From a bacterium (GTDB lineage: Bacteria; CSSED10-310; JAFGSJ01): a stretch of 64,000 bases of DNA. The stretch is taken from contig JAFGSJ010000004.1 of NCBI GenBank assembly GCA_016934675.1, positions 12,799 to 76,798 on the forward strand, read 5' to 3'. The notes beneath the pieces are model-generated. The model searched no databases and was not told where the DNA came from. It worked only from the letters and a program-made list of their open reading frames with translations. Below are positions 1 to 64,000 of this stretch, in pieces; positions within the stretch are counted from its first letter, which is position 1, and each line of letters begins with the position of its first letter. A program made the translations under genes and the position numbers.

Positions 1-1632
1 TGACGTGCACAGCCATTCGTTATTATGCTGTCCGCCATTCTCAGTCCAGAATGAATATGGAGTGGGATAGATCACTTCGGTCCAGGTATCAGTCTCGAAA
101 TCATACCAGTCAAGATGTAAACCGTCGCTGGTGCCCGCCGCCATATTTTTTGTCTTGAGATCGAATTTGACTTTGAACAGTCCGTGACCGCCGATAGGAA
201 CCGGGTTGATCATGGTCAGAATAGCTTTCGGTTCCGTTCCGTTCAGGGTAAATGAACCGGAGCCGATGGCTCCTTCGGGATTACAGCCGGAATCGTCACT
301 ACTATAGTTCCAGGTCCCGGCAGCATTGACCGACCAGTTTCCATTGGTAACAGGATCATCATCGAGCCAGATCGGATCAAGTTGTGGTACATCGTCAGTA
401 TCATTCCCCCAATATGCTCTGATCTCGACATCGGGCCAATCCTCAATAATCATGACGGGAAGGACAAACTGGTTTTCCGTGAAGAACCAGGTCATAGTGA
501 TCATGCCATAATAGGCACCGGTTCCTCCAGATACTGTCTGGATGTCAGCCGGATCTGCCAGAATATTGATGACCCAGTTGCCGCCCTCTGGAAGCGTTTC
601 GATCACATAGCCCTGATCTCGCTGGAATCCATCGGCGGGAAGCCTTTCGTCCAAATCGATATTCGAGATTGCCGCCACGGACGTATTCATCACCGGATTT
701 CCGATGACAATCTTGTTGCCGAGAGGCCAGCGAGCGGCAGGTATGTCCACAATGGGCACATCAAGACTACCCTGTGATACTTGATAGAGCCAATCTTTCA
801 ATTCCCGGGCCGCAAATTCATCTTCGGTTCCGAGATCAGCATAGATTGTCCAGTTACCCTCAGGTGCTACTTCAATAATCTGCTGGCAATTTGTGAAGAT
901 ATGCTTGGGTTCAGGCACGATGGCAATCTCATCGTAAGGCCAGGCAGAAGCACAATCTTCATAACAGTTTAAACAGTTTTCTTTTAATTGTTCGCAGTAG
1001 CCGTTTCCACAAGTGTCTTGCGCGGGAACACAGAAAAAGTCCTCATCACAGGCACAATCCGGTGGAAAATAGAGATTCACGCTCTTGCAGATGGTATTTT
1101 CCGGACAAAGCGGGACCAGTGGATCACACTCGTCCAACTCACCGATATCCAGACACCAGCCCTCAAAACAAACCTGCCCTTCACGGCATTCATCATTACT
1201 GTTGCAGCCGCAGTCTTCTGGTAGATTACATGAATTCTCATATGTTTCATTGCAGTCACCGTTGAGATTAAGACATATGAATTGATCGAGAGCAGGGACA
1301 CAATATCCTTCATAATACTCTCGATACTGAATATTTGTCAGTCCTCGACAGCACGGTGGCGATAATGGACCGCGCAACCCTCCTTCTGGGATACAATCAA
1401 CAATTTTTGCAGTATCAGCCTTACTAGGGTTGATTGGATCAGGGCTATCCTTTACCTTATCATTCGAAGGCGTTACCATGGCGATGTCTGGACCGAACAA
1501 TCCGTCAACCCCCTTCTGCATCGCCCCGTTTTCAATCCTGACTTCGACCGGGCTTATTTCTCGGGCAGCGCTGAAAACAGGGAAAAAACACACAATACAC
1601 CAGTACATCACGAGAAAGGTTTTAAACCACAT
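1..1632 (-). CDS. Secreted multidomain protein, partial (runs off window start): signal peptide, Cys-rich region, GH20/GH84 domain-2-like region, probable beta-sandwich/CBM
   Basis: Not in ORF track; hand translation gives an open frame from ATG at 1632 (RBS GAGGAGG upstream) to base 1. MWFKTFLVMYWCIVCFFPVFSAA signal; about 23 Cys incl. CGNGYCEQLKENCLNCYEDC; then IVPEPK...QGYVIE...GAYYGMIT...LPVMIIEDWPDVEIR, typical of the hexosaminidase domain-2/barrel junction. Confidence 0.8.
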   Translation of the reverse strand, partial: MWFKTFLVMYWCIVCFFPVFSAAREISPVEVRIENGAMQKGVDGLFGPDIAMVTPSNDKVKDSPDPINPSKADTAKIVDCIPEGGLRGPLSPPCCRGLTNIQYREYYEGYCVPALDQFICLNLNGDCNETYENSCNLPEDCGCNSNDECREGQVCFEGWCLDIGELDECDPLVPLCPENTICKSVNLYFPPDCACDEDFFCVPAQDTCGNGYCEQLKENCLNCYEDCASAWPYDEIAIVPEPKHIFTNCQQIIEVAPEGNWTIYADLGTEDEFAARELKDWLYQVSQGSLDVPIVDIPAARWPLGNKIVIGNPVMNTSVAAISNIDLDERLPADGFQRDQGYVIETLPEGGNWVINILADPADIQTVSGGTGAYYGMITMTWFFTENQFVLPVMIIEDWPDVEIRAYWGNDTDDVPQLDPIWLDDDPVTNGNWSVNAAGTWNYSSDDSGCNPEGAIGSGSFTLNGTEPKAILTMINPVPIGGHGLFKVKFDLKTKNMAAGTSDGLHLDWYDFETDTWTEVIYPTPYSFWTENGGQHNNEWLCTS

Positions 1633-1930
1633 AATATCCTCCTCTGCAAAAAAGAATTGAGTAATTCTAAATCCCCCCGTATTGCTATAAATCCCTTTTT
1701 CTGGTGATGTGTAATTTGTAACAGATATAAATAAAGCTGTCAACTATTTTTATTACAGGAGGAAGTTTCTAGCATTCACTATATAAGAATATAGCCTTTT
1801 CACAGGATTAACCAAGAATGTTAATCCATTCAGTAATTGTATGGTCTTCAGATTCCTCACTTTCTGTGCTATGCTATGATAACTCTGAGGGAGCACCGGG
1901 ATCACGATATACGTATCACAGGTAGAGCAG

Positions 1931-2125
1931 ATGGCAGAATGTCCGTTTTCCGTCAGCATAGTCAGCACCAACGAGGGCTGTAAGCCAAACCTTATCCTAT
2001 GCTCGCGCGTAAGGCACCTTTGCGCTGAGTATAACATCAATCTTACGACTAATCATTGTCGAGCTGATGTGATCGTCATCAGCACCTGCGGTTTTTCTGC
2101 ATCGCTGGAAGAGAGCACTATCAGA
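1931..2125 (+). pseudogene. Truncated N-terminal domain (UPF0004) of a MiaB/RimO-type methylthiotransferase
   Basis: EGCKPNL...ADVIVISTCGF...EEST matches GCxxN...ADxxxxNTCxF; no radical SAM CxxxCxxC follows, frame stops at 2230. Confidence 0.55.
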
Positions 2126-2156
2126 CAGACTGTCTACTCCTTGTTATGTGTAAATG

Positions 2157-2235
2157 GATCACAGAGGACACAGAAAAAAATGGGAAGAAAAGTGTTCAGC
2201 TCGATTGTGGGTATCGGATCGATCTTCTGATCGAG
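2157..2235 (+). pseudogene. Remnant of a GxxExxY-family gene with its typical short upstream repeat
   Basis: KSVQLDCGYRIDLLIE (2188-2235) resembles the central YKGxxLDCGYRxDLLVE segment of GxxExxY proteins; preceded by CACAGAGGACACAGA. Confidence 0.55.
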
Positions 2236-2258
2236 GCAAAGGAATCTGTAAAACTGCA

Positions 2259-5200
2259 TCAGGCAATGAGTTGTTCGGATTGGGCCTTGTCGAGTTCGAG
2301 TGATATGATTCGTGAGATACCCGGGTCGGCCATGGTCACTCCGTAAAAGACATCAGCGACCTCGACCGTATGTTTCGAGTGGGTGATCATGATGATCTGA
2401 GATTTTTCGGACATTTCCTTGAGGAGCCGGGTGAATCGGGAAGTATTGGCTTCATCGAGGGCGGCGTCGACTTCATCGAGGAAGCAGAGTGGGCTGGGCC
2501 GATAGTAGAAGATGGCGACCAGGAAGGCGATAGCAGTCAGGGCTTTCTCGCCGCCGGACAGCAGGGAGAGAGTCTGCAGTTTCTTACCGGGTGGTTGGGC
2601 CACAATCGTAATGCCCGTTTCGAGTAGATCGTCTTCCTGTTCAAGCTGCAATTCAGCGAACCCACCGCCGAACAGACGCTGGAACAGGGCCTGGAAGTTA
2701 CTGTTGACTTCGTCGAAACAGGTGCGGAAGCGCAGTTCGGATTCACGATCAATTTTCAATACGGTTTGCTGCAGGGTCTCGATTGCTTCGAGCACGTCTT
2801 TTTTCTGGGTAGACATATCGTCGATTTTTGTGCGAATGGCTTCATATTCCTCGGGTGCGGAGAGATTCAGGTCATCATAACCTTCGAGCCTTTTCTGACA
2901 TTGTTCGATTTTCTTTTTGAAGGCCAGTTCTTCCTGTTCATCAGCCAGTTGAAAGCCGAGTGATTCGATGTCCTGAGGGCTGCATTTGAGTCTATTGGTG
3001 ATATCTTCGAGGACATGAGCCAACTGGAATTCGAGAGATCTTTGATTGACTTGTGCTTCGGCATAGGTTTCTTTGAGCGGTGTCACTGTTTTTGTCAGAA
3101 CGCCTTCCCATTCGGTTTCCTTTTCGACCTGGGTCTTGACATCCTGGAAGTGGTGCGTGGATTGGTCGATGTCTTGATTGATGGTTTCGAGTTCGCCATG
3201 CAGCCCTTTCAATTTGCTATCCGTATCAACGATGGTCTTTTCCAGGGTCGTTTTCTGCTGGTGGGCCTCGACGATTCGGCGTTCATTGCGGCGGGCCTGG
3301 TTTTCAAATTCTTCGAGCATGTCCTGATGGGTCGCCAAGCTGCGTTGAGCATTATCGACTTTTTCTTTGAGCGAGGTCCAATTGACCCGGACATCGGTGA
3401 GTTCTGATTGGACCCGTTCCTTTTGTTCATTGAGTTCAGCGAGTTCTTCATCCAGGGCGGTGGTAATGTTTTCGAGTTCGAGTCGGTAGTTTTCGGCTTT
3501 GGCCAGGGATTGTTCGAGGTTGGCTATTTCGTTCCGATTATGTTCCAGATCGTAATCGAGCTGTTCATATTCGAGCCGACTGACTTTCAGGGCATTTTCG
3601 TATTGGGAGATATCGCGTTGAATACTTTCGAGGTCCTTGAGCAAGCTTTGTTGGGTCAACTGCAGGGTGTGTTTCTGTTGTTCACAGTCATTCCCGGCCT
3701 GTTTCAATGCTTCGAGGGCCTGTTCGTAGTCGTTTTTGCGGTTTCGGACTTCTTCACAGCGGGCCTTGAGCTCGACCAGGTCATGTTCGAGCGCACCGAT
3801 TTCCTGTTTGCGGGAATAGAGTTCGATCGTCGCGGTCATTTCGCGGCCGGCCCTGATGATTCCGGATGGTTCGAGGACGACACCCTCGGTTGTGATATAG
3901 GTCAGGGCCATGTTCGACTCATGTTGATGTTCGATCGCCATTTCGAGTGACGAAGCCAAAACCATGCGTTCGAGCACGCGATCGAGAACAGGAGACAGGT
4001 CCGGGTCGGAGTTGACGTATTGCCGTAAGCGGGGCAAGCCTTCGAGTTGGTCCTGAGAACATCCGGGTTGTTTCGGTTTAATGTCCGTCGGACCGGGTCC
4101 AAGCGGCAGGAGACTGACCCGTCCCCATTCTTTTTCCTGGACAGTTTTGATCAGGGAAACAAGTTCAGCCTTATCTTCCACCAAAACAGTATCGAGACAG
4201 GTTTGAAGGGCGATAACCACAGGCAATTCATAGTCACGGTTGATCTGAATCCGATCGGTCAGAAGGGCAGGCTGCGGCCGGTCCTGTGTGCTCATTTCAG
4301 AAAGCAGGGCTTGGGTCCCGGGTGAGTAGCCCTCGAGCGAACTTTCCCGTTCTTCGAGTGACTGCAGGCGGGCTTCCTTCCTGTGTAATTCCTCGTTCCA
4401 TTTCTCGACTTCCGCGAGTAGTTCGGCATATTTATTCTCTTCAGACCGCTTTTCAGCTTCCAGTTGCCGGTGTTGATCGACCAGGGCAGCCAATCCGATT
4501 TCGAGTGTGCTCAACCGAGCTTCGATCTCGGTCTGGCGCGGCACACAGAGTTGTTTTTTTTGTTCGTATTCGTGCTCTTCCCTGTGCAGGCGGTCCTGGC
4601 GGCGATCGATCTCCTCGACTATCGAATGGACCCGGGCCATCTGCTGATTCAGTTGTGAAATGCTCGAAATCGTTTTCAGATGGTCGCGTTGTTTGCTTTC
4701 CTTGCTTTCGGTCAATTCGAGGATACGTGTGGCGATTTCCTCGACCAGGGCCTGTTTGAGCCGAACCTGTTCCTCGGCGGTCCGGGCCTGGTCGGACAGG
4801 TCTTCGAGTTCACTCTCCAATTCGGTATACGTGGCGTGGAGACTGTGCTTTTTCTCCTGCAATTCTTCGATTTCGTATTCAAGATTTTTCACTTCCGCGG
4901 CCAGTTCGACCAGACGGGTCTGAGAAAAATCAATATTTTGCAAAGACAGGTCCACGTCTTTTTCGAACGTAGACTTGCGTAAATGCAGGCCATTCAATTC
5001 GGTCCGAAGTTGTTCGAGCTGTTCTTCCTTGAGGTTTTTATCCCGGACACTGGTCGCGATCTGCGTTTCAAGCTTGGTGATCTCATCCAGCAGGGCAGTA
5101 CATTTTTCAGTGACCTGTTTGATGTCAGCCTTCATGGCCGACAATCTGAATGAGGCATACTTTTTTTCGAGATCGATCAGAACGGCTTTGTCCTGCAGAT

Positions 5201-5843
5201 AGCGTTTGGCTCGGCCGGCTTGTTTTTTTAAGGTGTCAGCGATGTTACCAAGCTCGAAAAGCCTGTCTTCGATCCGCACAAGGTTTTGATGGGTGTTCTC
5301 GATTTTTCTGAGGGCCTCTTCCTTCTTGGATTTGTAGCGAATAATACCCGCCGCTTCCTCGACCAGGAGACGACGCTCCCGAGGTTTACTTCGCAAGACC
5401 AGATCGACTTTACCCTGCTCGATCAAAGCATAGGAACCCTTGCCCAAACCGCTGTCCATGAACAACTCGACTATATCTTTCAACCGACAGGGCACACGAT
5501 TGATGTAATACTCACTCTCACCGTCACGAAACAAACGCCTGGTAATCTCGGTCTGGCCGGGAAGCACCCGAGGCAGTTCACCCGAACTATGGATGACCAG
5601 CGTCACCTCAGCCATGCCCACAGGCTTCCGTTTCGGCGAACCGTTGAAAATCAAATCTTCGAGACGATTGCCCCGTAGGGTCCGGATGTTCTGCTCGCCA
5701 AGCACCCAGCGGATCGCATCCGAAATGTTACTCTTGCCGCAGCCATTAGGACCTACGATTGCGGTGATCCCCGGTCGAAATTCAATCTCCATCCGGTCGA
5801 CAAACGATTTGAAACCCTGAATGTGCAACCGCTCGAAATACAT
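2259..5843 (-). CDS. smc: Chromosome segregation protein SMC
   Basis: GFKSF, Walker A GPNGCGKSN, long coiled coils with hinge, signature LSGGE, Walker B FLDEVDAALD; start moved to MYFERL with GGAAAGG upstream. Confidence 0.97.
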   Translation of the reverse strand: MYFERLHIQGFKSFVDRMEIEFRPGITAIVGPNGCGKSNISDAIRWVLGEQNIRTLRGNRLEDLIFNGSPKRKPVGMAEVTLVIHSSGELPRVLPGQTEITRRLFRDGESEYYINRVPCRLKDIVELFMDSGLGKGSYALIEQGKVDLVLRSKPRERRLLVEEAAGIIRYKSKKEEALRKIENTHQNLVRIEDRLFELGNIADTLKKQAGRAKRYLQDKAVLIDLEKKYASFRLSAMKADIKQVTEKCTALLDEITKLETQIATSVRDKNLKEEQLEQLRTELNGLHLRKSTFEKDVDLSLQNIDFSQTRLVELAAEVKNLEYEIEELQEKKHSLHATYTELESELEDLSDQARTAEEQVRLKQALVEEIATRILELTESKESKQRDHLKTISSISQLNQQMARVHSIVEEIDRRQDRLHREEHEYEQKKQLCVPRQTEIEARLSTLEIGLAALVDQHRQLEAEKRSEENKYAELLAEVEKWNEELHRKEARLQSLEERESSLEGYSPGTQALLSEMSTQDRPQPALLTDRIQINRDYELPVVIALQTCLDTVLVEDKAELVSLIKTVQEKEWGRVSLLPLGPGPTDIKPKQPGCSQDQLEGLPRLRQYVNSDPDLSPVLDRVLERMVLASSLEMAIEHQHESNMALTYITTEGVVLEPSGIIRAGREMTATIELYSRKQEIGALEHDLVELKARCEEVRNRKNDYEQALEALKQAGNDCEQQKHTLQLTQQSLLKDLESIQRDISQYENALKVSRLEYEQLDYDLEHNRNEIANLEQSLAKAENYRLELENITTALDEELAELNEQKERVQSELTDVRVNWTSLKEKVDNAQRSLATHQDMLEEFENQARRNERRIVEAHQQKTTLEKTIVDTDSKLKGLHGELETINQDIDQSTHHFQDVKTQVEKETEWEGVLTKTVTPLKETYAEAQVNQRSLEFQLAHVLEDITNRLKCSPQDIESLGFQLADEQEELAFKKKIEQCQKRLEGYDDLNLSAPEEYEAIRTKIDDMSTQKKDVLEAIETLQQTVLKIDRESELRFRTCFDEVNSNFQALFQRLFGGGFAELQLEQEDDLLETGITIVAQPPGKKLQTLSLLSGGEKALTAIAFLVAIFYYRPSPLCFLDEVDAALDEANTSRFTRLLKEMSEKSQIIMITHSKHTVEVADVFYGVTMADPGISRIISLELDKAQSEQLIA

Positions 5844-5964
5844 GCTCTGCCTTTCCGATCCAATTTCCGGATTTACCGTCAAAACATGGTACCGATCACG
5901 AACCTGTCCGGCTTGGAGCAAGGACCAGAACCCTTTCAGCCCCTGTCTCCATCAAATCAGATCC

Positions 5965-5993
5965 ATTGTAGAACATTCCCTGCCAGAAATCAA
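5965..5993 (-). promoter_or_regulatory. Sigma70-type promoter for smc
   Basis: Minus strand TTGATT-N17-TACAAT about 120 nt upstream of the start. Confidence 0.55.
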
Positions 5994-6069
5994 GGAAAAA
6001 ATACAAGGGGAGGTAGAAATCCGGACTGAGCATATCAAGATGTTGTATTTGACCGATGTGTCAGACGGG

Positions 6070-7134
6070 TCATTCAGATGAGCTACCCCGTGAACTCAAA
6101 TAGTCAAAAAAAATCGAGGCCAGATATTCATAACCGAGTTCATTGGGATGGAGTCCGTCAGGCAGAAACAGGTCGGCCAGATTACCGTTATAGTCGCTGA
6201 TGGCTTCATGGAGATCGACCAGGTCCAGACCGTTGTTCAGGCAATAGCTTCTGATTTGATCGTTCAATTCTTGTGTGGGTTCGAAGCATTCCTCATAATA
6301 GAGGCAGGGGGTCAGGGTGCACAGGATCGGGATGGTTTGATTGGCTTGACAGGCTTCGGCCGTTCTGGCGAGATATTCGAGGGTTTGGCAGTTATAGGGT
6401 TCGTAACAGGCACCGGGAAACATGAGGTCGTTGATGCCGATCAGGAGAATGAGATAGGCTGGTCGGTAATACCACAGATACGTATCAAGGTAATAATGAA
6501 ACAGGTTACCGGAGGTCATGCCTCCGATACCTTCGTTGAACGCTTCTGCTTCGTCACCGAAGTATTCCTGGAGTTTCGGAGTCAATTTAGCCGGATACTC
6601 GATACCGTAGCCACCCTCGGTGATACTGTCGCCGGTACAGACGAACAGGTTGGGGGTATTGGAGCCGATGAATTCGATCACGATGCTCGAAATCGGGGTC
6701 AAACCGGGAGCATAACCGAGTGCATCAGCCTGACAGCGATAAAAATATCTGTTGCTCGGCACAAGTGCGTATCCGAACCGGAAGTGCATGAGACCATCTT
6801 GCGGAGGCGGACAAGCTTCCACGGCCAGGATGTTCGAGAGGTCGGCCTGATCGGAAAGTTGGATGACATAGCTGGTCCCGGAGACGGTGCTGTTCGTATC
6901 TTCGATCACAACCAGGGGATGCGGGGAGGAAAGCATGATTCCGTCCACCGGGCTGACAATGATCGGGTTGTTGAGAGGCGGAACAGTCGGGGTGCTGGTC
7001 GGGGTCATGGTCGGGGTCGGGGTCGGGGTATCCTCCGGGTCTGAATCGTCATCGTCCGTACAAGCCAGAAACAACAATCCTGAACCGTAGAGAATAATGA
7101 ACAGCATTCCTATACAAGAAATGAATCGTCTCAT
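6070..7134 (-). CDS. SGNH/GDSL hydrolase family lipoprotein with Pro/Thr linker and Ig-like region
   Basis: Lipobox FLAC, TPTPTPTMTPT linker, GDSIT, GIGG, IGIND, DGLHPN blocks. Confidence 0.88.
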   Translation of the reverse strand: MRRFISCIGMLFIILYGSGLLFLACTDDDDSDPEDTPTPTPTMTPTSTPTVPPLNNPIIVSPVDGIMLSSPHPLVVIEDTNSTVSGTSYVIQLSDQADLSNILAVEACPPPQDGLMHFRFGYALVPSNRYFYRCQADALGYAPGLTPISSIVIEFIGSNTPNLFVCTGDSITEGGYGIEYPAKLTPKLQEYFGDEAEAFNEGIGGMTSGNLFHYYLDTYLWYYRPAYLILLIGINDLMFPGACYEPYNCQTLEYLARTAEACQANQTIPILCTLTPCLYYEECFEPTQELNDQIRSYCLNNGLDLVDLHEAISDYNGNLADLFLPDGLHPNELGYEYLASIFFDYLSSRGSSSE

Positions 7135-7232
7135 TTTCACTCTGACTCCCGGCATAAGGTCTGTTTTTATACCTTTCTCGATATCCTGACCAATCGATCG
7201 ATACCCTGATCCGTCAGATCAGATGGGGCCTA

Positions 7233-8273
7233 TCAGCGGCTCGATTGCCGGACATAGTCGAGGTCGGCCTTGACCATCATTTCGATCAAACCCTCGAAGC
7301 TGACCTTCGGTTGCCAACCCAGTTCTTGACAGGCTTTAGTCGGATCACCGATGAGCAGATCGACTTCGGTCGGTCTGAAGAAGCGGGGATCGACTTTTAC
7401 CAGGACACGTCCGGTTTTTCGGTCGCGGCCCACTTCGGCAATGCCGTCTCCCTCCCAGGCGAGGGGCATCTCGAGCAGCTCGAACACTTTCTCGGCAAAT
7501 TTACGCACGGTATGGGTTTGGCCCGAAGCAATCACGTAATCAGTGGGTTTAGCTTGCTGTAACATCAGCCACATGGCCTCCACATAATCGCCGGCGTAAC
7601 CCCAGTCTCGTTTCGCATTCAAATTACCCAGGGTCAAAACATCCTGTTGGCCGTATTTGATTCGTGCAGCGCCGATGGTTATCTTGCGTGACACGAAATT
7701 CTCACCCCGTCGGGGCGATTCGTGATTGAACAGAATACCGTTACAGGCATACAGGTTATAGGCTTCGCGATAATTGACTACAATCCAGTAGGCATACAGT
7801 TTGGCCACGCCGTAGGGTGAACGTGGATAGAACGGTGTGGTCTCGGTTTGAGGCACTTCCTGGACCTTACCATACAGTTCCGATGTTGAAGCCTGGTAAA
7901 ATCGGGGCGAGATACCAAGGTCCTTGATCGCATCGAGCACCCTCAACGTCCCGACTGCATCAGTTTCGGCAGTATATTCCGGCACTTCGAACGAGATTCT
8001 GACGTGACTCTGGGCGGCCAGATTGTAGATTTCCTCGGGTCTGGTCCGCTCGATCACCCGATTGAGATTACTCGAATCAGCCATGTCCCCATAATGCAGC
8101 ACCAAGCGTTTCTCGTCTTTTTTGTATCGTTGATAGAGATGTTCGATCCGCTGCGTATTGAAAGTTGAACCGCGTCGAACCAGCCCGTGGACCTCGTATC
8201 CTTTTTCCAGCAACAATTCGGCCAGGTAGGAGCCGTCCTGACCGGTAATACCGGTAATAAGCGCTCGTCTCAT
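7233..8273 (-). CDS. gmd: GDP-mannose 4,6-dehydratase
   Basis: [55 protein letters not shown]. Confidence 0.97.
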
Positions 8274-8484
8274 TCCCATCCCTTTCATAAATCTCGAAAA
8301 ACAGGGTCATGTGCCGGTCCTGTTAATTGTGTCATCCACCCTGACCAGCTGAATCACGAGATGTTTCATATCCCCTCTGCTCCTAAAAAGCAAGCATGGT
8401 ACGATATTATTCTCTTGACAAAAAACCGGTACATGGTTAAGCAAGGATAGGGATTATCAAGAGGACAGGAAAGGATGTCCATGT

Positions 8485-11142
8485 ATGAAATCTGTGACAA
8501 ATAATCGTTTTAGGACCATGTTCCTGGCACTTCTGATCATGTCTTGGGCAGGCACCAGCTTGGCAATCGAGCGGCGGGTCTATCAGACCAGACGGACCGC
8601 TGGCAGCCCGCCGGTTATTGATGGTCGGCTCGATGATCCGGTCTGGGAGCTTGTGGAGTGGAGCGGTGACTTTATTCAACGGAGTCCCCATGAAGGGAAA
8701 CCGCCTTCGGAGCAGACTGCTTTCAAAATCTTGTATGATGACTCTTTCCTCTATGTGGCTTTCCGCTGTTTTGATACGGAACCGGAACTGATCTCGAAAC
8801 GCCTGTCGCGTCGAGACGGTTTTGATGGGGACTGGGTCGAGATCAATATCGACAGCCTGTTCGATCATCGGACGGCCTATTCGTTTACCGCCAGTGTTTC
8901 CGGCGTCCTGGGCGATGAGTATATCTCTGAAGATGGCGATAACTGGGATACGAATTGGGACCCTATCTGGTATTTCGAAACAATGATCGATGAGCTGGGT
9001 TGGACTGCCGAATTCAGGATTCCATTGAGTCAGCTACGTTTCAGTTCTGCACGGGAACAGGTCTGGGGCATACAATGCACTCGGCGAATTTTTCGCTATG
9101 AGGAACGCTCGAACTGGCAGAATATTCCCCGTGAGGAAACGGGTTGGGTCAGTCTTTTCGGTGAACTGCACGGCATTACCGGACTTGAACCGAAACGGCA
9201 GATTGAACTTCTGCCCTATGGTGTGGCCCAGTATGAACGTTTTCCCCGCGAAAGGGGGAATCCTTATGCTCGAGGTGAGCGGACCGAGTTCGACGCAGGT
9301 CTGGACGGTAAACTTGGATTGAGCACGAATTTTGTGCTGGATTTCACCATCAATCCGGATTTCGGCCAGATCGAGGCTGACCCTTCCGAAGTCAATTTGA
9401 CGGCGTACGAGACCTTTTTCGATGAGAAGAGGCCATTTTTTATCGAGGGGCGTAACATCCTGGATTATTGTTTAACAACAGGGATGTGGGAGGACAATTA
9501 TTCGAGCGATACCCTGTTTTACTCGAGACGGATTGGTCGGGCCCCCCATCGGACACTATCTTCCGACGCCGCCAATGCATATTTTGTCGATCAACCGGAT
9601 GAAACCACCATTCTCGGTGCCTTGAAACTCACCGGCAAGTCCAGGAACGGTCTGGCGATCGGCATTCTCGAGGGGATTACCGCTGCGGAAGACGCCCGAG
9701 TCGAAATCGCCGGCCAGGAACATCATGAACGGGTCGAACCCCTGACCAATTATTTCATCGCATGTATTCAAAAGGATTATGATCAGGGCAATACGGTCAT
9801 CGGAGGTATGTTCACCTCGACCGAACGCGATCTGGACCGTGATGAGTTGGATTTCCTGCATCGTTCGACCTTAACCGGCGGCTTGGACCTCTTTCAGCGC
9901 TGGGCCGATCAGACTTACTATTTCGGCGGAAAGCTGTTTTTCAGCCAGGTCCGGGGCGATCAGGAGGCCATATATCTGACCCAGACCTCCTCGACCCATT
10001 ATTTTCAGCGACCTGACGCCGATCACGTCAACCTGGACCCGGACCGGACCTCACTGACTGGGCACGGCGGCTCACTTAAAATTGGAAAAAGCTCTGGTGA
10101 AGGGTTCCGGTTCGAGAGTGGACTGACCTGGCGCTCGCCCGGACTCGAATTGAATGATCTGGGTTATCTCCGGTCCGACGACCGGATCAATGCCTGGACC
10201 TGGGTCGGCTATCGCATAATCCAGCCGTTTTCCGTGTTTAATGCTTTCAGTACCAATTTGAATGGAACAAACCAATGGGATTTCAGCGGTGAGCATGAAT
10301 GGAACAAACTCAATCTGAACTCGAATGCGGAATTCAAAAACTTCTGGACCGGCTCGGCCGGATTGACTTACCAGGAGGAGTCACTCTCGAGGAGTGCCTT
10401 GCGGGGTGGTCCTTCGCTCAAGGTTCCCGCAGGTCTCTCCGCGGTCGTTTCCTGTGTTACCGATTACCACAAACGACTCTATGGCGAATATGGCTTCGAA
10501 AGTTACCAGGGCGAGTATGGTTCATCGAATCTGGCCAATGTCTGGTTCTCCCTATGCTATCGTCCCTCGAACGCACTGAAAGTGACCTTCAATCCTTCAT
10601 ACGTGAATAGAGCTGATGCCGATGAGTATATCTCAACGATCGAGGACTCACAGACCGAGAATTACTACATTTTCGGAAAAATCCATCAGTCAACACTGGC
10701 AATGACGATCAGACTTGACTATACGTTGACCCGCAATTTGACGATCCAATATTACGGTCAACCCTTCATCAGTTCGGGCTCATATTCGCATTTCAAAAGA
10801 GTGACCGATCCGCGGGCCAAAGACTACCACAACCGCTATTATCAGTATGACTCCTCGGAGATTACCTATGCAGATCGGCGTTATTCCATCGATGAAAACC
10901 ATGACGGTTCAACGGATTATGACTTTGATGATCCGGATTTCAATGTTCAACTCTTCATTTCCAATCTGGTAGTCAGATGGGAGTATGTGCCCGGCTCGAC
11001 GCTCTATGTGGTCTGGTCACAAAATCGGGAAGCTTATCTGACAACAGGCGATTTCGCGGTGGGGGACGATCTCGATCATCTGTTCTCGATCCAACCCGAG
11101 AATATTTTTCTTGTCAAAATGAACTACTGGCTCTCATTATAG
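8485..11142 (+). CDS. DUF5916-family exported protein (CBM9/DOMON-like N-domain plus probable outer-membrane barrel)
   Basis: Signal peptide, PPVIDGRLDDPVW, NPDFGQIEADP, ETFFDEKRPFFIEG, terminal FLVKMNYWLSL. Confidence 0.85.
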   Translation: MKSVTNNRFRTMFLALLIMSWAGTSLAIERRVYQTRRTAGSPPVIDGRLDDPVWELVEWSGDFIQRSPHEGKPPSEQTAFKILYDDSFLYVAFRCFDTEPELISKRLSRRDGFDGDWVEINIDSLFDHRTAYSFTASVSGVLGDEYISEDGDNWDTNWDPIWYFETMIDELGWTAEFRIPLSQLRFSSAREQVWGIQCTRRIFRYEERSNWQNIPREETGWVSLFGELHGITGLEPKRQIELLPYGVAQYERFPRERGNPYARGERTEFDAGLDGKLGLSTNFVLDFTINPDFGQIEADPSEVNLTAYETFFDEKRPFFIEGRNILDYCLTTGMWEDNYSSDTLFYSRRIGRAPHRTLSSDAANAYFVDQPDETTILGALKLTGKSRNGLAIGILEGITAAEDARVEIAGQEHHERVEPLTNYFIACIQKDYDQGNTVIGGMFTSTERDLDRDELDFLHRSTLTGGLDLFQRWADQTYYFGGKLFFSQVRGDQEAIYLTQTSSTHYFQRPDADHVNLDPDRTSLTGHGGSLKIGKSSGEGFRFESGLTWRSPGLELNDLGYLRSDDRINAWTWVGYRIIQPFSVFNAFSTNLNGTNQWDFSGEHEWNKLNLNSNAEFKNFWTGSAGLTYQEESLSRSALRGGPSLKVPAGLSAVVSCVTDYHKRLYGEYGFESYQGEYGSSNLANVWFSLCYRPSNALKVTFNPSYVNRADADEYISTIEDSQTENYYIFGKIHQSTLAMTIRLDYTLTRNLTIQYYGQPFISSGSYSHFKRVTDPRAKDYHNRYYQYDSSEITYADRRYSIDENHDGSTDYDFDDPDFNVQLFISNLVVRWEYVPGSTLYVVWSQNREAYLTTGDFAVGDDLDHLFSIQPENIFLVKMNYWLSL

Positions 11143-11158
11143 TGTCTGTGTTCAGCAA

Positions 11159-13219
11159 TCATACAACGGTCATCACGGTCTGAAAGGTCTCGGAACGATT
11201 TCCGACCCGATCGGTCAACTGGACTTTCAATACATGTCGTCCCAGAGCGGTGCCCAGTGGTATCTGAATCTCGAGCCAATGCCGGTCCGGATCATACTCG
11301 GCCTCGAGGGCTTGATCGTCGAGACTGATTTCCATGTGTTCATCATCAATGCCGGTGCCCTCATCTCTGACCGTTAATCTGATCAGGGCCCCACGTTTGA
11401 CCGAAGCGGGCTTGAAACCTGCCTGGGCTTGAATGGTGGGCGGCACAAGGTCCAGAAAGAGTGCAAATGTACTGAGATACCTGATCTGGGCTTCGAGGAC
11501 CATCGCGTTCGGACCGGGCCGTTGACTGGAATACTGATAGCTCCAGTAGTGACCGTTTTCATAATACTGATATATTCCGAGTTTGGTCAGGTCAGACGAG
11601 CCCGTATCCGGAACCAGAAAGGTCAAAGTCGCAGTCCGGTCGAACGGTGTTCCGGCTGGGGTGAAGCTCACCGCCTGACCGAACGGGACCAGTTGTCCCT
11701 GGGCCTTGGCTTCGAACCGCTCGAAACCCAGATAGAGATGATCATACAAGGCAGCCTCGGGAATATACAAGACCAGATCATCATCTTTGAACCGGGCGGT
11801 CCTGCCTGGCTGAAAATGATAAAACATCCGGTTGTGCTCGAATAAAACCCGATTTGGATCAAGGGGATCTACGACCTTAATCTGAACCGGACCGGTCTGA
11901 TACGCACTCAGATCAATTATGCCCATGATCCGGCCCGGTCCGAACTCATACAGCGGCACTTTGATCAAAGCGTGACGCTCAGCATCGGAACAGAGTATCA
12001 GCGGGGCAAACTGGTCCGTGTGAGTCCGTTCAGCCTCGAACACATGAAACGAACCAAAATCCTTCACAGACACCGATTTTAAGACAGGTATTTCTGTCTG
12101 GCCCGGTCCGGAAATCCGGTCGCGGAAAGAAGACAGATCAGTGCGAATTCTCAAGGGTAGTTTCAGGGTTGCGTGGTTCCCGGCATAGTCCGAAGCTACG
12201 AATTTCAGCAAGACCTTTTCTTGATGAAGGGTCTGCGTGTCAAGCGAGACTGTCGTTGTAGGCGAGGCCGACAGAAAGGGTGTCCCGGGCACAGAACCAT
12301 GCCCGAATTTATGGATATAACGTGTCGGTGAATAACCGGATGCAATGAGATCGTAGAGCAATCCGTTCCGATGATTATTCGAGTAAGTCATGGCATCGAA
12401 CCGTATTCGTTTGATCAGAACATCATCGCGGCATAGATCGAGTTGATAGATGCCGACTTTATTTGCGGCCCCAATCGTATCATGGACATCAACAGCGAAT
12501 TCGATCGAACCGGTGACCACGGGCAGCTTTTGTTCGGTCATTCCGGCAAGTTGGCTGGTAGTCAATACCAGGGTCTCGGGCGAAAAATTCACAAAGGAGC
12601 CGGCTGAGATCGGTTTGAGTGACACACTCTTGAATGTCGGAACGGTCGTGTCCTTGAAAGCAGGTGTCAGATAGGGCAGGGGATTGATCGGCTTGTCTTC
12701 ACCCTGTCTGAGCTCGAAGTGAAGGTGAGGTAAACCAGCACCTGTTTCACCGGACCAGGCGATGAGCTGGTTTTTGGTTACCGGCACCGACAGAAAGATA
12801 TTACCCGGATATTTCCTCTTTTCCAATTGGGCCTGGGCAACATGGCTTTCGAGATGCAGGTAGTTTTCCTCGAATCTGAGCAGGTGGGCATAGACGCTGA
12901 CCAGGCCGTTTGCGTGTTTGATATACAAAGCTTTCCCGTAACCACGTTTCTGAACATTGAGGCGATAGATCGTTCCGGACTCAACAGCTCGGACCTCGAG
13001 TCCGGTTTGGCCGCCTGTTTTGAAATCGATCCCGGCATGAAAATGATTGTTGCGGAATTCACCAAATGAGGATGACAGGCCGATATAGGAACTCAATGGC
13101 CACTGCAGTGTGGGGAGTGGAGGTGTTGGTCCCGCAGCCATTAATACAATGATCAGACACACCAGCACAGTCAGAAAGATCTTAAATGTATTTCCCGGTA
13201 ATTTTGATTTTTCAGCCAT
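11159..13219 (-). CDS. M23 family metallopeptidase with C-terminal Ig-like domains
   Basis: N-terminal TM/signal, HAGIDF, YAHL, PHLHFE motifs. Confidence 0.9.
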   Translation of the reverse strand: MAEKSKLPGNTFKIFLTVLVCLIIVLMAAGPTPPLPTLQWPLSSYIGLSSSFGEFRNNHFHAGIDFKTGGQTGLEVRAVESGTIYRLNVQKRGYGKALYIKHANGLVSVYAHLLRFEENYLHLESHVAQAQLEKRKYPGNIFLSVPVTKNQLIAWSGETGAGLPHLHFELRQGEDKPINPLPYLTPAFKDTTVPTFKSVSLKPISAGSFVNFSPETLVLTTSQLAGMTEQKLPVVTGSIEFAVDVHDTIGAANKVGIYQLDLCRDDVLIKRIRFDAMTYSNNHRNGLLYDLIASGYSPTRYIHKFGHGSVPGTPFLSASPTTTVSLDTQTLHQEKVLLKFVASDYAGNHATLKLPLRIRTDLSSFRDRISGPGQTEIPVLKSVSVKDFGSFHVFEAERTHTDQFAPLILCSDAERHALIKVPLYEFGPGRIMGIIDLSAYQTGPVQIKVVDPLDPNRVLFEHNRMFYHFQPGRTARFKDDDLVLYIPEAALYDHLYLGFERFEAKAQGQLVPFGQAVSFTPAGTPFDRTATLTFLVPDTGSSDLTKLGIYQYYENGHYWSYQYSSQRPGPNAMVLEAQIRYLSTFALFLDLVPPTIQAQAGFKPASVKRGALIRLTVRDEGTGIDDEHMEISLDDQALEAEYDPDRHWLEIQIPLGTALGRHVLKVQLTDRVGNRSETFQTVMTVV

Positions 13220-13321
13220 ATTGTTGTAATATATAGGTCATCGAATACAGATCACAAACGGTGCAGCCCGAGTGTCTTCCGCCAGGCATGGCCTTGCAAT
13301 TCCCGGCGAGCATCGGAAAGG

Positions 13322-13870
13322 ATGTTTATAATGAAAAAGATGAAAAGGTCCACTGAACGAATGATACAATACCTGGTGTATATGCAGGTCCTGATTGTCT
13401 TGGCTTTCCTTATGGCTTGCAATCAAAGCGATACGTCCGAGAGTGCTTCAGAGCTTTTCGTTCAGTTGAATCATGGTGATTGCAAGGAGTTTGGTGCAGA
13501 CGATCAGGCGGCATCCGCGGGACCGTCTAACCATCAGGATTGTCTCGAGATACAGGCAAACGGGAACGTATTACAGTTGCGGCATCTCAATGCGGGTTTC
13601 AATTGTTGTCCCGCCCAGATCAATGCAGAAGTGACCCTGGAAGGTCCCATACTGACGATCTCTGAGAGTGAAAGCGAGCAGGGGTGTCATTGTCTGTGTT
13701 TGTACGATCTGGATTATACTATTCAGGGGTTGGGTCCTGGGATATATACGGTCCGGGTGGTGGAGCCCTATCTCGAGCCCGGGGATTCAGTCCTGGAATG
13801 CCAGTTCGACATGGATGGCTCGTCATCGACCTCCTGCTGTGTTGACCGTCATCACTATCCCTGGGAATAA
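13322..13870 (+). CDS. Cys-rich hypothetical lipoprotein
   Basis: Lipobox LMAC; ten further Cys incl. NAGFNCCP and GCHCLCLYDL; exact start uncertain. Confidence 0.75.
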   Translation: MFIMKKMKRSTERMIQYLVYMQVLIVLAFLMACNQSDTSESASELFVQLNHGDCKEFGADDQAASAGPSNHQDCLEIQANGNVLQLRHLNAGFNCCPAQINAEVTLEGPILTISESESEQGCHCLCLYDLDYTIQGLGPGIYTVRVVEPYLEPGDSVLECQFDMDGSSSTSCCVDRHHYPWE

Positions 13871-14025
13871 CATCCTCACATTGTACTTGTCTTTCAGACT
13901 CAAATCGAGTATACCTGATATTCGTCTTGTTCAGGTGAACAGTGAGACATGTTCATCATTCTCGTAATCATCATCTATCACAAAGAGAAATGATCAGAAA
14001 AACCTTTTTTCGAAAGGTGGGTGAA

Positions 14026-15390
14026 ATGACTCAACTCGTATCAAAAATCAACAGTATGTTCCGTCGGATACTCGAGGACCATCCCAATGCGCACCAGGTC
14101 TATCGGGAGCTCAGTGAGGGCATGTCCGCCAAGGGGTGCACTTTTGGCAGTGGACCGATGCCGTTGTATGTGAAGCCGTATTTCATCGATGGGGCCCGCA
14201 TGCCTGAGATCCGCTGGACGACCGAGGTATTGATGCGGATCATGAACAAAAGCGCCCAGTTGTATTTCAGCGATGATGCCGCCAAGCCATTGTTTTATCT
14301 TTCACCCGCAGAGACGGAACTGATCGACGTACCCGTGGGATATCATGATCGGATCCAGATCACCCGCAATGATGCTTTTCTGACGGATGACACATTATAC
14401 TATATCGAGTTCAATGCCGACAGCCCGGGCGGGCCGATGTATTCAGACGTTCAGGGCGATCTTATTCAACAGTCGGACGTTTTTGTCGAATTGTGCAAGC
14501 ATTTCACCGTGGGCCGCGACCTGATCATGTGGCAGATTCTCAGAATGCTCATGACCTGCTACAAAGAATGGGGTGGCAGAAAGGAGCAGCCGAACATCTG
14601 CATCACTGCCGGTCCCGAAAGCGGGACTGCTCCCGAATTTCATGCGATCATAGCCTGGTTGCAGTCACTGGGATTCAAGGCGGAATTTTGCGGGACAACT
14701 CATTGGACCTACACAAATGGCCATTTACGCACACCGAACGGTCTGGAACCGGATGTGATTTATCGGCGAGGCTGGATTGGAGACTGGATCGAGCATATGG
14801 ACGGAATCAAGCCGATCGTAGCCGCCTTGCGTGACCGGAAAGCCTGTATGGTCAATCCGCTTTCCTCGACCCTGGCCTCGAATAAATCGTTATTGGCCGT
14901 TTTGCAGCGTCCGGATATCAAGAAACTATTTACGACCGAGGAGCAGAAAGTCATCGAGACCTATCTGCCCTGGACCCGGGTTTTCGAACAAGGCAAGACT
15001 GATTTCCACGGTAAGAAGATTGATCTCCAGGAGTATGTCGGCAAGCATAAGGACACTTTTGTGCTCAAACCGATCGATTCCTATGGCGGTAAAAATGTCA
15101 TCGTCGGTTTTGCCACGGACCCAGGGGCCTGGGCTGAATGGGTCGACAAGGGCTGTGCTCCTAAAGGCAAGTTCGTTGTCCAGGAAGTTGTTCACATTCC
15201 AGAAGAAGAGCTACCGGTCTTCGTCGATGAAAAATTGCAGTTCGTCAAGAAAAAGATAAACGTGAATTTCTATTGTTACGGGGGCATCTATACCGGCGGT
15301 GTGGTCCGCTCCTCGGACAGCCCGGTCATCAATGTTCATCAGGGTGGCGGTATGACCCCAATAATGTTTGTTGATGGCGAACGCCATTGA
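14026..15390 (+). CDS. Circularly permuted ATP-grasp (glutathionylspermidine-synthase-like) amide ligase
   Basis: RNDAF, IEFNADSPGG, VIYRR, NKSLLAVL, LPWTR, VLKPIDSYGG, VQE; start moved to MTQL after AAGGTGGGTG. Confidence 0.85.
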   Translation: MTQLVSKINSMFRRILEDHPNAHQVYRELSEGMSAKGCTFGSGPMPLYVKPYFIDGARMPEIRWTTEVLMRIMNKSAQLYFSDDAAKPLFYLSPAETELIDVPVGYHDRIQITRNDAFLTDDTLYYIEFNADSPGGPMYSDVQGDLIQQSDVFVELCKHFTVGRDLIMWQILRMLMTCYKEWGGRKEQPNICITAGPESGTAPEFHAIIAWLQSLGFKAEFCGTTHWTYTNGHLRTPNGLEPDVIYRRGWIGDWIEHMDGIKPIVAALRDRKACMVNPLSSTLASNKSLLAVLQRPDIKKLFTTEEQKVIETYLPWTRVFEQGKTDFHGKKIDLQEYVGKHKDTFVLKPIDSYGGKNVIVGFATDPGAWAEWVDKGCAPKGKFVVQEVVHIPEEELPVFVDEKLQFVKKKINVNFYCYGGIYTGGVVRSSDSPVINVHQGGGMTPIMFVDGERH

Positions 15391-15464
15391 GATTTGAAGC
15401 GGAATTCTGAGTTGAAACCGGAGTTGATGCGATTGATATACGACCTGAGAAGCGGGGCTGAATA

Positions 15465-17255
15465 ATGCGATTACAGATCAAGCCGGGCTGGGTGCCATGG
15501 TTTTTACCTACGATTTTGTTCCTGGTCTTTGTTGGAGCACTGTTGTGTCCGGGATGTAGCGATGATGAGAATGATCCTGATATTATCGTCGATCTCCGGG
15601 CGGATGTGAATCGCAACGGGACGATTGATTTTTCTGATCCGACTGAAGACACTGACGAGGACAGTTGGGATACGACTCATGGCGCCATCTTTCTGGCGAA
15701 CATAGATGACGATCAGGAAACATGCCCAAATACGGGACCTGATCAGGAACTGGCCGCCTGTCATGATGCGATCGATGATGTGGTGAATGGAGAGAACGAT
15801 CTCCTGGATATGGCCCGCCTGCAAACGGCACCTTTTCACGATGCAACGGATGATGCCAACGGCAGGCTCAGTATAAGTGAACCGGGCAGGGCCTTTGTGC
15901 GGCTGTTTCGCAAAACAGGCGACAGCTATACGATCTATAGCCCGGAAGAAGAGCTATCGGTAACCGATCTTCGTCACGGGATCGAATTCAGGCTGGAAGC
16001 CTTGGATTTCGTGCGAGATAGTTCGGTCTGGGATGGTTACCTCGATGTTACCTTTAGCGTGACCACAGAGGGTATGACTTACGAGGACCTGGTCCGATTG
16101 CGTGTCTCGCCTCTGATTTTTCATCATCACCTCGACAGCATCAGCACCGCTTATGTGACTGCTTTTAACGACCAGGCCTCGATTACATTTCGCTCCGATC
16201 TGCAGGCGGCTTTGTCTGCTGCTTCAGTCGAAAATCCGCTCTATGAATTCAGGAGCATAGGCGATCAATGGACCCAGGATTTCATGGAAACGGCATACAT
16301 GTCCATGCCCGCTGAGGGAGGTCAGCATATCATCAGGGTCAATTTCCGCTCGGCGAATTTCACGAACAACAAACTGCGCAACGCAGGGCGGATCGTGTTT
16401 ACCCAGTTGCGTGGTCCGGACATGGCCGGGGCGGTCTGCTATGATCCGGCCCATTCGGATTATATGGATTCCTTGAACAGTTTCGGGAATCTGGAGGTCA
16501 TCCCACCGTTCTCTCATGCCGGCCAATCCTGGCCATTTGGCCGAATTATCCGCGGTAGCACTGCAAACTACTATCCGGACCAGTTTTTTGAGACCATGCT
16601 TGCCTCACAACAGATCCAGCTACCGGTCTCGATTGACACGGAATGGCTAATCGTTGGTCATGTCGATGAAGTATTCAGCTATGTTGAAGTGGAATCTGAC
16701 CGGGGTTGGCTGCTCCTGGCCAATGATCCGATTCTGGCTATTGCCATGCTGCAGGATTTGGAGGCAGCCGGATACGGTGATGTGTTGATGTTCGAGGGGA
16801 TGAGCTGGATGACGGGCCAATCAGCCGAGATTTCAGTTTCGCAAGTCCTATCCGATCCGGAACTCATGGACGCCAATGTCTGGGCCGCGATCATGGTTGA
16901 TGAAATGAAAACCACGTACCATGAGATCACCGGCATCGGCGCGGATGAGATAGTGCCCATACCATTCCTGCATCAGGAAGTCTATGGCTACTCACTTGCC
17001 TATCAGCCGGGCACGACGAACTCGATCATCATTTCCCGGGACCACTTCGCCACACCGGCAACACACGGTCCGGTCATTAACGGTCTTGATATTTTTCGGC
17101 AGCAATTGCAGGACACTCTGGCTGCTTCTGGGATCACAACGCATTTCGTAGAGGACTGGGACTTATACCATGCCCTCTGGGGTGAGATACACTGCGGATG
17201 TGCGGTGAGCCGCACTGTTCCTAACGACATAATCTGGTGGGAGAGTGATATATGA
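15465..17255 (+). CDS. Protein-arginine deiminase (animal/PADI type) lipoprotein
   Basis: Lipobox CPGC; GAIFLANIDDD, DQWTQD, SFGNLEVIPP, WLIVGHVDE, GEIHCG match PADI motifs with all catalytic residues. Confidence 0.92.
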   Translation: MRLQIKPGWVPWFLPTILFLVFVGALLCPGCSDDENDPDIIVDLRADVNRNGTIDFSDPTEDTDEDSWDTTHGAIFLANIDDDQETCPNTGPDQELAACHDAIDDVVNGENDLLDMARLQTAPFHDATDDANGRLSISEPGRAFVRLFRKTGDSYTIYSPEEELSVTDLRHGIEFRLEALDFVRDSSVWDGYLDVTFSVTTEGMTYEDLVRLRVSPLIFHHHLDSISTAYVTAFNDQASITFRSDLQAALSAASVENPLYEFRSIGDQWTQDFMETAYMSMPAEGGQHIIRVNFRSANFTNNKLRNAGRIVFTQLRGPDMAGAVCYDPAHSDYMDSLNSFGNLEVIPPFSHAGQSWPFGRIIRGSTANYYPDQFFETMLASQQIQLPVSIDTEWLIVGHVDEVFSYVEVESDRGWLLLANDPILAIAMLQDLEAAGYGDVLMFEGMSWMTGQSAEISVSQVLSDPELMDANVWAAIMVDEMKTTYHEITGIGADEIVPIPFLHQEVYGYSLAYQPGTTNSIIISRDHFATPATHGPVINGLDIFRQQLQDTLAASGITTHFVEDWDLYHALWGEIHCGCAVSRTVPNDIIWWESDI

Positions 17256-18217
17256 TGAAGATGAACTATTTCATGGCTCTAGTGCTGACCATGGTGGGAC
17301 TATGTTCTGTTCAGAACGGCGTCGCTGCTTTTCAATCCGGTGCTCTCATCGCACTTTCGGCGCTCACTCCGTCAGAACAGGATGCACTCCTGCTGGCAAT
17401 CAAACAAGCCCGAACCGACGAGCCTGACGCATTTGCCGCTGTCAAACAGGTCCGGGACAACCTGGCCGAGCTCGATGCCGTGAAACGTGGTCGTCTGGCT
17501 GTGATCACCCCGCTCCTGAAAAGTATAGGCGAAAAAGCACTCTATCCGCTTTTGGAACATATCGCAGTCAGTGATCCCGGCCCAACGGGCTTGACCACGA
17601 CCGCCTGGTTGGCCTGGCAGTTGGGACTACTCGAAGCTGTGGGCATGCTCCGAGATGGGCGGACCGCGCCTGTTCTGCGTGCCGTAATCCAAAGCGAACA
17701 GCACGAGCTCGAAGTGTTCGAGACCGCGGTAGCGGCGTATGCCAAACTCGCGACCGACCGGGTCGTGCAGGACTTACTCGAACTGTCTTCCTGTCCGGAA
17801 CCAAAACGTGCATCTGTTCTGGCAGGCATGGGCTTCTGTCGCCGGCTGGACATTGCCCGACACCTGGCCACGACACTTCAAGAAAATCCGGACCAAAACA
17901 CTGCCCTGATCGTGGCCCGGGCCCTGGGCAGGATCGGGTCGGCCCTGGCCTGGCAGACGGAAATCATCGCACTCAGCGGTCAAGAAGGTCCGGTCCGGAC
18001 CATGGCGGCCCGATCTCTGGTCGAAGCATACCTACGCTTCAGCCCGGAGGTCCAAAAGATGATCATCCGTTCTCTTCTCATGATTGATCATCCCGATACC
18101 TTGGACTATATTCAGGAACTCAGAATGACAACAAACCCTGATCGATATCAAGAACTCGATCAGCTCATCGAAAGGTTCCAGAAGAGCCCGTTACGGCGCA
18201 TCCGGACCATACCCTGA
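17252..18217 (+). CDS. Secreted alpha-helical (HEAT-repeat-like) hypothetical protein
   Basis: ATGA overlap with PAD stop; signal peptide; repeated LLEAVGML / ARALGRIG helical motifs. Confidence 0.7.
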   Translation: MMKMNYFMALVLTMVGLCSVQNGVAAFQSGALIALSALTPSEQDALLLAIKQARTDEPDAFAAVKQVRDNLAELDAVKRGRLAVITPLLKSIGEKALYPLLEHIAVSDPGPTGLTTTAWLAWQLGLLEAVGMLRDGRTAPVLRAVIQSEQHELEVFETAVAAYAKLATDRVVQDLLELSSCPEPKRASVLAGMGFCRRLDIARHLATTLQENPDQNTALIVARALGRIGSALAWQTEIIALSGQEGPVRTMAARSLVEAYLRFSPEVQKMIIRSLLMIDHPDTLDYIQELRMTTNPDRYQELDQLIERFQKSPLRRIRTIP

Positions 18218-18233
18218 ATACTGTAGGTGAGTC

Positions 18234-19433
18234 ATGCATAAGAATATCCCGTTTTCGCCTCCTGATATCTCTCAAACGGAGATCGTAGGCGTTATCGAGG
18301 TGCTGCGGTCAGGATGGATTACCACCGGACCCATAACAAAGCAATTTGAAAAGGAAATCGCCCGCTATTGTGCCACGCCTCGAGCGGTATGCCTGAACTC
18401 CGCCACCAGCGCTATGGAATTGACCCTCCGTATTCTGGGAGTCGGCCCGGGCGATGAAGTCATTACTTCGGCTTATACCTATACTTCCTCGGCCAGCGTG
18501 ATCATCCACTGTGGGGCTACACCTATCCTGGTCGATACCGCTCCCGATTCATTTGAAATGGACTATCAGGCCCTGGATAAAGCAATTTCACCCAGGACCA
18601 AGGCCATCATCCCGGTCGATATTGCCGGAATCATGTGTGATTATGATACGATAATGACCATTGTCCAAAATAAGAAAAAGGCCTTCAAGCCCTCGGATAA
18701 TCGTCTGCAGCAAGCGTTCGGAAGAGTTATCATCCTGGCCGATGCCGCTCATTCATTCGGGGCAACCTCTAAGGGTCGCACCAATGGGACCCTTTCTGAT
18801 TTTACCTGCTTTTCATTCCATGCCGTAAAAAACTTGACCACCGCCGAAGGAGGTGCCGTGGTCTGGCCAGAAATCAACGGGATAGATAATGACTGGCTCT
18901 ATCATGAATATATGTTACTCTCCCTCCATGGACAATCCAAGGACGCTTTCAATAAGAACAGATCAGGTTCTTGGGAATACGATATCATCTATCCCGCCTA
19001 TAAGTGTAATCTGCCCGATATTCTCGCAGCTATCGGTTTGGCACAATTGCATCGCTATCCTCATCTGCTCGAAAAACGAAGAAAGCTGATCGAATCCTAT
19101 AATGAATTCCTCGGGAAACTGCCGGTAATTCTGCTCGATCACTATAATGATCAGAGAACAGGCAGTGGGCATCTCTACCTGATACGTCTAAAAGATAAAA
19201 CCGAAGAACAACGAAATGTGATTCTAACGAAAATGGCTGAACAGAGCGTCAGCTGTAACGTGCATTTCAAACCACTGCCCATGTTTACAGCCTATAAAGC
19301 AATCGGCTTCGACATATGCAACTATCCCAATGCTTATAACCAATATCGAAACGAATTAACACTCCCTTTATACAGCAGCTTATCGACCGATGACATTCAC
19401 TATGTATGTTCATGCCTGGCTCATCTTCTATGA
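18234..19433 (+). CDS. DegT/DnrJ/EryC1/StrS family sugar aminotransferase
   Basis: SGWITTGP, NSATS, GPGDEVI, ADAAHSFG, FSFHAVKNLTTAEGG. Confidence 0.95.
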   Translation: MHKNIPFSPPDISQTEIVGVIEVLRSGWITTGPITKQFEKEIARYCATPRAVCLNSATSAMELTLRILGVGPGDEVITSAYTYTSSASVIIHCGATPILVDTAPDSFEMDYQALDKAISPRTKAIIPVDIAGIMCDYDTIMTIVQNKKKAFKPSDNRLQQAFGRVIILADAAHSFGATSKGRTNGTLSDFTCFSFHAVKNLTTAEGGAVVWPEINGIDNDWLYHEYMLLSLHGQSKDAFNKNRSGSWEYDIIYPAYKCNLPDILAAIGLAQLHRYPHLLEKRRKLIESYNEFLGKLPVILLDHYNDQRTGSGHLYLIRLKDKTEEQRNVILTKMAEQSVSCNVHFKPLPMFTAYKAIGFDICNYPNAYNQYRNELTLPLYSSLSTDDIHYVCSCLAHLL

Positions 19434-19464
19434 CCATGGATTGACCCTGAAAGCCCAATAAACC

Positions 19465-19493
19465 TTGACAATGTTCCCGGGATAGTATAGCTT
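19465..19493 (+). promoter_or_regulatory. Candidate sigma70 promoter for the sugar transferase/GT2 genes
   Basis: TTGACA-N17-TAGCTT in AT-rich intergenic DNA. Confidence 0.4.
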
Positions 19494-19807
19494 AAAATCC
19501 ATAAATGTACCGTGTTATCGCGCCGAAGCGTGCCCTTCAATTTCCTGGCTATGCATAGACGGTTTTCCAGTCAAATTAGTAGGCAATAGGATTATATGAT
19601 AAGATTGGCATGTCGATCTATCATGAAAACGAGCTCGAGCGATATTACCGAAAAGAATTATAGTGTTGTACTCACAAAGCTGATGAGGATTACTTTCAAT
19701 CCTCGTACACAGGATGAGAGTCCATTTAGTGTTGTTCATATTATTGATCTTGTTCAAATGGACTATACATCCCTTTCGGAAAATAGTGTGTAAAAGGAAC
19801 ACGCCTG

Positions 19808-20509
19808 ATGGGAATAATCCCCTGGGAAAGCCTGCCGTTAATCATGAAGAATGATGAGGTTTATCCTTATTATCAACTACTGAAGAATAAACCATATAGC
19901 CTGTTGGGTAAGCGTGTTTTTGATGTAGGCCTGGGGCTTGCTCTGGTCATCATTCTGCTGCCACTTTATTGCCTGATTTCGCTGGCGATTGTACTCGATT
20001 CCCAGGGCCCGGTTTTCTATAGGCAGGAAAGAGTGACGCAATATGGCCGGAAATTTCGCATTTTCAAATTTCGGACCATGGTCCGACATGCCGAATCGAT
20101 CGGGAGCCAGCTTACAACTCAATATGATACCCGCATTACCAGGGTTGGCAGGTTCCTGAGAAGATTCCGCTTGGATGAAATTCCGCAGTTGTTCAATATT
20201 TTCAGCGGTGACATGACCTTTGTGGGTACGAGGCCGGAAGTGGAAAAATATGTCTCCAAGTACACTCCCGAAATGTATGCGACCCTGCTCTTACCGGCAG
20301 GAGTCACTTCAGAAGCCAGTATTCAGTACAAGGACGAGGAGCGTCTTCTCTCACCCGGTTGTAATGTAGACCAGGTGTATATTCAGCAGATACTGCCTGA
20401 AAAGATGAAATATAATTTGGCATCATTACAACAATTTTCGCTTGTGCATGAGCTACGAACTATGGTGCGCACCGTCTTGGCGGTTTTACACGGAGATCGC
20501 ACCGCCTGA
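19808..20509 (+). CDS. Bacterial sugar transferase (polyprenyl phosphoglycosyl transferase)
   Basis: KRVFD, GPVFYRQERV, KFRTM, DTRITRVGRFLRRFRLDEIPQL, GDMTFVGTRPE. Confidence 0.95.
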   Translation: MGIIPWESLPLIMKNDEVYPYYQLLKNKPYSLLGKRVFDVGLGLALVIILLPLYCLISLAIVLDSQGPVFYRQERVTQYGRKFRIFKFRTMVRHAESIGSQLTTQYDTRITRVGRFLRRFRLDEIPQLFNIFSGDMTFVGTRPEVEKYVSKYTPEMYATLLLPAGVTSEASIQYKDEERLLSPGCNVDQVYIQQILPEKMKYNLASLQQFSLVHELRTMVRTVLAVLHGDRTA

Positions 20510-20536
20510 CGGGATTTTCAGACCGGAGGTTAGCCC

Positions 20537-21286
20537 GTGGAAAATCTGGTTTCGATCATCACGCCCAGTTATAATTGTGCCGGTTTCATCGCTGAAACGA
20601 TCGAATCCGTACAAAACCAGACCTATCAAAACTGGGAAATGATCGTTGTCGATGATTGCTCGACAGATGATACGAGAACCATCGTTGAATCCTATCAGGC
20701 ACACGATTCACGTATAAAGTATTACTATCTTGCCCTCAACAGCGGGGCCGCAGTAGCCAGGACCAAGGCGATGGAGCTCGCTTCGGGTAAGTATATCGCC
20801 TTCCTTGACAGCGATGATGTCTGGGTGCCCACCAAATTGGAAAAGCAAATTGCTTTTATGCTGGCCCACCAGTACAATTTTACCTGTACTGCATATGCCC
20901 ACATGGACGAACAGGGAAAGCCTCTCGACAGGATCATCAAGACGAAAAGAAAAACAGATTACAATGGGATTCTACTCAGTTGCCCCGTGGGCAATTCAAC
21001 TGTGATCTATAATGCCGAGAACTTGGGTAAATTCACTGTTCCCAACATAAAGAAAAGAAACGATGACGCACTCTGGCTCCAAATCCTGAAAAAGGAAAAA
21101 TTCATCTATGGTCTGAACCAGGTCCTGACCAGATACAGAATACGCCAGAATTCCATCTCCATCAATAAAATTGATTTATTCAAGTATCATTGGCAACTCT
21201 ATCGAGAAATTGAACATTTATCACTGCCTCGCTCGATTTTCCACATTTGCTTCTGGATATTCTTAAAGGTCTTTCATGTGAAATGA
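20537..21286 (+). CDS. Glycosyltransferase family 2 (TuaG-like)
   Basis: VSIITPSYN, VDDCSTD, YIAFLDSDD, KLEKQ, KRNDDALWL. Confidence 0.93.
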   Translation: MENLVSIITPSYNCAGFIAETIESVQNQTYQNWEMIVVDDCSTDDTRTIVESYQAHDSRIKYYYLALNSGAAVARTKAMELASGKYIAFLDSDDVWVPTKLEKQIAFMLAHQYNFTCTAYAHMDEQGKPLDRIIKTKRKTDYNGILLSCPVGNSTVIYNAENLGKFTVPNIKKRNDDALWLQILKKEKFIYGLNQVLTRYRIRQNSISINKIDLFKYHWQLYREIEHLSLPRSIFHICFWIFLKVFHVK

Positions 21287-21537
21287 TAAAGATCGGACAA
21301 GCATGTGATCCGGGTTAGCGCAGGCATGCTTGTTGGCGAATGTTGGCCGGGGAATGGTGGCAATCGGCCGGACCAGCAGCCCTTTCGGAGAAGTCAAAGC
21401 AACTCTCCATACGACGAAGCATATGTCTATAATACACCACTCATGAGGTTTTCCGCCCCATGGTTGACAGATGCTGCTTGGGGTGATCGGGTTGGCCCAG
21501 AAATTGCTACGATAAGTGCGAGATAAGGAGGTCAATC

Positions 21538-21927
21538 ATGTTCATCGATCGACGGCACAATCGTTCTGACAAGGTATACGAAGCGGTGACCAAGCAACTG
21601 CAAGCGGTAGTCCTGGATGGAAAGCTACAGACGGCCCTCTTGGCTGACAGTGACGGTTTAGTGATCGCTGCTGCCAACAATGATCCGCTCAATGATTCAC
21701 TCGGTGTGATCGGCGGTAGTCTTCTGACCGAGCGGAATGGTGATGGGCATTCGCATGAGACGACCTATATCCTCAAGCGACGTGAAGGCAATTATTCGAT
21801 AGTGTATCACCAGTTCAGTCTACTCGATCAAGACGTTATCTTTCTGGCCCTGGGTTCTGAGCTTGATACGGTCAAGCCACTGGTTTTGCGAGCTGTTACG
21901 GGCACCAAACGCATTCTGGAGAACTGA
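21538..21927 (+). CDS. Roadblock/LC7-like domain protein
   Basis: Strong RBS TAAGGAGG; ALLADSDGLVIAA motif; 129 aa. Confidence 0.65.
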   Translation: MFIDRRHNRSDKVYEAVTKQLQAVVLDGKLQTALLADSDGLVIAAANNDPLNDSLGVIGGSLLTERNGDGHSHETTYILKRREGNYSIVYHQFSLLDQDVIFLALGSELDTVKPLVLRAVTGTKRILEN

Positions 21928-21953
21928 AGTATCCGTGTGGGCCTGGCGGGCAG

Positions 21954-23255
21954 TTATTCTGAGCCGAGGCCGGTGGAATCTTGGTGACGAGCCCTTTTCC
22001 TTTTACGGGCGGCGACTTCAGGTGCTTCGATGATGCAGGTGACCAGAATTTTAACTGCCATCCAGAGTAATTGACCGGTTTTGCGGATGAGTCCGGGTGG
22101 CTCATGGCCGACATCCGGCCAGCCTTTTTCGTCCGGTTGGACGTTCTCCCAGTTATGAAAGAGGCGTCCCCATTTACTTTTCAGTGCTTCCTGCACACGT
22201 TCATTACCGATATGGGGGTACCAGAACATATCGTGATAGAGCACACTGGCGATATATGACCAGGGCGCCAACCAGGTTTTGAGTGACCATTCGACCAATT
22301 TTTTCAGGTTTCCCCAATAGATCCGGTGCTGCATCCTGGCGGCGAAAGTCAGGTCTTTGAACGGGCCGACGAAATGCCAGTTTTCATGGGCCAGGTCCTC
22401 ATCACCCACGATTTCGATTTCCGAGGGATCGCCGCAGCCGAGTCCTCGTTCATGGGCCAGCCGCACATATTTCAGGTCATTCAACGGGTCGAAGCCCATC
22501 ATCTTGGCTGCCACGGCATCGATCGCCACCTGATCGGCCGAGGCCAGAATGACGTTTTTGCCGTACGGTGACATGCAGCGTGGGCCCGGACCATCTCCCG
22601 CAAAAGTCCCATCCATGACGGCAAAGACACCGCGATGGATTTTTTTCTGGATCATCAATAGATCGACCAGCGTTTCGTGAATAACCGGGTGGGTCCAATG
22701 CCGCCATTCGTTGAGCAGGCCACCGAGAGCATTTTTCATAGCCCCGGTCGTGGTGGTAAAAACATGCGTTTTCACTGTGGGTAGATGGATGATATTCTCA
22801 CCGATAAAGCGTTTGGGGATGGAAAAACCGTCCGGATAAACCTCATTTAAACACAAGAACTGATCGACCAGGTCGCCGACCGCGTCCCTGATCGAAATCC
22901 ATTCATCCCCTTCATACAGATGAATATTGCGCAGTCCATGGGCCTCGATAACGTGGATTTGTTTATTCTCACGTTCACCCAAATGAGCATCGATGACGAC
23001 GGTCCGATTATGGCAGCCATGGACCAAGTCCTTTTGATAGCCGTCCTTGAGCAGGGTCCGGATGACCCCTTCGAGTTGCCAGGGCACCGTCGAGCTGCCC
23101 GGATAAAAAAAATGCCAGCTGATATTGATCTTCAGGGCCGTATCAGCATCCTTGGCCAGCACCTTCTGATAATCGGCCAGGTTCATTAAACGATAATAAT
23201 CTTCCAATACGGTTTCGGGCGTTGTCCTGAGCACTGCTACTTTTGATCGGACCAT
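21954..23255 (-). CDS. DUF362 domain-containing protein
   Basis: ALKINISW, LPTVKTH...TGAMKN, MDG...GDGPGP, DQVAIDAVAAKMMGFDP; start moved to MVRSKV. Confidence 0.85.
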   Translation of the reverse strand: MVRSKVAVLRTTPETVLEDYYRLMNLADYQKVLAKDADTALKINISWHFFYPGSSTVPWQLEGVIRTLLKDGYQKDLVHGCHNRTVVIDAHLGERENKQIHVIEAHGLRNIHLYEGDEWISIRDAVGDLVDQFLCLNEVYPDGFSIPKRFIGENIIHLPTVKTHVFTTTTGAMKNALGGLLNEWRHWTHPVIHETLVDLLMIQKKIHRGVFAVMDGTFAGDGPGPRCMSPYGKNVILASADQVAIDAVAAKMMGFDPLNDLKYVRLAHERGLGCGDPSEIEIVGDEDLAHENWHFVGPFKDLTFAARMQHRIYWGNLKKLVEWSLKTWLAPWSYIASVLYHDMFWYPHIGNERVQEALKSKWGRLFHNWENVQPDEKGWPDVGHEPPGLIRKTGQLLWMAVKILVTCIIEAPEVAARKRKRARHQDSTGLGSE

Positions 23256-23345
23256 CTGCTCTTCCTCATGCTTTCTTTCAGTAATAAAAACCCCGGAAAG
23301 GGGTAAAGCATTTCCGGGGTTTATCTTCACACAATGTGAATTGTC

Positions 23346-23939
23346 TTAGAGCAGAACAGCGACACCGGCATAGAGTTCGAACTTGGTCGAATCGGCATCA
23401 CCGTCATTTTTATAGCCACCTTCCTTATATTCATAATCACCCATGCCCAGAGTCAATCGTAATCCACCGTCTAAGGCAAAGTGATCGTTCAGGAAATACT
23501 TGGCTCCGCCCTGCAGACCGAACATGAAACCAGTTATGGTCTCCTCATAACCATCATCAGTCTTTTCGTTACCGAATCCGAGAAAACCGCCGGCATAGGG
23601 AAACAATTCCGAGCTCAAATCGAAATAATAGTTGGCCCCAGCGCCCAGTCCAAAATACGTTGTGGTAACATCTTCACCATTTTCGGTCGAGGTCGAATCA
23701 AAATCGAACAAAACAAAGGCTTCGAGATTATCGATCACAACATAGCCACCGTGAACATTCAAACCAAATGTGGTTATCGTTTGATCTGTATCTTCAAATT
23801 CCCGTTTATCACTGCTGAAATTGAAATTGGAATCGCCGGAAATAATGATCGTGCCTGGTGATAACTGGACAGCCATTGCTTGCGGAACAATCAATAGAGC
23901 ACACACAGCGACAAAAAGAATCATCTTTTCGAGTTTCAT
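23346..23939 (-). CDS. Small outer-membrane beta-barrel protein (OmpA-TM/OMP_b-brl-like)
   Basis: Signal peptide, alternating strands (GAGANYYF, GGAKYFLND, ELYAGVAVLL), RBS GAAGGGAG. Confidence 0.85.
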   Translation of the reverse strand: MKLEKMILFVAVCALLIVPQAMAVQLSPGTIIISGDSNFNFSSDKREFEDTDQTITTFGLNVHGGYVVIDNLEAFVLFDFDSTSTENGEDVTTTYFGLGAGANYYFDLSSELFPYAGGFLGFGNEKTDDGYEETITGFMFGLQGGAKYFLNDHFALDGGLRLTLGMGDYEYKEGGYKNDGDADSTKFELYAGVAVLL

Positions 23940-24145
23940 GATTAACTCCCTTCTTTGTTCATTAGGTTCAACTTCTTCAAATACTATTACTATTGCTCGT
24001 GCGGGTTTGTGACCTTCACGCTATTGCTACCCCTCCTTTTCACCTCCTTCCACATACGTTTCATACGTTTGGTCTTATGAGAATTCGGAATTGTTTCTTC
24101 AGTCTAATATGATAGATTTTCTCCTTAAAATTTCAAGTTTATATT

Positions 24146-24679
24146 TCATTCATTCGATTGATCAGGACCGGCAAAATGAGGAATGGGTTGACCGATATCG
24201 ATGTGGTCGACACTGGTCAGTTTCCAGGAAGTTCCTTCTTGACGCAGTGCCAGTTGCATCGTCCCAAATGTGGTTGGACCGCCGACCAGAAAATACCTCT
24301 GGTTGTGATAGGCCGACAGATCGATACCCTGCTGGACGTGTTGATCAGGCACAAAGGTAGCTACCACTTTGAATTCAAGGCTTAGTGTCCCGATTGTATT
24401 GCTGTTGATCGTGGTTTCGACATGCTGGGTAATGATTTTAATGTCGCTAAACTGGGTGCATAGACGGCGCAGCATCTCGGCAATATTGGGTTTGGTCAGG
24501 CCGGACCGATCGATATACTCGTCTGAAATCAGAGCCATGAAAGCATCGGTATCCTTTGCTTGAACAGCCTGAATAGCCCGGTCCAGGAATTTTTCGAGCG
24601 GGTCTTTTTTCAGGACCTGATAGAGAAAAAGCAGAAGGGTCACGATCAAACCAAGTGCGATGTAGGCTTTTTGTGACAT
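24146..24679 (-). CDS. Membrane-anchored hypothetical protein, possibly NTF2-like fold
   Basis: N-terminal TM helix; AVQAKDTDAFMALISDEY and terminal EGTSWKLTSV patterns. Confidence 0.6.
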   Translation of the reverse strand: MSQKAYIALGLIVTLLLFLYQVLKKDPLEKFLDRAIQAVQAKDTDAFMALISDEYIDRSGLTKPNIAEMLRRLCTQFSDIKIITQHVETTINSNTIGTLSLEFKVVATFVPDQHVQQGIDLSAYHNQRYFLVGGPTTFGTMQLALRQEGTSWKLTSVDHIDIGQPIPHFAGPDQSNE

Positions 24680-24791
24680 CGAACTCTCCAGGTGCTAGAC
24701 GATCAATGAGAAGACGCTGTTCCCAAGTGATGTCTCACCTATTATAATGGAAGAACAGTTAAAAGTAAACCCAGTTTTGGGGAACTCTCAA

Positions 24792-25784
24792 TTATGGAGT
24801 ACTCGTGAGCCATTGCGCTAATTTAGTCATGCCCTGGTCAATGCTGGTCCGGGGTTGATACCCGAGATATTCTTTGGCGGCAGAGAGGTCGAACCAGTGT
24901 GGGCAGGAGAGCTGATAGGCGAGGAAGCGGGTCATAGGCGGTTCATTTTTCAGCTTGAGCAGACGGTAGACCAATTCACAACAAGCTCCGATTAAGGCAG
25001 CTTTTTTAACCGAGATATGCTGGGTGACAGACGGCAGGCCGGCTGCCTGGACGATGCGATTGATCATTTCCTTGACGGACATGGGCTGGTCCTGTGAAAT
25101 GAAAAAGGTCCTCCCGGCTATGTTTGAGCCGGGCCATAAGCGGTCGAGGGCAAGTAGATGCGCCTCGGCGGCGTTATCGACATAGGTCGTATCGACCAGA
25201 TTATCGCCCCGGCCCACGATGCGTAAACGCCCGGAACGTGCCCGGTCCACTATGCGGACCACCAGGTTATTGTCCTCCGGTCCCCAGATCAGGTGTGGTC
25301 GCAAGGCGCAGGTCGCCAGATGTCGATCATTGGCTTGAAGTACGAGTCGTTCTGCTTCGGCCTTGGTTTGCGAATAAAACGAATCATATTCGACAGGATA
25401 CGGTGCGTTTTCATCGATACCCTCACAACCGCGACGACCGTAGGCTACACTCGGGGAACTGGTATAGATAAAACGTGGCACACTCAGTATGCGGCAGGCT
25501 TCGAGCAGGTTTTTAGTCCCTATGACATTGGTCGTATAAAATTCCTGATAGGGTCCCCACATGACCACTCGAGCAGCCGTATGGATGACCGCATCCATTC
25601 CGGACACGGCCAGTCGCACGGGTGCAATCTGACGGATATCTCCTCGAATGAGGTTGACTCCCAGGGTCCGCAATTGAGGATAATCTCCCCGACTGAATAC
25701 CGTGACCCGTTCACCCCGGTCAAGCAGTTGTCTGACGATGACTTGGCCGAGAAAGCCACCGCCACCTGTTACCAGAATATTCAT
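24792..25784 (-). CDS. oleD: 2-alkyl-3-oxoalkanoate reductase OleD (extended SDR)
   Basis: TGGGGFLG, HTAA, TSSPSV, YSQTKAEAE, LRPHLIWGP; ATGA overlap with oleC stop; operon position. Confidence 0.9.
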   Translation of the reverse strand: MNILVTGGGGFLGQVIVRQLLDRGERVTVFSRGDYPQLRTLGVNLIRGDIRQIAPVRLAVSGMDAVIHTAARVVMWGPYQEFYTTNVIGTKNLLEACRILSVPRFIYTSSPSVAYGRRGCEGIDENAPYPVEYDSFYSQTKAEAERLVLQANDRHLATCALRPHLIWGPEDNNLVVRIVDRARSGRLRIVGRGDNLVDTTYVDNAAEAHLLALDRLWPGSNIAGRTFFISQDQPMSVKEMINRIVQAAGLPSVTQHISVKKAALIGACCELVYRLLKLKNEPPMTRFLAYQLSCPHWFDLSAAKEYLGYQPRTSIDQGMTKLAQWLTSTP

Positions 25785-27442
25785 GAGAGTTTCTCCTGCG
25801 CCCAAATCGCCAGTTCCTCACGGCGGATTTTGGCATTATGTCGTATATCGACCGGAAATTTTGGATGAAGCAAAAACAATTCGATCGAACGAGTGTGATG
25901 ATAACGGGCCCCGAGTGAGCGCAATTCAGTCACGGTGTCGTTCCAGTCGAATTTTTTTCGGTCCGGATCGGGTTCGATACAGATAACCGGATGGACTCGC
26001 CCGGCCAGGCTGACGGCAACCAGTGCACTTCGGAACACGGCCGGGTGCGTATTAAAGACCGCTTCGCACGGAATGGTGAACAAAAGCTGGTCCGAAGTTT
26101 GGACCCGATGACTTTTGCGACCGCAAAACCATAATCTGCCCGCGTTGTCGAGATAACCCAGGTCGCCCATGCGGTGATAGCATCGTCCTTCGGCGTCATA
26201 CATTTTTGCTCTGCGTGTGGCTTCCGGACGTTGAATATAACTCCGGGTGACCACCGGGCCCCTGACTACGATTTCGCCGATTTCTCGCTCGGGCAGAACC
26301 AGTTCGGGTTTGAAATCAGGCAACGCATCATCAGAAATCCGGATGATGCTGACCTGGAGACCGGGCAGCGGTTTGCCCACACAAATGCCTTGACCCTGGT
26401 CGGTCTTGTCTCGCGAAGCCAGGATTTCCCGACTGCCGATCAGGGTCACCGGCATGCATTCAGTAGCCCCGTAGGGCGTATAAACCTCGACACCCTCGGA
26501 CAACATCATGCTAACCTGCTCGAGCACATCCGGTTGGGCCGGGGCGCCGGCGGACACAATTCGTTTGAGTGTGGGCAGTTGTGTGCCACTGGACCGGCTC
26601 TCCCGGGCCAGAACATTGAGCAGGGCCGGCGAACAAAACATGGTTGTGGCATCAAAGTCCTTGATGGCTTGATAAATCTTGGCCGGACAAGCCTTGGCCG
26701 GAAAACGGGCATCCATATCCGGAAAAACCGCGGTCACGCCAAAAGCCGGATCGAACAAAGCAAAAGGCGGAAAAGTCGGCACATCGACTTCACCAGGCTC
26801 ATACTTGAACATTGCCTGGATCATGAGAATCTGATGTATGAAATTGCCGTGCGTAAAAGCCACTCCTTTGGGCACGCCTGTGCTTCCGCTTGTAAATATA
26901 ATCGCCGCCGTTTCATCCGGCTCCGGCTGGTGCATTGGAAACGGTCCGCGATCGAGACCTAACCTGCGGACCCGGTCCAGTGTGAAACCGCCCGGAATCC
27001 AGCCCGGGCCAACCGTGACCGTTAGTCTGATCGACTGTCGTGCCCAACCGAACAGGAATTGGGCGAATCGGGCCAGAGGGAGGCCGATGAAACCACGGGG
27101 TGAAGCCTCCCCCAAACAGGTCTTTACGGGACCGGAACCGATCCCCGGGTCAATCAGGACCGGCACAATACCTGCTTTCAGCAGGGCAAACATGATTGTA
27201 ACAAAATGCAGGCCCGGTTTGACCATCAGAGCACAACGGTCACCCTTCTCGAAACCGAGGCAAACCAAACCATGAGCCAGGACATCTGTTTCGTCCTGCA
27301 ACTGGGCGTTGGTCAGGTGACGATACAGGTAATGCCCCTCCCGATCCAACCCGCTCGGTTCAACCACTGCTTTTGCATCCGGTCGCGTCCGGGCTATCTC
27401 TGCCAGGAATCCGGCAGCATTTCCTTTATCGAACTCGACCAT
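25781..27442 (-). CDS. oleC: Olefin beta-lactone synthetase OleC (AMP-forming ligase)
   Basis: LIDPG, FTSGSTGVPKG, TFPPFALF, TPYGATE, HRMGDLGY, WFCGRKSHRV, FPVDIRHNAKI; start moved to MVEFDK. Confidence 0.93.
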   Translation of the reverse strand: MVEFDKGNAAGFLAEIARTRPDAKAVVEPSGLDREGHYLYRHLTNAQLQDETDVLAHGLVCLGFEKGDRCALMVKPGLHFVTIMFALLKAGIVPVLIDPGIGSGPVKTCLGEASPRGFIGLPLARFAQFLFGWARQSIRLTVTVGPGWIPGGFTLDRVRRLGLDRGPFPMHQPEPDETAAIIFTSGSTGVPKGVAFTHGNFIHQILMIQAMFKYEPGEVDVPTFPPFALFDPAFGVTAVFPDMDARFPAKACPAKIYQAIKDFDATTMFCSPALLNVLARESRSSGTQLPTLKRIVSAGAPAQPDVLEQVSMMLSEGVEVYTPYGATECMPVTLIGSREILASRDKTDQGQGICVGKPLPGLQVSIIRISDDALPDFKPELVLPEREIGEIVVRGPVVTRSYIQRPEATRRAKMYDAEGRCYHRMGDLGYLDNAGRLWFCGRKSHRVQTSDQLLFTIPCEAVFNTHPAVFRSALVAVSLAGRVHPVICIEPDPDRKKFDWNDTVTELRSLGARYHHTRSIELFLLHPKFPVDIRHNAKIRREELAIWAQEKLS

Positions 27443-28370
27443 GACTGTTGACCTCAACGGGATAACGGTCGAAAAAAGCCTGTATGAGGGGGGCAATTTC
27501 CTCGAGCGCGTCCTCGACGATGTAATGCCCACCGTTTGGCCATTGATGAACTTCGGCTTCGGGCAGATAGCGTCGCCACTGTTCGAGAAAATCACGATCA
27601 AAGACAAAATCCCGCTCGCCCCAACAGATCAGGGTTGGCACCGAACGAAAGCGGTCCAGTCGTGACGCAACGCCCTGCACGATCGCATAAGCCCGATCGC
27701 CAGGCCGTAACGGTATGTCCTGGACAAAGCGAAGCGTAGCCAGACGCCGATCCGGAGCCTGATATGGGGCACAGTATAGCTGCCGTAGGTTCGGTGACAG
27801 CTTTTTACGTCGACAACAGACCCGGGCCGCTATCCGACTGAATGCATTCAAACGCAGAACAAGGAACTCACCCAGCCAGGTCCTGGTCAAACCGAGCTGC
27901 CAGGGCAATATTTTACCGACCGGCAGCGGAAAGGCAGCGGTATTGAAAATGACCAAACGCTTGATCATTGCCGGGTGTCGATCGGCGAAACCCATTCCGA
28001 TCATACCACCCCAATCATGGAGCAGGAGAGTGAGTTCATTCTCCAGGCCGAGATGTGCCACCAGTGCCTCGAGATCGTCGATCCGCTGCTTTAAAGTATA
28101 GTCATAATGATCGTCGTCGGGAACATCGGACAACCCGCAACCCATATGGTCAGGAACTATACAACGATAGGCACCGCGGAAGGCTTGCACCAAGCCGCGA
28201 TAATAGAACGACCAGGTCGGATTGCCATGGACCATGAGCAGAGGTTCGCCCGGTCCTTCATCCAGATAGTGCATCCGGGTACCGTCTGGCCCAAAAAAAT
28301 GCGACTGAAAGGGATATTCACGGGCAAACAGTTCTTCCAAAGCCGGTTTGGCTAATTTGAGCCGTTCCAT
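27426..28370 (-). CDS. oleB: Beta-lactone decarboxylase OleB (haloalkane-dehalogenase-like alpha/beta hydrolase)
   Basis: HGNPTWSFYYR, HDWGGMIG, NTAAF, FVQDIPL, WGERDFVF, GHYIVED; between oleA and oleC. Confidence 0.92.
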   Translation of the reverse strand: MERLKLAKPALEELFAREYPFQSHFFGPDGTRMHYLDEGPGEPLLMVHGNPTWSFYYRGLVQAFRGAYRCIVPDHMGCGLSDVPDDDHYDYTLKQRIDDLEALVAHLGLENELTLLLHDWGGMIGMGFADRHPAMIKRLVIFNTAAFPLPVGKILPWQLGLTRTWLGEFLVLRLNAFSRIAARVCCRRKKLSPNLRQLYCAPYQAPDRRLATLRFVQDIPLRPGDRAYAIVQGVASRLDRFRSVPTLICWGERDFVFDRDFLEQWRRYLPEAEVHQWPNGGHYIVEDALEEIAPLIQAFFDRYPVEVNSHGRVR

Positions 28371-28375
28371 TACCT

Positions 28376-29395
28376 CTACCAGACGACTTCCATCATGGAA
28401 CAATTAAGGCCGCTACCGATACCCATCAGAGCGATATGGTCACCCTTTTCTATCCTGCCGGCATCGAGTGCCTTGGCCAGAGTGACGGGCAAAGCGGCTG
28501 GGCCGATATTACCATATTCCGGATAGGTCGTATACACCTTACGCAGGTCCATTTTAAGAGACTCACAAACCTTTTCGGTATGGGCCTTACTCACTTGATG
28601 CATGATATAATGGTCCAGGTTCAGAAAATCCCAGCCCAGGACCTCATTTGCCTTGTTCAGCGTCCTGGCTGCCAAGCCCAAACCGGCGACAAGTAAAGCA
28701 TGGGCATCAGTCATCATCTGATCGGGCTGGGCCCGACACAAGTGATTATGCTCTGTGGCCGCTACGGTCACACCACCCCGGAATTGAGACCCCTCCTCGA
28801 CCAGATCGGACCGACCCAAAATCATGGCCACGCTCCCCGAACCTATGGTAAAAGTCGCGAAACTCTCTCGAAATTCATCCACAGTTGGGGAACTGTTCAA
28901 GAGTCGTTTGATCGTCTGTTCGATCACGAAACGGCTACCCTCGCCATTGACAACAAGGCCGTAGTCGATCTGGCCCCGTTCGATCATGTTTCCGGCAATC
29001 TGCATCCCGTTCAGAAATGCCAGACAGGCATTACCCACATCAAAATTGATGCAATAAGGACTCAGATGCAAATTGTTATGGACAATACAGGCCACGGACG
29101 GCTCGATATAATCCTTGCACACCGAGGTATTGATCAGGACCCCGATTCTGGAACGATCGATGCCCGAACGGATGATCGCTTTTTCTCCTGCCCAGGTTGC
29201 CATCTGGCTGGGTTGCACATTCTCGTCCCAAAAATAGCGTGACTTGATCCCGGTCAAACCTTCGAACAATCCCCGCTGAACACCAAATTTATCCATAAGT
29301 GGGGCCAATTGCTCTTCTATTTCAGATGATGTAACTCGGTGGGGGGCATCTTCACAGGCCACCGACACAATCGATACATTGTCGAAAAGCATCAT
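28376..29395 (-). CDS. oleA: Acyl-CoA:acyl-CoA alkyltransferase OleA (thiolase/FabH fold)
   Basis: MLFDNVSI, NTSVCKDYIEPS, NACLAFLNG, HQVS, GNIGPA, terminal GIGSGLNCSMMEVVW as in Xanthomonas-type OleA. Confidence 0.95.
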   Translation of the reverse strand: MMLFDNVSIVSVACEDAPHRVTSSEIEEQLAPLMDKFGVQRGLFEGLTGIKSRYFWDENVQPSQMATWAGEKAIIRSGIDRSRIGVLINTSVCKDYIEPSVACIVHNNLHLSPYCINFDVGNACLAFLNGMQIAGNMIERGQIDYGLVVNGEGSRFVIEQTIKRLLNSSPTVDEFRESFATFTIGSGSVAMILGRSDLVEEGSQFRGGVTVAATEHNHLCRAQPDQMMTDAHALLVAGLGLAARTLNKANEVLGWDFLNLDHYIMHQVSKAHTEKVCESLKMDLRKVYTTYPEYGNIGPAALPVTLAKALDAGRIEKGDHIALMGIGSGLNCSMMEVVW

Positions 29396-29448
29396 GACTG
29401 TTCCTCTTAAACCACGAGCTTGTCCTTACTCACTGTTATTGTCTCGGA

Positions 29449-29477
29449 TACATAATCAGTCCGTTGTGAAATGTCAA
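29449..29477 (-). promoter_or_regulatory. Candidate sigma70 promoter for the ole operon
   Basis: Minus strand TTGACA-N17-TATGTA about 55 nt upstream of oleA. Confidence 0.35.
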
Positions 29478-29605
29478 GCGACCCGCTCAACCATTATCGT
29501 TAACCAAGGAAATATAACCATTGATTTAGATGCTTGAGTTTTTTTTCTGTTTCTGCTAGGTAAAGACGAACACGACCCAATTCACTTTTGATAAGGAGAA
29601 TTGTG

Positions 29606-30367
29606 ATGGAATGGCTATTGGACCCGCAAGTCTGGATTGCTTTGACGACATTGACCGTACTTGAGATTGTGCTGGGTGTCGATAATATCATTTTCATTGC
29701 TATTCTGACTGAAAAATTGCCGGTCCAGAATCAGGGTAAGGCCAGGCGATTGGGCCTTGCCGGTGCTATGCTCACCAGGATTTTGCTCCTGTCCTGTCTG
29801 ACCTGGATCATGCGATTGACGACACCTTTGTTCACTGTTTTCGCCCTCGATATTTCCGGCCGGGACATCATCCTGATATCCGGCGGGCTCTTTTTGCTGG
29901 TTAAAGCCACCCTGGAAATTCACGAAAAACTCGAAGGTGGCACAAGTGAGCACCAGATCAGGCTCCACTCATCATTTTACAGTGTGATTATCCAGATCAT
30001 GCTTCTTGATATTGTTTTTTCGTTCGATTCGGTCATTACCGCAATTGGATTGGCCAATCAACTCGCGATCATGGTATCAGCCATTATCATAGCGGTTATT
30101 GTCATGATGGTCTTTATCAACAGCATCAGCGATTTCGTGGAGCGACATCCCACTCTTAAAATGCTGGCATTGAGTTTCCTGTTACTGATTGGGATCGCCC
30201 TAATCGGTGAAGGATTCGACCTGCATATACCCAAAGGTTACATCTATTTCGCTATGGCTTTCTCGGCTTTTGTGGAAATGCTGAACATGCGTTTAAGTCG
30301 GCCCCAGAATGAACCGGTCCAGTTAAAAAACGTAAGGCCGTCTGTCAAGCCAGATACTTTGTCCTGA
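29606..30367 (+). CDS. TerC family integral membrane protein
   Basis: LEIVLGVDNIIFI, QIMLLDIVFSFDSVITA, HPTLKMLALSFL, IPKGYIYFAMAFS; RBS AAGGAG. Confidence 0.95.
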   Translation: MEWLLDPQVWIALTTLTVLEIVLGVDNIIFIAILTEKLPVQNQGKARRLGLAGAMLTRILLLSCLTWIMRLTTPLFTVFALDISGRDIILISGGLFLLVKATLEIHEKLEGGTSEHQIRLHSSFYSVIIQIMLLDIVFSFDSVITAIGLANQLAIMVSAIIIAVIVMMVFINSISDFVERHPTLKMLALSFLLLIGIALIGEGFDLHIPKGYIYFAMAFSAFVEMLNMRLSRPQNEPVQLKNVRPSVKPDTLS

Positions 30368-30444
30368 CTGAGAGTTGGCTCTTCTGACCCAGAAGCATTT
30401 TAATAGACTCCTTCTAATGCTTTGGAGCACTATGCGCTCAAATT

Positions 30445-31764
30445 CTAATCGGGCCGGCCGTAACTTCGGAGCCAGCTCTGGGCAAGTTCGTTAGCGTCGA
30501 AGCCGGTTTCAGCCAGGATATGGTCGATCATGTCCTGCATCAGGGCTGCATCGCCGACATAGCGATTGAAAAATGAAGAGAGGACCTGGTCGAGTCTATC
30601 GGCCCCGATCTCATCGGCGACATCTTTGTAGAAGAAAGCCCCTTTGAGATACGGTACCAAAGAGAACAGACCGTCTTCGAGAATATCGACCTCACCGCAT
30701 GAATCGGGCCAGGCAATGCCATCATTATGGTTGATCACGTAATTCAAGTCGGCGTCGTAATCCTCCCAGATCAGGGCTTCGGCATCGGCCCCCACGATCT
30801 GTCCGGTGACCCGGGCGGTCAGGTAGGTCACGGTGCCCTCCGATAGAACAAAATCTTCCCAGCAGCGGATGCGGATGCCGTCGCCGTACCAGCCGTGAGC
30901 GGCTTCATGAGTGTGGACATCGGTCATACCGATGGCCCCTTTGGCAATATGCCAGTAGGGGTGATGTTCCATGCCGCCGTAGCTGCCGGCGCCCCAAATC
31001 ACTTCCACGGAACCAGCCTTATCACCGTAGGCGTATGGACCGAGGACTTGTTCGTACCAGTTGAAGATATCGACCAGGTGAGTTGTGGCTTGAAGGGCCT
31101 TGGTTTCATCTCCGGGTAGGACCCACAGGCCGATTTCAGTTCCGTCCTGGGTCGAACCCAGATTGAGATAGCTATACTGTCCGATAGCCCAGGCGATCTG
31201 GTATGAGGGACAATCAGTCGGGATTGCTTGGGGATAGACGGCCTGAAGGGCCGCGTCGTATCCGTTGACCGTCAGATTGAAGCGGAGACCATCGACCGGT
31301 TCGGAATGACAGGGAAACAGATTGCCGCAGAAATATGGCCAAATCAGGGTTACACCGGTCTCCATGAAGCCCTCGGACACATCCTGATAGCTGAAAGTAT
31401 AGTCGATGATCAGCTCGAAAGGGCCCTCTGTCTGGGGAATACCCACGTGCAAATTTCCGTCTGCTATGACATAATTGAGATCACCCTGGGCGCAGCGGAC
31501 GGAAGTGATGCCCAGACCGCCCGCCTCGAACGAACAGCCCGTACTGTCCGCAGTGCCGATAGATATGGTAGCGGAAGCTTTGAAAGCACTCATATCAATA
31601 GCCAGGGTCGTACTCAGAATATCACGCTGCCAGTTCTCGACTGCTGCAGGTGGGTTCCAGGGAGGAGGTGTGTCGTCGTCATCATCACCGGAACAACCAG
31701 TGATCATCATGTATCCGGCCAAACATACAATTACAATGAAAAGAAAACGTGTACATGTGTTCAT
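30445..31764 (-). CDS. M1 family aminopeptidase lipoprotein
   Basis: Lipobox ITGC, GGMEH exopeptidase motif, HEAAH...E, YLKGA; start moved to MNTCTR after CAGGAG. Confidence 0.9.
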   Translation of the reverse strand: MNTCTRFLFIVIVCLAGYMMITGCSGDDDDDTPPPWNPPAAVENWQRDILSTTLAIDMSAFKASATISIGTADSTGCSFEAGGLGITSVRCAQGDLNYVIADGNLHVGIPQTEGPFELIIDYTFSYQDVSEGFMETGVTLIWPYFCGNLFPCHSEPVDGLRFNLTVNGYDAALQAVYPQAIPTDCPSYQIAWAIGQYSYLNLGSTQDGTEIGLWVLPGDETKALQATTHLVDIFNWYEQVLGPYAYGDKAGSVEVIWGAGSYGGMEHHPYWHIAKGAIGMTDVHTHEAAHGWYGDGIRIRCWEDFVLSEGTVTYLTARVTGQIVGADAEALIWEDYDADLNYVINHNDGIAWPDSCGEVDILEDGLFSLVPYLKGAFFYKDVADEIGADRLDQVLSSFFNRYVGDAALMQDMIDHILAETGFDANELAQSWLRSYGRPD

Positions 31765-31989
31765 ACTCTTCTCCTGATCACATTGCAGTGCATTGGACCT
31801 GTTTTGGGACAGCATAGCATAACCAGAGAAAAAAACAATGATTGTTTGCGTTTCCTTAGGATAAGTGCTACAAACCTGGCATGTTTTTCATCAGTCGGGC
31901 CATATTAGGCACGAAGAGGTCCATGAAGCTGCGTGTTCTGAGTGTGAATGCCCCGACTAATTGGCCTTTGAGCCAGAGAGGAGCGGTTT

Positions 31990-32700
31990 ATGAGAAAGTG
32001 TGCTTGTATTGCGGCAATAGTGATGATCTGGACGCTCAGTGCAGGGGTCCAGGCCCAAGACCAAACCGGGACTACATTAGCCGATGAAAACCAGAAGATC
32101 AGCTATGCCCTGGGCTATAAAATCGGACAGGACCTGAAGGGACTCGAACATAATGTGGACCTGACCATTTTCTCGAAAGGCGTGGCTGATTGCTACCAGA
32201 ATCTTCCCGGTCAACTCACCGAAAAGGAAATTGCTGAAGTCCTGCAGAGTTTCTTCAAAGACATGCAAGCGAAACAGCAGGAAAAAAGACAAATCGCCGG
32301 AGAGAAAAATAAAAAAGAGGGCGAGGAATTCCTAGCCAAGAACAAGGAACGGGAAGGCGTCAAAACCACGGAAAGTGGGCTGCAATACGAAGTTATTACC
32401 GAGGGGACCGGTGTGAAACCAAAGGCGACCGATAAGGTCAAGGTCCACTACAAGGGCACCTTGATTGATGGGACCGAATTTGACAGTTCCTACATCCGCA
32501 ATGAGCCGACTGAATTCAAGGTGAACGGAGTGATCCGAGGTTGGACTGAAGGGCTCCAACTCATGAATGTCGGCAGCAAATACAAATTCTTTGTTCCGGC
32601 GAATCTCGCTTACGGCGAGCGTGGGGCCAGAGAACCAATTGGACCGAACGCCACCCTGGTTTTTGAAGTCGAATTGCTGGAAATCGTGCCGGACGAATAA
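31990..32700 (+). CDS. Periplasmic FKBP-type peptidyl-prolyl isomerase (FkpA/Mip type)
   Basis: Signal peptide, SYALG, SGLQYEV, VHYKGTLIDGTEFDSS, VIRGWTEGL, LVFEVELL. Confidence 0.96.
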   Translation: MRKCACIAAIVMIWTLSAGVQAQDQTGTTLADENQKISYALGYKIGQDLKGLEHNVDLTIFSKGVADCYQNLPGQLTEKEIAEVLQSFFKDMQAKQQEKRQIAGEKNKKEGEEFLAKNKEREGVKTTESGLQYEVITEGTGVKPKATDKVKVHYKGTLIDGTEFDSSYIRNEPTEFKVNGVIRGWTEGLQLMNVGSKYKFFVPANLAYGERGAREPIGPNATLVFEVELLEIVPDE

Positions 32701-32724
32701 GGCCTTTTTGGTGATTGATAACCC

Positions 32725-32770
32725 AAGCCGATAATCCTATCGTCTGTTCGATGGGGTGTCGGCTTTTTTT
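32725..32770 (+). terminator. Rho-independent terminator after the FKBP gene
   Basis: AAGCCGATA...TGTCGGCTT stem followed by a T run. Confidence 0.8.
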
Positions 32771-32831
32771 GATAATCAGATCGAAAACAAGGTTGTGTCA
32801 TTGACCCAAGCCCGGTCTGAAAGAGATTAGC

Positions 32832-33740
32832 ATGGAAGCAGTGTATGGTTTGAAAGGGGAAATAGCGGCACTCACAGCCGCTTTTTCCTGGGCCTTGGCC
32901 ACGGTCCTGTTTGGGCGGGCAGGCAAGAGTGTCTCGCCTCTGGTCCTGAATTTTGCCAAAGCCCTGATTGCCCTGATTTTATTGGGATTGACCCTGATCG
33001 TAACCCGGGCCGAGCCGCTTCCTTTTGCCCCCTATGGTATCTCGCTTCTTATGCTTAGTGGTATCATCGGGATTGGTCTCGGCGATACCGCTTATTTTCA
33101 GGCATTGAATATTCTGGGAGCACGTCGGACACTGCTTATGGAAACGCTGGCCCCGCCCATAACCGCTGTTCTGGCCCTGGTCCTGCTCGAAGAATACCTC
33201 GGACTCTGGGCTTGGTGCGGTATTGGACTCACCCTGGCCGGGATCATCTGGGTGATCGGTGAACGTGAACAGCAATCCGCCCAACATCCGACCGGTTCTT
33301 TGCATAAAGGCCTGCTTTTTGGACTCTGTTTCGCTCTGGCCCAATCAATCGGGGCCCTGCTTTCCCGGATCGCTCTTACCCAGACGCCGATCAGCCCGCT
33401 CTGGAGCGCATTGATCAGACTCATGGCCAGCTTCGTCTTTCTCGGGCTTATGCTGGCCCTGAAAAAACCGTCGTTGGCTCAAGAATCCCCGAAACACATT
33501 CGTTGGCCACTCGTCATGCAGATCGTCATGGCGACCTTCATCGGAACGTTTCTGGGTATCTGGCTGCAGCAGATTTCATTGAAATACACCGACGCGGGTA
33601 TTGCTCAGACTCTGCTGAGTACCAGCCCGGTTTTTGTGCTGCCCCTGGCTGCGATCTACCTGGGTGACACTGTTTCCATGCGGGCCATTCTGGGAGCTCT
33701 CTGTGCCCTGGCCGGCATCTCACTGCTCTTTGCCTTCTGA
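32832..33740 (+). CDS. EamA/DMT family transporter
   Basis: About 10 TM helices in two repeats; GEIAALTAAFSWA, SGIIGIGLGD. Confidence 0.9.
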   Translation: MEAVYGLKGEIAALTAAFSWALATVLFGRAGKSVSPLVLNFAKALIALILLGLTLIVTRAEPLPFAPYGISLLMLSGIIGIGLGDTAYFQALNILGARRTLLMETLAPPITAVLALVLLEEYLGLWAWCGIGLTLAGIIWVIGEREQQSAQHPTGSLHKGLLFGLCFALAQSIGALLSRIALTQTPISPLWSALIRLMASFVFLGLMLALKKPSLAQESPKHIRWPLVMQIVMATFIGTFLGIWLQQISLKYTDAGIAQTLLSTSPVFVLPLAAIYLGDTVSMRAILGALCALAGISLLFAF

Positions 33741-33781
33741 CCGGCCCATTTCCGGTTAAAGGCAGGAGACAGGAGAGAGGA

Positions 33782-36625
33782 GTGAAAAAAATGCGAGTGT
33801 TTCAGATAATGCACATACTGATACTTTTCAGCGTGAGTGCAGGTTTTGTCAATGCGAATAATACCCCATTCAATGCTCGGGTCCATAGTCATGATCAGAT
33901 CGAGTTGTTCTGGAGCGATGATGCTGTTCAGGGGAGGGAGGTTGTGGGTTTCAGTATTGAACGAGCCAGTGCTGAATCACCAATCGGTTTGCGGCGTGAG
34001 GGACTCACATTCGAGCCGTATGCCCTACGTGGTCCGGAAGCCCGATCGCATCTGTTCAGGCTGGACCGCGCCTGCGAGTCAGCGATTCAGATTTTTCGTT
34101 TTAAGGTCATCGAGAATGGCCTCGAGCATGAGCTGGGTTTGGCCGGGGTGATGATGATCAGGAGACCGGAACGGATTATTCCGATGCCGTTCGAGCCGTC
34201 CGAACCGACAGTAGCGGAAGCGTTGAGTGATATCTGGCGGTCCGGCATGAAGTTGTATCGCTATTTTGATCGTCAGGAGCTCACGGGTGATGATCCGGTC
34301 AGGGCCGGCATGGTTTTCTATGTCGAGGAACCACTCAGTCCCGAGATAGTATTGGCCGGAGCGATCAAAGCGGAAGCGAGTTTTCATTTTCCGGCCGGAG
34401 AGTTAACTGGTTTTTGTTACCCGCTCTTGTCCGGTCCGGTGCCGTTTAGCCGCTTCATCGTACAGGTACCAGAACTCGAAGGCATGATTGTCTACTATGA
34501 TGGCAATATGCTCCCACTCGAGGCGGACCAACAACTTGCCAGCGGATGGCATATCTATGCTTTTCGGTCCAGTCATACTTTCGAATATGATCTGCCGGCG
34601 GGTGAACTTTCGATTGATCTCGGAACGTACCAGCCTAAACCGGTCGTATCGGAGCCACCCAGGGTCAGGAGGCCAAAGGGTCGGGACACATCGGTGCGGA
34701 TCGTCTATGATCCGACGTACGAGACTGCCCGCTATAAGTGCTGGGACAACGGTTATTCAGGGCCCTGGGACGGCATAACCGACCAGTATCCGGGTGTCGA
34801 TGAAGTGGTCAATGCCGGGGTAGTCAGACGTGGCCGGATCGTGTATGTCACCGATACCGGTATAATGTCGGCCACTCCGGTCACGGTCTGGGGACCGATC
34901 CCCCCCAAGGCGATCCGTCCGATCTGCAGTTATCAAGTGGGCTGGTCCGAGGAAAAGCAGGCCGCGACTGTCACTGTCCCGGCTGACGCGCCGATTGGGG
35001 ATTATCGTATTCAAGTAGGAACAGACCCCCAGAACTTCTGTACAATGTATGTGCTTTTCGATACAGCACTCTTTGCCCAAAGCCAGGGCGGACCGTTCAC
35101 CCCCACGGAAATGGCTTCCTGGGCGTATGAAGACATTGCCTATACGGGCACGCAACGGGACGGTTACGGCTCACTATTTGATTATTTGAATTATCAGTAT
35201 TGGGGTCCGACATCAGGTCCGGGTTCGAGCTCGATCTATGGTTACCGGGGCGCGACTGATGCCGAATTGGGCCGCGATGGTGGTCTCTATGGCCAGCGGA
35301 CCGTGGAATTGTTCGCATCGATTCATGGCTGGGGTGCCTCCACTCCGCTCGAAGCAGCCATACATTGTTATGAAATAATCGGGCAACGGATCACCTGGAC
35401 CATGCAGCCCTATTACGGCTGTGAGAATGGCTATTATAATTATCATGACCGGGTTTTTGCCGGTGAACAGATTCGGAGTATATCGGGCTCGTATCAAGCC
35501 AGTGAACTGGATGTTAATACGGCTGAAAAGGCAGCCCTGGGCCTCGGATTTGTCAACCGGTTCCCGGCGGCGTATGTCTATAACTGCGGTCAGTGCATGA
35601 ATTTCGGAGCATTGTTGGCCCAGGCTTTCCGAAGTATCGGTATTCCGGCAACGATGCATTATGCGGCCGGTGGGGGCGGCTGGCTGTGGAGTTTTCATGT
35701 CTGGACCAATGCGGCTTTTCTCGAGACGACCTGGACGCCCCAGTCCTGGGGTGGCCGTTGGTTCAAATTTGATGCGTGCGATACCTATACCAGTTCGTCA
35801 GCGGCCCATCTCGAGGGCCATATCGGCCCGGTTGTCTTCGACGGTTTTGGTGATTATCTGCTGAACACGTTCGAGTATCGGGATGGTCCTGGATATCGTG
35901 GCCGTTATGAACTCAACGAGTCCTTCTCTGGCGATTATTATGCCTCGCATTTGGATAGTCTTCTCAAAACAGTGACAATAGCGGATCCCCAGGGCGACGA
36001 ACTCTATCTTTCGGTCAACCAGAGCTCCTGCCCCTTCGAGGTTTATGATTCGTTTGCTGATGCCTCTGGCACGGCCCAGTCAACCTATAGCTACGTCAGG
36101 CCGGGCCATCACGGCTATGCCCTGAACGATACGCAATGGCGTCATTATGGACAGGCCTATGATCCGGGTTTGGATGAGAGCGAGAATCTGCCGACGATCG
36201 AACCGGGTCAGGTCGTGGAAGGTGTGATCGGTGGTTGGGGCACAGCCTGGTATCGGCTCGAACCACGGGACCAGGACACGATCGAGTTGACCGTTATCCA
36301 GGGTGAAGACCGGATTAAACTGTATGGTCGCTGGGACCAGCCGATCACCTCGACCCAATCACGTCATAACGGTCTGTTGTTTGATATTGGCCCGACAACC
36401 AGCATCAATATTCCCGTAACCGGTTCACGGTTATATATTCTGGTCCAGGGCGAAAATGGTGACGGACAACCCCTTGGCTCGCAACATGTCAGCTATTTTA
36501 CTTTGCAGCGCGCTGATTTCAACGATGTGCCGATATTGTCACCCGCAGGTTTCCTACTCGTCCTTATTCTAACCGGATATGTTCTCAGAAGAAGGGAAAG
36601 GCATGACCGATCAGGACCAGCGTGA
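33782..36625 (+). CDS. Exported transglutaminase-like protein with C-terminal IPTL-CTERM-like sorting signal
   Basis: Signal peptide; GQCMNFG...[20 protein letters not shown] (Cys-His-Asp); C-terminal VPILSPAG + TM + RRRER. Confidence 0.8.
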
Positions 36626-39600
36626 ATGGATGGGCAGGAGGGTCGGGCCATATGAGCTGCTCGAATCGCTCGGACAGGGCGGCATGGGCAGCATTTACCG
36701 GGCCCGTCACATCGTCACCGGGCACTTGGTCGCCCTGAAAATGGTCCGTCTGCCCAATGAACATCATCTCCAGGGTATCCGCCGCGAGATTTTTTCCTTG
36801 TCGCGGATGTCACATCCCGGGATTGTTCATATCGAAGCCCATGGGCTCGAAAGTGGAACGCCCTGGTATGCCATGGAATTGCTCGAAGGTATCACGCTTC
36901 AGAGTTGGAGCAAAGGCATGGGTCAAGATACAGTCAAGGGGCTGGCCGTCGAGACAGGTCATACAAGAACGTATCCTGCTATTGACCTTAATCGGATCCG
37001 GGAGACCCGGTCCGTTACCGGGGTTCCCGGGAACACGACCGGTTATCAGCAGAATCTATATGGCCCACCGGACCGGGACGGCCTGTCCGGGCACGAGACC
37101 GAAGCGGTCCCTCAGAGGCAATACTGCCTGGGTTCCGAGCATTTCGGTGAGATATTGACCGTGATTCACCGTTTATGCAATCCCTTATCGTACCTGCATG
37201 GGGAGGGATTGGTTCATCGCGATTTGAAGCCGAACAACATCCTGGTCCGGCCCGATGGTAGCCCGGTAATCATTGATTTTGGTTTGATCACCATGTTCGG
37301 GGGTGATGTCAGTAGAGAAAGCCTGGTGGTCGAACCCTGGGCACTGGGCACACCGGCATATATGGCCCCGGAACAACTTAACAATCAACTCGTTGATGCC
37401 CGGACCGATATTTTTGCACTGGGTTGCATACTCTATGAGTTATTGACGGGTGTGCATCCGTTTCAAGCCGCAACGAGAGATGAGCAGATTCGGCGGCACC
37501 TCTATGAACAACCGCTCCCTCCTTCGAAGTATTATCCGGGTCTCCCGATTGAATTGGAACGGTTAATCATGCACATGCTCGAGAAGCAACCCCGGCAGAG
37601 GACCGGTTTTGTCGAAGATGTTGCGGTCCAATTGAAAAAACTCGGTGCGGGCAATGGTGTGTTCGCAGCAGCACCGCGGGCCAGGCATTACCTTTACCGG
37701 GCCGACCTGGCCGGTCGGACCGAGGAACAGGTCCATATCCGCGATAATCTGGTCAAGGTCCAGTGCGGACAGGGAAGAATGCTGTTCATACTGGGCGAAA
37801 GTGGGATCGGCAAGACCCGGTTGGCGATTCAGGCGGGTCGCGAGGCGGCCGAGCATGATTACCTTGTCCTGACCGGCGAGGCCATCGAGGGCAGTTATGC
37901 TGCCCTAGGTCTGTTCCGTAAACCGCTCCAATCCCTGGCGGACCGCTGCCGGACCCGGGGCGAAGCCGAGACCCGGCGCATCTTCGGGCGTTGTGGGGCG
38001 GTCCTTATGGATTTCGAACCGGCCATTCGGGACTTGCCTGGCCTCGAACATTATCCAGAACCTGCACCACTGGAACGTGAAGCAGCTCAACTCAGAATAG
38101 TGACCGATCTGGTTGAAGTGTTCAGAAATACCGCTGCCCAGCAGCCGGTCATGCTCATTCTCGATGATTTGCAATGGGCCGATCAACTCTCGCTCGAATT
38201 TCTCCACTTTGTTCAAAAGAACCTAAACTTAACCGGTGGGCACTGTCTCATTGTCGGGCTCTGCCGCAAGGAAGAGGTGCCCCCGTTCCTGGCTGAAATA
38301 TTGGCCTCCTGCCCCGACCGGATTCTGTCCTTGGACCGGCTCGGACCCGAGCATCTGACCTCGATCATCAGCGACATGCTGGCCACGGCCACACCGCCGG
38401 AGGAACTCTGTCGGTATCTGACCAGCGTGGCCGAGGGCAATCCCTTCTTTGTAGCCGAGTATCTTCGTCTGGCCATGAGTATGGGTATCTTTTCGCGGAA
38501 CAGCCTGGGCCAATGGCTCCTTCCGCATGATCAGAGTTCGTCCGCCCTGGCCCAATTCGAGAAACTCGGTTTACCCGGCTCGCTGCGGGCCCTGCTCGAA
38601 AAACGGATCCAGGGACTGCCGATCGCGGTCAGGCAAACTGCCGAACTATGTGCTCTCATTGGTAAAATGGCCCCGGTCCAGTTGATCTGGTCGGTGAGCG
38701 GTCAGAATGAGGAGCAGATATTAGCCAGTCTCGATGATTTGCTTAAGCATCAGATTTTCGAATGGGATAGCCCGAGCACCATTCGTTTTACTCATGACAA
38801 GTTACGCGAGATCATGGTCAAGCACATCCCGGTCCGGCAAAAAAGGGACATGCATGGACGGATCGTGACGGGTATCGAAGCCATATCAGCATCGGCACAG
38901 TCTCCTGAGCAGTACTACCCCGACTTGGGTTTCCATAACGAGATGGCTGGTAACAATGATAAAGCGGTTCACTATTATGTGCGGGCGGCCCAGAATGCAC
39001 TCCATCATTTCTCGTATGAAGAAACCATTGTTCATTGTGAACGGGTTGGAGCACTGTCGGATAGCAGTGAAGCCAAGCTCCTGATGGCGCATGCCCTGAT
39101 CGGCCTGGCCCGCTTCGAAGATGCCGATCGCATCGCCCTGGACCTCATGGCATCGGAGAATGTTACCGAAAGCGAGAAAACCGCGACACTGCTCGTTCAG
39201 GCGGAATTACGGGAACGCCACGGCCAGTTCGAAGATTCGAATGTCCTGGTCAGGCAGATTCTGGCACGCGAACCGACCGGTTTGCCTCGAATACAAGCTT
39301 TGATTATCGGGAGCCGTAACTATATCAGGCTCGGCGAAATCGAGGCGGCCGAGCCATATTTGATCGAAGCGTTAACCTTGGCCCAGGTCGAAGGACGTGA
39401 AAAGGAGCAAGCGTCCATTCTCAACAATCTGGGCATTGTCGCTCGAGGTAAGGGCCAATTGGAACACGCCCTCGAGCTCTACGATCAAAGTTTGGCCATT
39501 CGTCGAAAATGCCAGGATCGTCTGGGAGAAGCGCATCTTTTGGTCAATATCAGCGCCATCGACTATGATCGCTTTCGATTTCAAGATTCGCTCGAAGGTC

Positions 39601-40403
39601 AAAAGAAAGCCTTGGTCATTTATCGAGAACTCGGCCATCGCTACGGAGTGGCCGATTGTCTTTCCAACATCGGTGCTGTTTTACAGATAATGGGCAGAAA
39701 CCAGGAAGCCCTGCAAGTCCAAGAGGAATCATTGGCTATCGTCCAGGAAATCGGCAATCAGTATGGGATCGCTGACAGTTTGCGTCGAATGGCCACGGTC
39801 CAGTTGAAGCTGGGTCTTTTCCGGGAGGCCCGGCTTGCCCTCGAACGCACGCTCGAGATCGCCCGACACATCAATCATCCTCAATTAGAGCTCGAAACCC
39901 GTCATCTGCTCGGACGAACCTATTATGCTGAAGGAAAGAGCGAGACCGCTCTCGAGATTTTCAACGAGGTTATTGATCAGGGGGCCCGGATCAAGCATAC
40001 CCTGATTCAGGCCCGGGCCCTGATCGACAGGGCTGAACTCCTTTTCATTCGCGCCCGGACCATTCTTGACCTCGATGTCAAGCTGGCCCTGACTTTTCTC
40101 GATCAGTATCCGGAAGACCGGATCTATGCCCTGGGACTATTGGCCAGGTTTGAAGCCGATCAAGCCCGGACTGAAGCGGCCCGGGCCAAACTCGACCAGG
40201 CCGATCGCCTGGCCCAGAAAATCGGGAATCCGGTGACCCTCCTGAAATTCAGGGAAGATGAAGCCTGGGTCTATGCCCGACTCGGCCTGGCCCACGAATT
40301 TGAACGGACAGTCGCTGAAGCCGAAGGTCTGGCTCGACAACTCGAGGACACCCCAGCCCTGAAACGTCTCAAACAACTCCGTGAGTATAGAATGTCTCCT
40401 TGA
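36603..40403 (+). CDS. Ser/Thr protein kinase + STAND/AAA ATPase + TPR protein
   Basis: [30 protein letters not shown]; [23 protein letters not shown]; C-terminal TPRs (LNNLGIV, LSNIGAV). Confidence 0.93.
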
Positions 40404-40419
40404 TTCAGGCGTTATCAGT

Positions 40420-41343
40420 TCAATCGGGACCAGGGGTCGGCTGATCGAGTTGCTTTCGTTCGGGTTCGTAGTGTATGGTCGCTTCCAGGTCCAATTCTTC
40501 TCTGATGGCCTGTTCGAGCCGGTCGACCAGATCATGCGCATCACGCAAGCTGAGGTCGGATGGCAACCTGATATGACAGGTCACTTCCCGATGCTCACCA
40601 TAGCTGTGCAGATGAAGGTGATGGAGCTGCAAGTCACGCTTGAGTGTCTTCACAGCAACCAGATGGAGCTTTTCCCGGAGCTGATTGTCGATATTCTCGC
40701 CCAGGAGCGAATCGATCGAGTGTTTCAGGATTGAAAATGTAGCTATGAAAATGAGTATTGACACGCAAAAGCCCATGACACTGTCGACCCACCAGAAATA
40801 CCGTCCGAGAAAGAAACCACCCACGATTAATGCCGATGCTATGGCATCACTGCGATGGTGCCAGCCGTCAGCCAACAGAGATTGGGACTGGAATTTTCTG
40901 CCGCCCCAGAACGAAAACTGGGCCAGGGCTTCCTTACTCAAAGCGGAAATAATAAACACAATCAGGGCCATGAGCGAATATGAGGCTTCATGGTGATGAA
41001 TAAAACGGTGCACGGATTCGGTCAGAAAATTGAAACCCACAATAGCCAAAAGGGTCCCGATGATAACCGACCCGATGATTTCAGCCCGGCCATGACCGAA
41101 TGGATGTTCCTGGTCCGCCGGTTTTGCCGATATTTTGAAACCGATGATCACGACCAGTGAAGTCAGTGAATCCGACAGGGTATGCCAGGCATCGGCGATG
41201 ATGGCTACTGACGATGTGGCCAGCCCAACCCAGTATTTCAAACCAAACAGGATTATGTTCAGCACGATCGAGATATTACCTTCCCAATAACCGATCCTGC
41301 GTCTGTTCGCTTCCAGTTCAGCTCGATGTTGCGATACAATCAT
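40420..41343 (-). CDS. Cation diffusion facilitator family transporter
   Basis: ADAWHTLSD, HPFGHGRAE, ADGWHHRSD, C-terminal dimerisation domain. Confidence 0.95.
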   Translation of the reverse strand: MIVSQHRAELEANRRRIGYWEGNISIVLNIILFGLKYWVGLATSSVAIIADAWHTLSDSLTSLVVIIGFKISAKPADQEHPFGHGRAEIIGSVIIGTLLAIVGFNFLTESVHRFIHHHEASYSLMALIVFIISALSKEALAQFSFWGGRKFQSQSLLADGWHHRSDAIASALIVGGFFLGRYFWWVDSVMGFCVSILIFIATFSILKHSIDSLLGENIDNQLREKLHLVAVKTLKRDLQLHHLHLHSYGEHREVTCHIRLPSDLSLRDAHDLVDRLEQAIREELDLEATIHYEPERKQLDQPTPGPD

Positions 41344-41622
41344 CTGGGACCCACGGCCTCTCTGTTTCTTATGGTGAAAGCGTCTTCATTATCACTAAAG
41401 CAGCATATCATTTTCATCGGCAAAATACCAAACTTTAGTCAGAGTTCACCATGCCTGTGCTTACATTACTCCGGCAGGGCAGCGGAAACGTAGTGTTTAG
41501 TCCTAGCCGTGCTGTTAAGGGTGAATTCCTTATTCCCTTTTCTTTCAAACTGAACACTTGACAGACCATTCACTCCCAGGTAGACATATCTGGATTCAAA
41601 TAATAGGAGTGCAGCGTTTTTT

Positions 41623-41648
41623 GACAGGATAACAGGATGGACAGGCTG
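41623..41648 (+). repeat. Short degenerate tandem repeat (xACAGGAT x3)
   Basis: GACAGGAT-AACAGGAT-GGACAGGCT in intergenic DNA. Confidence 0.5.
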
Positions 41649-41671
41649 TTCTCTGTAAATCAGAATGATTA

Positions 41672-43201
41672 TTACGATCGTCCCAGAGCTTTTTCGAGGG
41701 CTGTGATCACGGTTTTCAGGGCTTTGATCCGGGCGTACCATTTCGAGTTTGATTCGATGATGGTCCAGGGGGCGTAGGCTGTGCTGGTCCGTTGGAGCAT
41801 TTCATCGACAGCGGCGGTATAGAGGTCCCATTTTTCGCGATTGCGCCAGTCTTCCTCGGTGATTTTCCATTTTTTGTTGACATCCAGTTCACGTTCCTTA
41901 AAGCGTTTTAGCTGCTCGTCCTGGTCGATATGCAGCCAGAATTTTATAATCACAGTTCCGAAGGAGGTCCACTGTTTTTCCATATCGTTGATTTCGCGGT
42001 AGGCCCTTTTCCATTCTTGTTCGGAGCAGAAGCCTTCGATCCGTTCGACCATGACCCGGCCGTACCAGGAGCGGTCGAAGATGGCGATATGTCCTGCTTT
42101 AGGAAATTCTTTCCAGAATCGCCACAGGTAATGGTGGGCTTTTTCGATATCGTTCGGAGCACCGATCGGGACAACATCGTAACCGCGTGGGTCCATGCCC
42201 TGGACCAGTCGCCTGATATTGCCGCCCTTACCGGCGGCATCGTAACCTTCATAGACAATGACAACCGGGACCCGTTTTCGATAGACCTCGAACTCGAGTT
42301 CACGGACCCGGTCCTGATACTTTTCGAGGGACTCCTCGTATTCAGGTCTTTCCAGTGAATGGGACAAATCGACCCTGGCCAGGATCGAGGAAGACAGGAC
42401 CGGCACAGTTTTCTTTTTTCGGGTCGAACCGGGTTTGGGCTCGATCCTATGTTGCGAAGTGATGTGATTCTTCAGGTTGTCCGCGTCTGCCTTATTTCTG
42501 AGAGCCCTGTCCAGTTGTTCGATGATCGTCGTGAAAATCTTGATCGAGGCGTAGCGCCAATCATGTGCTTCCACGATAGTCCATGGCCCGAATTCGGTCT
42601 CAGTGTGGGCCAGCATATGTTCGATCGACTCCAATATGGTCTTGTAGTGGCGATTTGCCTGCCAGTCCGCTTTGGTTACTTTCCAGTCCGTGGCCGGATT
42701 GTTCTCCTGTTTACGGAAGCGTTTTTGCTGCTCTTTCCGGGAGATGTGCAGAAAAAACTTGATCAGGGAATAACCGCCCTCGACTAGTGTCTGTTCGAAT
42801 GCATTGATACTCTCGAAGAGTTGCCACTGTTTCCGGGCAGAAGTCTTGTGCTTTGTGTCATCGGTTGCCATTTGGCCGTACCAGCTCCGATCGAAGATGG
42901 CGATGCGGCCCACAGCCGGAATCTTCGACCAGAAACGCCAGAGATAGGGACGGAATTGATCATCCTCGGTCCGGGTTGCGGGCGAGTAGACCTGGAAGCC
43001 CCGCGGGTCCATGGCCAGCGACAGCTTGTTGATCATGGTCCCTTTACCGGCCGCCCCCCAACCCTCGAATAGAATAATGACCGGGATCCGGTTTTCTTTG
43101 ATTGCCCGCTGCACTATCCCGAGTCTGGTTTCCAATTCGGGAAAAAGAGTGCGATAGTCTGTCTTGCTTATTTTTCTTGAAAGGTCCGCTTTTTCCAGCA
43201 T
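41672..43201 (-). CDS. pap: Polyphosphate:AMP phosphotransferase (two-domain PPK2)
   Basis: Two PPK2 repeats: EGWGAAGKG/FDRSWY and EGYDAAGKGG/FDRSWYGRV. Confidence 0.92.
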   Translation of the reverse strand: MLEKADLSRKISKTDYRTLFPELETRLGIVQRAIKENRIPVIILFEGWGAAGKGTMINKLSLAMDPRGFQVYSPATRTEDDQFRPYLWRFWSKIPAVGRIAIFDRSWYGQMATDDTKHKTSARKQWQLFESINAFEQTLVEGGYSLIKFFLHISRKEQQKRFRKQENNPATDWKVTKADWQANRHYKTILESIEHMLAHTETEFGPWTIVEAHDWRYASIKIFTTIIEQLDRALRNKADADNLKNHITSQHRIEPKPGSTRKKKTVPVLSSSILARVDLSHSLERPEYEESLEKYQDRVRELEFEVYRKRVPVVIVYEGYDAAGKGGNIRRLVQGMDPRGYDVVPIGAPNDIEKAHHYLWRFWKEFPKAGHIAIFDRSWYGRVMVERIEGFCSEQEWKRAYREINDMEKQWTSFGTVIIKFWLHIDQDEQLKRFKERELDVNKKWKITEEDWRNREKWDLYTAAVDEMLQRTSTAYAPWTIIESNSKWYARIKALKTVITALEKALGRS

Positions 43202-43251
43202 GTTATTCTCCTTGTCCGGACTAGTGTGCCGACTCTTCCCGAGACAAAAGA

Positions 43252-44880
43252 TCAGCTCCGGGATGACAGGGCTTCTTTGAGTTGGTTAATCGTGTCATGC
43301 GCCTTGAACTGGGTCCAGATTTTATAGAAGCGTTTCTGTCTGTCCTGGGCAATGTCGGTTTGTAAGCGGTACATTTCGCCCAGGACGAAGGCCATAGAAG
43401 GATCGAAATTTTTCTTTTTCCAGTTCACCGAGAGTGAGTCGATGAAATTTTTCGTGAACACGGTGTCCTGAATTTCTCCCAGGCAATCCTGCAGTTCCAC
43501 AGTTCGATTGATAAAGGGTGTCAGCGAGGTATTATAAGCCGGGGCCACGAATTCGCAGGCATAACGGAGTTGCTTCATCCGGATTCTGAGTTTGTGGAAT
43601 TCCTTGAGTTTGGGATGAGCGAGCACTGATTGTCCTTGAACCAGGACTGCATCCAGCAGGTTGAAAATGAGTAAAGGTGCCATTTCGCGGATCGTTTTCG
43701 AAGCAAGTGCCGCTCTCGGTCGGGTCGAGAGCCGTTTATGACAAAATCGAACGGTCCGGCCTCTGAACCGGCGATAACGCGATGAGCCGAGGGTTTTGAG
43801 CAGATTTTTCAGGGGCACCCGCCGCTGTTTACGGACCCAGTTAGCGAAAGCTTTTTTCTTTTTGAGCGGGAAATACTCGAGTTGTTGCTGGAACCGGTCC
43901 AGGTTCAACAGGAAGACATCGATGTCCCGGACCTCGCCCAGAGCCGCGCCCAGCCATTTGAGTTCATTTTCCAAATACTGGCGCGATATGTCGGGGACAG
44001 CGTCATGAAACAATCTGAGGGCCATGCGCATCCGGCGTGTAGCCACGCGGGCCTGGTGTACAAACTCGCTGTCAAGATCATGTTTCAGTCCGGGCAATTG
44101 TTCTCGGAAACGATGGAACTGATAGGTGAGGATTTTCTGAACGACCAGATCGAGACGGTCGTCGATACCCACCCTGAGTCTGGCGGGTGGGCTTTTTGAG
44201 GGGACAACCACCTTGAGTCGAGAGAGTGCTTGCTCGAACTTGGACGAGGGTGAGGGCTGATACTGGTGCGTATCCCGAAGCAGGGTGGCCAGACTGCGGA
44301 GTTCAGTTTCCGGTCCCTTGATGAGTTCGGCTTCCATCTCGTGAAGCTTCGGGACAGAGCGGCGTGCATGGGGTCCTCGTCGTTGAAAAGTCGAGGTGTC
44401 GAATGCCAGCTCAAATTCCGCCCCGTTCGGGGACAGGGCCCGATACTGTCGTCGCTCCGTGCGGACCTGGACCTGTTCGAGCAGTTTCCGGGGGAAAATG
44501 ATCGGAGCGACTACTTCCCTGATCGGGGGACAGGCCACTCTCGAAGGATCAACCAGTGGCTTTTTTAACGGGATTTCCTTCTCCATTCTTGTGGCGATCC
44601 CATCGCCGACTGTGCCCAGGCTCTTTATGGTGTACAGGGCTTTAGCATTGGCCAGACGGTAGCGCAGAACGAGTTTTCTTTTCATGAGTAACCAATCAAA
44701 CGTGTCCATGTAGAGGTCAAAATTGTGGATAAGGGTTTGGTCCGTTACCCGGTAGTTATGGGCACGCATGGTGGCAATAATGGTAAACTCGGCCTGTTCA
44801 TCCGGGAGCATGAGTTTCAGTTCGATCTCGACCTGGTTCTTTTCCCGGTCCTCGTTCATGGGCGTTTTCGTTTCAGGCAT
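43252..44880 (-). CDS. CYTH and CHAD domain protein
   Basis: EIELK CYTH motif; VHQARVATRRMR, LGEVRDIDV, HKLRIRMKQLRY, LQDCLGEIQD CHAD motifs; start uncertain (44880 or 44859). Confidence 0.92.
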   Translation of the reverse strand: MPETKTPMNEDREKNQVEIELKLMLPDEQAEFTIIATMRAHNYRVTDQTLIHNFDLYMDTFDWLLMKRKLVLRYRLANAKALYTIKSLGTVGDGIATRMEKEIPLKKPLVDPSRVACPPIREVVAPIIFPRKLLEQVQVRTERRQYRALSPNGAEFELAFDTSTFQRRGPHARRSVPKLHEMEAELIKGPETELRSLATLLRDTHQYQPSPSSKFEQALSRLKVVVPSKSPPARLRVGIDDRLDLVVQKILTYQFHRFREQLPGLKHDLDSEFVHQARVATRRMRMALRLFHDAVPDISRQYLENELKWLGAALGEVRDIDVFLLNLDRFQQQLEYFPLKKKKAFANWVRKQRRVPLKNLLKTLGSSRYRRFRGRTVRFCHKRLSTRPRAALASKTIREMAPLLIFNLLDAVLVQGQSVLAHPKLKEFHKLRIRMKQLRYACEFVAPAYNTSLTPFINRTVELQDCLGEIQDTVFTKNFIDSLSVNWKKKNFDPSMAFVLGEMYRLQTDIAQDRQKRFYKIWTQFKAHDTINQLKEALSSRS

Positions 44881-44992
44881 AGAGGGCGGATTCCATGGGC
44901 CGGGAGACCTGGACCGGCCCAATCGGCTTTACCGTCAGAAATGGCCGCATTGTGGGACGACATATGACCGTGAATTTCAGGATCGTTTGAGG

Positions 44993-45604
44993 TCAGCATT
45001 TGTAGATGATCCGCCTTCCTGTTTTTTTTTCGAGTAATTCCTGCTTGGTCCGGGCCTTCGAGACCTCGGACTGACAAGGGCCCGTGTTGTGCAGGTGAAT
45101 GGTCAGCGTGTGATCATCAAAGGAGCAGGATATATTGGTTATGACGCTTTCATGGCTGCAATCCAGGCCGTCCGCGACGCGGAGTATTCCGGCCAGCCAT
45201 TCGACCAGGTCGCGCTGGTCGGGTCCGAGTGTCCGGAAACGACGGTGACGCTTCGGGTCAGGGACCGCTTTGGTATGGTAACGGGCGATAAGGGCACATA
45301 AGTCGCGCGCGGACCTGTTCAGACCGGGTATTTCGAGTTCTCCGATCATTGTACTACTTTGTTTGTGGTGCTTGCCGGAGTTGACGCGCGACCAGCCGAT
45401 ATCATGAAGATTTCCGGCAATCTCGAGCAGGCGCCGCCGTTCCGGATCAAGGCCATGGAGGGCAACCAGGCCATCAAAGAGTGTCAGGGCCAGAAAGGTT
45501 ACATGACGGCTATGATCCGGGTCAGGATCATAGTGCTCGGCGACCTGTTTGATAAAATCCATAGTCTCACTGCTGTTCCGGCCTTGGTCTGCCCATGAGT
45601 GCAT
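44993..45604 (-). CDS. Stand-alone HD domain protein resembling the Ppx/GppA C-terminal domains
   Basis: HSRHV, LHDIGW, HHKQS, ARYH, LRVADGLD; ATG abuts ppk1 stop (TAAATG). Confidence 0.88.
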   Translation of the reverse strand: MHSWADQGRNSSETMDFIKQVAEHYDPDPDHSRHVTFLALTLFDGLVALHGLDPERRRLLEIAGNLHDIGWSRVNSGKHHKQSSTMIGELEIPGLNRSARDLCALIARYHTKAVPDPKRHRRFRTLGPDQRDLVEWLAGILRVADGLDCSHESVITNISCSFDDHTLTIHLHNTGPCQSEVSKARTKQELLEKKTGRRIIYKC

Positions 45605-47824
45605 TTAGCGTTTCCTCCGTTTCTTGCGGCCGCTTTTGGTGATGATTTCCTCGTAGGGCGGGGACTTGATCCCCCCTTTCCGGGCGATGGCAATGAGTTC
45701 GCTCTGGCTGCGCACAGCCAGGGCGTCCTCTTTGGCCACAATCCGGATGTAGGACCCATCGGGTTGCATCAGGTGTGCCTTGACGTTATCCGCCAGATAG
45801 ATGCCCAGTATTTCGCTCAGAATTCGCTGCTTTATTTCACTATTCCTGATCGGATACAGTATCTCGATGCGTCTGTTGAAATTTCGGGGCATCCAATCGG
45901 CACTTCCGGAATAAATCTCGGTTTCACCGCCATTCTGGAAATAAAACAGGCGTGAATGTTCGAGAAAGCGGTCCACGATACTGACAACACGGATATTCTC
46001 GCTGATGCCGGGCAAACCGGGTCGAAGACAGCAGATGCCTCTGACGATGAGTTCGATCCGCACGCCTGCTTGGGAAGCCTGATAAAGCTTCCGGATGGTT
46101 TTGGGATCGACCAGGGCGTTCATTTTGGCGATGATATGGCCCGGCTTGCCCGGCTTCGATTTTTCGATCTCCCGGTCGATCAGACAAAGCATGGTTTCCT
46201 GCGTGTTGACCGGCGAGATCGTGAAGAGACGAAACATGGAGGTTACGGTCTCGCTATTGAGAATATCGCCGCTTGACCATGAATTATAACCGGTCAGAAC
46301 GTTAAACAGGGCCGAAACATCATGTCCGAAATCGGGATCGCAGGTCAGAATACCGATATCCGTATAGATTTTGGCTGTTATCGTGTTATAGTTTCCGGTC
46401 GAGACATGGACATAACGGCGCAATTGTTTGCCCTCCCGGCGGACGATCAGGGTCGCCTTGCAGTGCGTTTTCCATTGAATGAAGCCGAAAACCGAGTTGA
46501 CCCCGGCTTCTTGCATTTGACGGGCCCAATCGATATTGTCCTTCTCGTCAAATCGGGCTTTCAGCTCGACCACGGCCGTCACCTGTTTGCCGTTATCGGC
46601 AGCCCTGCGGAGCGCAGCCACAACGGGCGAGTCCTTGCCGGTCCGATACAGGGTCTGCTTGATAGCCAGAACATTCGGATCATCCGCGGCCGTATCCAGG
46701 AAGTCCATGACCACGGCAAACGAGTCATAGGGATGGTGCAGGAGGACGTCGCCCTCGCGAATGATGGTAAATATGTCTTTTTCGGCAATAAAGCGTCTGG
46801 GCAAACGGGGATTGAAGGGGACATCACGGAACTGGGGAGCGCAGGGCAGCTCTAAAAGGGCCTGGAAATCACACACATTGATCGGACCATGGATCTCATA
46901 CACAAACCGCTCCTCGATACCCAGATGTTTCAGGATCATTTTTATGATTTTTTTGGGAGCACCAGGATCGATTTCAAGGCGAAGGGCGATCTTGTTTGAA
47001 CGGTCCTTGATCACGGCCTCGACTGACTCGAGCAGGTCCATGACCTCATTTTCATACAGATCGTAATCCTGGTTCCTGGTCACCCGCAAAGCTATGGTAT
47101 TCTTGATCTTCATGCCCGGAAACAGCCGGTGGACATGCTTGCGGATCAGGTCTTCCAGAAGGATGTAACGATAGCCCCCACTCTCGCTCTTGATCGGGAC
47201 CAGCCTGTTCAGAATGGAAGGCACCTCGACAAAAGCATACTCCTGCGGCGTCCGTTTCCCCGGAACCTGCTCGAAAACAACCAACAGGTTGAGCCTGAGA
47301 TTGCCCAAATAGGGAAAAGGATGAGCAGGGTCCACAGCCAATGGTGTCAGGACCGGAAAAACATATTCCTCGAAATAGTCCTCGAGCTGCTTGCTGGTCT
47401 TTTTATCCTTCTCGAGCTGTTCGAGACGAAGCAGCGTTATCCCGGCTTTCTCCAATAACGGGATTAGCTCGTTTACAAAACAGGTGCATAGCTCGGAAAC
47501 AAGAATACCGGCCTTCTGGGCAATGGCATCGAGTTTGTCCTGTGAAATTTTCTGGAACGTATCGAGGTCCTCGAGGTCTAATTCGAGAAATCGATACAGA
47601 CCCCCGACCCGAACCATGAAGAATTCATCCAGATTCGAACTGAAAATCGAGGCGAATTTCAGTCTCTCCAGCACGGGATTGTTCTTATCCTGTGCCTCAC
47701 CGAGCACTCGACGATTGAATTCGAGCCAGGCCAGCTCCCGGTCAAGCTGCAACGAGGACTCCTCGAGGCCAATCTTGTCTTTCATCGTCACTGTTTGATC
47801 AGTTCCTGCCTTCACCTTTTTCAT
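45605..47824 (-). CDS. ppk1: Polyphosphate kinase 1
   Basis: RELAWLEFNRRVL, SSNLDEFFMVR, HPFP, HHPYDSF, ELKARFDE, KTHCK, TGNYN, RFLEHSR, GSADWM. Confidence 0.98.
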   Translation of the reverse strand: MKKVKAGTDQTVTMKDKIGLEESSLQLDRELAWLEFNRRVLGEAQDKNNPVLERLKFASIFSSNLDEFFMVRVGGLYRFLELDLEDLDTFQKISQDKLDAIAQKAGILVSELCTCFVNELIPLLEKAGITLLRLEQLEKDKKTSKQLEDYFEEYVFPVLTPLAVDPAHPFPYLGNLRLNLLVVFEQVPGKRTPQEYAFVEVPSILNRLVPIKSESGGYRYILLEDLIRKHVHRLFPGMKIKNTIALRVTRNQDYDLYENEVMDLLESVEAVIKDRSNKIALRLEIDPGAPKKIIKMILKHLGIEERFVYEIHGPINVCDFQALLELPCAPQFRDVPFNPRLPRRFIAEKDIFTIIREGDVLLHHPYDSFAVVMDFLDTAADDPNVLAIKQTLYRTGKDSPVVAALRRAADNGKQVTAVVELKARFDEKDNIDWARQMQEAGVNSVFGFIQWKTHCKATLIVRREGKQLRRYVHVSTGNYNTITAKIYTDIGILTCDPDFGHDVSALFNVLTGYNSWSSGDILNSETVTSMFRLFTISPVNTQETMLCLIDREIEKSKPGKPGHIIAKMNALVDPKTIRKLYQASQAGVRIELIVRGICCLRPGLPGISENIRVVSIVDRFLEHSRLFYFQNGGETEIYSGSADWMPRNFNRRIEILYPIRNSEIKQRILSEILGIYLADNVKAHLMQPDGSYIRIVAKEDALAVRSQSELIAIARKGGIKSPPYEEIITKSGRKKRRKR

Positions 47825-47934
47825 CGCTACATCCTGCTTGAATCGTCACTAAAAATCAGGAGCGGGTCAATAACCTGCTCACGACGCATCGAGGGTTGTG
47901 TGACACTGTCTCGCCCCTGTTACATCCTCTTAAA

Positions 47935-47964
47935 AGGATAGCATGACCGGCCGGTCCATGTCAA
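47935..47964 (-). promoter_or_regulatory. Sigma70 promoter for the ppk1 operon
   Basis: Minus strand TTGACA-N18-TATCCT with extended -10 TG; spacer holds palindrome GACCGGCCGGTC. Confidence 0.55.
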
Positions 47965-48343
47965 GGTTCACGGTCTTTGCATAGGACACCATCATTTTGG
48001 GGTACGTCGTGCCGGCTTGAGCAGACAGTTAATTTGGTAAGCTTCTTTGACAGTCGCTGTCACAAAATTTATCATGTATACAACTTACTCGATTCTTTCC
48101 TTATTTTAGATTCATTATTTTAATCGGAATGCCAATTTGGATTCATAAGGCCGGGGTATTCGTGGATCAACTCCTTCATTCATGAGTTTCGGGATAAGTC
48201 TTCATTAGGCCACATTGGTTCAATTTCCGGGCAATGACTTCCGCAGATGCCTCGAAGCCACTCAAGCCTTGCTTTTTTTGATGCTGTCATCTACAATCAT
48301 TGCGATAGTGTCAGGAAGGTATAATACGGACCGATGATACACT

Positions 48344-49129
48344 ATGACTGATCAATCACTTTCGCAGCGATTTGTGAATTTTGCCGCCAGGACTGTACTG
48401 GCCCGTTATCCCGAGCAGAAACGCATTGCCCGGATTATTCTGGGAACAGATCGGGTCGATCCGGTCGTCGTACTTCCGGCCACGGAAAGTATGCGCAGGC
48501 GAATCGAGAAATGTTTCAGGAAATCGTGGCGTGACGGTCAGGTTACACACATCAGGCATGCCAGTCATGAATTCAGTTTATGTGCGACCGGCGTGGGAGC
48601 ACCGGCGACTGAGATCATACTAACGGCTCTTCTAGCCGGTGGGGCTCGGACCATTTTGAGATTTGATGTTTGTGGCAGTTTGTCCGAACATTTGCCGGTC
48701 GGAGCTTTGTTCGTGGCGGATAGGGCTTATGCCTATGATGGTGTTTCGAAACTGTATTATCCTCATAATCCGATCGAGGCACATTCGGGACTCGTCCGGA
48801 TAATCATGCAAGCCGGTCAACATGTACAACCGTCCATGACAGCGGGTGCCATCGCCACGGTCGACTTTTTTTTCGCCCAGACCTTGGAAGATCATCGGGC
48901 CTGGGGAAGCACGGCCCAGGCTGTTGATATGGAGACTTCGGCCATCTACGCCATGTGTGCGGCGGTGCAAGTGCCCGCCGTTTCGGTCATGTGCGTGTCC
49001 GATGTCAAATTGATTGGTCAGGACCCGTTCACCAACGACAATTACAATTATGCCGCTTTCCGGACTGGCCTGAAAAAATTCGGCTCGCTCATACCTGACC
49101 TGATCGGTCAGGTCGCGGCAGATCAGTAA
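48344..49129 (+). CDS. Nucleoside phosphorylase family protein (PNP/UDP fold)
   Basis: GVGAPATEI, CGSL, DGVSKLY, TVDFFF, AVDMETSA, VSD. Confidence 0.8.
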   Translation: MTDQSLSQRFVNFAARTVLARYPEQKRIARIILGTDRVDPVVVLPATESMRRRIEKCFRKSWRDGQVTHIRHASHEFSLCATGVGAPATEIILTALLAGGARTILRFDVCGSLSEHLPVGALFVADRAYAYDGVSKLYYPHNPIEAHSGLVRIIMQAGQHVQPSMTAGAIATVDFFFAQTLEDHRAWGSTAQAVDMETSAIYAMCAAVQVPAVSVMCVSDVKLIGQDPFTNDNYNYAAFRTGLKKFGSLIPDLIGQVAADQ

Positions 49130-50111
49130 TGAGATAAAGTTGGGACTGGTCCTGCATGGTAACCGCTGATTGAATAACAGTCCTGTTTTCGCCCCTCATC
49201 AGATTGACCGGGAAGCTGTTGCCTCGATATTTGCTGTAATAGAGGCAGGCCCCGGCGGTCAGTTCGGCATCCTGTTCGGTCCCGCCATTCAGAATCAGAG
49301 CGATCGGGCCTTTCAGTGGCTCAAGTGAAATCTGGGCGTCCCCGGCCCGATAATGGCTCAGTATTTGGACCCCCTCGATTTCATTCCGACTTATGACCGC
49401 TTTGTGACTCGAGGGCAGACGCAGGTGCCGCCCGAGTCGCAGGAGCTCGAGTTCCCGGTGTTCCGGGACCGGACTGTGGGCCAAGAGCTCTCTCAGCCGG
49501 AGTGAATACAAGCGGTCCGTCAAGAGGCACCCGCTGGCCGGTTGCGGGTAATCGGTGATTGAATATTTCCGGGCCAGGGCAATTTGGGCCTTACGTGATC
49601 GTCCCGACAAACCGAGTAACCTGTTTCGTTCGATTGTACCGTTTCGTTCAGGCTGGGTCGGTTCGAGTAACAGGGCGGAAAGCGGTCTCAAGACATAGTC
49701 CTGATAACCGGAATGAAGGGCTATATTCTTGAGCGATTGACGGTTCTGCGACATGGGCCGTTCACCCAGGACCTCTCCGGTCGCTATCAGATCATACCCT
49801 TCCCGCTCCATGATCTTGCCGGCTTCCCTGATCATGAGTGTGTGACAATCGATACAGGGATTCATAGTCTGGCCGAAACCATAGCGAGGTGATCTGAGTA
49901 TGGTCAGAAAATCGTCGGTTATCTCGATAATCCGGATCGGGATGTTCAGTTGGTGGGCTGCTTTTTCAGCTTTATCCGACCCGAAAAATGGGGTAATGAA
50001 TGCAAGGGCGTGGACATCAACGTCCTGATCGAGTAGAACGCGGGCAGCCAGGATGCTATCCAGACCTCCCGACAGGAGACACAAGGCCCGACCTGATTGT
50101 GTATGAGTCAT
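49089..50111 (-). CDS. PP-loop tRNA sulfurtransferase-like protein (ThiI/MnmA family, THUMP-less)
   Basis: LLSGGLDS PP-loop, NPCIDCH, TGEVLGERPMSQ, LRPLSA, PASGCLLT. Confidence 0.85.
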   Translation of the reverse strand: MTHTQSGRALCLLSGGLDSILAARVLLDQDVDVHALAFITPFFGSDKAEKAAHQLNIPIRIIEITDDFLTILRSPRYGFGQTMNPCIDCHTLMIREAGKIMEREGYDLIATGEVLGERPMSQNRQSLKNIALHSGYQDYVLRPLSALLLEPTQPERNGTIERNRLLGLSGRSRKAQIALARKYSITDYPQPASGCLLTDRLYSLRLRELLAHSPVPEHRELELLRLGRHLRLPSSHKAVISRNEIEGVQILSHYRAGDAQISLEPLKGPIALILNGGTEQDAELTAGACLYYSKYRGNSFPVNLMRGENRTVIQSAVTMQDQSQLYLITDLPRPDRSGQV

Positions 50112-50134
50112 GATAAGTCCTCTCCGGACGCTGA

Positions 50135-50395
50135 TTAGTTATTGTCTATATAACCCAAGTCAATCAGAAAATCATGGCCCTGACGGTCTCTGGCAGTATC
50201 AAATGTCGGTGTTTGCATCCCGGCGATTTTTTCCTGCCAGTTTTTCAGGTCCTGCCCGAGTCTTAGCGTGTCTCGATCATTTTCATCATAGATGGTGGGA
50301 TTCCATTCAGCCGGGTCCTTTTCCAGGTTGACTAGTGTCCACGCCTGATCTTCAGGGTTCGCACTGATTTTCCAATCTTTATTCTGGACCGAGTG
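50135..50395 (-). pseudogene. C-terminal remnant of a sulfatase-family gene
   Basis: SVQNKDWKI...LVNLEKDPAE...LKNW...LIDLGYID matches the WK..ELYxLxxDPxE...LxxLGY sulfatase tail; no start or catalytic region. Confidence 0.6.
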
Positions 50396-51242
50396 ATTGA
50401 TAAGGAATTTCGCCCTGGTAGACTTCTTCAGCCGGACCAGTAAGAAGCACACCCTGACCACGCATCCAGGCGACAGAGACATCACCGCCGGGTAAGGAGG
50501 CTCTGCAGGGAGAGGAGAGCTTGCCCGTTATAAGCCCGGCCACAACGCAGGCGCTGGCCCCGCTGCCACAGGCCAGCGTCTCACCGCTGCCACGCTCCCA
50601 TACCCGGACACGCACGTGGGTCGCAGAAAGGGGAGTCGCAAAGCCAACATTAACCCTTTCAGGGAAAATAGCCTTCGTTTCCAGACGCGGTCCCCAGACC
50701 TGAACGGGGAATGTGCCGACATCTTCAGCTAGAAAGATGACACAGTGAGGATTGCCCAGGTTCAACACAGTACAGTTCAGGCCAGCCAGTCCTGGTTCGA
50801 TCCCCTCGAGCGGCTCGTCGATGAAGGCATGATCAGCCTCGAATGGGACCAGGGCCGGTGTGAGCTCGGGCTCAGGCAGCATAACCTCGACCTGGCTTAT
50901 CGGACCATCGGTCGCAATAATCCTGGCCCGCACAACTCCTGCAGCCGTTTCGACTGTCATTTCCGGCCCCTTGACCAGGCCATGGTCATAGGCATATTTG
51001 GCCAGACAACGCAGGCCATTCCCGCACATCTCGGCCTCGGAACCGTCAGCGTTGAATATTCGCATCGAAACATCGGCCCGCTCGGAACGACCGATCTCGA
51101 TCAGACCATCCGAGCCGACGGAAAAGTTGCGGCGTGATAAAAGAATGGCCAGGTCCGCAAGAGAACGGGGCAGCTTACTACCCTGCTCGATGTAAATGTA
51201 ATCGTTCCCGATGCCATGCATCTTGGTGAAGTGCAATTTCAT
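50379..51242 (-). CDS. dapF: Diaminopimelate epimerase
   Basis: FTKMHGIGNDY, NADGSEAEMCGNG, GNPH, WERGSGETLACGSG. Confidence 0.97.
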   Translation of the reverse strand: MKLHFTKMHGIGNDYIYIEQGSKLPRSLADLAILLSRRNFSVGSDGLIEIGRSERADVSMRIFNADGSEAEMCGNGLRCLAKYAYDHGLVKGPEMTVETAAGVVRARIIATDGPISQVEVMLPEPELTPALVPFEADHAFIDEPLEGIEPGLAGLNCTVLNLGNPHCVIFLAEDVGTFPVQVWGPRLETKAIFPERVNVGFATPLSATHVRVRVWERGSGETLACGSGASACVVAGLITGKLSSPCRASLPGGDVSVAWMRGQGVLLTGPAEEVYQGEIPYQSLGPE

Positions 51243-51267
51243 CTGTCATTTCTCTCTCGGAACATTT

Positions 51268-52752
51268 TTAAAGATCATCCAAACGGTAATTGGGTGCTTC
51301 CTTGGTGATAATGACGTTATGAACGTGACTTTCCTTGGAACTCATGAATGAAATCTTGATAAAACGGGCATTATGACGAAGCTCCTCGATGGTTTTGACA
51401 CCGCAGTAGCCCATGCCCGATTTCAGTCCGCCCATTAATTGATGAACGGAGGCTTCCAAGGAGCCGCGATAGGGCACACGGCCCTCGATGCCTTCGGGCA
51501 CCAGTTTATCCGACTGGGTGACATTTTCCTGACCGTATCGGTCCCGACTTCCGTCTCTCATGGCAGACAGAGAGCCCATGCCGCGGTAGACCTTATAACT
51601 GCGGCCCTGGTAAAGGATAACTTCGCCGGGACTTTCATCGGTCCCGGCAAAGAGACTACCGATCATAGTCACGTGAGCACCGGCGGCGATTGCCTTGGTG
51701 ATGTCTCCCGAGTATCGGATGCCGCCATCGGCAATGATGGGTATTCCCGCTTTTTGAGCTTCCTGGGCGCAATCCATGATCGCGGTGATCTGGGGCACTC
51801 CCACACCGCTGACGATCCGGGTCGTGCAGATGGAGCCCGGGCCAATCCCGACCTTGACCGCATCTGCACCTTCTTTGATCAGGGCTTTTGTGCCTTCGGC
51901 CGTGACAACATTACCGGCGATAATCGCCAGATCAGCATATTTCCTTTTCAGATTGCGTAAGGTATTCAGAACCCGTAATGAATGCCCATGAGCAGTATCG
52001 ATCACCAGAACATCGACCTTGGCCGATACAAGACTTTCCGCCCGAACCTCCGCCTCCTCGCCCACGCTAACCGCCGCACCCACACGCAATCGTCCGATAT
52101 GGTCCTTGTTCGACTTGGGATGCAGAATGTGCTTGTTTATGTCCTTATAAGTAATCAAGCCGATCAGATTGTTACTCTCATCCACGACCGGTAACTTCTC
52201 GATCCGATGCTTCTGCAAAATTTCCTTGGCCTGTTCGAAGGTTGTCCCTTCAGCCGCCGTAATCAGGTTCTCTCGGGTCATGATCGTCTCGATGGCACAA
52301 TCGACATCCCGGACAAAACGCAAATCGCGATTCGTTAAAATGCCGACCAACTTCTTGTTCTTGGTTATCGGGATGCCTGAAATCGAGTAGGCCTTCATTA
52401 TCCGGATCGCTTCACTGACAGTCTGGTCTGGCGGTAACGTGATCGGGTCAACGATCATGCCACTCTCGAAGCGTTTTACCTTCTCGACTTCCTCCTGCTG
52501 ACGCTGAATAGACATGTTCTTGTGAATAATCCCCAAACCGCCCTCTTGGGCTAAGGCAATAGCCAAATGCGATTCGGTCACCGTATCCATCGGCGAACTC
52601 ATCACCGGTATGTTTAACTTGATGTTCGACGTCAAGGAAACGGATGTGTCCACTTCGCTGGGTAGAACCTCGGAATACTGAGGCACCAGTAAAACGTCAT
52701 CAAATGTCATGGCTTCTTTCAGTACTTTTTTCTCAAATTCCACCTTTTTCAT
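51268..52752 (-). CDS. guaB: IMP dehydrogenase
   Basis: TFDDVLL, CBS pair, [30 protein letters not shown]; RBS GAGGTG. Confidence 0.98.
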
Positions 52753-52870
52753 GGTCACCTCGCTGTAGCACGAAATCAGTCACTTGACCAATTTAAAGCC
52801 ATATGTATAGCATGTATTCCAATGAATGTAAAGTGAAAACAACACGACTCCTTCCGAAAACGCCCGTTAC

Positions 52871-52899
52871 TTGACAAATAGTGCTCAAATGAATATATT
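52871..52899 (+). promoter_or_regulatory. Sigma70 promoter for rpoD
   Basis: TTGACA-N17-TATATT about 200 nt upstream of rpoD. Confidence 0.65.
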
Positions 52900-53101
52900 A
52901 TAAGGCATTGATGCTTTGATGGTCAACGAGGGCAGGAGTCATAATCGGACGTGCATCTATTTCAGATGTGTGTGATGAACCGGTGGAGAGATCCAGTAAT
53001 TCTGATGATACCGACTTCCACAGAGCTGCAGGATATTCTTAATGGCAATAACTCTTGCACTACCTACCTGAAGTATTACTCATTCCAAGGAGTCAGCTCA
53101 T

Positions 53102-54862
53102 ATGATCGAATCTGATTCAAAATCGGGTGTTGCTTGGATGAAACTGTATGCAGAAGGTCTGACGCGGGGATATGTAACCTACGATGAAATTAATCAGGTC
53201 CTGCCACCCGACACGCTTACTCCTGAACTGATTGAAGACCTTCTGATCATGCTCGATAGTTATGGTATTCAGGTTATTGAGAAAGCCAAAATTACTCAGT
53301 TTGAAGCACGCAAAGAGACGGCTGCGAAAAAGAGCGATGAAGAGCAACATGACCTGGCCGATAAAATGCAAAGCGCGACTGACGGTCGCCAGTTTTTGGA
53401 AAAATCTGTAGACCCGCTCAGAATGTATTTCCGCGATATGGGTAATGTCGGCTTACTCTCTCGGGAGAAAGAGGTCGAGATCGCCAAAACCATGGAAGAA
53501 GGTAAGCGGGAGGTGCTCCAGGCTGTCCTGCGCTGCACCTTGGCTCTGAAAGACATTGTCAGCCTCGATGACAAACTCAATAAGGGCAAAATCAAACTCA
53601 AAGATATTATCCAGATCAACGATGGCGAGGAAGTGGAATCGCTCAAAGAACGCGAGCGTATCGTCATGGTCGTGAGAAAATTGAAGCAATCACACCGGGA
53701 CAGCATCCGGAAAATCCTGTCCTCGAATGCCTTGTCAAAAATCACGCCTAAGGAAATCGATAAACTCGAATGTTGCAAGGATGCTATCGTCACTGAATTG
53801 AGTTTTATGAATTTTTCTCAGAAATATATCGAGCGGCTGACCGAACGGATCGAAGACCTGGTCATGCGGATCAAACGGGGCCAGCGAGAGATCAATACCT
53901 GTCTGGCCAAGACGTCCATGTCCATGGATGAGTTGAAAATCCTACTCAGACGGCTCAAAAGAAAACCGGACCTGATTTTGCCGGATTATCTGGATAGACT
54001 GGAAAATAACGATATTCTGGATTTAGATCGAATCATCAAAAATGCCCGGCGCAAAATACGCCGAGCGGAACTCGAAGCATGCATGCTTTCCCCTGATTTG
54101 TTGAAAATACATCGCGCTATCGTTTCAGGCAAACGTAAGGAAGAAGGGGCCAAACAAATGTTGACTCAGGCTAATTTGCGTCTGGTGGTCAATATTGCCA
54201 AAAAATATACCAATCGAGGCCTGCAATTTTCTGACCTGATCCAGGAAGGCAATATCGGACTGATGCGGGCCGTTGAAAAGTTCGAGTATCAACGCGGCTA
54301 CAAGTTTTCGACCTATGCGACCTGGTGGATTCGACAGGCCATTACCCGGGCCATCGCTGACCAGGGCCGGACCATCCGGATTCCGGTCCATATGATCGAG
54401 ACGATCAATAAACTGCTGCGAACCTCACGCCATCTCGTCCAGGAAAAAGGCCGCGAACCGACGTACGAGGAAATAGCCGACAAGATGGACATCCTGGTGG
54501 ATAAGGTTCGGACCGTCTTGAAAATGGCCCAGGACCCGATCTCGCTTGAAACGCCGATCGGGGAAGAGGAAGACAGCCAACTGGGCGATTTCATCGAAGA
54601 CATCAAGGCCGAATGCCCCTCGGAAGTCGTGATCAATAACAATCTCAAAGACCAGATCAAAGACGTTCTGAAAACCTTGACTGCCCGTGAAGAAAAGGTC
54701 TTGCGCCTCCGCTTCGGGATCGATACTAAATACGAGCACACCCTCGAAGAAGTCGGCTCCCTGTTCAACGTGACCCGTGAACGGATCAGGCAAATCGAGG
54801 CCAAAGCCCTGAAAAAACTGAGACATCCCTCCCGCAGGGACAAGTTGAGAAGCTTCAACTGA
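53102..54862 (+). CDS. rpoD: RNA polymerase primary-type sigma factor
   Basis: Region 1.1, [40 protein letters not shown]...TRERIRQIE. Confidence 0.96.
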
Positions 54863-54875
54863 TCATTCAGGACCG

Positions 54876-55106
54876 ATGAACGAAACCGCATATACCGAAT
54901 ACAAAGTGATTGAATTGAGCATTGTCACGGACGAGACCATCCAGACCACTTTGAATAAAATGACGGCCGAGGGTTGGATTTTTGATTCGATTCATTTCGT
55001 GGTCCGCGAGTCGTCACGCCGTCCCAGCATGGCCTTCATTTTTTTTGTCAGGCCCCAGACCGAAGCGACTGTCCCCAGGAAAAAACGGACCCGGGCTGCC
55101 AAATAA
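54876..55106 (+). CDS. Small DUF4177-like protein
   Basis: [12 protein letters not shown]...LN...EGW motif; RBS AGGA; directly after rpoD. Confidence 0.75.
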
Positions 55107-55108
55107 GA

Positions 55109-56212
55109 CTAAGCCAGTAGCTGCCTGACCGCATCGAGGACTGCCCGTGGTCCAAGCAGGTCCATACAGGTTGGGTCTTTCTCACAGGTTTTCCGGTAGC
55201 AGGGGCTGCAGTCGAGGTCCGAAACCAGCTTGATCCCCTGGCCGAAAAGGTCCACCTCGAGGGCACTGGTCGGTCCGAACAGGGCCACAATCTTTTTCCC
55301 GAGGGCCAGTGCGATGTGCATGGCCATGGTATCGCTGCTGATGACCAGGTCCTGGGCCGACACAATCCCGATGAAGCGTTCAAGCGTATTGTCCGTACCC
55401 GTATTCACCAACGGGATGTTCGATCTGGTCAGAATCTCACGGTTACGCTCGCTTTCATCCGGTCCGCCCAGGAGACAGAGCCTGACCGATAACTCCCGAT
55501 CAAGATGCTGGGCCAACTCGACCCAATACTCAAGTTTCCACTTCTTGGTGGCAAACACGGGACCACTCCCTGTATTCAGCCCGATCAGGTGTTTTTTCCC
55601 CTGGAGATACTGGTGACGAAAAGCGGACGCCTGCTCCTGCTGCTGCTGGTTCAGATAAAGCCGATACGCTTGACCGGCATAGGGCAAAGCACAGATCTCG
55701 TAAATCGTTTCCGGATAAGTCTGCGTGTTTTCATGGAATTTTAACCGGTCGGACAAGCCAAGTTGAAAAGCATAATCGGCCAGATGATTGAAGGGCCGCA
55801 GACTACCGAAGCGGTCCATACCGAAGCCGTATTTGGCGACTGAATTGACCTGCTCGGCCAAAGCCGTGGCGACCGGTACCTTATCCAGATTGATCAGCAT
55901 ATCGAAATACTCAGTTCCGAGCGGGAGCAGAGAAACATGATCAAGGCCCGACAACCGGTCGATCTGGGGATGACCTTCGAGCAGGGGAAAAAAGAGTTTC
56001 TCGGTCACCCAGGTTATGTGCGAGACGGGAAATTTGGTTTTCAGTCCTTCCAGCAATGCGACTGTCCGCAGTACATCGCCGCCCGCTCCGAGCTTGATGA
56101 TCAGTATCCGGACACCCATGGGGTCATAGTCGGGACAGTCATGGCACTCGCGTCCCGGTAGGCAGGGCTTTTCACCCTTGAAACGACGGCAATCTGGCTT
56201 GGCTTCAAACAT
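55109..56212 (-). CDS. Glycosyltransferase family 9 (LPS heptosyltransferase-like)
   Basis: ILIIKLGAGGDVL, KKW, GGPDE, SSDTMAMHIA, LFGPT; start moved to MFEAKP. Confidence 0.92.
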   Translation of the reverse strand: MFEAKPDCRRFKGEKPCLPGRECHDCPDYDPMGVRILIIKLGAGGDVLRTVALLEGLKTKFPVSHITWVTEKLFFPLLEGHPQIDRLSGLDHVSLLPLGTEYFDMLINLDKVPVATALAEQVNSVAKYGFGMDRFGSLRPFNHLADYAFQLGLSDRLKFHENTQTYPETIYEICALPYAGQAYRLYLNQQQQEQASAFRHQYLQGKKHLIGLNTGSGPVFATKKWKLEYWVELAQHLDRELSVRLCLLGGPDESERNREILTRSNIPLVNTGTDNTLERFIGIVSAQDLVISSDTMAMHIALALGKKIVALFGPTSALEVDLFGQGIKLVSDLDCSPCYRKTCEKDPTCMDLLGPRAVLDAVRQLLA

Positions 56213-56466
56213 GGTCCTTCCCGCAACACTGTCTATCCGGCACTGGGTCCTGAACAGGATCACCCTCCGCCTGTTCATCCATAGACGTCCGCCAACCGCC
56301 TGTCAAGTGCAACAGGCAAATGACGGCTATCCCTTGTTCACCTATGCGATTTTAAAGATTTTTTAATATTACTGGAAATGCGAACATGATCTCTCAATAA
56401 TGATCCACAAAGTATTTTCGTCGCGAAGCGACGATCCCTGATCAGCAGGGCATCTATATCGCCATC

Positions 56467-57633
56467 TTAGGTAAACGGGGGTAATGAGGTTCGGGTGGGG
56501 CCGCCGTAACAGCCCATGTCATTTCTGAGTTCTCCCATTGAAGGATAGGCCGCTTGCCCCGGACTATTCGGGTCCTCGGGATCGTTTCCCGATTGGGGGT
56601 CTCCCGCGTCGATACAGGGTGAATCCGAAGTCAGAAGGAATTGATCTATGGCAAATAGCGGATCGAGATTGATATTGCCCGTGCCTTCCCAACCATCCTG
56701 CACATCGTTATAGGATGCCTCGACCGTTGCTCCGGAAGCCTCGTAAATCTGATCACCCTGTTTGGTTGCGGTATTGCCCCAGATGATGTTATTTTTCAAG
56801 ATAAATGTCGTGGCCCAGGCCAGTACGCCTCCGCCATTTTTCTCGGAATGGTTCTGGATAATGATGTTGTTTTCGATCAGGATCGGTCCGACTTCATAAC
56901 CCCAGATGCCGCTGCCACCATAATCCTCTCCGCCGGTATTATTCAGAATGATGTTATTTCGGATTGTGCCGGTCGAATAATTCATGACGATACCGGCGCC
57001 ATAACGCCCCTGATTGGTCATGATGATGTTGTTCCGGATGAGCGGGTTGCCGTCGCCGCAACGGATGCCCCCTCCACCGGCACTGACCACGCCGACTATG
57101 TCTATGGCTTCATTGTTGATAATGAGATTGTGGTGAATAGTCGGGGACGCGCGTTCGATAAGAATACCGCCGCCTTCGCGATAGTAGCGTTCGAGATGGG
57201 TGTCCAACCAAATCGTCCCTGTTCCCCCGGTCAGAGTAAAACCTGTCAGCACGGCAGTTTCGTTTTCTCCGGAAACGATCCGGACGCAACTTCCGATAGC
57301 GGGATCAGTCGGATTACTGCCATCGATGATTGTCTCGAGTATATGGTTGAGGTCCCCATCCTGGCTGAAATAACTGGACACAACAATGTTTTTCCCTTTG
57401 AAATCGATGTTTTCCCTGTATCGACCATTGGCAACCAGGACTGAATACCCATTTTCAGCCGCATCTATGGCACCCTGGATGGTAGTATATTCTTCGGGAA
57501 CGAGCAGGATGGTATCGGGTCCGGAATCGTTATCGTCATTATCGTCGTCATCTCCCTTGCATCCGGGACAACAGCACAGTGCAAGCACCAAAAATAGGCA
57601 AGCCATCCACGTGATTATCGATTTCATTATCAT
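56467..57633 (-). CDS. Right-handed beta-helix (pectin-lyase-like) lipoprotein
   Basis: Lipobox CPGC, YTTIQGAID, repeated IxNNII/GGG motifs, SPCIDAG, RNDMGCYGG. Confidence 0.88.
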   Translation of the reverse strand: MIMKSIITWMACLFLVLALCCCPGCKGDDDDNDDNDSGPDTILLVPEEYTTIQGAIDAAENGYSVLVANGRYRENIDFKGKNIVVSSYFSQDGDLNHILETIIDGSNPTDPAIGSCVRIVSGENETAVLTGFTLTGGTGTIWLDTHLERYYREGGGILIERASPTIHHNLIINNEAIDIVGVVSAGGGGIRCGDGNPLIRNNIIMTNQGRYGAGIVMNYSTGTIRNNIILNNTGGEDYGGSGIWGYEVGPILIENNIIIQNHSEKNGGGVLAWATTFILKNNIIWGNTATKQGDQIYEASGATVEASYNDVQDGWEGTGNINLDPLFAIDQFLLTSDSPCIDAGDPQSGNDPEDPNSPGQAAYPSMGELRNDMGCYGGPTRTSLPPFT

Positions 57634-57672
57634 TTCCCCCTTGGATTGAGGTAAAAAAAATGTCCTTTACAG

Positions 57673-58563
57673 TCAGTGATAAAGCTCAAATATTGCATTC
57701 AATTCGGGATGATCCAGCAAGGATTTGACATAGTTGACAAAATCCGGTGAAGGCTGAATCGGGTTTTCACGAAAGAGTTGGACACATCGTTTTTCCAGAA
57801 AGTTAGCAAGGCTATTGTCCCTACCCGTTACGACCTCATGCACACGCTGGATGTGTTCCCTGCTGAACAGGAGATTATGCGGATCGACCAGACCGGCGTC
57901 AATCAAAGCCCGGGTTTTACGGACACAGTGACAGGGATTCTCAGGTCTGATCAAGCCACATTTCTCATCCATGAAATGAGCGAGCTGATGCCGGGCCCGA
58001 CAGAGTTGCTGACGGAAATTGGAAACCGTGGTCGACATAATGGCTGCACCTACTCTCTGGCTCACTCCAAAAATACTAGCCAAAATAAAAACGAGCCTTT
58101 GGTGCGGGTCCAAACAGAGCAGCATACCCATCATACAACTAATTCTCGTCTCCTCGACAATCAGGTGCAGGTCCACGGGCAGGGCATTGGGATCGGGCAG
58201 ATCAAGATCAGGCGTTCGGTCTATTGCTTGACCGTACTGCTCGAAAGATATTTGATTGTTTCGGAGGTGCTGTCGCTTGACGTTCAGGAGATGATTCACC
58301 ACGATGCGGTAGAGCCAGGTCCGGAAACTGCTTTCCGTTCGAAAGCTGGCCAGATGTGTGATCACCTTGATGATGATTTCTTGGCAGATATCTTCCGCAT
58401 CTTGGGGATGTCCGGTCATTCTGACAACGATATTGAATATCCAGGATTGGTGCCTGATAACCAGTTGTTCGAGCGAGGACCGGTTACCCGCGATAGCTTC
58501 CGCTACCAGTATCTGGTCTCTTTGCTCATCCTTTTTTGAAGGTGTAAAAGGGCGCATCGACAC
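57673..58563 (-). CDS. ECF sigma factor with Cys-containing C-terminal extension
   Basis: DAEDICQE, SFRTWLYRI, sigma4 region, then CGLIRPENPCHC extension; RBS AAGGAG before GTG. Confidence 0.9.
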   Translation of the reverse strand: MSMRPFTPSKKDEQRDQILVAEAIAGNRSSLEQLVIRHQSWIFNIVVRMTGHPQDAEDICQEIIIKVITHLASFRTESSFRTWLYRIVVNHLLNVKRQHLRNNQISFEQYGQAIDRTPDLDLPDPNALPVDLHLIVEETRISCMMGMLLCLDPHQRLVFILASIFGVSQRVGAAIMSTTVSNFRQQLCRARHQLAHFMDEKCGLIRPENPCHCVRKTRALIDAGLVDPHNLLFSREHIQRVHEVVTGRDNSLANFLEKRCVQLFRENPIQPSPDFVNYVKSLLDHPELNAIFELYH

Positions 58564-58592
58564 ACTCTCCTTTTTCTCTATTCTACATTAAT

Positions 58593-58620
58593 TAGACACC
58601 CGAAAAAAGAGAGTGTGACA
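58593..58620 (-). promoter_or_regulatory. Candidate autoregulatory ECF promoter
   Basis: Minus strand TGTCACA-N15-TGTCTA about 30 nt upstream of the ECF start. Confidence 0.55.
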
Positions 58621-58705
58621 TATAAAAATAAATTTTCTTGTTCCATGACGATGTGACCCCCTGAGATGGCCTTTTACCTCACGGGACCACACAAATCACC
58701 AGTGA

Positions 58706-59809
58706 TTAGTTCTGATTACCGTCCTGGTCCAGGGTGAGCAGGAGGACATCACAAGCCCCAGCACCGGTTGACTCGGTCGAGCCCACCAGAATATAGCCAC
58801 CCGAGGACGTGGGCAGAACGCTGAAGCCTCTATCTTCGCCCTGACCGCCGTATTTCTTGACCCAGACCTGATTACCGTTGGTGTCCGTTTTCAACAGGAA
58901 AGCATCATTACTACTGCTTCCGGTCACGATGTAGCCTCCGTCCGGTGTCGCTCGGATTTCGGCACAGCTTTCATACGGTCCGTTCAAGGTATGTTGCCAG
59001 ATCATTGTGCCGTTCTGATCAGTTTTCAGCAGATGGAGCGTGTTCCCGTTGGTGGCGGCCAGAACCAGCCCGCCATCGTGGGCACGGGTCAGGCTGCACC
59101 TGTCTTTGGCTTCGAGACCGGACATGATCGGGCCCCAGATGAGGGCACCATTGTTGATGTTCCTTTTCTCGAGATAGATCTCACCAGCCATGCGGGCGGA
59201 CAGGCCCGCGATCACGCAATGATGATCGTCGGTCTGGACCAGGTCATAACCCGCCTGAAACATCCACTCGACTTGCCAGATAATACTGCCGGTCTGATCG
59301 ATTCTCAGCAGGCAATTTTCGGATACAACCAGGTAATCGCCTGTGTCGGTCTCACAGATACCGTTTGCTGAAGTGGCCGGTCCATCGAAGCCTTTCTCCC
59401 AGAGACGCTGTCCGTTACTATCGGTCTTGAGCAGATAAGAGACCCAACCGAACGTATTTGTCCCACCACTGATCAGAAAACCTCCATCGCCGGTCTGCTG
59501 AACACTCTGCCCCCAGGAATAGGAATTCCCGGCGGAACCGATTGAACGAGACCACTTTTCCCCGAGTTGCCCATCCAATCTGATCAAATAGACATTTTCG
59601 AGACCGGGTCCGGACGATTCCGTCGAACCGACAATGACATAGCCGCCATCCGAGGTCTGTTGCAGCTCATAACCGTAATCGTTGCCTGGTCCACCAAAAG
59701 TCCGACCGCTCATTGTTTCGCTCTCGTCATCATCGTCATCGGAAGAACATCCGAATACCAGAAAACATGATAACAGCAAAACAAACATGATCTGAACCAA
59801 TTCTTTCAT
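58706..59809 (-). CDS. Lipoprotein with QQTxDGGY repeats (probable beta-propeller)
   Basis: Lipobox VFGC; about 7 repeats such as LQQTSDGGYVIVG, VQQTGDGGFLISG, LLKTDxNGN. Confidence 0.85.
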   Translation of the reverse strand: MKELVQIMFVLLLSCFLVFGCSSDDDDDESETMSGRTFGGPGNDYGYELQQTSDGGYVIVGSTESSGPGLENVYLIRLDGQLGEKWSRSIGSAGNSYSWGQSVQQTGDGGFLISGGTNTFGWVSYLLKTDSNGQRLWEKGFDGPATSANGICETDTGDYLVVSENCLLRIDQTGSIIWQVEWMFQAGYDLVQTDDHHCVIAGLSARMAGEIYLEKRNINNGALIWGPIMSGLEAKDRCSLTRAHDGGLVLAATNGNTLHLLKTDQNGTMIWQHTLNGPYESCAEIRATPDGGYIVTGSSSNDAFLLKTDTNGNQVWVKKYGGQGEDRGFSVLPTSSGGYILVGSTESTGAGACDVLLLTLDQDGNQN

Positions 59810-60199
59810 CTGATAACCCCCTTATTGTGACGCTGTGTTTTCTAACATCCACTCCCGACAGTTCGATTTATTTCTCGCAGATATGCCGTGCTTTTTCCTT
59901 AGGCAACATCCATGCCAGTTTGGGGAAAAATGCCTTCAAACCATACGCCATGCGGGAATCTGGTTCTTGAATCACAACCAGCATCGAACCGCACATACCT
60001 CCGGAGTTATTCTTAATCATGGGGAATCGATGATATGCATTGGTTCATCTGGAGCAGGGGACCCGATCAAATCAGACTTCTATCGATCATACCCGAGCAG
60101 GTATGCCAGCATAACCTCTTCCTTTTTAAGGCCTTTTCTGGTATAAGTGCTTCGATTTATCGAATGGATAATCATTCAACAGGGGGTAAACAGAATACA

Positions 60200-61006
60200 A
60201 TGACAGACAAAAAACTGCGTCCACCGGTAAAATGGCATGGTGGGAAACATTATCTTGCCCGATTGATCATTCAGAATTTTCCTGATCATCATACTTATGT
60301 AGAGCCATTTGGCGGAGCCGCATCCGTATTATTGAACAAGGAGCAGGCCCAGGTGGAGGTGTATAATGACCTGGACAGCCGTATCACGAGGCTCTTTAGA
60401 GTATTACGGGACCAGGGCGACGAGTTAAGACGCAGACTTGCTCTGACGCCGTACAGTGAAATCGAGTTTAATGGGGCCCGTGTTCCGTCTGATGATGAAA
60501 TCGAGCAGGCGAGAAGAGATTTTGTTCGCTGGCGGCTGTCACTGGGCGGTCGAGGAGAAGCGTTCAGCTACACTTTGCATAGGGTGAGACGCTCCATGGC
60601 GGATGTCGTGTCCGGATATCTATCGGCAATCGATGAACAGCTACCGTTGATTGTCGAAAGACTCCGCACGGTTGAAATCGTTTCACGACCTGCAATCGAG
60701 GTGATCGAAAAATGGGACAGTCCGGCCACATTGTTTTATTGCGATCCGCCTTATGTGCATACGACACGTCAAGAACACAGTCGCGATGTCTACGGCTATG
60801 AAATGTGCGAGGAAGAGCACTGTGCCTTGGCACATTGCCTTCACGGAATTGCCGGCAAGGTCGTCTTAAGCGGATACCCCTCACCACTGTATGACACATT
60901 GTACGGCGGATGGCGTCGGATCGAAGTGGATATTGCGAATCATGCAGCGGGCGGGAGAAACAAGGCCCGCGAGCGGGAATGCTTGTGGTTCAATTTCGAG
61001 GTATGA
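60200..61006 (+). CDS. Orphan DNA adenine methyltransferase (Dam/D12 class)
   Basis: KWHGGK, YVEPFGGAASV, EVYND, FYCDPPY; start moved to MTDKK. Confidence 0.93.
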   Translation: MTDKKLRPPVKWHGGKHYLARLIIQNFPDHHTYVEPFGGAASVLLNKEQAQVEVYNDLDSRITRLFRVLRDQGDELRRRLALTPYSEIEFNGARVPSDDEIEQARRDFVRWRLSLGGRGEAFSYTLHRVRRSMADVVSGYLSAIDEQLPLIVERLRTVEIVSRPAIEVIEKWDSPATLFYCDPPYVHTTRQEHSRDVYGYEMCEEEHCALAHCLHGIAGKVVLSGYPSPLYDTLYGGWRRIEVDIANHAAGGRNKARERECLWFNFEV

Positions 61007-61016
61007 GGTTTTCAAG

Positions 61017-62162
61017 ATGAAGCGACTCGTGGTGGTAGTGGTCGGATTGACCTATCCCTATCGGGGCGGCATTGCCCAGTATACGACCCGGTTGTGCCGG
61101 GAGTTGGGCGAGCGGCATCAGGTCCACTGCATCAATTATAAGCGTTTGTATCCCCGGCTGTTGTTCCCGGGCAAGACCCAGTACGATCTGAGTCAGAAGT
61201 GTGATCAAATCCCCAATGAACGGTTGGTCTCCGCACTCAGGCCATGTTCATGGTTCAAGGCTGCTCGACGCATATCCCAATATAGACCGGACCTGGTCTT
61301 GATCCAGTGGTGGCACCCGTTTTTTGCCCTGATGCAGGCGAGTCTGGTCAGAATGCTGAAAGAAACACATGTAGTGATCGAGTGTCATAACATCGAGCCG
61401 CATGAGCCCTCCCTGCTGGACCGACACTTGACCAGGCTGGCTTTGAGGAGTGCTCAGGCCCTGATCGTGCATTCGCGGACAGATGAAGCTGCTTTGAGCA
61501 CACTCGTGGGTCCCAAAAATATTTTTCGGCTCGACCATCCGGTCTATGATGCGTTTCCGGACACTCCGCAGGACCGCGATACGATCAAACAGGAACTGGG
61601 AATTCCTCGGGAGCACCCCGTTTTACTATTCTTTGGTTATGTCCGAAAATACAAGGGATTGGGGGTCCTGCTCGAAGCGCTGACCTTCTTCAAAGCAGAG
61701 GAAAGCCCCCATTTGATCGTAGCCGGTGAGTTCTATGAGCCATTGGCCAAGTATCAGGATTATATTGAAAGCGCCGGACTGAATGATCGGGTCAAGCTGG
61801 TGGCTGAGTATATCCCGAACGAGCAGGTGGCCCGTTACTTCCGGGTAGCTGATGCTTTGGTCCTGCCCTATCTGTCCGCATCGCAAAGCGGGGTCATGCA
61901 GATTGCCCGGGCCTTTCAGTGTCCGGTCGTTGCCAGCCGGGTCGGGGGACTGCCCGATCTGATCGATCCTGATCGTGATGGCTTCCTGGTCGAGCCGAAC
62001 GAGCCGCGTTTGTTATTCGAGGCCCTGGCCCAGGTCATTCGACCGGAAGTCAACAGCCGTCTGCGTCAGCATATGGAGAGTGGGCAGGTCGACTATTCCT
62101 GGGAGCGGTACAGGCTCGAGCTTGAACGGATCTACACCCGCTTGACAGAACGACCGGCTTGA
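61017..62162 (+). CDS. Glycosyltransferase family 4
   Basis: PYRGGIAQY, FFGYVRKYKG, LPYLSASQSGV, VGGLPD; start moved to MKRLVV. Confidence 0.93.
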   Translation: MKRLVVVVVGLTYPYRGGIAQYTTRLCRELGERHQVHCINYKRLYPRLLFPGKTQYDLSQKCDQIPNERLVSALRPCSWFKAARRISQYRPDLVLIQWWHPFFALMQASLVRMLKETHVVIECHNIEPHEPSLLDRHLTRLALRSAQALIVHSRTDEAALSTLVGPKNIFRLDHPVYDAFPDTPQDRDTIKQELGIPREHPVLLFFGYVRKYKGLGVLLEALTFFKAEESPHLIVAGEFYEPLAKYQDYIESAGLNDRVKLVAEYIPNEQVARYFRVADALVLPYLSASQSGVMQIARAFQCPVVASRVGGLPDLIDPDRDGFLVEPNEPRLLFEALAQVIRPEVNSRLRQHMESGQVDYSWERYRLELERIYTRLTERPA

Positions 62163-62281
62163 AATAAAAGGCCGGGAGAACTAGAACTGACAAAGCCGGA
62201 GCCGGTCTTCGGGCGATCGCTGACACGACGGCCAACCGGCATGCACACGGCGTCAATCACGAACAAAGGACATTGAAGACA

Positions 62282-63763
62282 ATGACTGAGCACAACGAAC
62301 AATTCCTGATCAGGGCCGAGAAACGTGAAGAGATGATTCGTGAGGGTGTCTGCCCCTACCTCGATCGATTCGAGCGCACTCATACCCTCAAGGAGGCGGA
62401 AACCTTGGCTGATGGCAGCGGGCCGGTGAAACTGGCCGGTCGCTTGATCTCGTTTAGGAGTTTCGGCAAGCTGATTTTCGGCCATATACAGGACCTCGAA
62501 GGTAAACTGCAAATCGCCATCGAGAAAAAAACGATCGGTGAGGAGCGATTCGCTCTCCTGAAAAAGTGGGTCGATATCGGTGATTTCCTTGGATGTTGCG
62601 GTCAGATTATCACGACCCGGACCGGAGAAAAGACCCTGGCGGTGAACGATTACGCGGTCTTGTCAAAAACATTACGGCCCTTACCGGAAAAATGGCATGG
62701 ATTGACTGATATCGAGACCCGATATCGCCAGCGTTATCTTGACCTGATCATGGACCGGCCCGGCGGACAACGGTTTTTTGTCCGGGCGGAGCTTTTGAAA
62801 CTTCTTCGACGTTACCTCGAGGCCCATAATTTCATCGAGGTGGACACACCCATACTTCAAACCAAGCCATCCGGAGCATTGGCCGTTCCGTTTGTGACGC
62901 ACCACCGGGCCCTGGACATGAATTGTTACCTGCGCATCGCTCCGGAAACATATTTGAAACGTTGCATTGCCGCCGGTTTCGACCGGGTGTACGAGCTGGG
63001 TCGCTGCTTTCGTAATGAGGGCATGGACCCGTCGCATCTTCAGGACTTCACCATGCTCGAATTTTACGCTGCATATTGGAATTTCGAGGACAATATGCGT
63101 TTTACCGAGGCCTTGGTCAAAGACCTGGTCCAGAAACTCAACGGTTCCCTCTGTCTCGATTACCGCGGGAAGACCATTGATTTCGGCGGTGAGTGGCCTC
63201 GCGTCTCTCTTCGTGAGTTGTTGATCAAGGACTGTGCCGTGGATATCGACCAGCATCCAACGGCTGATTCGCTTCGTCAGGCCCTGAAAGACAAAGGTAT
63301 CGAACTCGAAGATATGCACAAAGCAGGTCGAGGTAAAATTATCGATCAACTCTACAAAAAAGTATCACGCCCAGGCATTGTCAATCCGCTCTTTCTGATA
63401 TTTCATCCGATCGATCTTTCACCCTTGGCCCGGAGAAATGACCGGGACACCCAAATCACTGACCGTTTTCAACTGGTGATCAATGGCTGGGAGATGGTCA
63501 ACGCCTACTCCGAGCTGATCGATCCGATCGATCAGCGTCAGCGTTTCGAGGAGCAAGCCCGCCAGAAAGCCGGTGGAGATGAAGAAGCCCTGTCCATGGA
63601 TGAGGACTTCCTGCTCTGTATGGAACATGGTTTGCCGCCGGTCTCAGGCTGGGGCATGGGTATCGACCGCATGGTTTGCCTGTTGACCGGCCAGGACAAT
63701 CTGCGTGAAACGGTCCTTTTCCCCTTGATGAAACCGATTATAGAGAGCGAAGCCTCGATTTGA
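62282..63763 (+). CDS. lysS: Lysine--tRNA ligase (class II)
   Basis: LPEKWHGL, RYRQRYLDL, YLRIAPE, FRNEG, FTMLEFY, NAYSEL, GMGIDR. Confidence 0.97.
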   Translation: MTEHNEQFLIRAEKREEMIREGVCPYLDRFERTHTLKEAETLADGSGPVKLAGRLISFRSFGKLIFGHIQDLEGKLQIAIEKKTIGEERFALLKKWVDIGDFLGCCGQIITTRTGEKTLAVNDYAVLSKTLRPLPEKWHGLTDIETRYRQRYLDLIMDRPGGQRFFVRAELLKLLRRYLEAHNFIEVDTPILQTKPSGALAVPFVTHHRALDMNCYLRIAPETYLKRCIAAGFDRVYELGRCFRNEGMDPSHLQDFTMLEFYAAYWNFEDNMRFTEALVKDLVQKLNGSLCLDYRGKTIDFGGEWPRVSLRELLIKDCAVDIDQHPTADSLRQALKDKGIELEDMHKAGRGKIIDQLYKKVSRPGIVNPLFLIFHPIDLSPLARRNDRDTQITDRFQLVINGWEMVNAYSELIDPIDQRQRFEEQARQKAGGDEEALSMDEDFLLCMEHGLPPVSGWGMGIDRMVCLLTGQDNLRETVLFPLMKPIIESEASI

Positions 63764-64000
63764 TGGCACTCTGATTGGGATTTATGGCCAACGATTTGCG
63801 GTAGGCGTTTTTGGCTTCGTTTTTGTTTCCGCTTTTTCGGTGAAGATCACCGAGTTTATTCCAAATTTCATAATTATTTACGTCAAGCTGGGTAGCCCGG
63901 TTTAAATGTTCGGAAGCCTGGCTGTATTTCTTCTGTGATTGATAAAGTTCGGCCAGGCCGACGTGGGCTGAGCTGTCATCCGGATAATCAGCCAGATACT
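63738..64000 (-). CDS. TPR protein, C-terminal part (runs off window end)
   Basis: Not in ORF track; hand translation AHVGLAELYQSQKKYSQASEHL...WNKLGDLHRKSGNKNEAKNAYRKSLAINPNQ; stop overlaps lysS 3' end. Confidence 0.85.
   Translation of the reverse strand, partial: YLADYPDDSSAHVGLAELYQSQKKYSQASEHLNRATQLDVNNYEIWNKLGDLHRKSGNKNEAKNAYRKSLAINPNQSAIKSRLRSL

Follow-up and report, generated by a model that had tools for sequence, protein, structure and literature searches.

The 64,000-nt stretch of bacterial DNA analysed here (the window) encodes a protein-arginine deiminase (PAD) with an export signal, followed directly by a gene for a HEAT-repeat protein that accompanies the enzyme in most related loci and is predicted with high model confidence to sit on its active site. 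We favor, at a probability of about 0.5, a citrullinating enzyme that is exported and bound 1:1 by a plug acting as a pseudo-substrate inhibitor. No feature of the locus is more informative than the partner, which was absent from the first reading of this DNA, an earlier note made from the sequence alone. Nearly all work on PADs concerns the calcium-gated enzymes of animals, which act inside the cell and are targets for drugs against rheumatoid arthritis and cancer. The locus is one of hundreds with a bacterial PAD branch that, judging from its sequence signals, would act outside the cytoplasm, with a dedicated partner predicted over the active site. The PAD family in bacteria is already known; for its partnered, exported form, we found no published description.

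Family and catalytic residues of the deiminase

The PAD gene and the features of its product are as follows (P0001 is the window PAD).

15465-17255, + strand: PAD gene (P0001), an ORF of 596 aa encoding a two-domain protein-arginine deiminase
15465-15557, + strand: PAD export signal (residues 1-31), with R2 and K6 in the n-region, a hydrophobic core and LLCPGC; the acidic SDDENDPD comes after it
15588-16076, + strand: PAD_M-like middle domain (residues 42-204), with Ca3/4/5 ligand equivalents and C87/C99
16077-17243, + strand: PAD_C catalytic domain (residues 205-593), with W269, D272, R305, H399, D401 and C577
17193-17195, + strand: codon of the catalytic Cys577, equivalent to PAD4 C645 by alignment (frame checked in the sequence)

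The 15465-17255 ORF does encode a PADI-family protein-arginine deiminase. A Pfam scan matched PF03068 (PAD) to residues 205-593 with an E-value of 5.4e-88 and 296.1 bits (cut-off 25), covering profile positions 2-395 of 395; this full-length match answers the profile check that the earlier note had proposed, and PF08527, on the middle domain, scored under its cut-off (E 7e-4; 19.7 vs 24.8 bits). Despite this sub-threshold score, a PAD_M domain with the acidic Ca3-5 cluster is present by phmmer, Foldseek and conserved ligands. Human PAD4 aligned with PAD residues 42-593 at E 1.2e-47 (phmmer, PDB sequences), residues 42-204 pairing with PAD4 from residue 118 on, and the AF2 model of the PAD matched human PAD4 (5n0z) at E 2.1e-39, with a TMq of 0.72 and 26% identity over ~585 aligned columns (Foldseek). 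NCBIfam held zero models matching the PAD or its HEAT partner.

By phmmer alignment, the catalytic set consists of D272 (PAD4 D350) in DQWTQD, H399 (H471) and D401 (D473) in GHVDE, and C577 (C645) in GEIHCG, and the substrate binders W269 and R305 correspond to PAD4 W347 and R374. Each of these six residues was found in 81/81 aligned PADs. A catalytically competent deiminase, with citrulline formation as its predicted activity, is the best explanation of this sequence pattern. The four catalytic equivalents had already been named correctly, but SFGNLEVIPP had been counted among the motifs supplying them; it supplies none, and holds E344, the equivalent of PAD4 E411, a Ca1 ligand. Of the equivalents of PAD4 calcium ligands, we found those of Ca1 (Q271, E275 and E344) in 78-81 of 81 rows; among those of Ca3/4/5, N79, D81, D83, D101, D112 and D115 were found in all 81 and D319 (PAD4 D388) in 77. 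The stretch GAIFLANIDDD, which had been described as Ca-site-like, does align to the N153/D155/D157 region of PAD4 (phmmer).

By architecture and motifs, we assigned the window PAD to the two-domain (PAD_M + PAD_C) bacterial/fungal type. The label "animal-type", which it had been given in the first reading, is not supported: PAD_N is missing (no PF08526 match in the Pfam scan), an HHH linker motif is present, and the Ca2 ligands are gone. PAD_M begins at residue 42, right after the signal, with only 10 residues between Cys31 and its start. At the Ca2 site, F273, R295 and L304 replace PAD4 E351, D369 and N373 (phmmer alignment), and R295 occupies its position in 81/81 rows; the linker reads H220-H221-H222, of which H221 was found in 73/81 rows, H222 in 77/81 and H220 in only 5/81.

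Cummings et al. (2021, PMC8826395) mark two-domain PADI (PAD_M + PAD_C) with a triple-histidine linker strand in fungi, actinobacteria and proteobacteria, and place the three-domain animal and late-cyanobacterial PADI in clade Ai. As far as the consulted passages of that paper describe it, the two-domain type has in common with the window PAD the lack of PAD_N, a His-rich linker, replaced Ca2 ligands, and intact catalytic and substrate residues. The two differ at the calcium-switch position, where the actinobacterial and fungal sequences carry Gly, whereas the window PAD carries an Asp, a trait of clade Ai (D319, equivalent to PAD4 D388 and PADI2 D389; 77/81 rows). The same main-text passages hold no mention of an export signal or lipobox, of Myxococcota or of a HEAT partner, all of which are present here.

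With human PAD4 and PAD1-3 (PF08526-PF08527-PF03068; PDB 1wda, 5n0z, 5hp5), the window PAD shares the fold, the catalytic set and the Ca1/3/4/5 equivalents, but it is without PAD_N and the Ca2 site, and carries an inserted loop, absent from PAD4, with a conserved Cys pair (C87 and C99; 81/81 rows). Human PADs are cytosolic or nuclear, whereas the window PAD bears the marks of an exported protein and has a dedicated protein partner. Its separation from Porphyromonas PPAD, stated in the earlier note, was borne out by the Pfam scan, which returned no PF04371 match at E <= 0.01. The Porphyromonas gingivalis PPAD (PF04371) likewise deiminates peptidyl-arginine, is exported and falls within the wider guanidino-modifying superfamily, but its family is a different one; it is calcium-independent and secreted by the T9SS.

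Export signal and lipobox

The N-terminus of the window PAD has a positive n-region followed by a hydrophobic core of ~20 residues, as read from the sequence. To this extent the lipoprotein signal reported earlier holds, and the acidic patch said to accompany it is present after the signal; both candidate lipobox cysteines, however, are non-canonical, C28 having Leu at -1 and C31 having Pro at -2 and Cys at -3. Our criterion for a lipobox was [LVI][ASTVI][GAS]-Cys closing the signal peptide, and LLCPGC of the window PAD fails this PROSITE-style pattern. Among the 81 PAD rows, 63 contained it, two of them probably false and inside Cys-rich repeats, which leaves ~61 of 80 relatives. In the alignment, C31 falls at the lipobox Cys of P0003, the 74% relative, whose lipobox is canonical, and at that of P0004. 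Lipidation of the window copy is uncertain because its own signal fails the canonical pattern; we consider it probably lipid-anchored, as most of its relatives appear to be. The extracytoplasmic destination proposed in the first reading is supported by the signal, the invariant C87/C99 pair, the lipobox of most relatives and the predicted Sec export of the partner.

The HEAT-repeat partner and its distribution

The second gene of the module has the following features.

17252-18217, + strand: HEAT-repeat (alpha-solenoid) partner gene, 321 aa, recognized by HEAT_2, the AF2 model and conserved adjacency
17252-17255, + strand: ATGA overlap of the partner start with the PAD stop, read from the sequence and suggestive of translational coupling
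17252-17329, + strand: Sec-type signal peptide of the partner (residues 1-26), a hydrophobic N-terminus ending in GVAA
17486-17491, + strand: codons of Arg79-Gly80, within an exposed interhelical loop; Arg79 is a candidate for an arginine directed at the active site

PF13646 (HEAT_2) was found in 36/36 partner family members scanned, and signal-peptide-like N-termini were seen in the related partner proteins listed. The AF2 model of the partner is all-helical (pLDDT 93.2), with DSSP coil at 77-85. Within this coil lies R79, the single best-conserved residue of the family (74/75 rows), followed by G80 (64/75 rows).

For 837 bacterial PADs, Harris et al. (bioRxiv 10.1101/2020.07.16.207027) call the gene contexts "highly diverse" and, in the consulted passages, name no conserved partner; here, in contrast, one neighbor, the partner, has a homologue next to the PAD at 74 of the 80 related loci. 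In 71 of the 80 it starts 0-303 nt downstream of the PAD, on its strand; of the six loci that lack it, three are truncated at a contig end. L102, the 74% relative, shows the same ATGA overlap between PAD (2304-4091) and partner (4088-5056), while both flanks differ.

Six other neighbors of the window PAD were found in 0/80 related loci and a GT2 gene in 1/80. We rejected as members of the unit two upstream genes, the 182-aa lipoprotein (13322-13870) and the circularly permuted ATP-grasp (13942-15390), and the M23 peptidase, DegT and sugar-transferase genes, all at 0/80, together with the GT2 gene; each is absent from L102. A Ser/Thr kinase cluster, present in 26/80 loci, was rejected as a partner: its position is variable and on either strand, and kinases are abundant in Myxococcota. 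Promoter and terminator scans gave sites no more numerous than in shuffled sequence.

In a sample of 251 Myxococcota genomes (65 PAD-positive, 186 PAD-negative), the partner was found in 34/65 PAD-bearing genomes vs 0/186 of those without PAD, and all 34 partners shared contig and strand with a PAD match and lay within ~700 nt of it. Two PAD-partner pairs each were present in genomes G041 and G168. The earlier note had called this type of PAD patchy in bacteria, naming cyanobacteria and actinomycetes; its main reservoir is Myxococcota, which is neither. Culturable carriers include Labilithrix luteola DSM 27648 and Polyangium fumosum DSM 14668. The two-gene module was probably derived from Myxococcota and transferred into the sparsely sampled phylum of the window. 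Base composition is a weak sign of transfer (GC content of 52.3% for the PAD, 56.7% for the partner and 51.4% for the window), and we did not use it as evidence.

Myxococcota also contain a second PAD subfamily, at 24-30% identity to the window PAD, with lipobox-like N-termini in most of the 20 members read. A HEAT partner was found near 0/20 of these in a search within 2.5 kb; therefore, an exported PAD need not in general have a partner.

Toxin-immunity systems often include orphan immunity genes. Against this background, the count of 0/186 for orphan partners suits an obligate subunit, or a substrate, no less than it suits an immunity protein. SitA/SitI are myxobacterial lipoprotein toxin-immunity pairs delivered by outer-membrane exchange. 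The module resembles them in the order of a probable lipoprotein enzyme and then a small, predicted cognate binder, and in the occurrence of paralogous pairs (two in G041 and two in G168), but differs in that its partner is exported, no orphan partners were seen and the catalytic domain is not a nuclease. Among the hallmarks of toxin-immunity pairs, adjacency was seen, binding to the cleft was predicted only, and the 186 PAD-negative genomes contained no orphan partners.

Predicted complex and possible roles of the partner

We predicted the complex of the PAD with its partner, and obtained a score of 0.93, the model's own confidence, in each of three runs, with the best of three controls at 0.01. 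A mark of 0.93 was attained by 58/80 solved complexes and 2/110 mismatched pairs, a calibration that is only roughly applicable here, since our own alignments were used. The three runs agreed in at least 91% of contacts, with a partner pLDDT of at least 92. PDB sequence searches returned no solved PAD-solenoid complex, and a remembered structure is therefore an unlikely source of the high score.

The predicted interface, taken from contact lists, includes W269, V397, G398 and C577 of the PAD and R79-L82 of the partner. The partner is predicted to sit on the PAD active site, its Arg79-Gly80 loop lying in an interface of which Cys577 is also part. The interface comprises 116-124 contacts, and extends far from the cleft, to PAD 448-480 and 504-511. 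PAD residues in the interface are no more conserved than the rest (mean major-residue frequency 0.59 vs 0.64).

In the reading we favor, the PAD would be co-translated with a Sec-exported alpha-solenoid protein, exported over the inner membrane and probably lipid-anchored. The two proteins would form a stable 1:1 complex, the conserved Arg79-Gly80 loop lying over the catalytic cleft. The partner would most likely mimic a substrate and plug the cleft, serving as an inhibitor or "safety catch", its arginine perhaps entering the pocket and blocking the enzyme rather than being turned over. Such a plug could hold the enzyme latent in the envelope of the producer, where calcium would not be limiting, until release or hand-on. 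Its targets would be arginines of envelope, neighbor-cell or prey proteins or peptides. The roles proposed in the earlier note, neutralizing cationic antimicrobial peptides or editing surface or prey proteins, are speculative. If the prediction holds, the partner is a natural protein scaffold that recognizes the PAD catalytic cleft, and the locus offers a first handle on citrullination in bacterial envelopes or predation.

A fuller version of this reading, which we put forward tentatively, has the partner as an encoded pseudo-substrate inhibitor with Arg79 in the pocket and the lipoprotein PAD as a citrullinating effector against neighbors or prey; the partner would shield the envelope of the producer, and the module would be mobile between phyla. 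If true, this would provide the first protein inhibitor of a PAD active site and the first citrullinating interbacterial effector.

The same arginine could instead be turned over. Arg-Gly is a context favored by PAD4 in histone tails, and the near-invariance of R79, the frequent Gly after it and the presence of both the R79-L82 loop and the catalytic Cys within the predicted interface would all suit a partner that serves as a dedicated substrate, with Arg79 or another arginine citrullinated, the modified solenoid as the product and the PAD as its maturase. The absence of the partner from all 186 PAD-negative genomes is likewise what an enzyme-substrate pair predicts. We regard this as doubtful, however: an interface of 116-124 contacts, reaching far beyond the cleft, is more in keeping with lasting association than with a brief encounter, and the solenoid has no known function that one citrulline would switch.

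Solenoids of the HEAT and ARM kind commonly serve as scaffolds or adaptors. The partner might accordingly be a non-inhibitory accessory, whether substrate-recruiting adaptor, scaffold or export/folding chaperone, its contact with the active site being a modeling detail; its nearest structures are generic binders (alphaRep), and the predicted interface is dominated by PAD helices 462-480, off the pocket. Yet W269, V397, G398 and C577 of that interface line the catalytic pocket, and conservation in the partner peaks at an arginine of an exposed loop, so that we judge a purely accessory role unlikely.

A different kind of target is suggested by Streptomyces, in which a PF03068 PAD with conserved PAD4 catalytic residues has a shown role in peptidyl-arginine deimination, and is tied by complementation to the lasso peptide citrulassin, according to the consulted parts of Harris et al. 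(bioRxiv 10.1101/2020.07.16.207027). The window enzyme might by analogy act on small exported peptides or natural products rather than on proteins. However, the module has no conserved precursor-peptide or RiPP genes next to it, the flanks differing even in the 74% relative, and the same preprint, in those parts, reports no link of PADs to RiPP clusters. We consider targets of this kind very improbable; proteins or peptides of the envelope, of neighbors or of prey are the targets we favor.

Searched by fold, the partner matched nothing but generic designed HEAT/ARM binders (alphaRep), the best at E 7.7e-4 with a TMq of 0.37; these matches are binder scaffolds, and we discarded them as a functional lead. 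R316 and R318 of the partner's C-terminal tail, which are not conserved and belong to this copy, also lie in the predicted interface.

Identity, calcium sites and probable export of the deiminase

The locus consists of two adjoining genes, the second of which was missed by the earlier note and gives the locus its interest:

15465-17255, + strand: protein-arginine deiminase (PAD) ORF, 596 aa
17252-18217, + strand: HEAT-repeat partner gene, 321 aa, with a HEAT_2 match and a Sec-type signal peptide

The Pfam PAD profile PF03068 matched residues 205-593 of the PAD over its whole length (E 5.4e-88, 296 bits, cut-off 25), and human PAD4 aligned to residues 42-593 (phmmer against PDB sequences, E 1.2e-47), with PAD1, 2, 3 and 6 also matched. 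The middle-domain profile PF08527 matched residues 42-182 weakly and below its cut-off (E 7e-4, 19.7 bits against 24.8); no NCBIfam model matched. The +3 numbering offset of chain 3apm_A was verified before residues were mapped from the phmmer alignment; W269, D272, R305, H399, D401 and C577 correspond to PAD4 W347, D350, R374, H471, D473 and C645, respectively. These six catalytic or substrate-binding residues are identical in 81/81 rows (the window PAD plus 80 relatives). Assignment to the PF03068 family is secure, as are the equivalents of D350, H471, D473 and C645 claimed earlier; the motif SFGNLEVIPP, however, carries the equivalent of E411 and not of H471, the H471 and D473 equivalents both lying within GHVDE.

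An AlphaFold2 model built from 16 sequences (mean pLDDT 74.5) matched human PAD4 (5n0z) with a Foldseek E of 2.1e-39, TMq 0.72 and 26% identity over about 585 columns. Its low-confidence stretches (268-272, 303-315, 332-340 and 565-578) are active-site loops, which are disordered in calcium-free PAD structures.

The window PAD retains the Ca1 ligand equivalents Q271, E275 and E344, and the PAD4 cluster N153/D155/D157/D165/D176/D179 corresponds to N79, D81, D83, D101, D112 and D115, all identical in 81/81 rows. PAD4 D388 corresponds to D319 (77/81 rows), whereas the Ca2 ligands E351, D369 and N373 are replaced by F273, R295 and L304.

According to Cummings et al. (PMC8826395), two-domain PADIs conserve sites 1 and 3 and lack sites 2 and 4, a loss counted as a further mark of the fungal/actinobacterial two-domain type beside its distinctive triple-histidine motif at the PAD_M-PAD_C link. 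The linking strand of the window PAD reads HHH (220-222), and with just ten residues between Cys31 and the PAD_M alignment there is no PAD_N. Together with the Ca2 ligand loss, architecture and motifs indicate that this is a two-domain bacterial/fungal PAD; "animal-type", as first proposed, was imprecise, since the three-domain animal/cyanobacterial form does not apply. It nevertheless differs from the published two-domain sequences in retaining the "calcium switch" Asp, which is Gly in actinobacterial and fungal proteins (Cummings et al.).

At the N-terminus, the basic residues R2 and K6 precede a hydrophobic core some 20 residues long, which is followed by LLCPGC and an acidic run. Neither cysteine of LLCPGC lies in a canonical lipobox, and the window PAD fails the PROSITE-style pattern; textbook lipoboxes are present in its 74% and 64% identical relatives (P0003 and P0004), with whose lipobox cysteines C31 aligns, and in most of 18 sequences examined. 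The pattern occurs in 63/81 rows; the hits in L005 and L015 fall within Cys-rich repeats and are probably false, and contig ends truncate some of the rows that fail. C87 and C99, within an insertion absent from PAD4, are both present in 81/81 rows and would fit a disulfide in an oxidising compartment. The window PAD is very probably exported, and we lean slightly towards lipidation of this copy. Of the lipoprotein signal described earlier, the signal-like N-terminus and the acidic run stand, whereas this copy lacks a canonical lipobox.

Many Myxococcota members (P0005, P0006, P0011 and P0012) have 150-300 residues between lipobox and PAD_M, consisting of a Gly-rich linker and repeated Cys-rich modules, none of which occur in the window copy. 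In P0007 (682 aa), a 53% identical homologue, the His-Cys of the catalytic GE.HCG is replaced and a C-terminal EGF-like extension (PF07974) is present; it likely represents a pseudo-enzyme branch of the family.

Pairing of the PAD with a HEAT-repeat gene

The partner ATG overlaps the PAD stop codon (ATGA). A pattern scan with one genome per species gave 570 confirmed PAD relatives; the best 80, almost all from Myxococcota (Polyangiaceae, Labilithrix, Myxococcaceae), were used as loci. tblastn with the window's eight neighbouring proteins revealed a partner homologue in 74/80 loci, the GT2 gene in 1/80 and the six other neighbours in none. In 71 loci the partner starts 0-303 nt downstream of the PAD on the same strand; it lies upstream in L063 and L081, and 2.3 kb downstream in L060. 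Among the six loci without it, L019, L040 and L057 end less than 230 nt from the PAD, and L022, L030 and L032 have 6 kb of flank with no partner match. At L102, the locus of the 74% relative, the pair shows the same overlap between flanks that are both unlike the window's. Given this pairing, the near-absence of the other neighbours and the different flanks at L102, the unit is two genes.

The listed partner N-termini are all signal-peptide-like, and the two closest partner relatives (60% and 53% identical) lie on contigs that match in length those of the two closest PAD relatives. Arg79, in a coil between two helices of the partner model, is the best-conserved residue (74/75 rows, the exception being a truncated row) and is followed by Gly in 64/75. 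The partner is modelled as an all-helical solenoid (AF2 pLDDT 93.2), and its solved-structure relatives, by sequence or fold, are solely generic PBS-HEAT scaffolds and designed alphaRep or armadillo binders. Three homologues (P0125, P0127 and P0129) are labelled "RNase P/RNase MRP subunit POP5" in one source, which on an exported HEAT-repeat protein looks like an annotation error.

Two genes upstream of the PAD were considered as module members and rejected, being beside the PAD in 0/80 loci and absent from L102: 13322-13870 (+) encodes a 182-aa lipoprotein that contains several cysteines and whose lipobox, LMAC, is canonical; 13942-15390 (+) encodes a protein of the circularly permuted ATP-grasp type 2 class (PF14403, E 4.8e-8). 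Further upstream, 11159-13219 (-) encodes a 686-aa protein whose N-terminal domain is an M23 peptidase (PF01551, E 4.9e-16) and whose long C-terminal part resembles an OmpL47-type barrel only weakly (E 0.003). L102 carries a second, different signal-anchored HEAT-repeat protein (271 aa), divergent and upstream of the PAD at 941-1756 (-).

We also took 251 genomes spread evenly over the phylum to which Labilithrix luteola belongs; 65 of them contained PF03068. Matches to the partner profile (E <= 1e-20) came from 34 genomes, all PAD-positive; all 36 matches lay within about 700 nt of a PAD match, on its contig and strand, 34 downstream and two upstream. The 186 PAD-negative genomes gave no match to it (only nine first-look candidates scored per genome). 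Twenty PADs from partner-less genomes are 24-30% identical to the window PAD, with no HEAT gene within 2.5 kb of any of them; in most, the N-terminus is lipobox-like and the linker motif is NHHL. Lipoprotein PADs are thus common in Myxococcota; possession of the HEAT partner marks a single subfamily, and the window gene is a member of it. Both the lack of orphan partner genes in the 186 genomes and the existence of a lipoprotein subfamily without a partner argue against a simple immunity role for the partner. Partner-less-subfamily PADs occur as tandem duplicates on single contigs in several Myxococcota genomes (G270:C110, G165:C16, G280:C214 and G180:C13), and up to six PAD matches occur in a single genome (G273).

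Predicted complex and proposed role of the partner

The complex was predicted from mature PAD (residues 32-596; alignment of 16 rows) and mature partner (residues 27-321; alignment of 36 rows). All three runs scored 0.93, against 0.01 for the best of three controls. This mark was reached by 58/80 solved complexes and 2/110 mismatched pairs, counts that hold only roughly here because custom alignments were used. At least 91% of contacts are shared between runs, and the partner pLDDT is at least 92. No PAD-solenoid complex appeared among the PDB sequence matches, and recall of a solved complex is therefore unlikely. The prediction supports binding of the two proteins.

The predicted interface comprises PAD W269, S339, I396-G398, L571-G573, catalytic C577 and helices 462-480, and partner R79-G80-R81-L82 among others, including R316 and R318 of its non-conserved C-terminal tail. 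C577 lies at the bottom of the pocket, as in PAD4 structures, and a partner that touches it must insert a side chain; from the contact lists, which carry no coordinates, this would most obviously be that of conserved Arg79, although the tail arginines are listed as well. Residues of the PAD interface are no more conserved than the remainder of the PAD (mean major-residue frequency 0.59 vs 0.64), a third finding against simple immunity.

The best-supported picture, drawn from these models, is that of an exported, calcium-binding citrullinating enzyme which would sit in a 1:1 complex with its co-translated solenoid partner, the latter covering the catalytic cleft with its Arg-Gly loop. Given the large interface, the co-export and the lack of restraint by low calcium on an exported PAD, we tentatively favour the partner as a substrate-mimicking inhibitor or "safety catch" (probability about 0.4-0.45). 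The conserved Arg-Gly and the lack of partner genes without a PAD fit a dedicated substrate of the enzyme equally well, a reading we consider unlikely.

Literature comparison and origin in the window's genome

Bacterial PF03068 PADs are recorded in 295 species, 69 proteobacteria among them (Cummings et al., PMC8826395), and Harris et al. (bioRxiv 10.1101/2020.07.16.207027) compiled 837 with "highly diverse" gene contexts, linking a Streptomyces PAD to citrulassin formation. The portions of both papers available to us make no mention of export, lipoproteins, myxobacteria or a HEAT neighbour, and a full-text search of limited coverage found no paper on myxobacterial PADs or a PAD with a HEAT-repeat partner.

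The window contig (at least 77 kb) also bears SMC, a primary sigma factor and a polyphosphate kinase; the last shares 56-66% identity with the copies of five genomes within its phylum vs 43% with that of one genome from another phylum, indicating that the contig is native. PF03068 occurred in 1/41 genomes, the window's own, and in none of 13 others of its phylum (completeness 60-94%).

A FastTree of 91 rows was built from the window PAD, the 80 loci, P0003, P0004 and, as outgroup, eight of the 20 partner-less PADs, the other 12 being left out. The window PAD groups with P0003 and P0004 (support 100; P0004 is named "candidate division CSSED10-310"), and this group is nested in a Polyangiaceae-rich clade (support 96; supports are SH-like only, and the loci rows are the 80 best hits to the query). 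The nesting points to a probable transfer from Myxococcota, to which base composition adds nothing. The L019 PAD, whose contig bears the label Thermoanaerobaculia (Acidobacteriota), falls close to the clade of the window PAD, possibly through a further transfer outside Myxococcota or a binning error.
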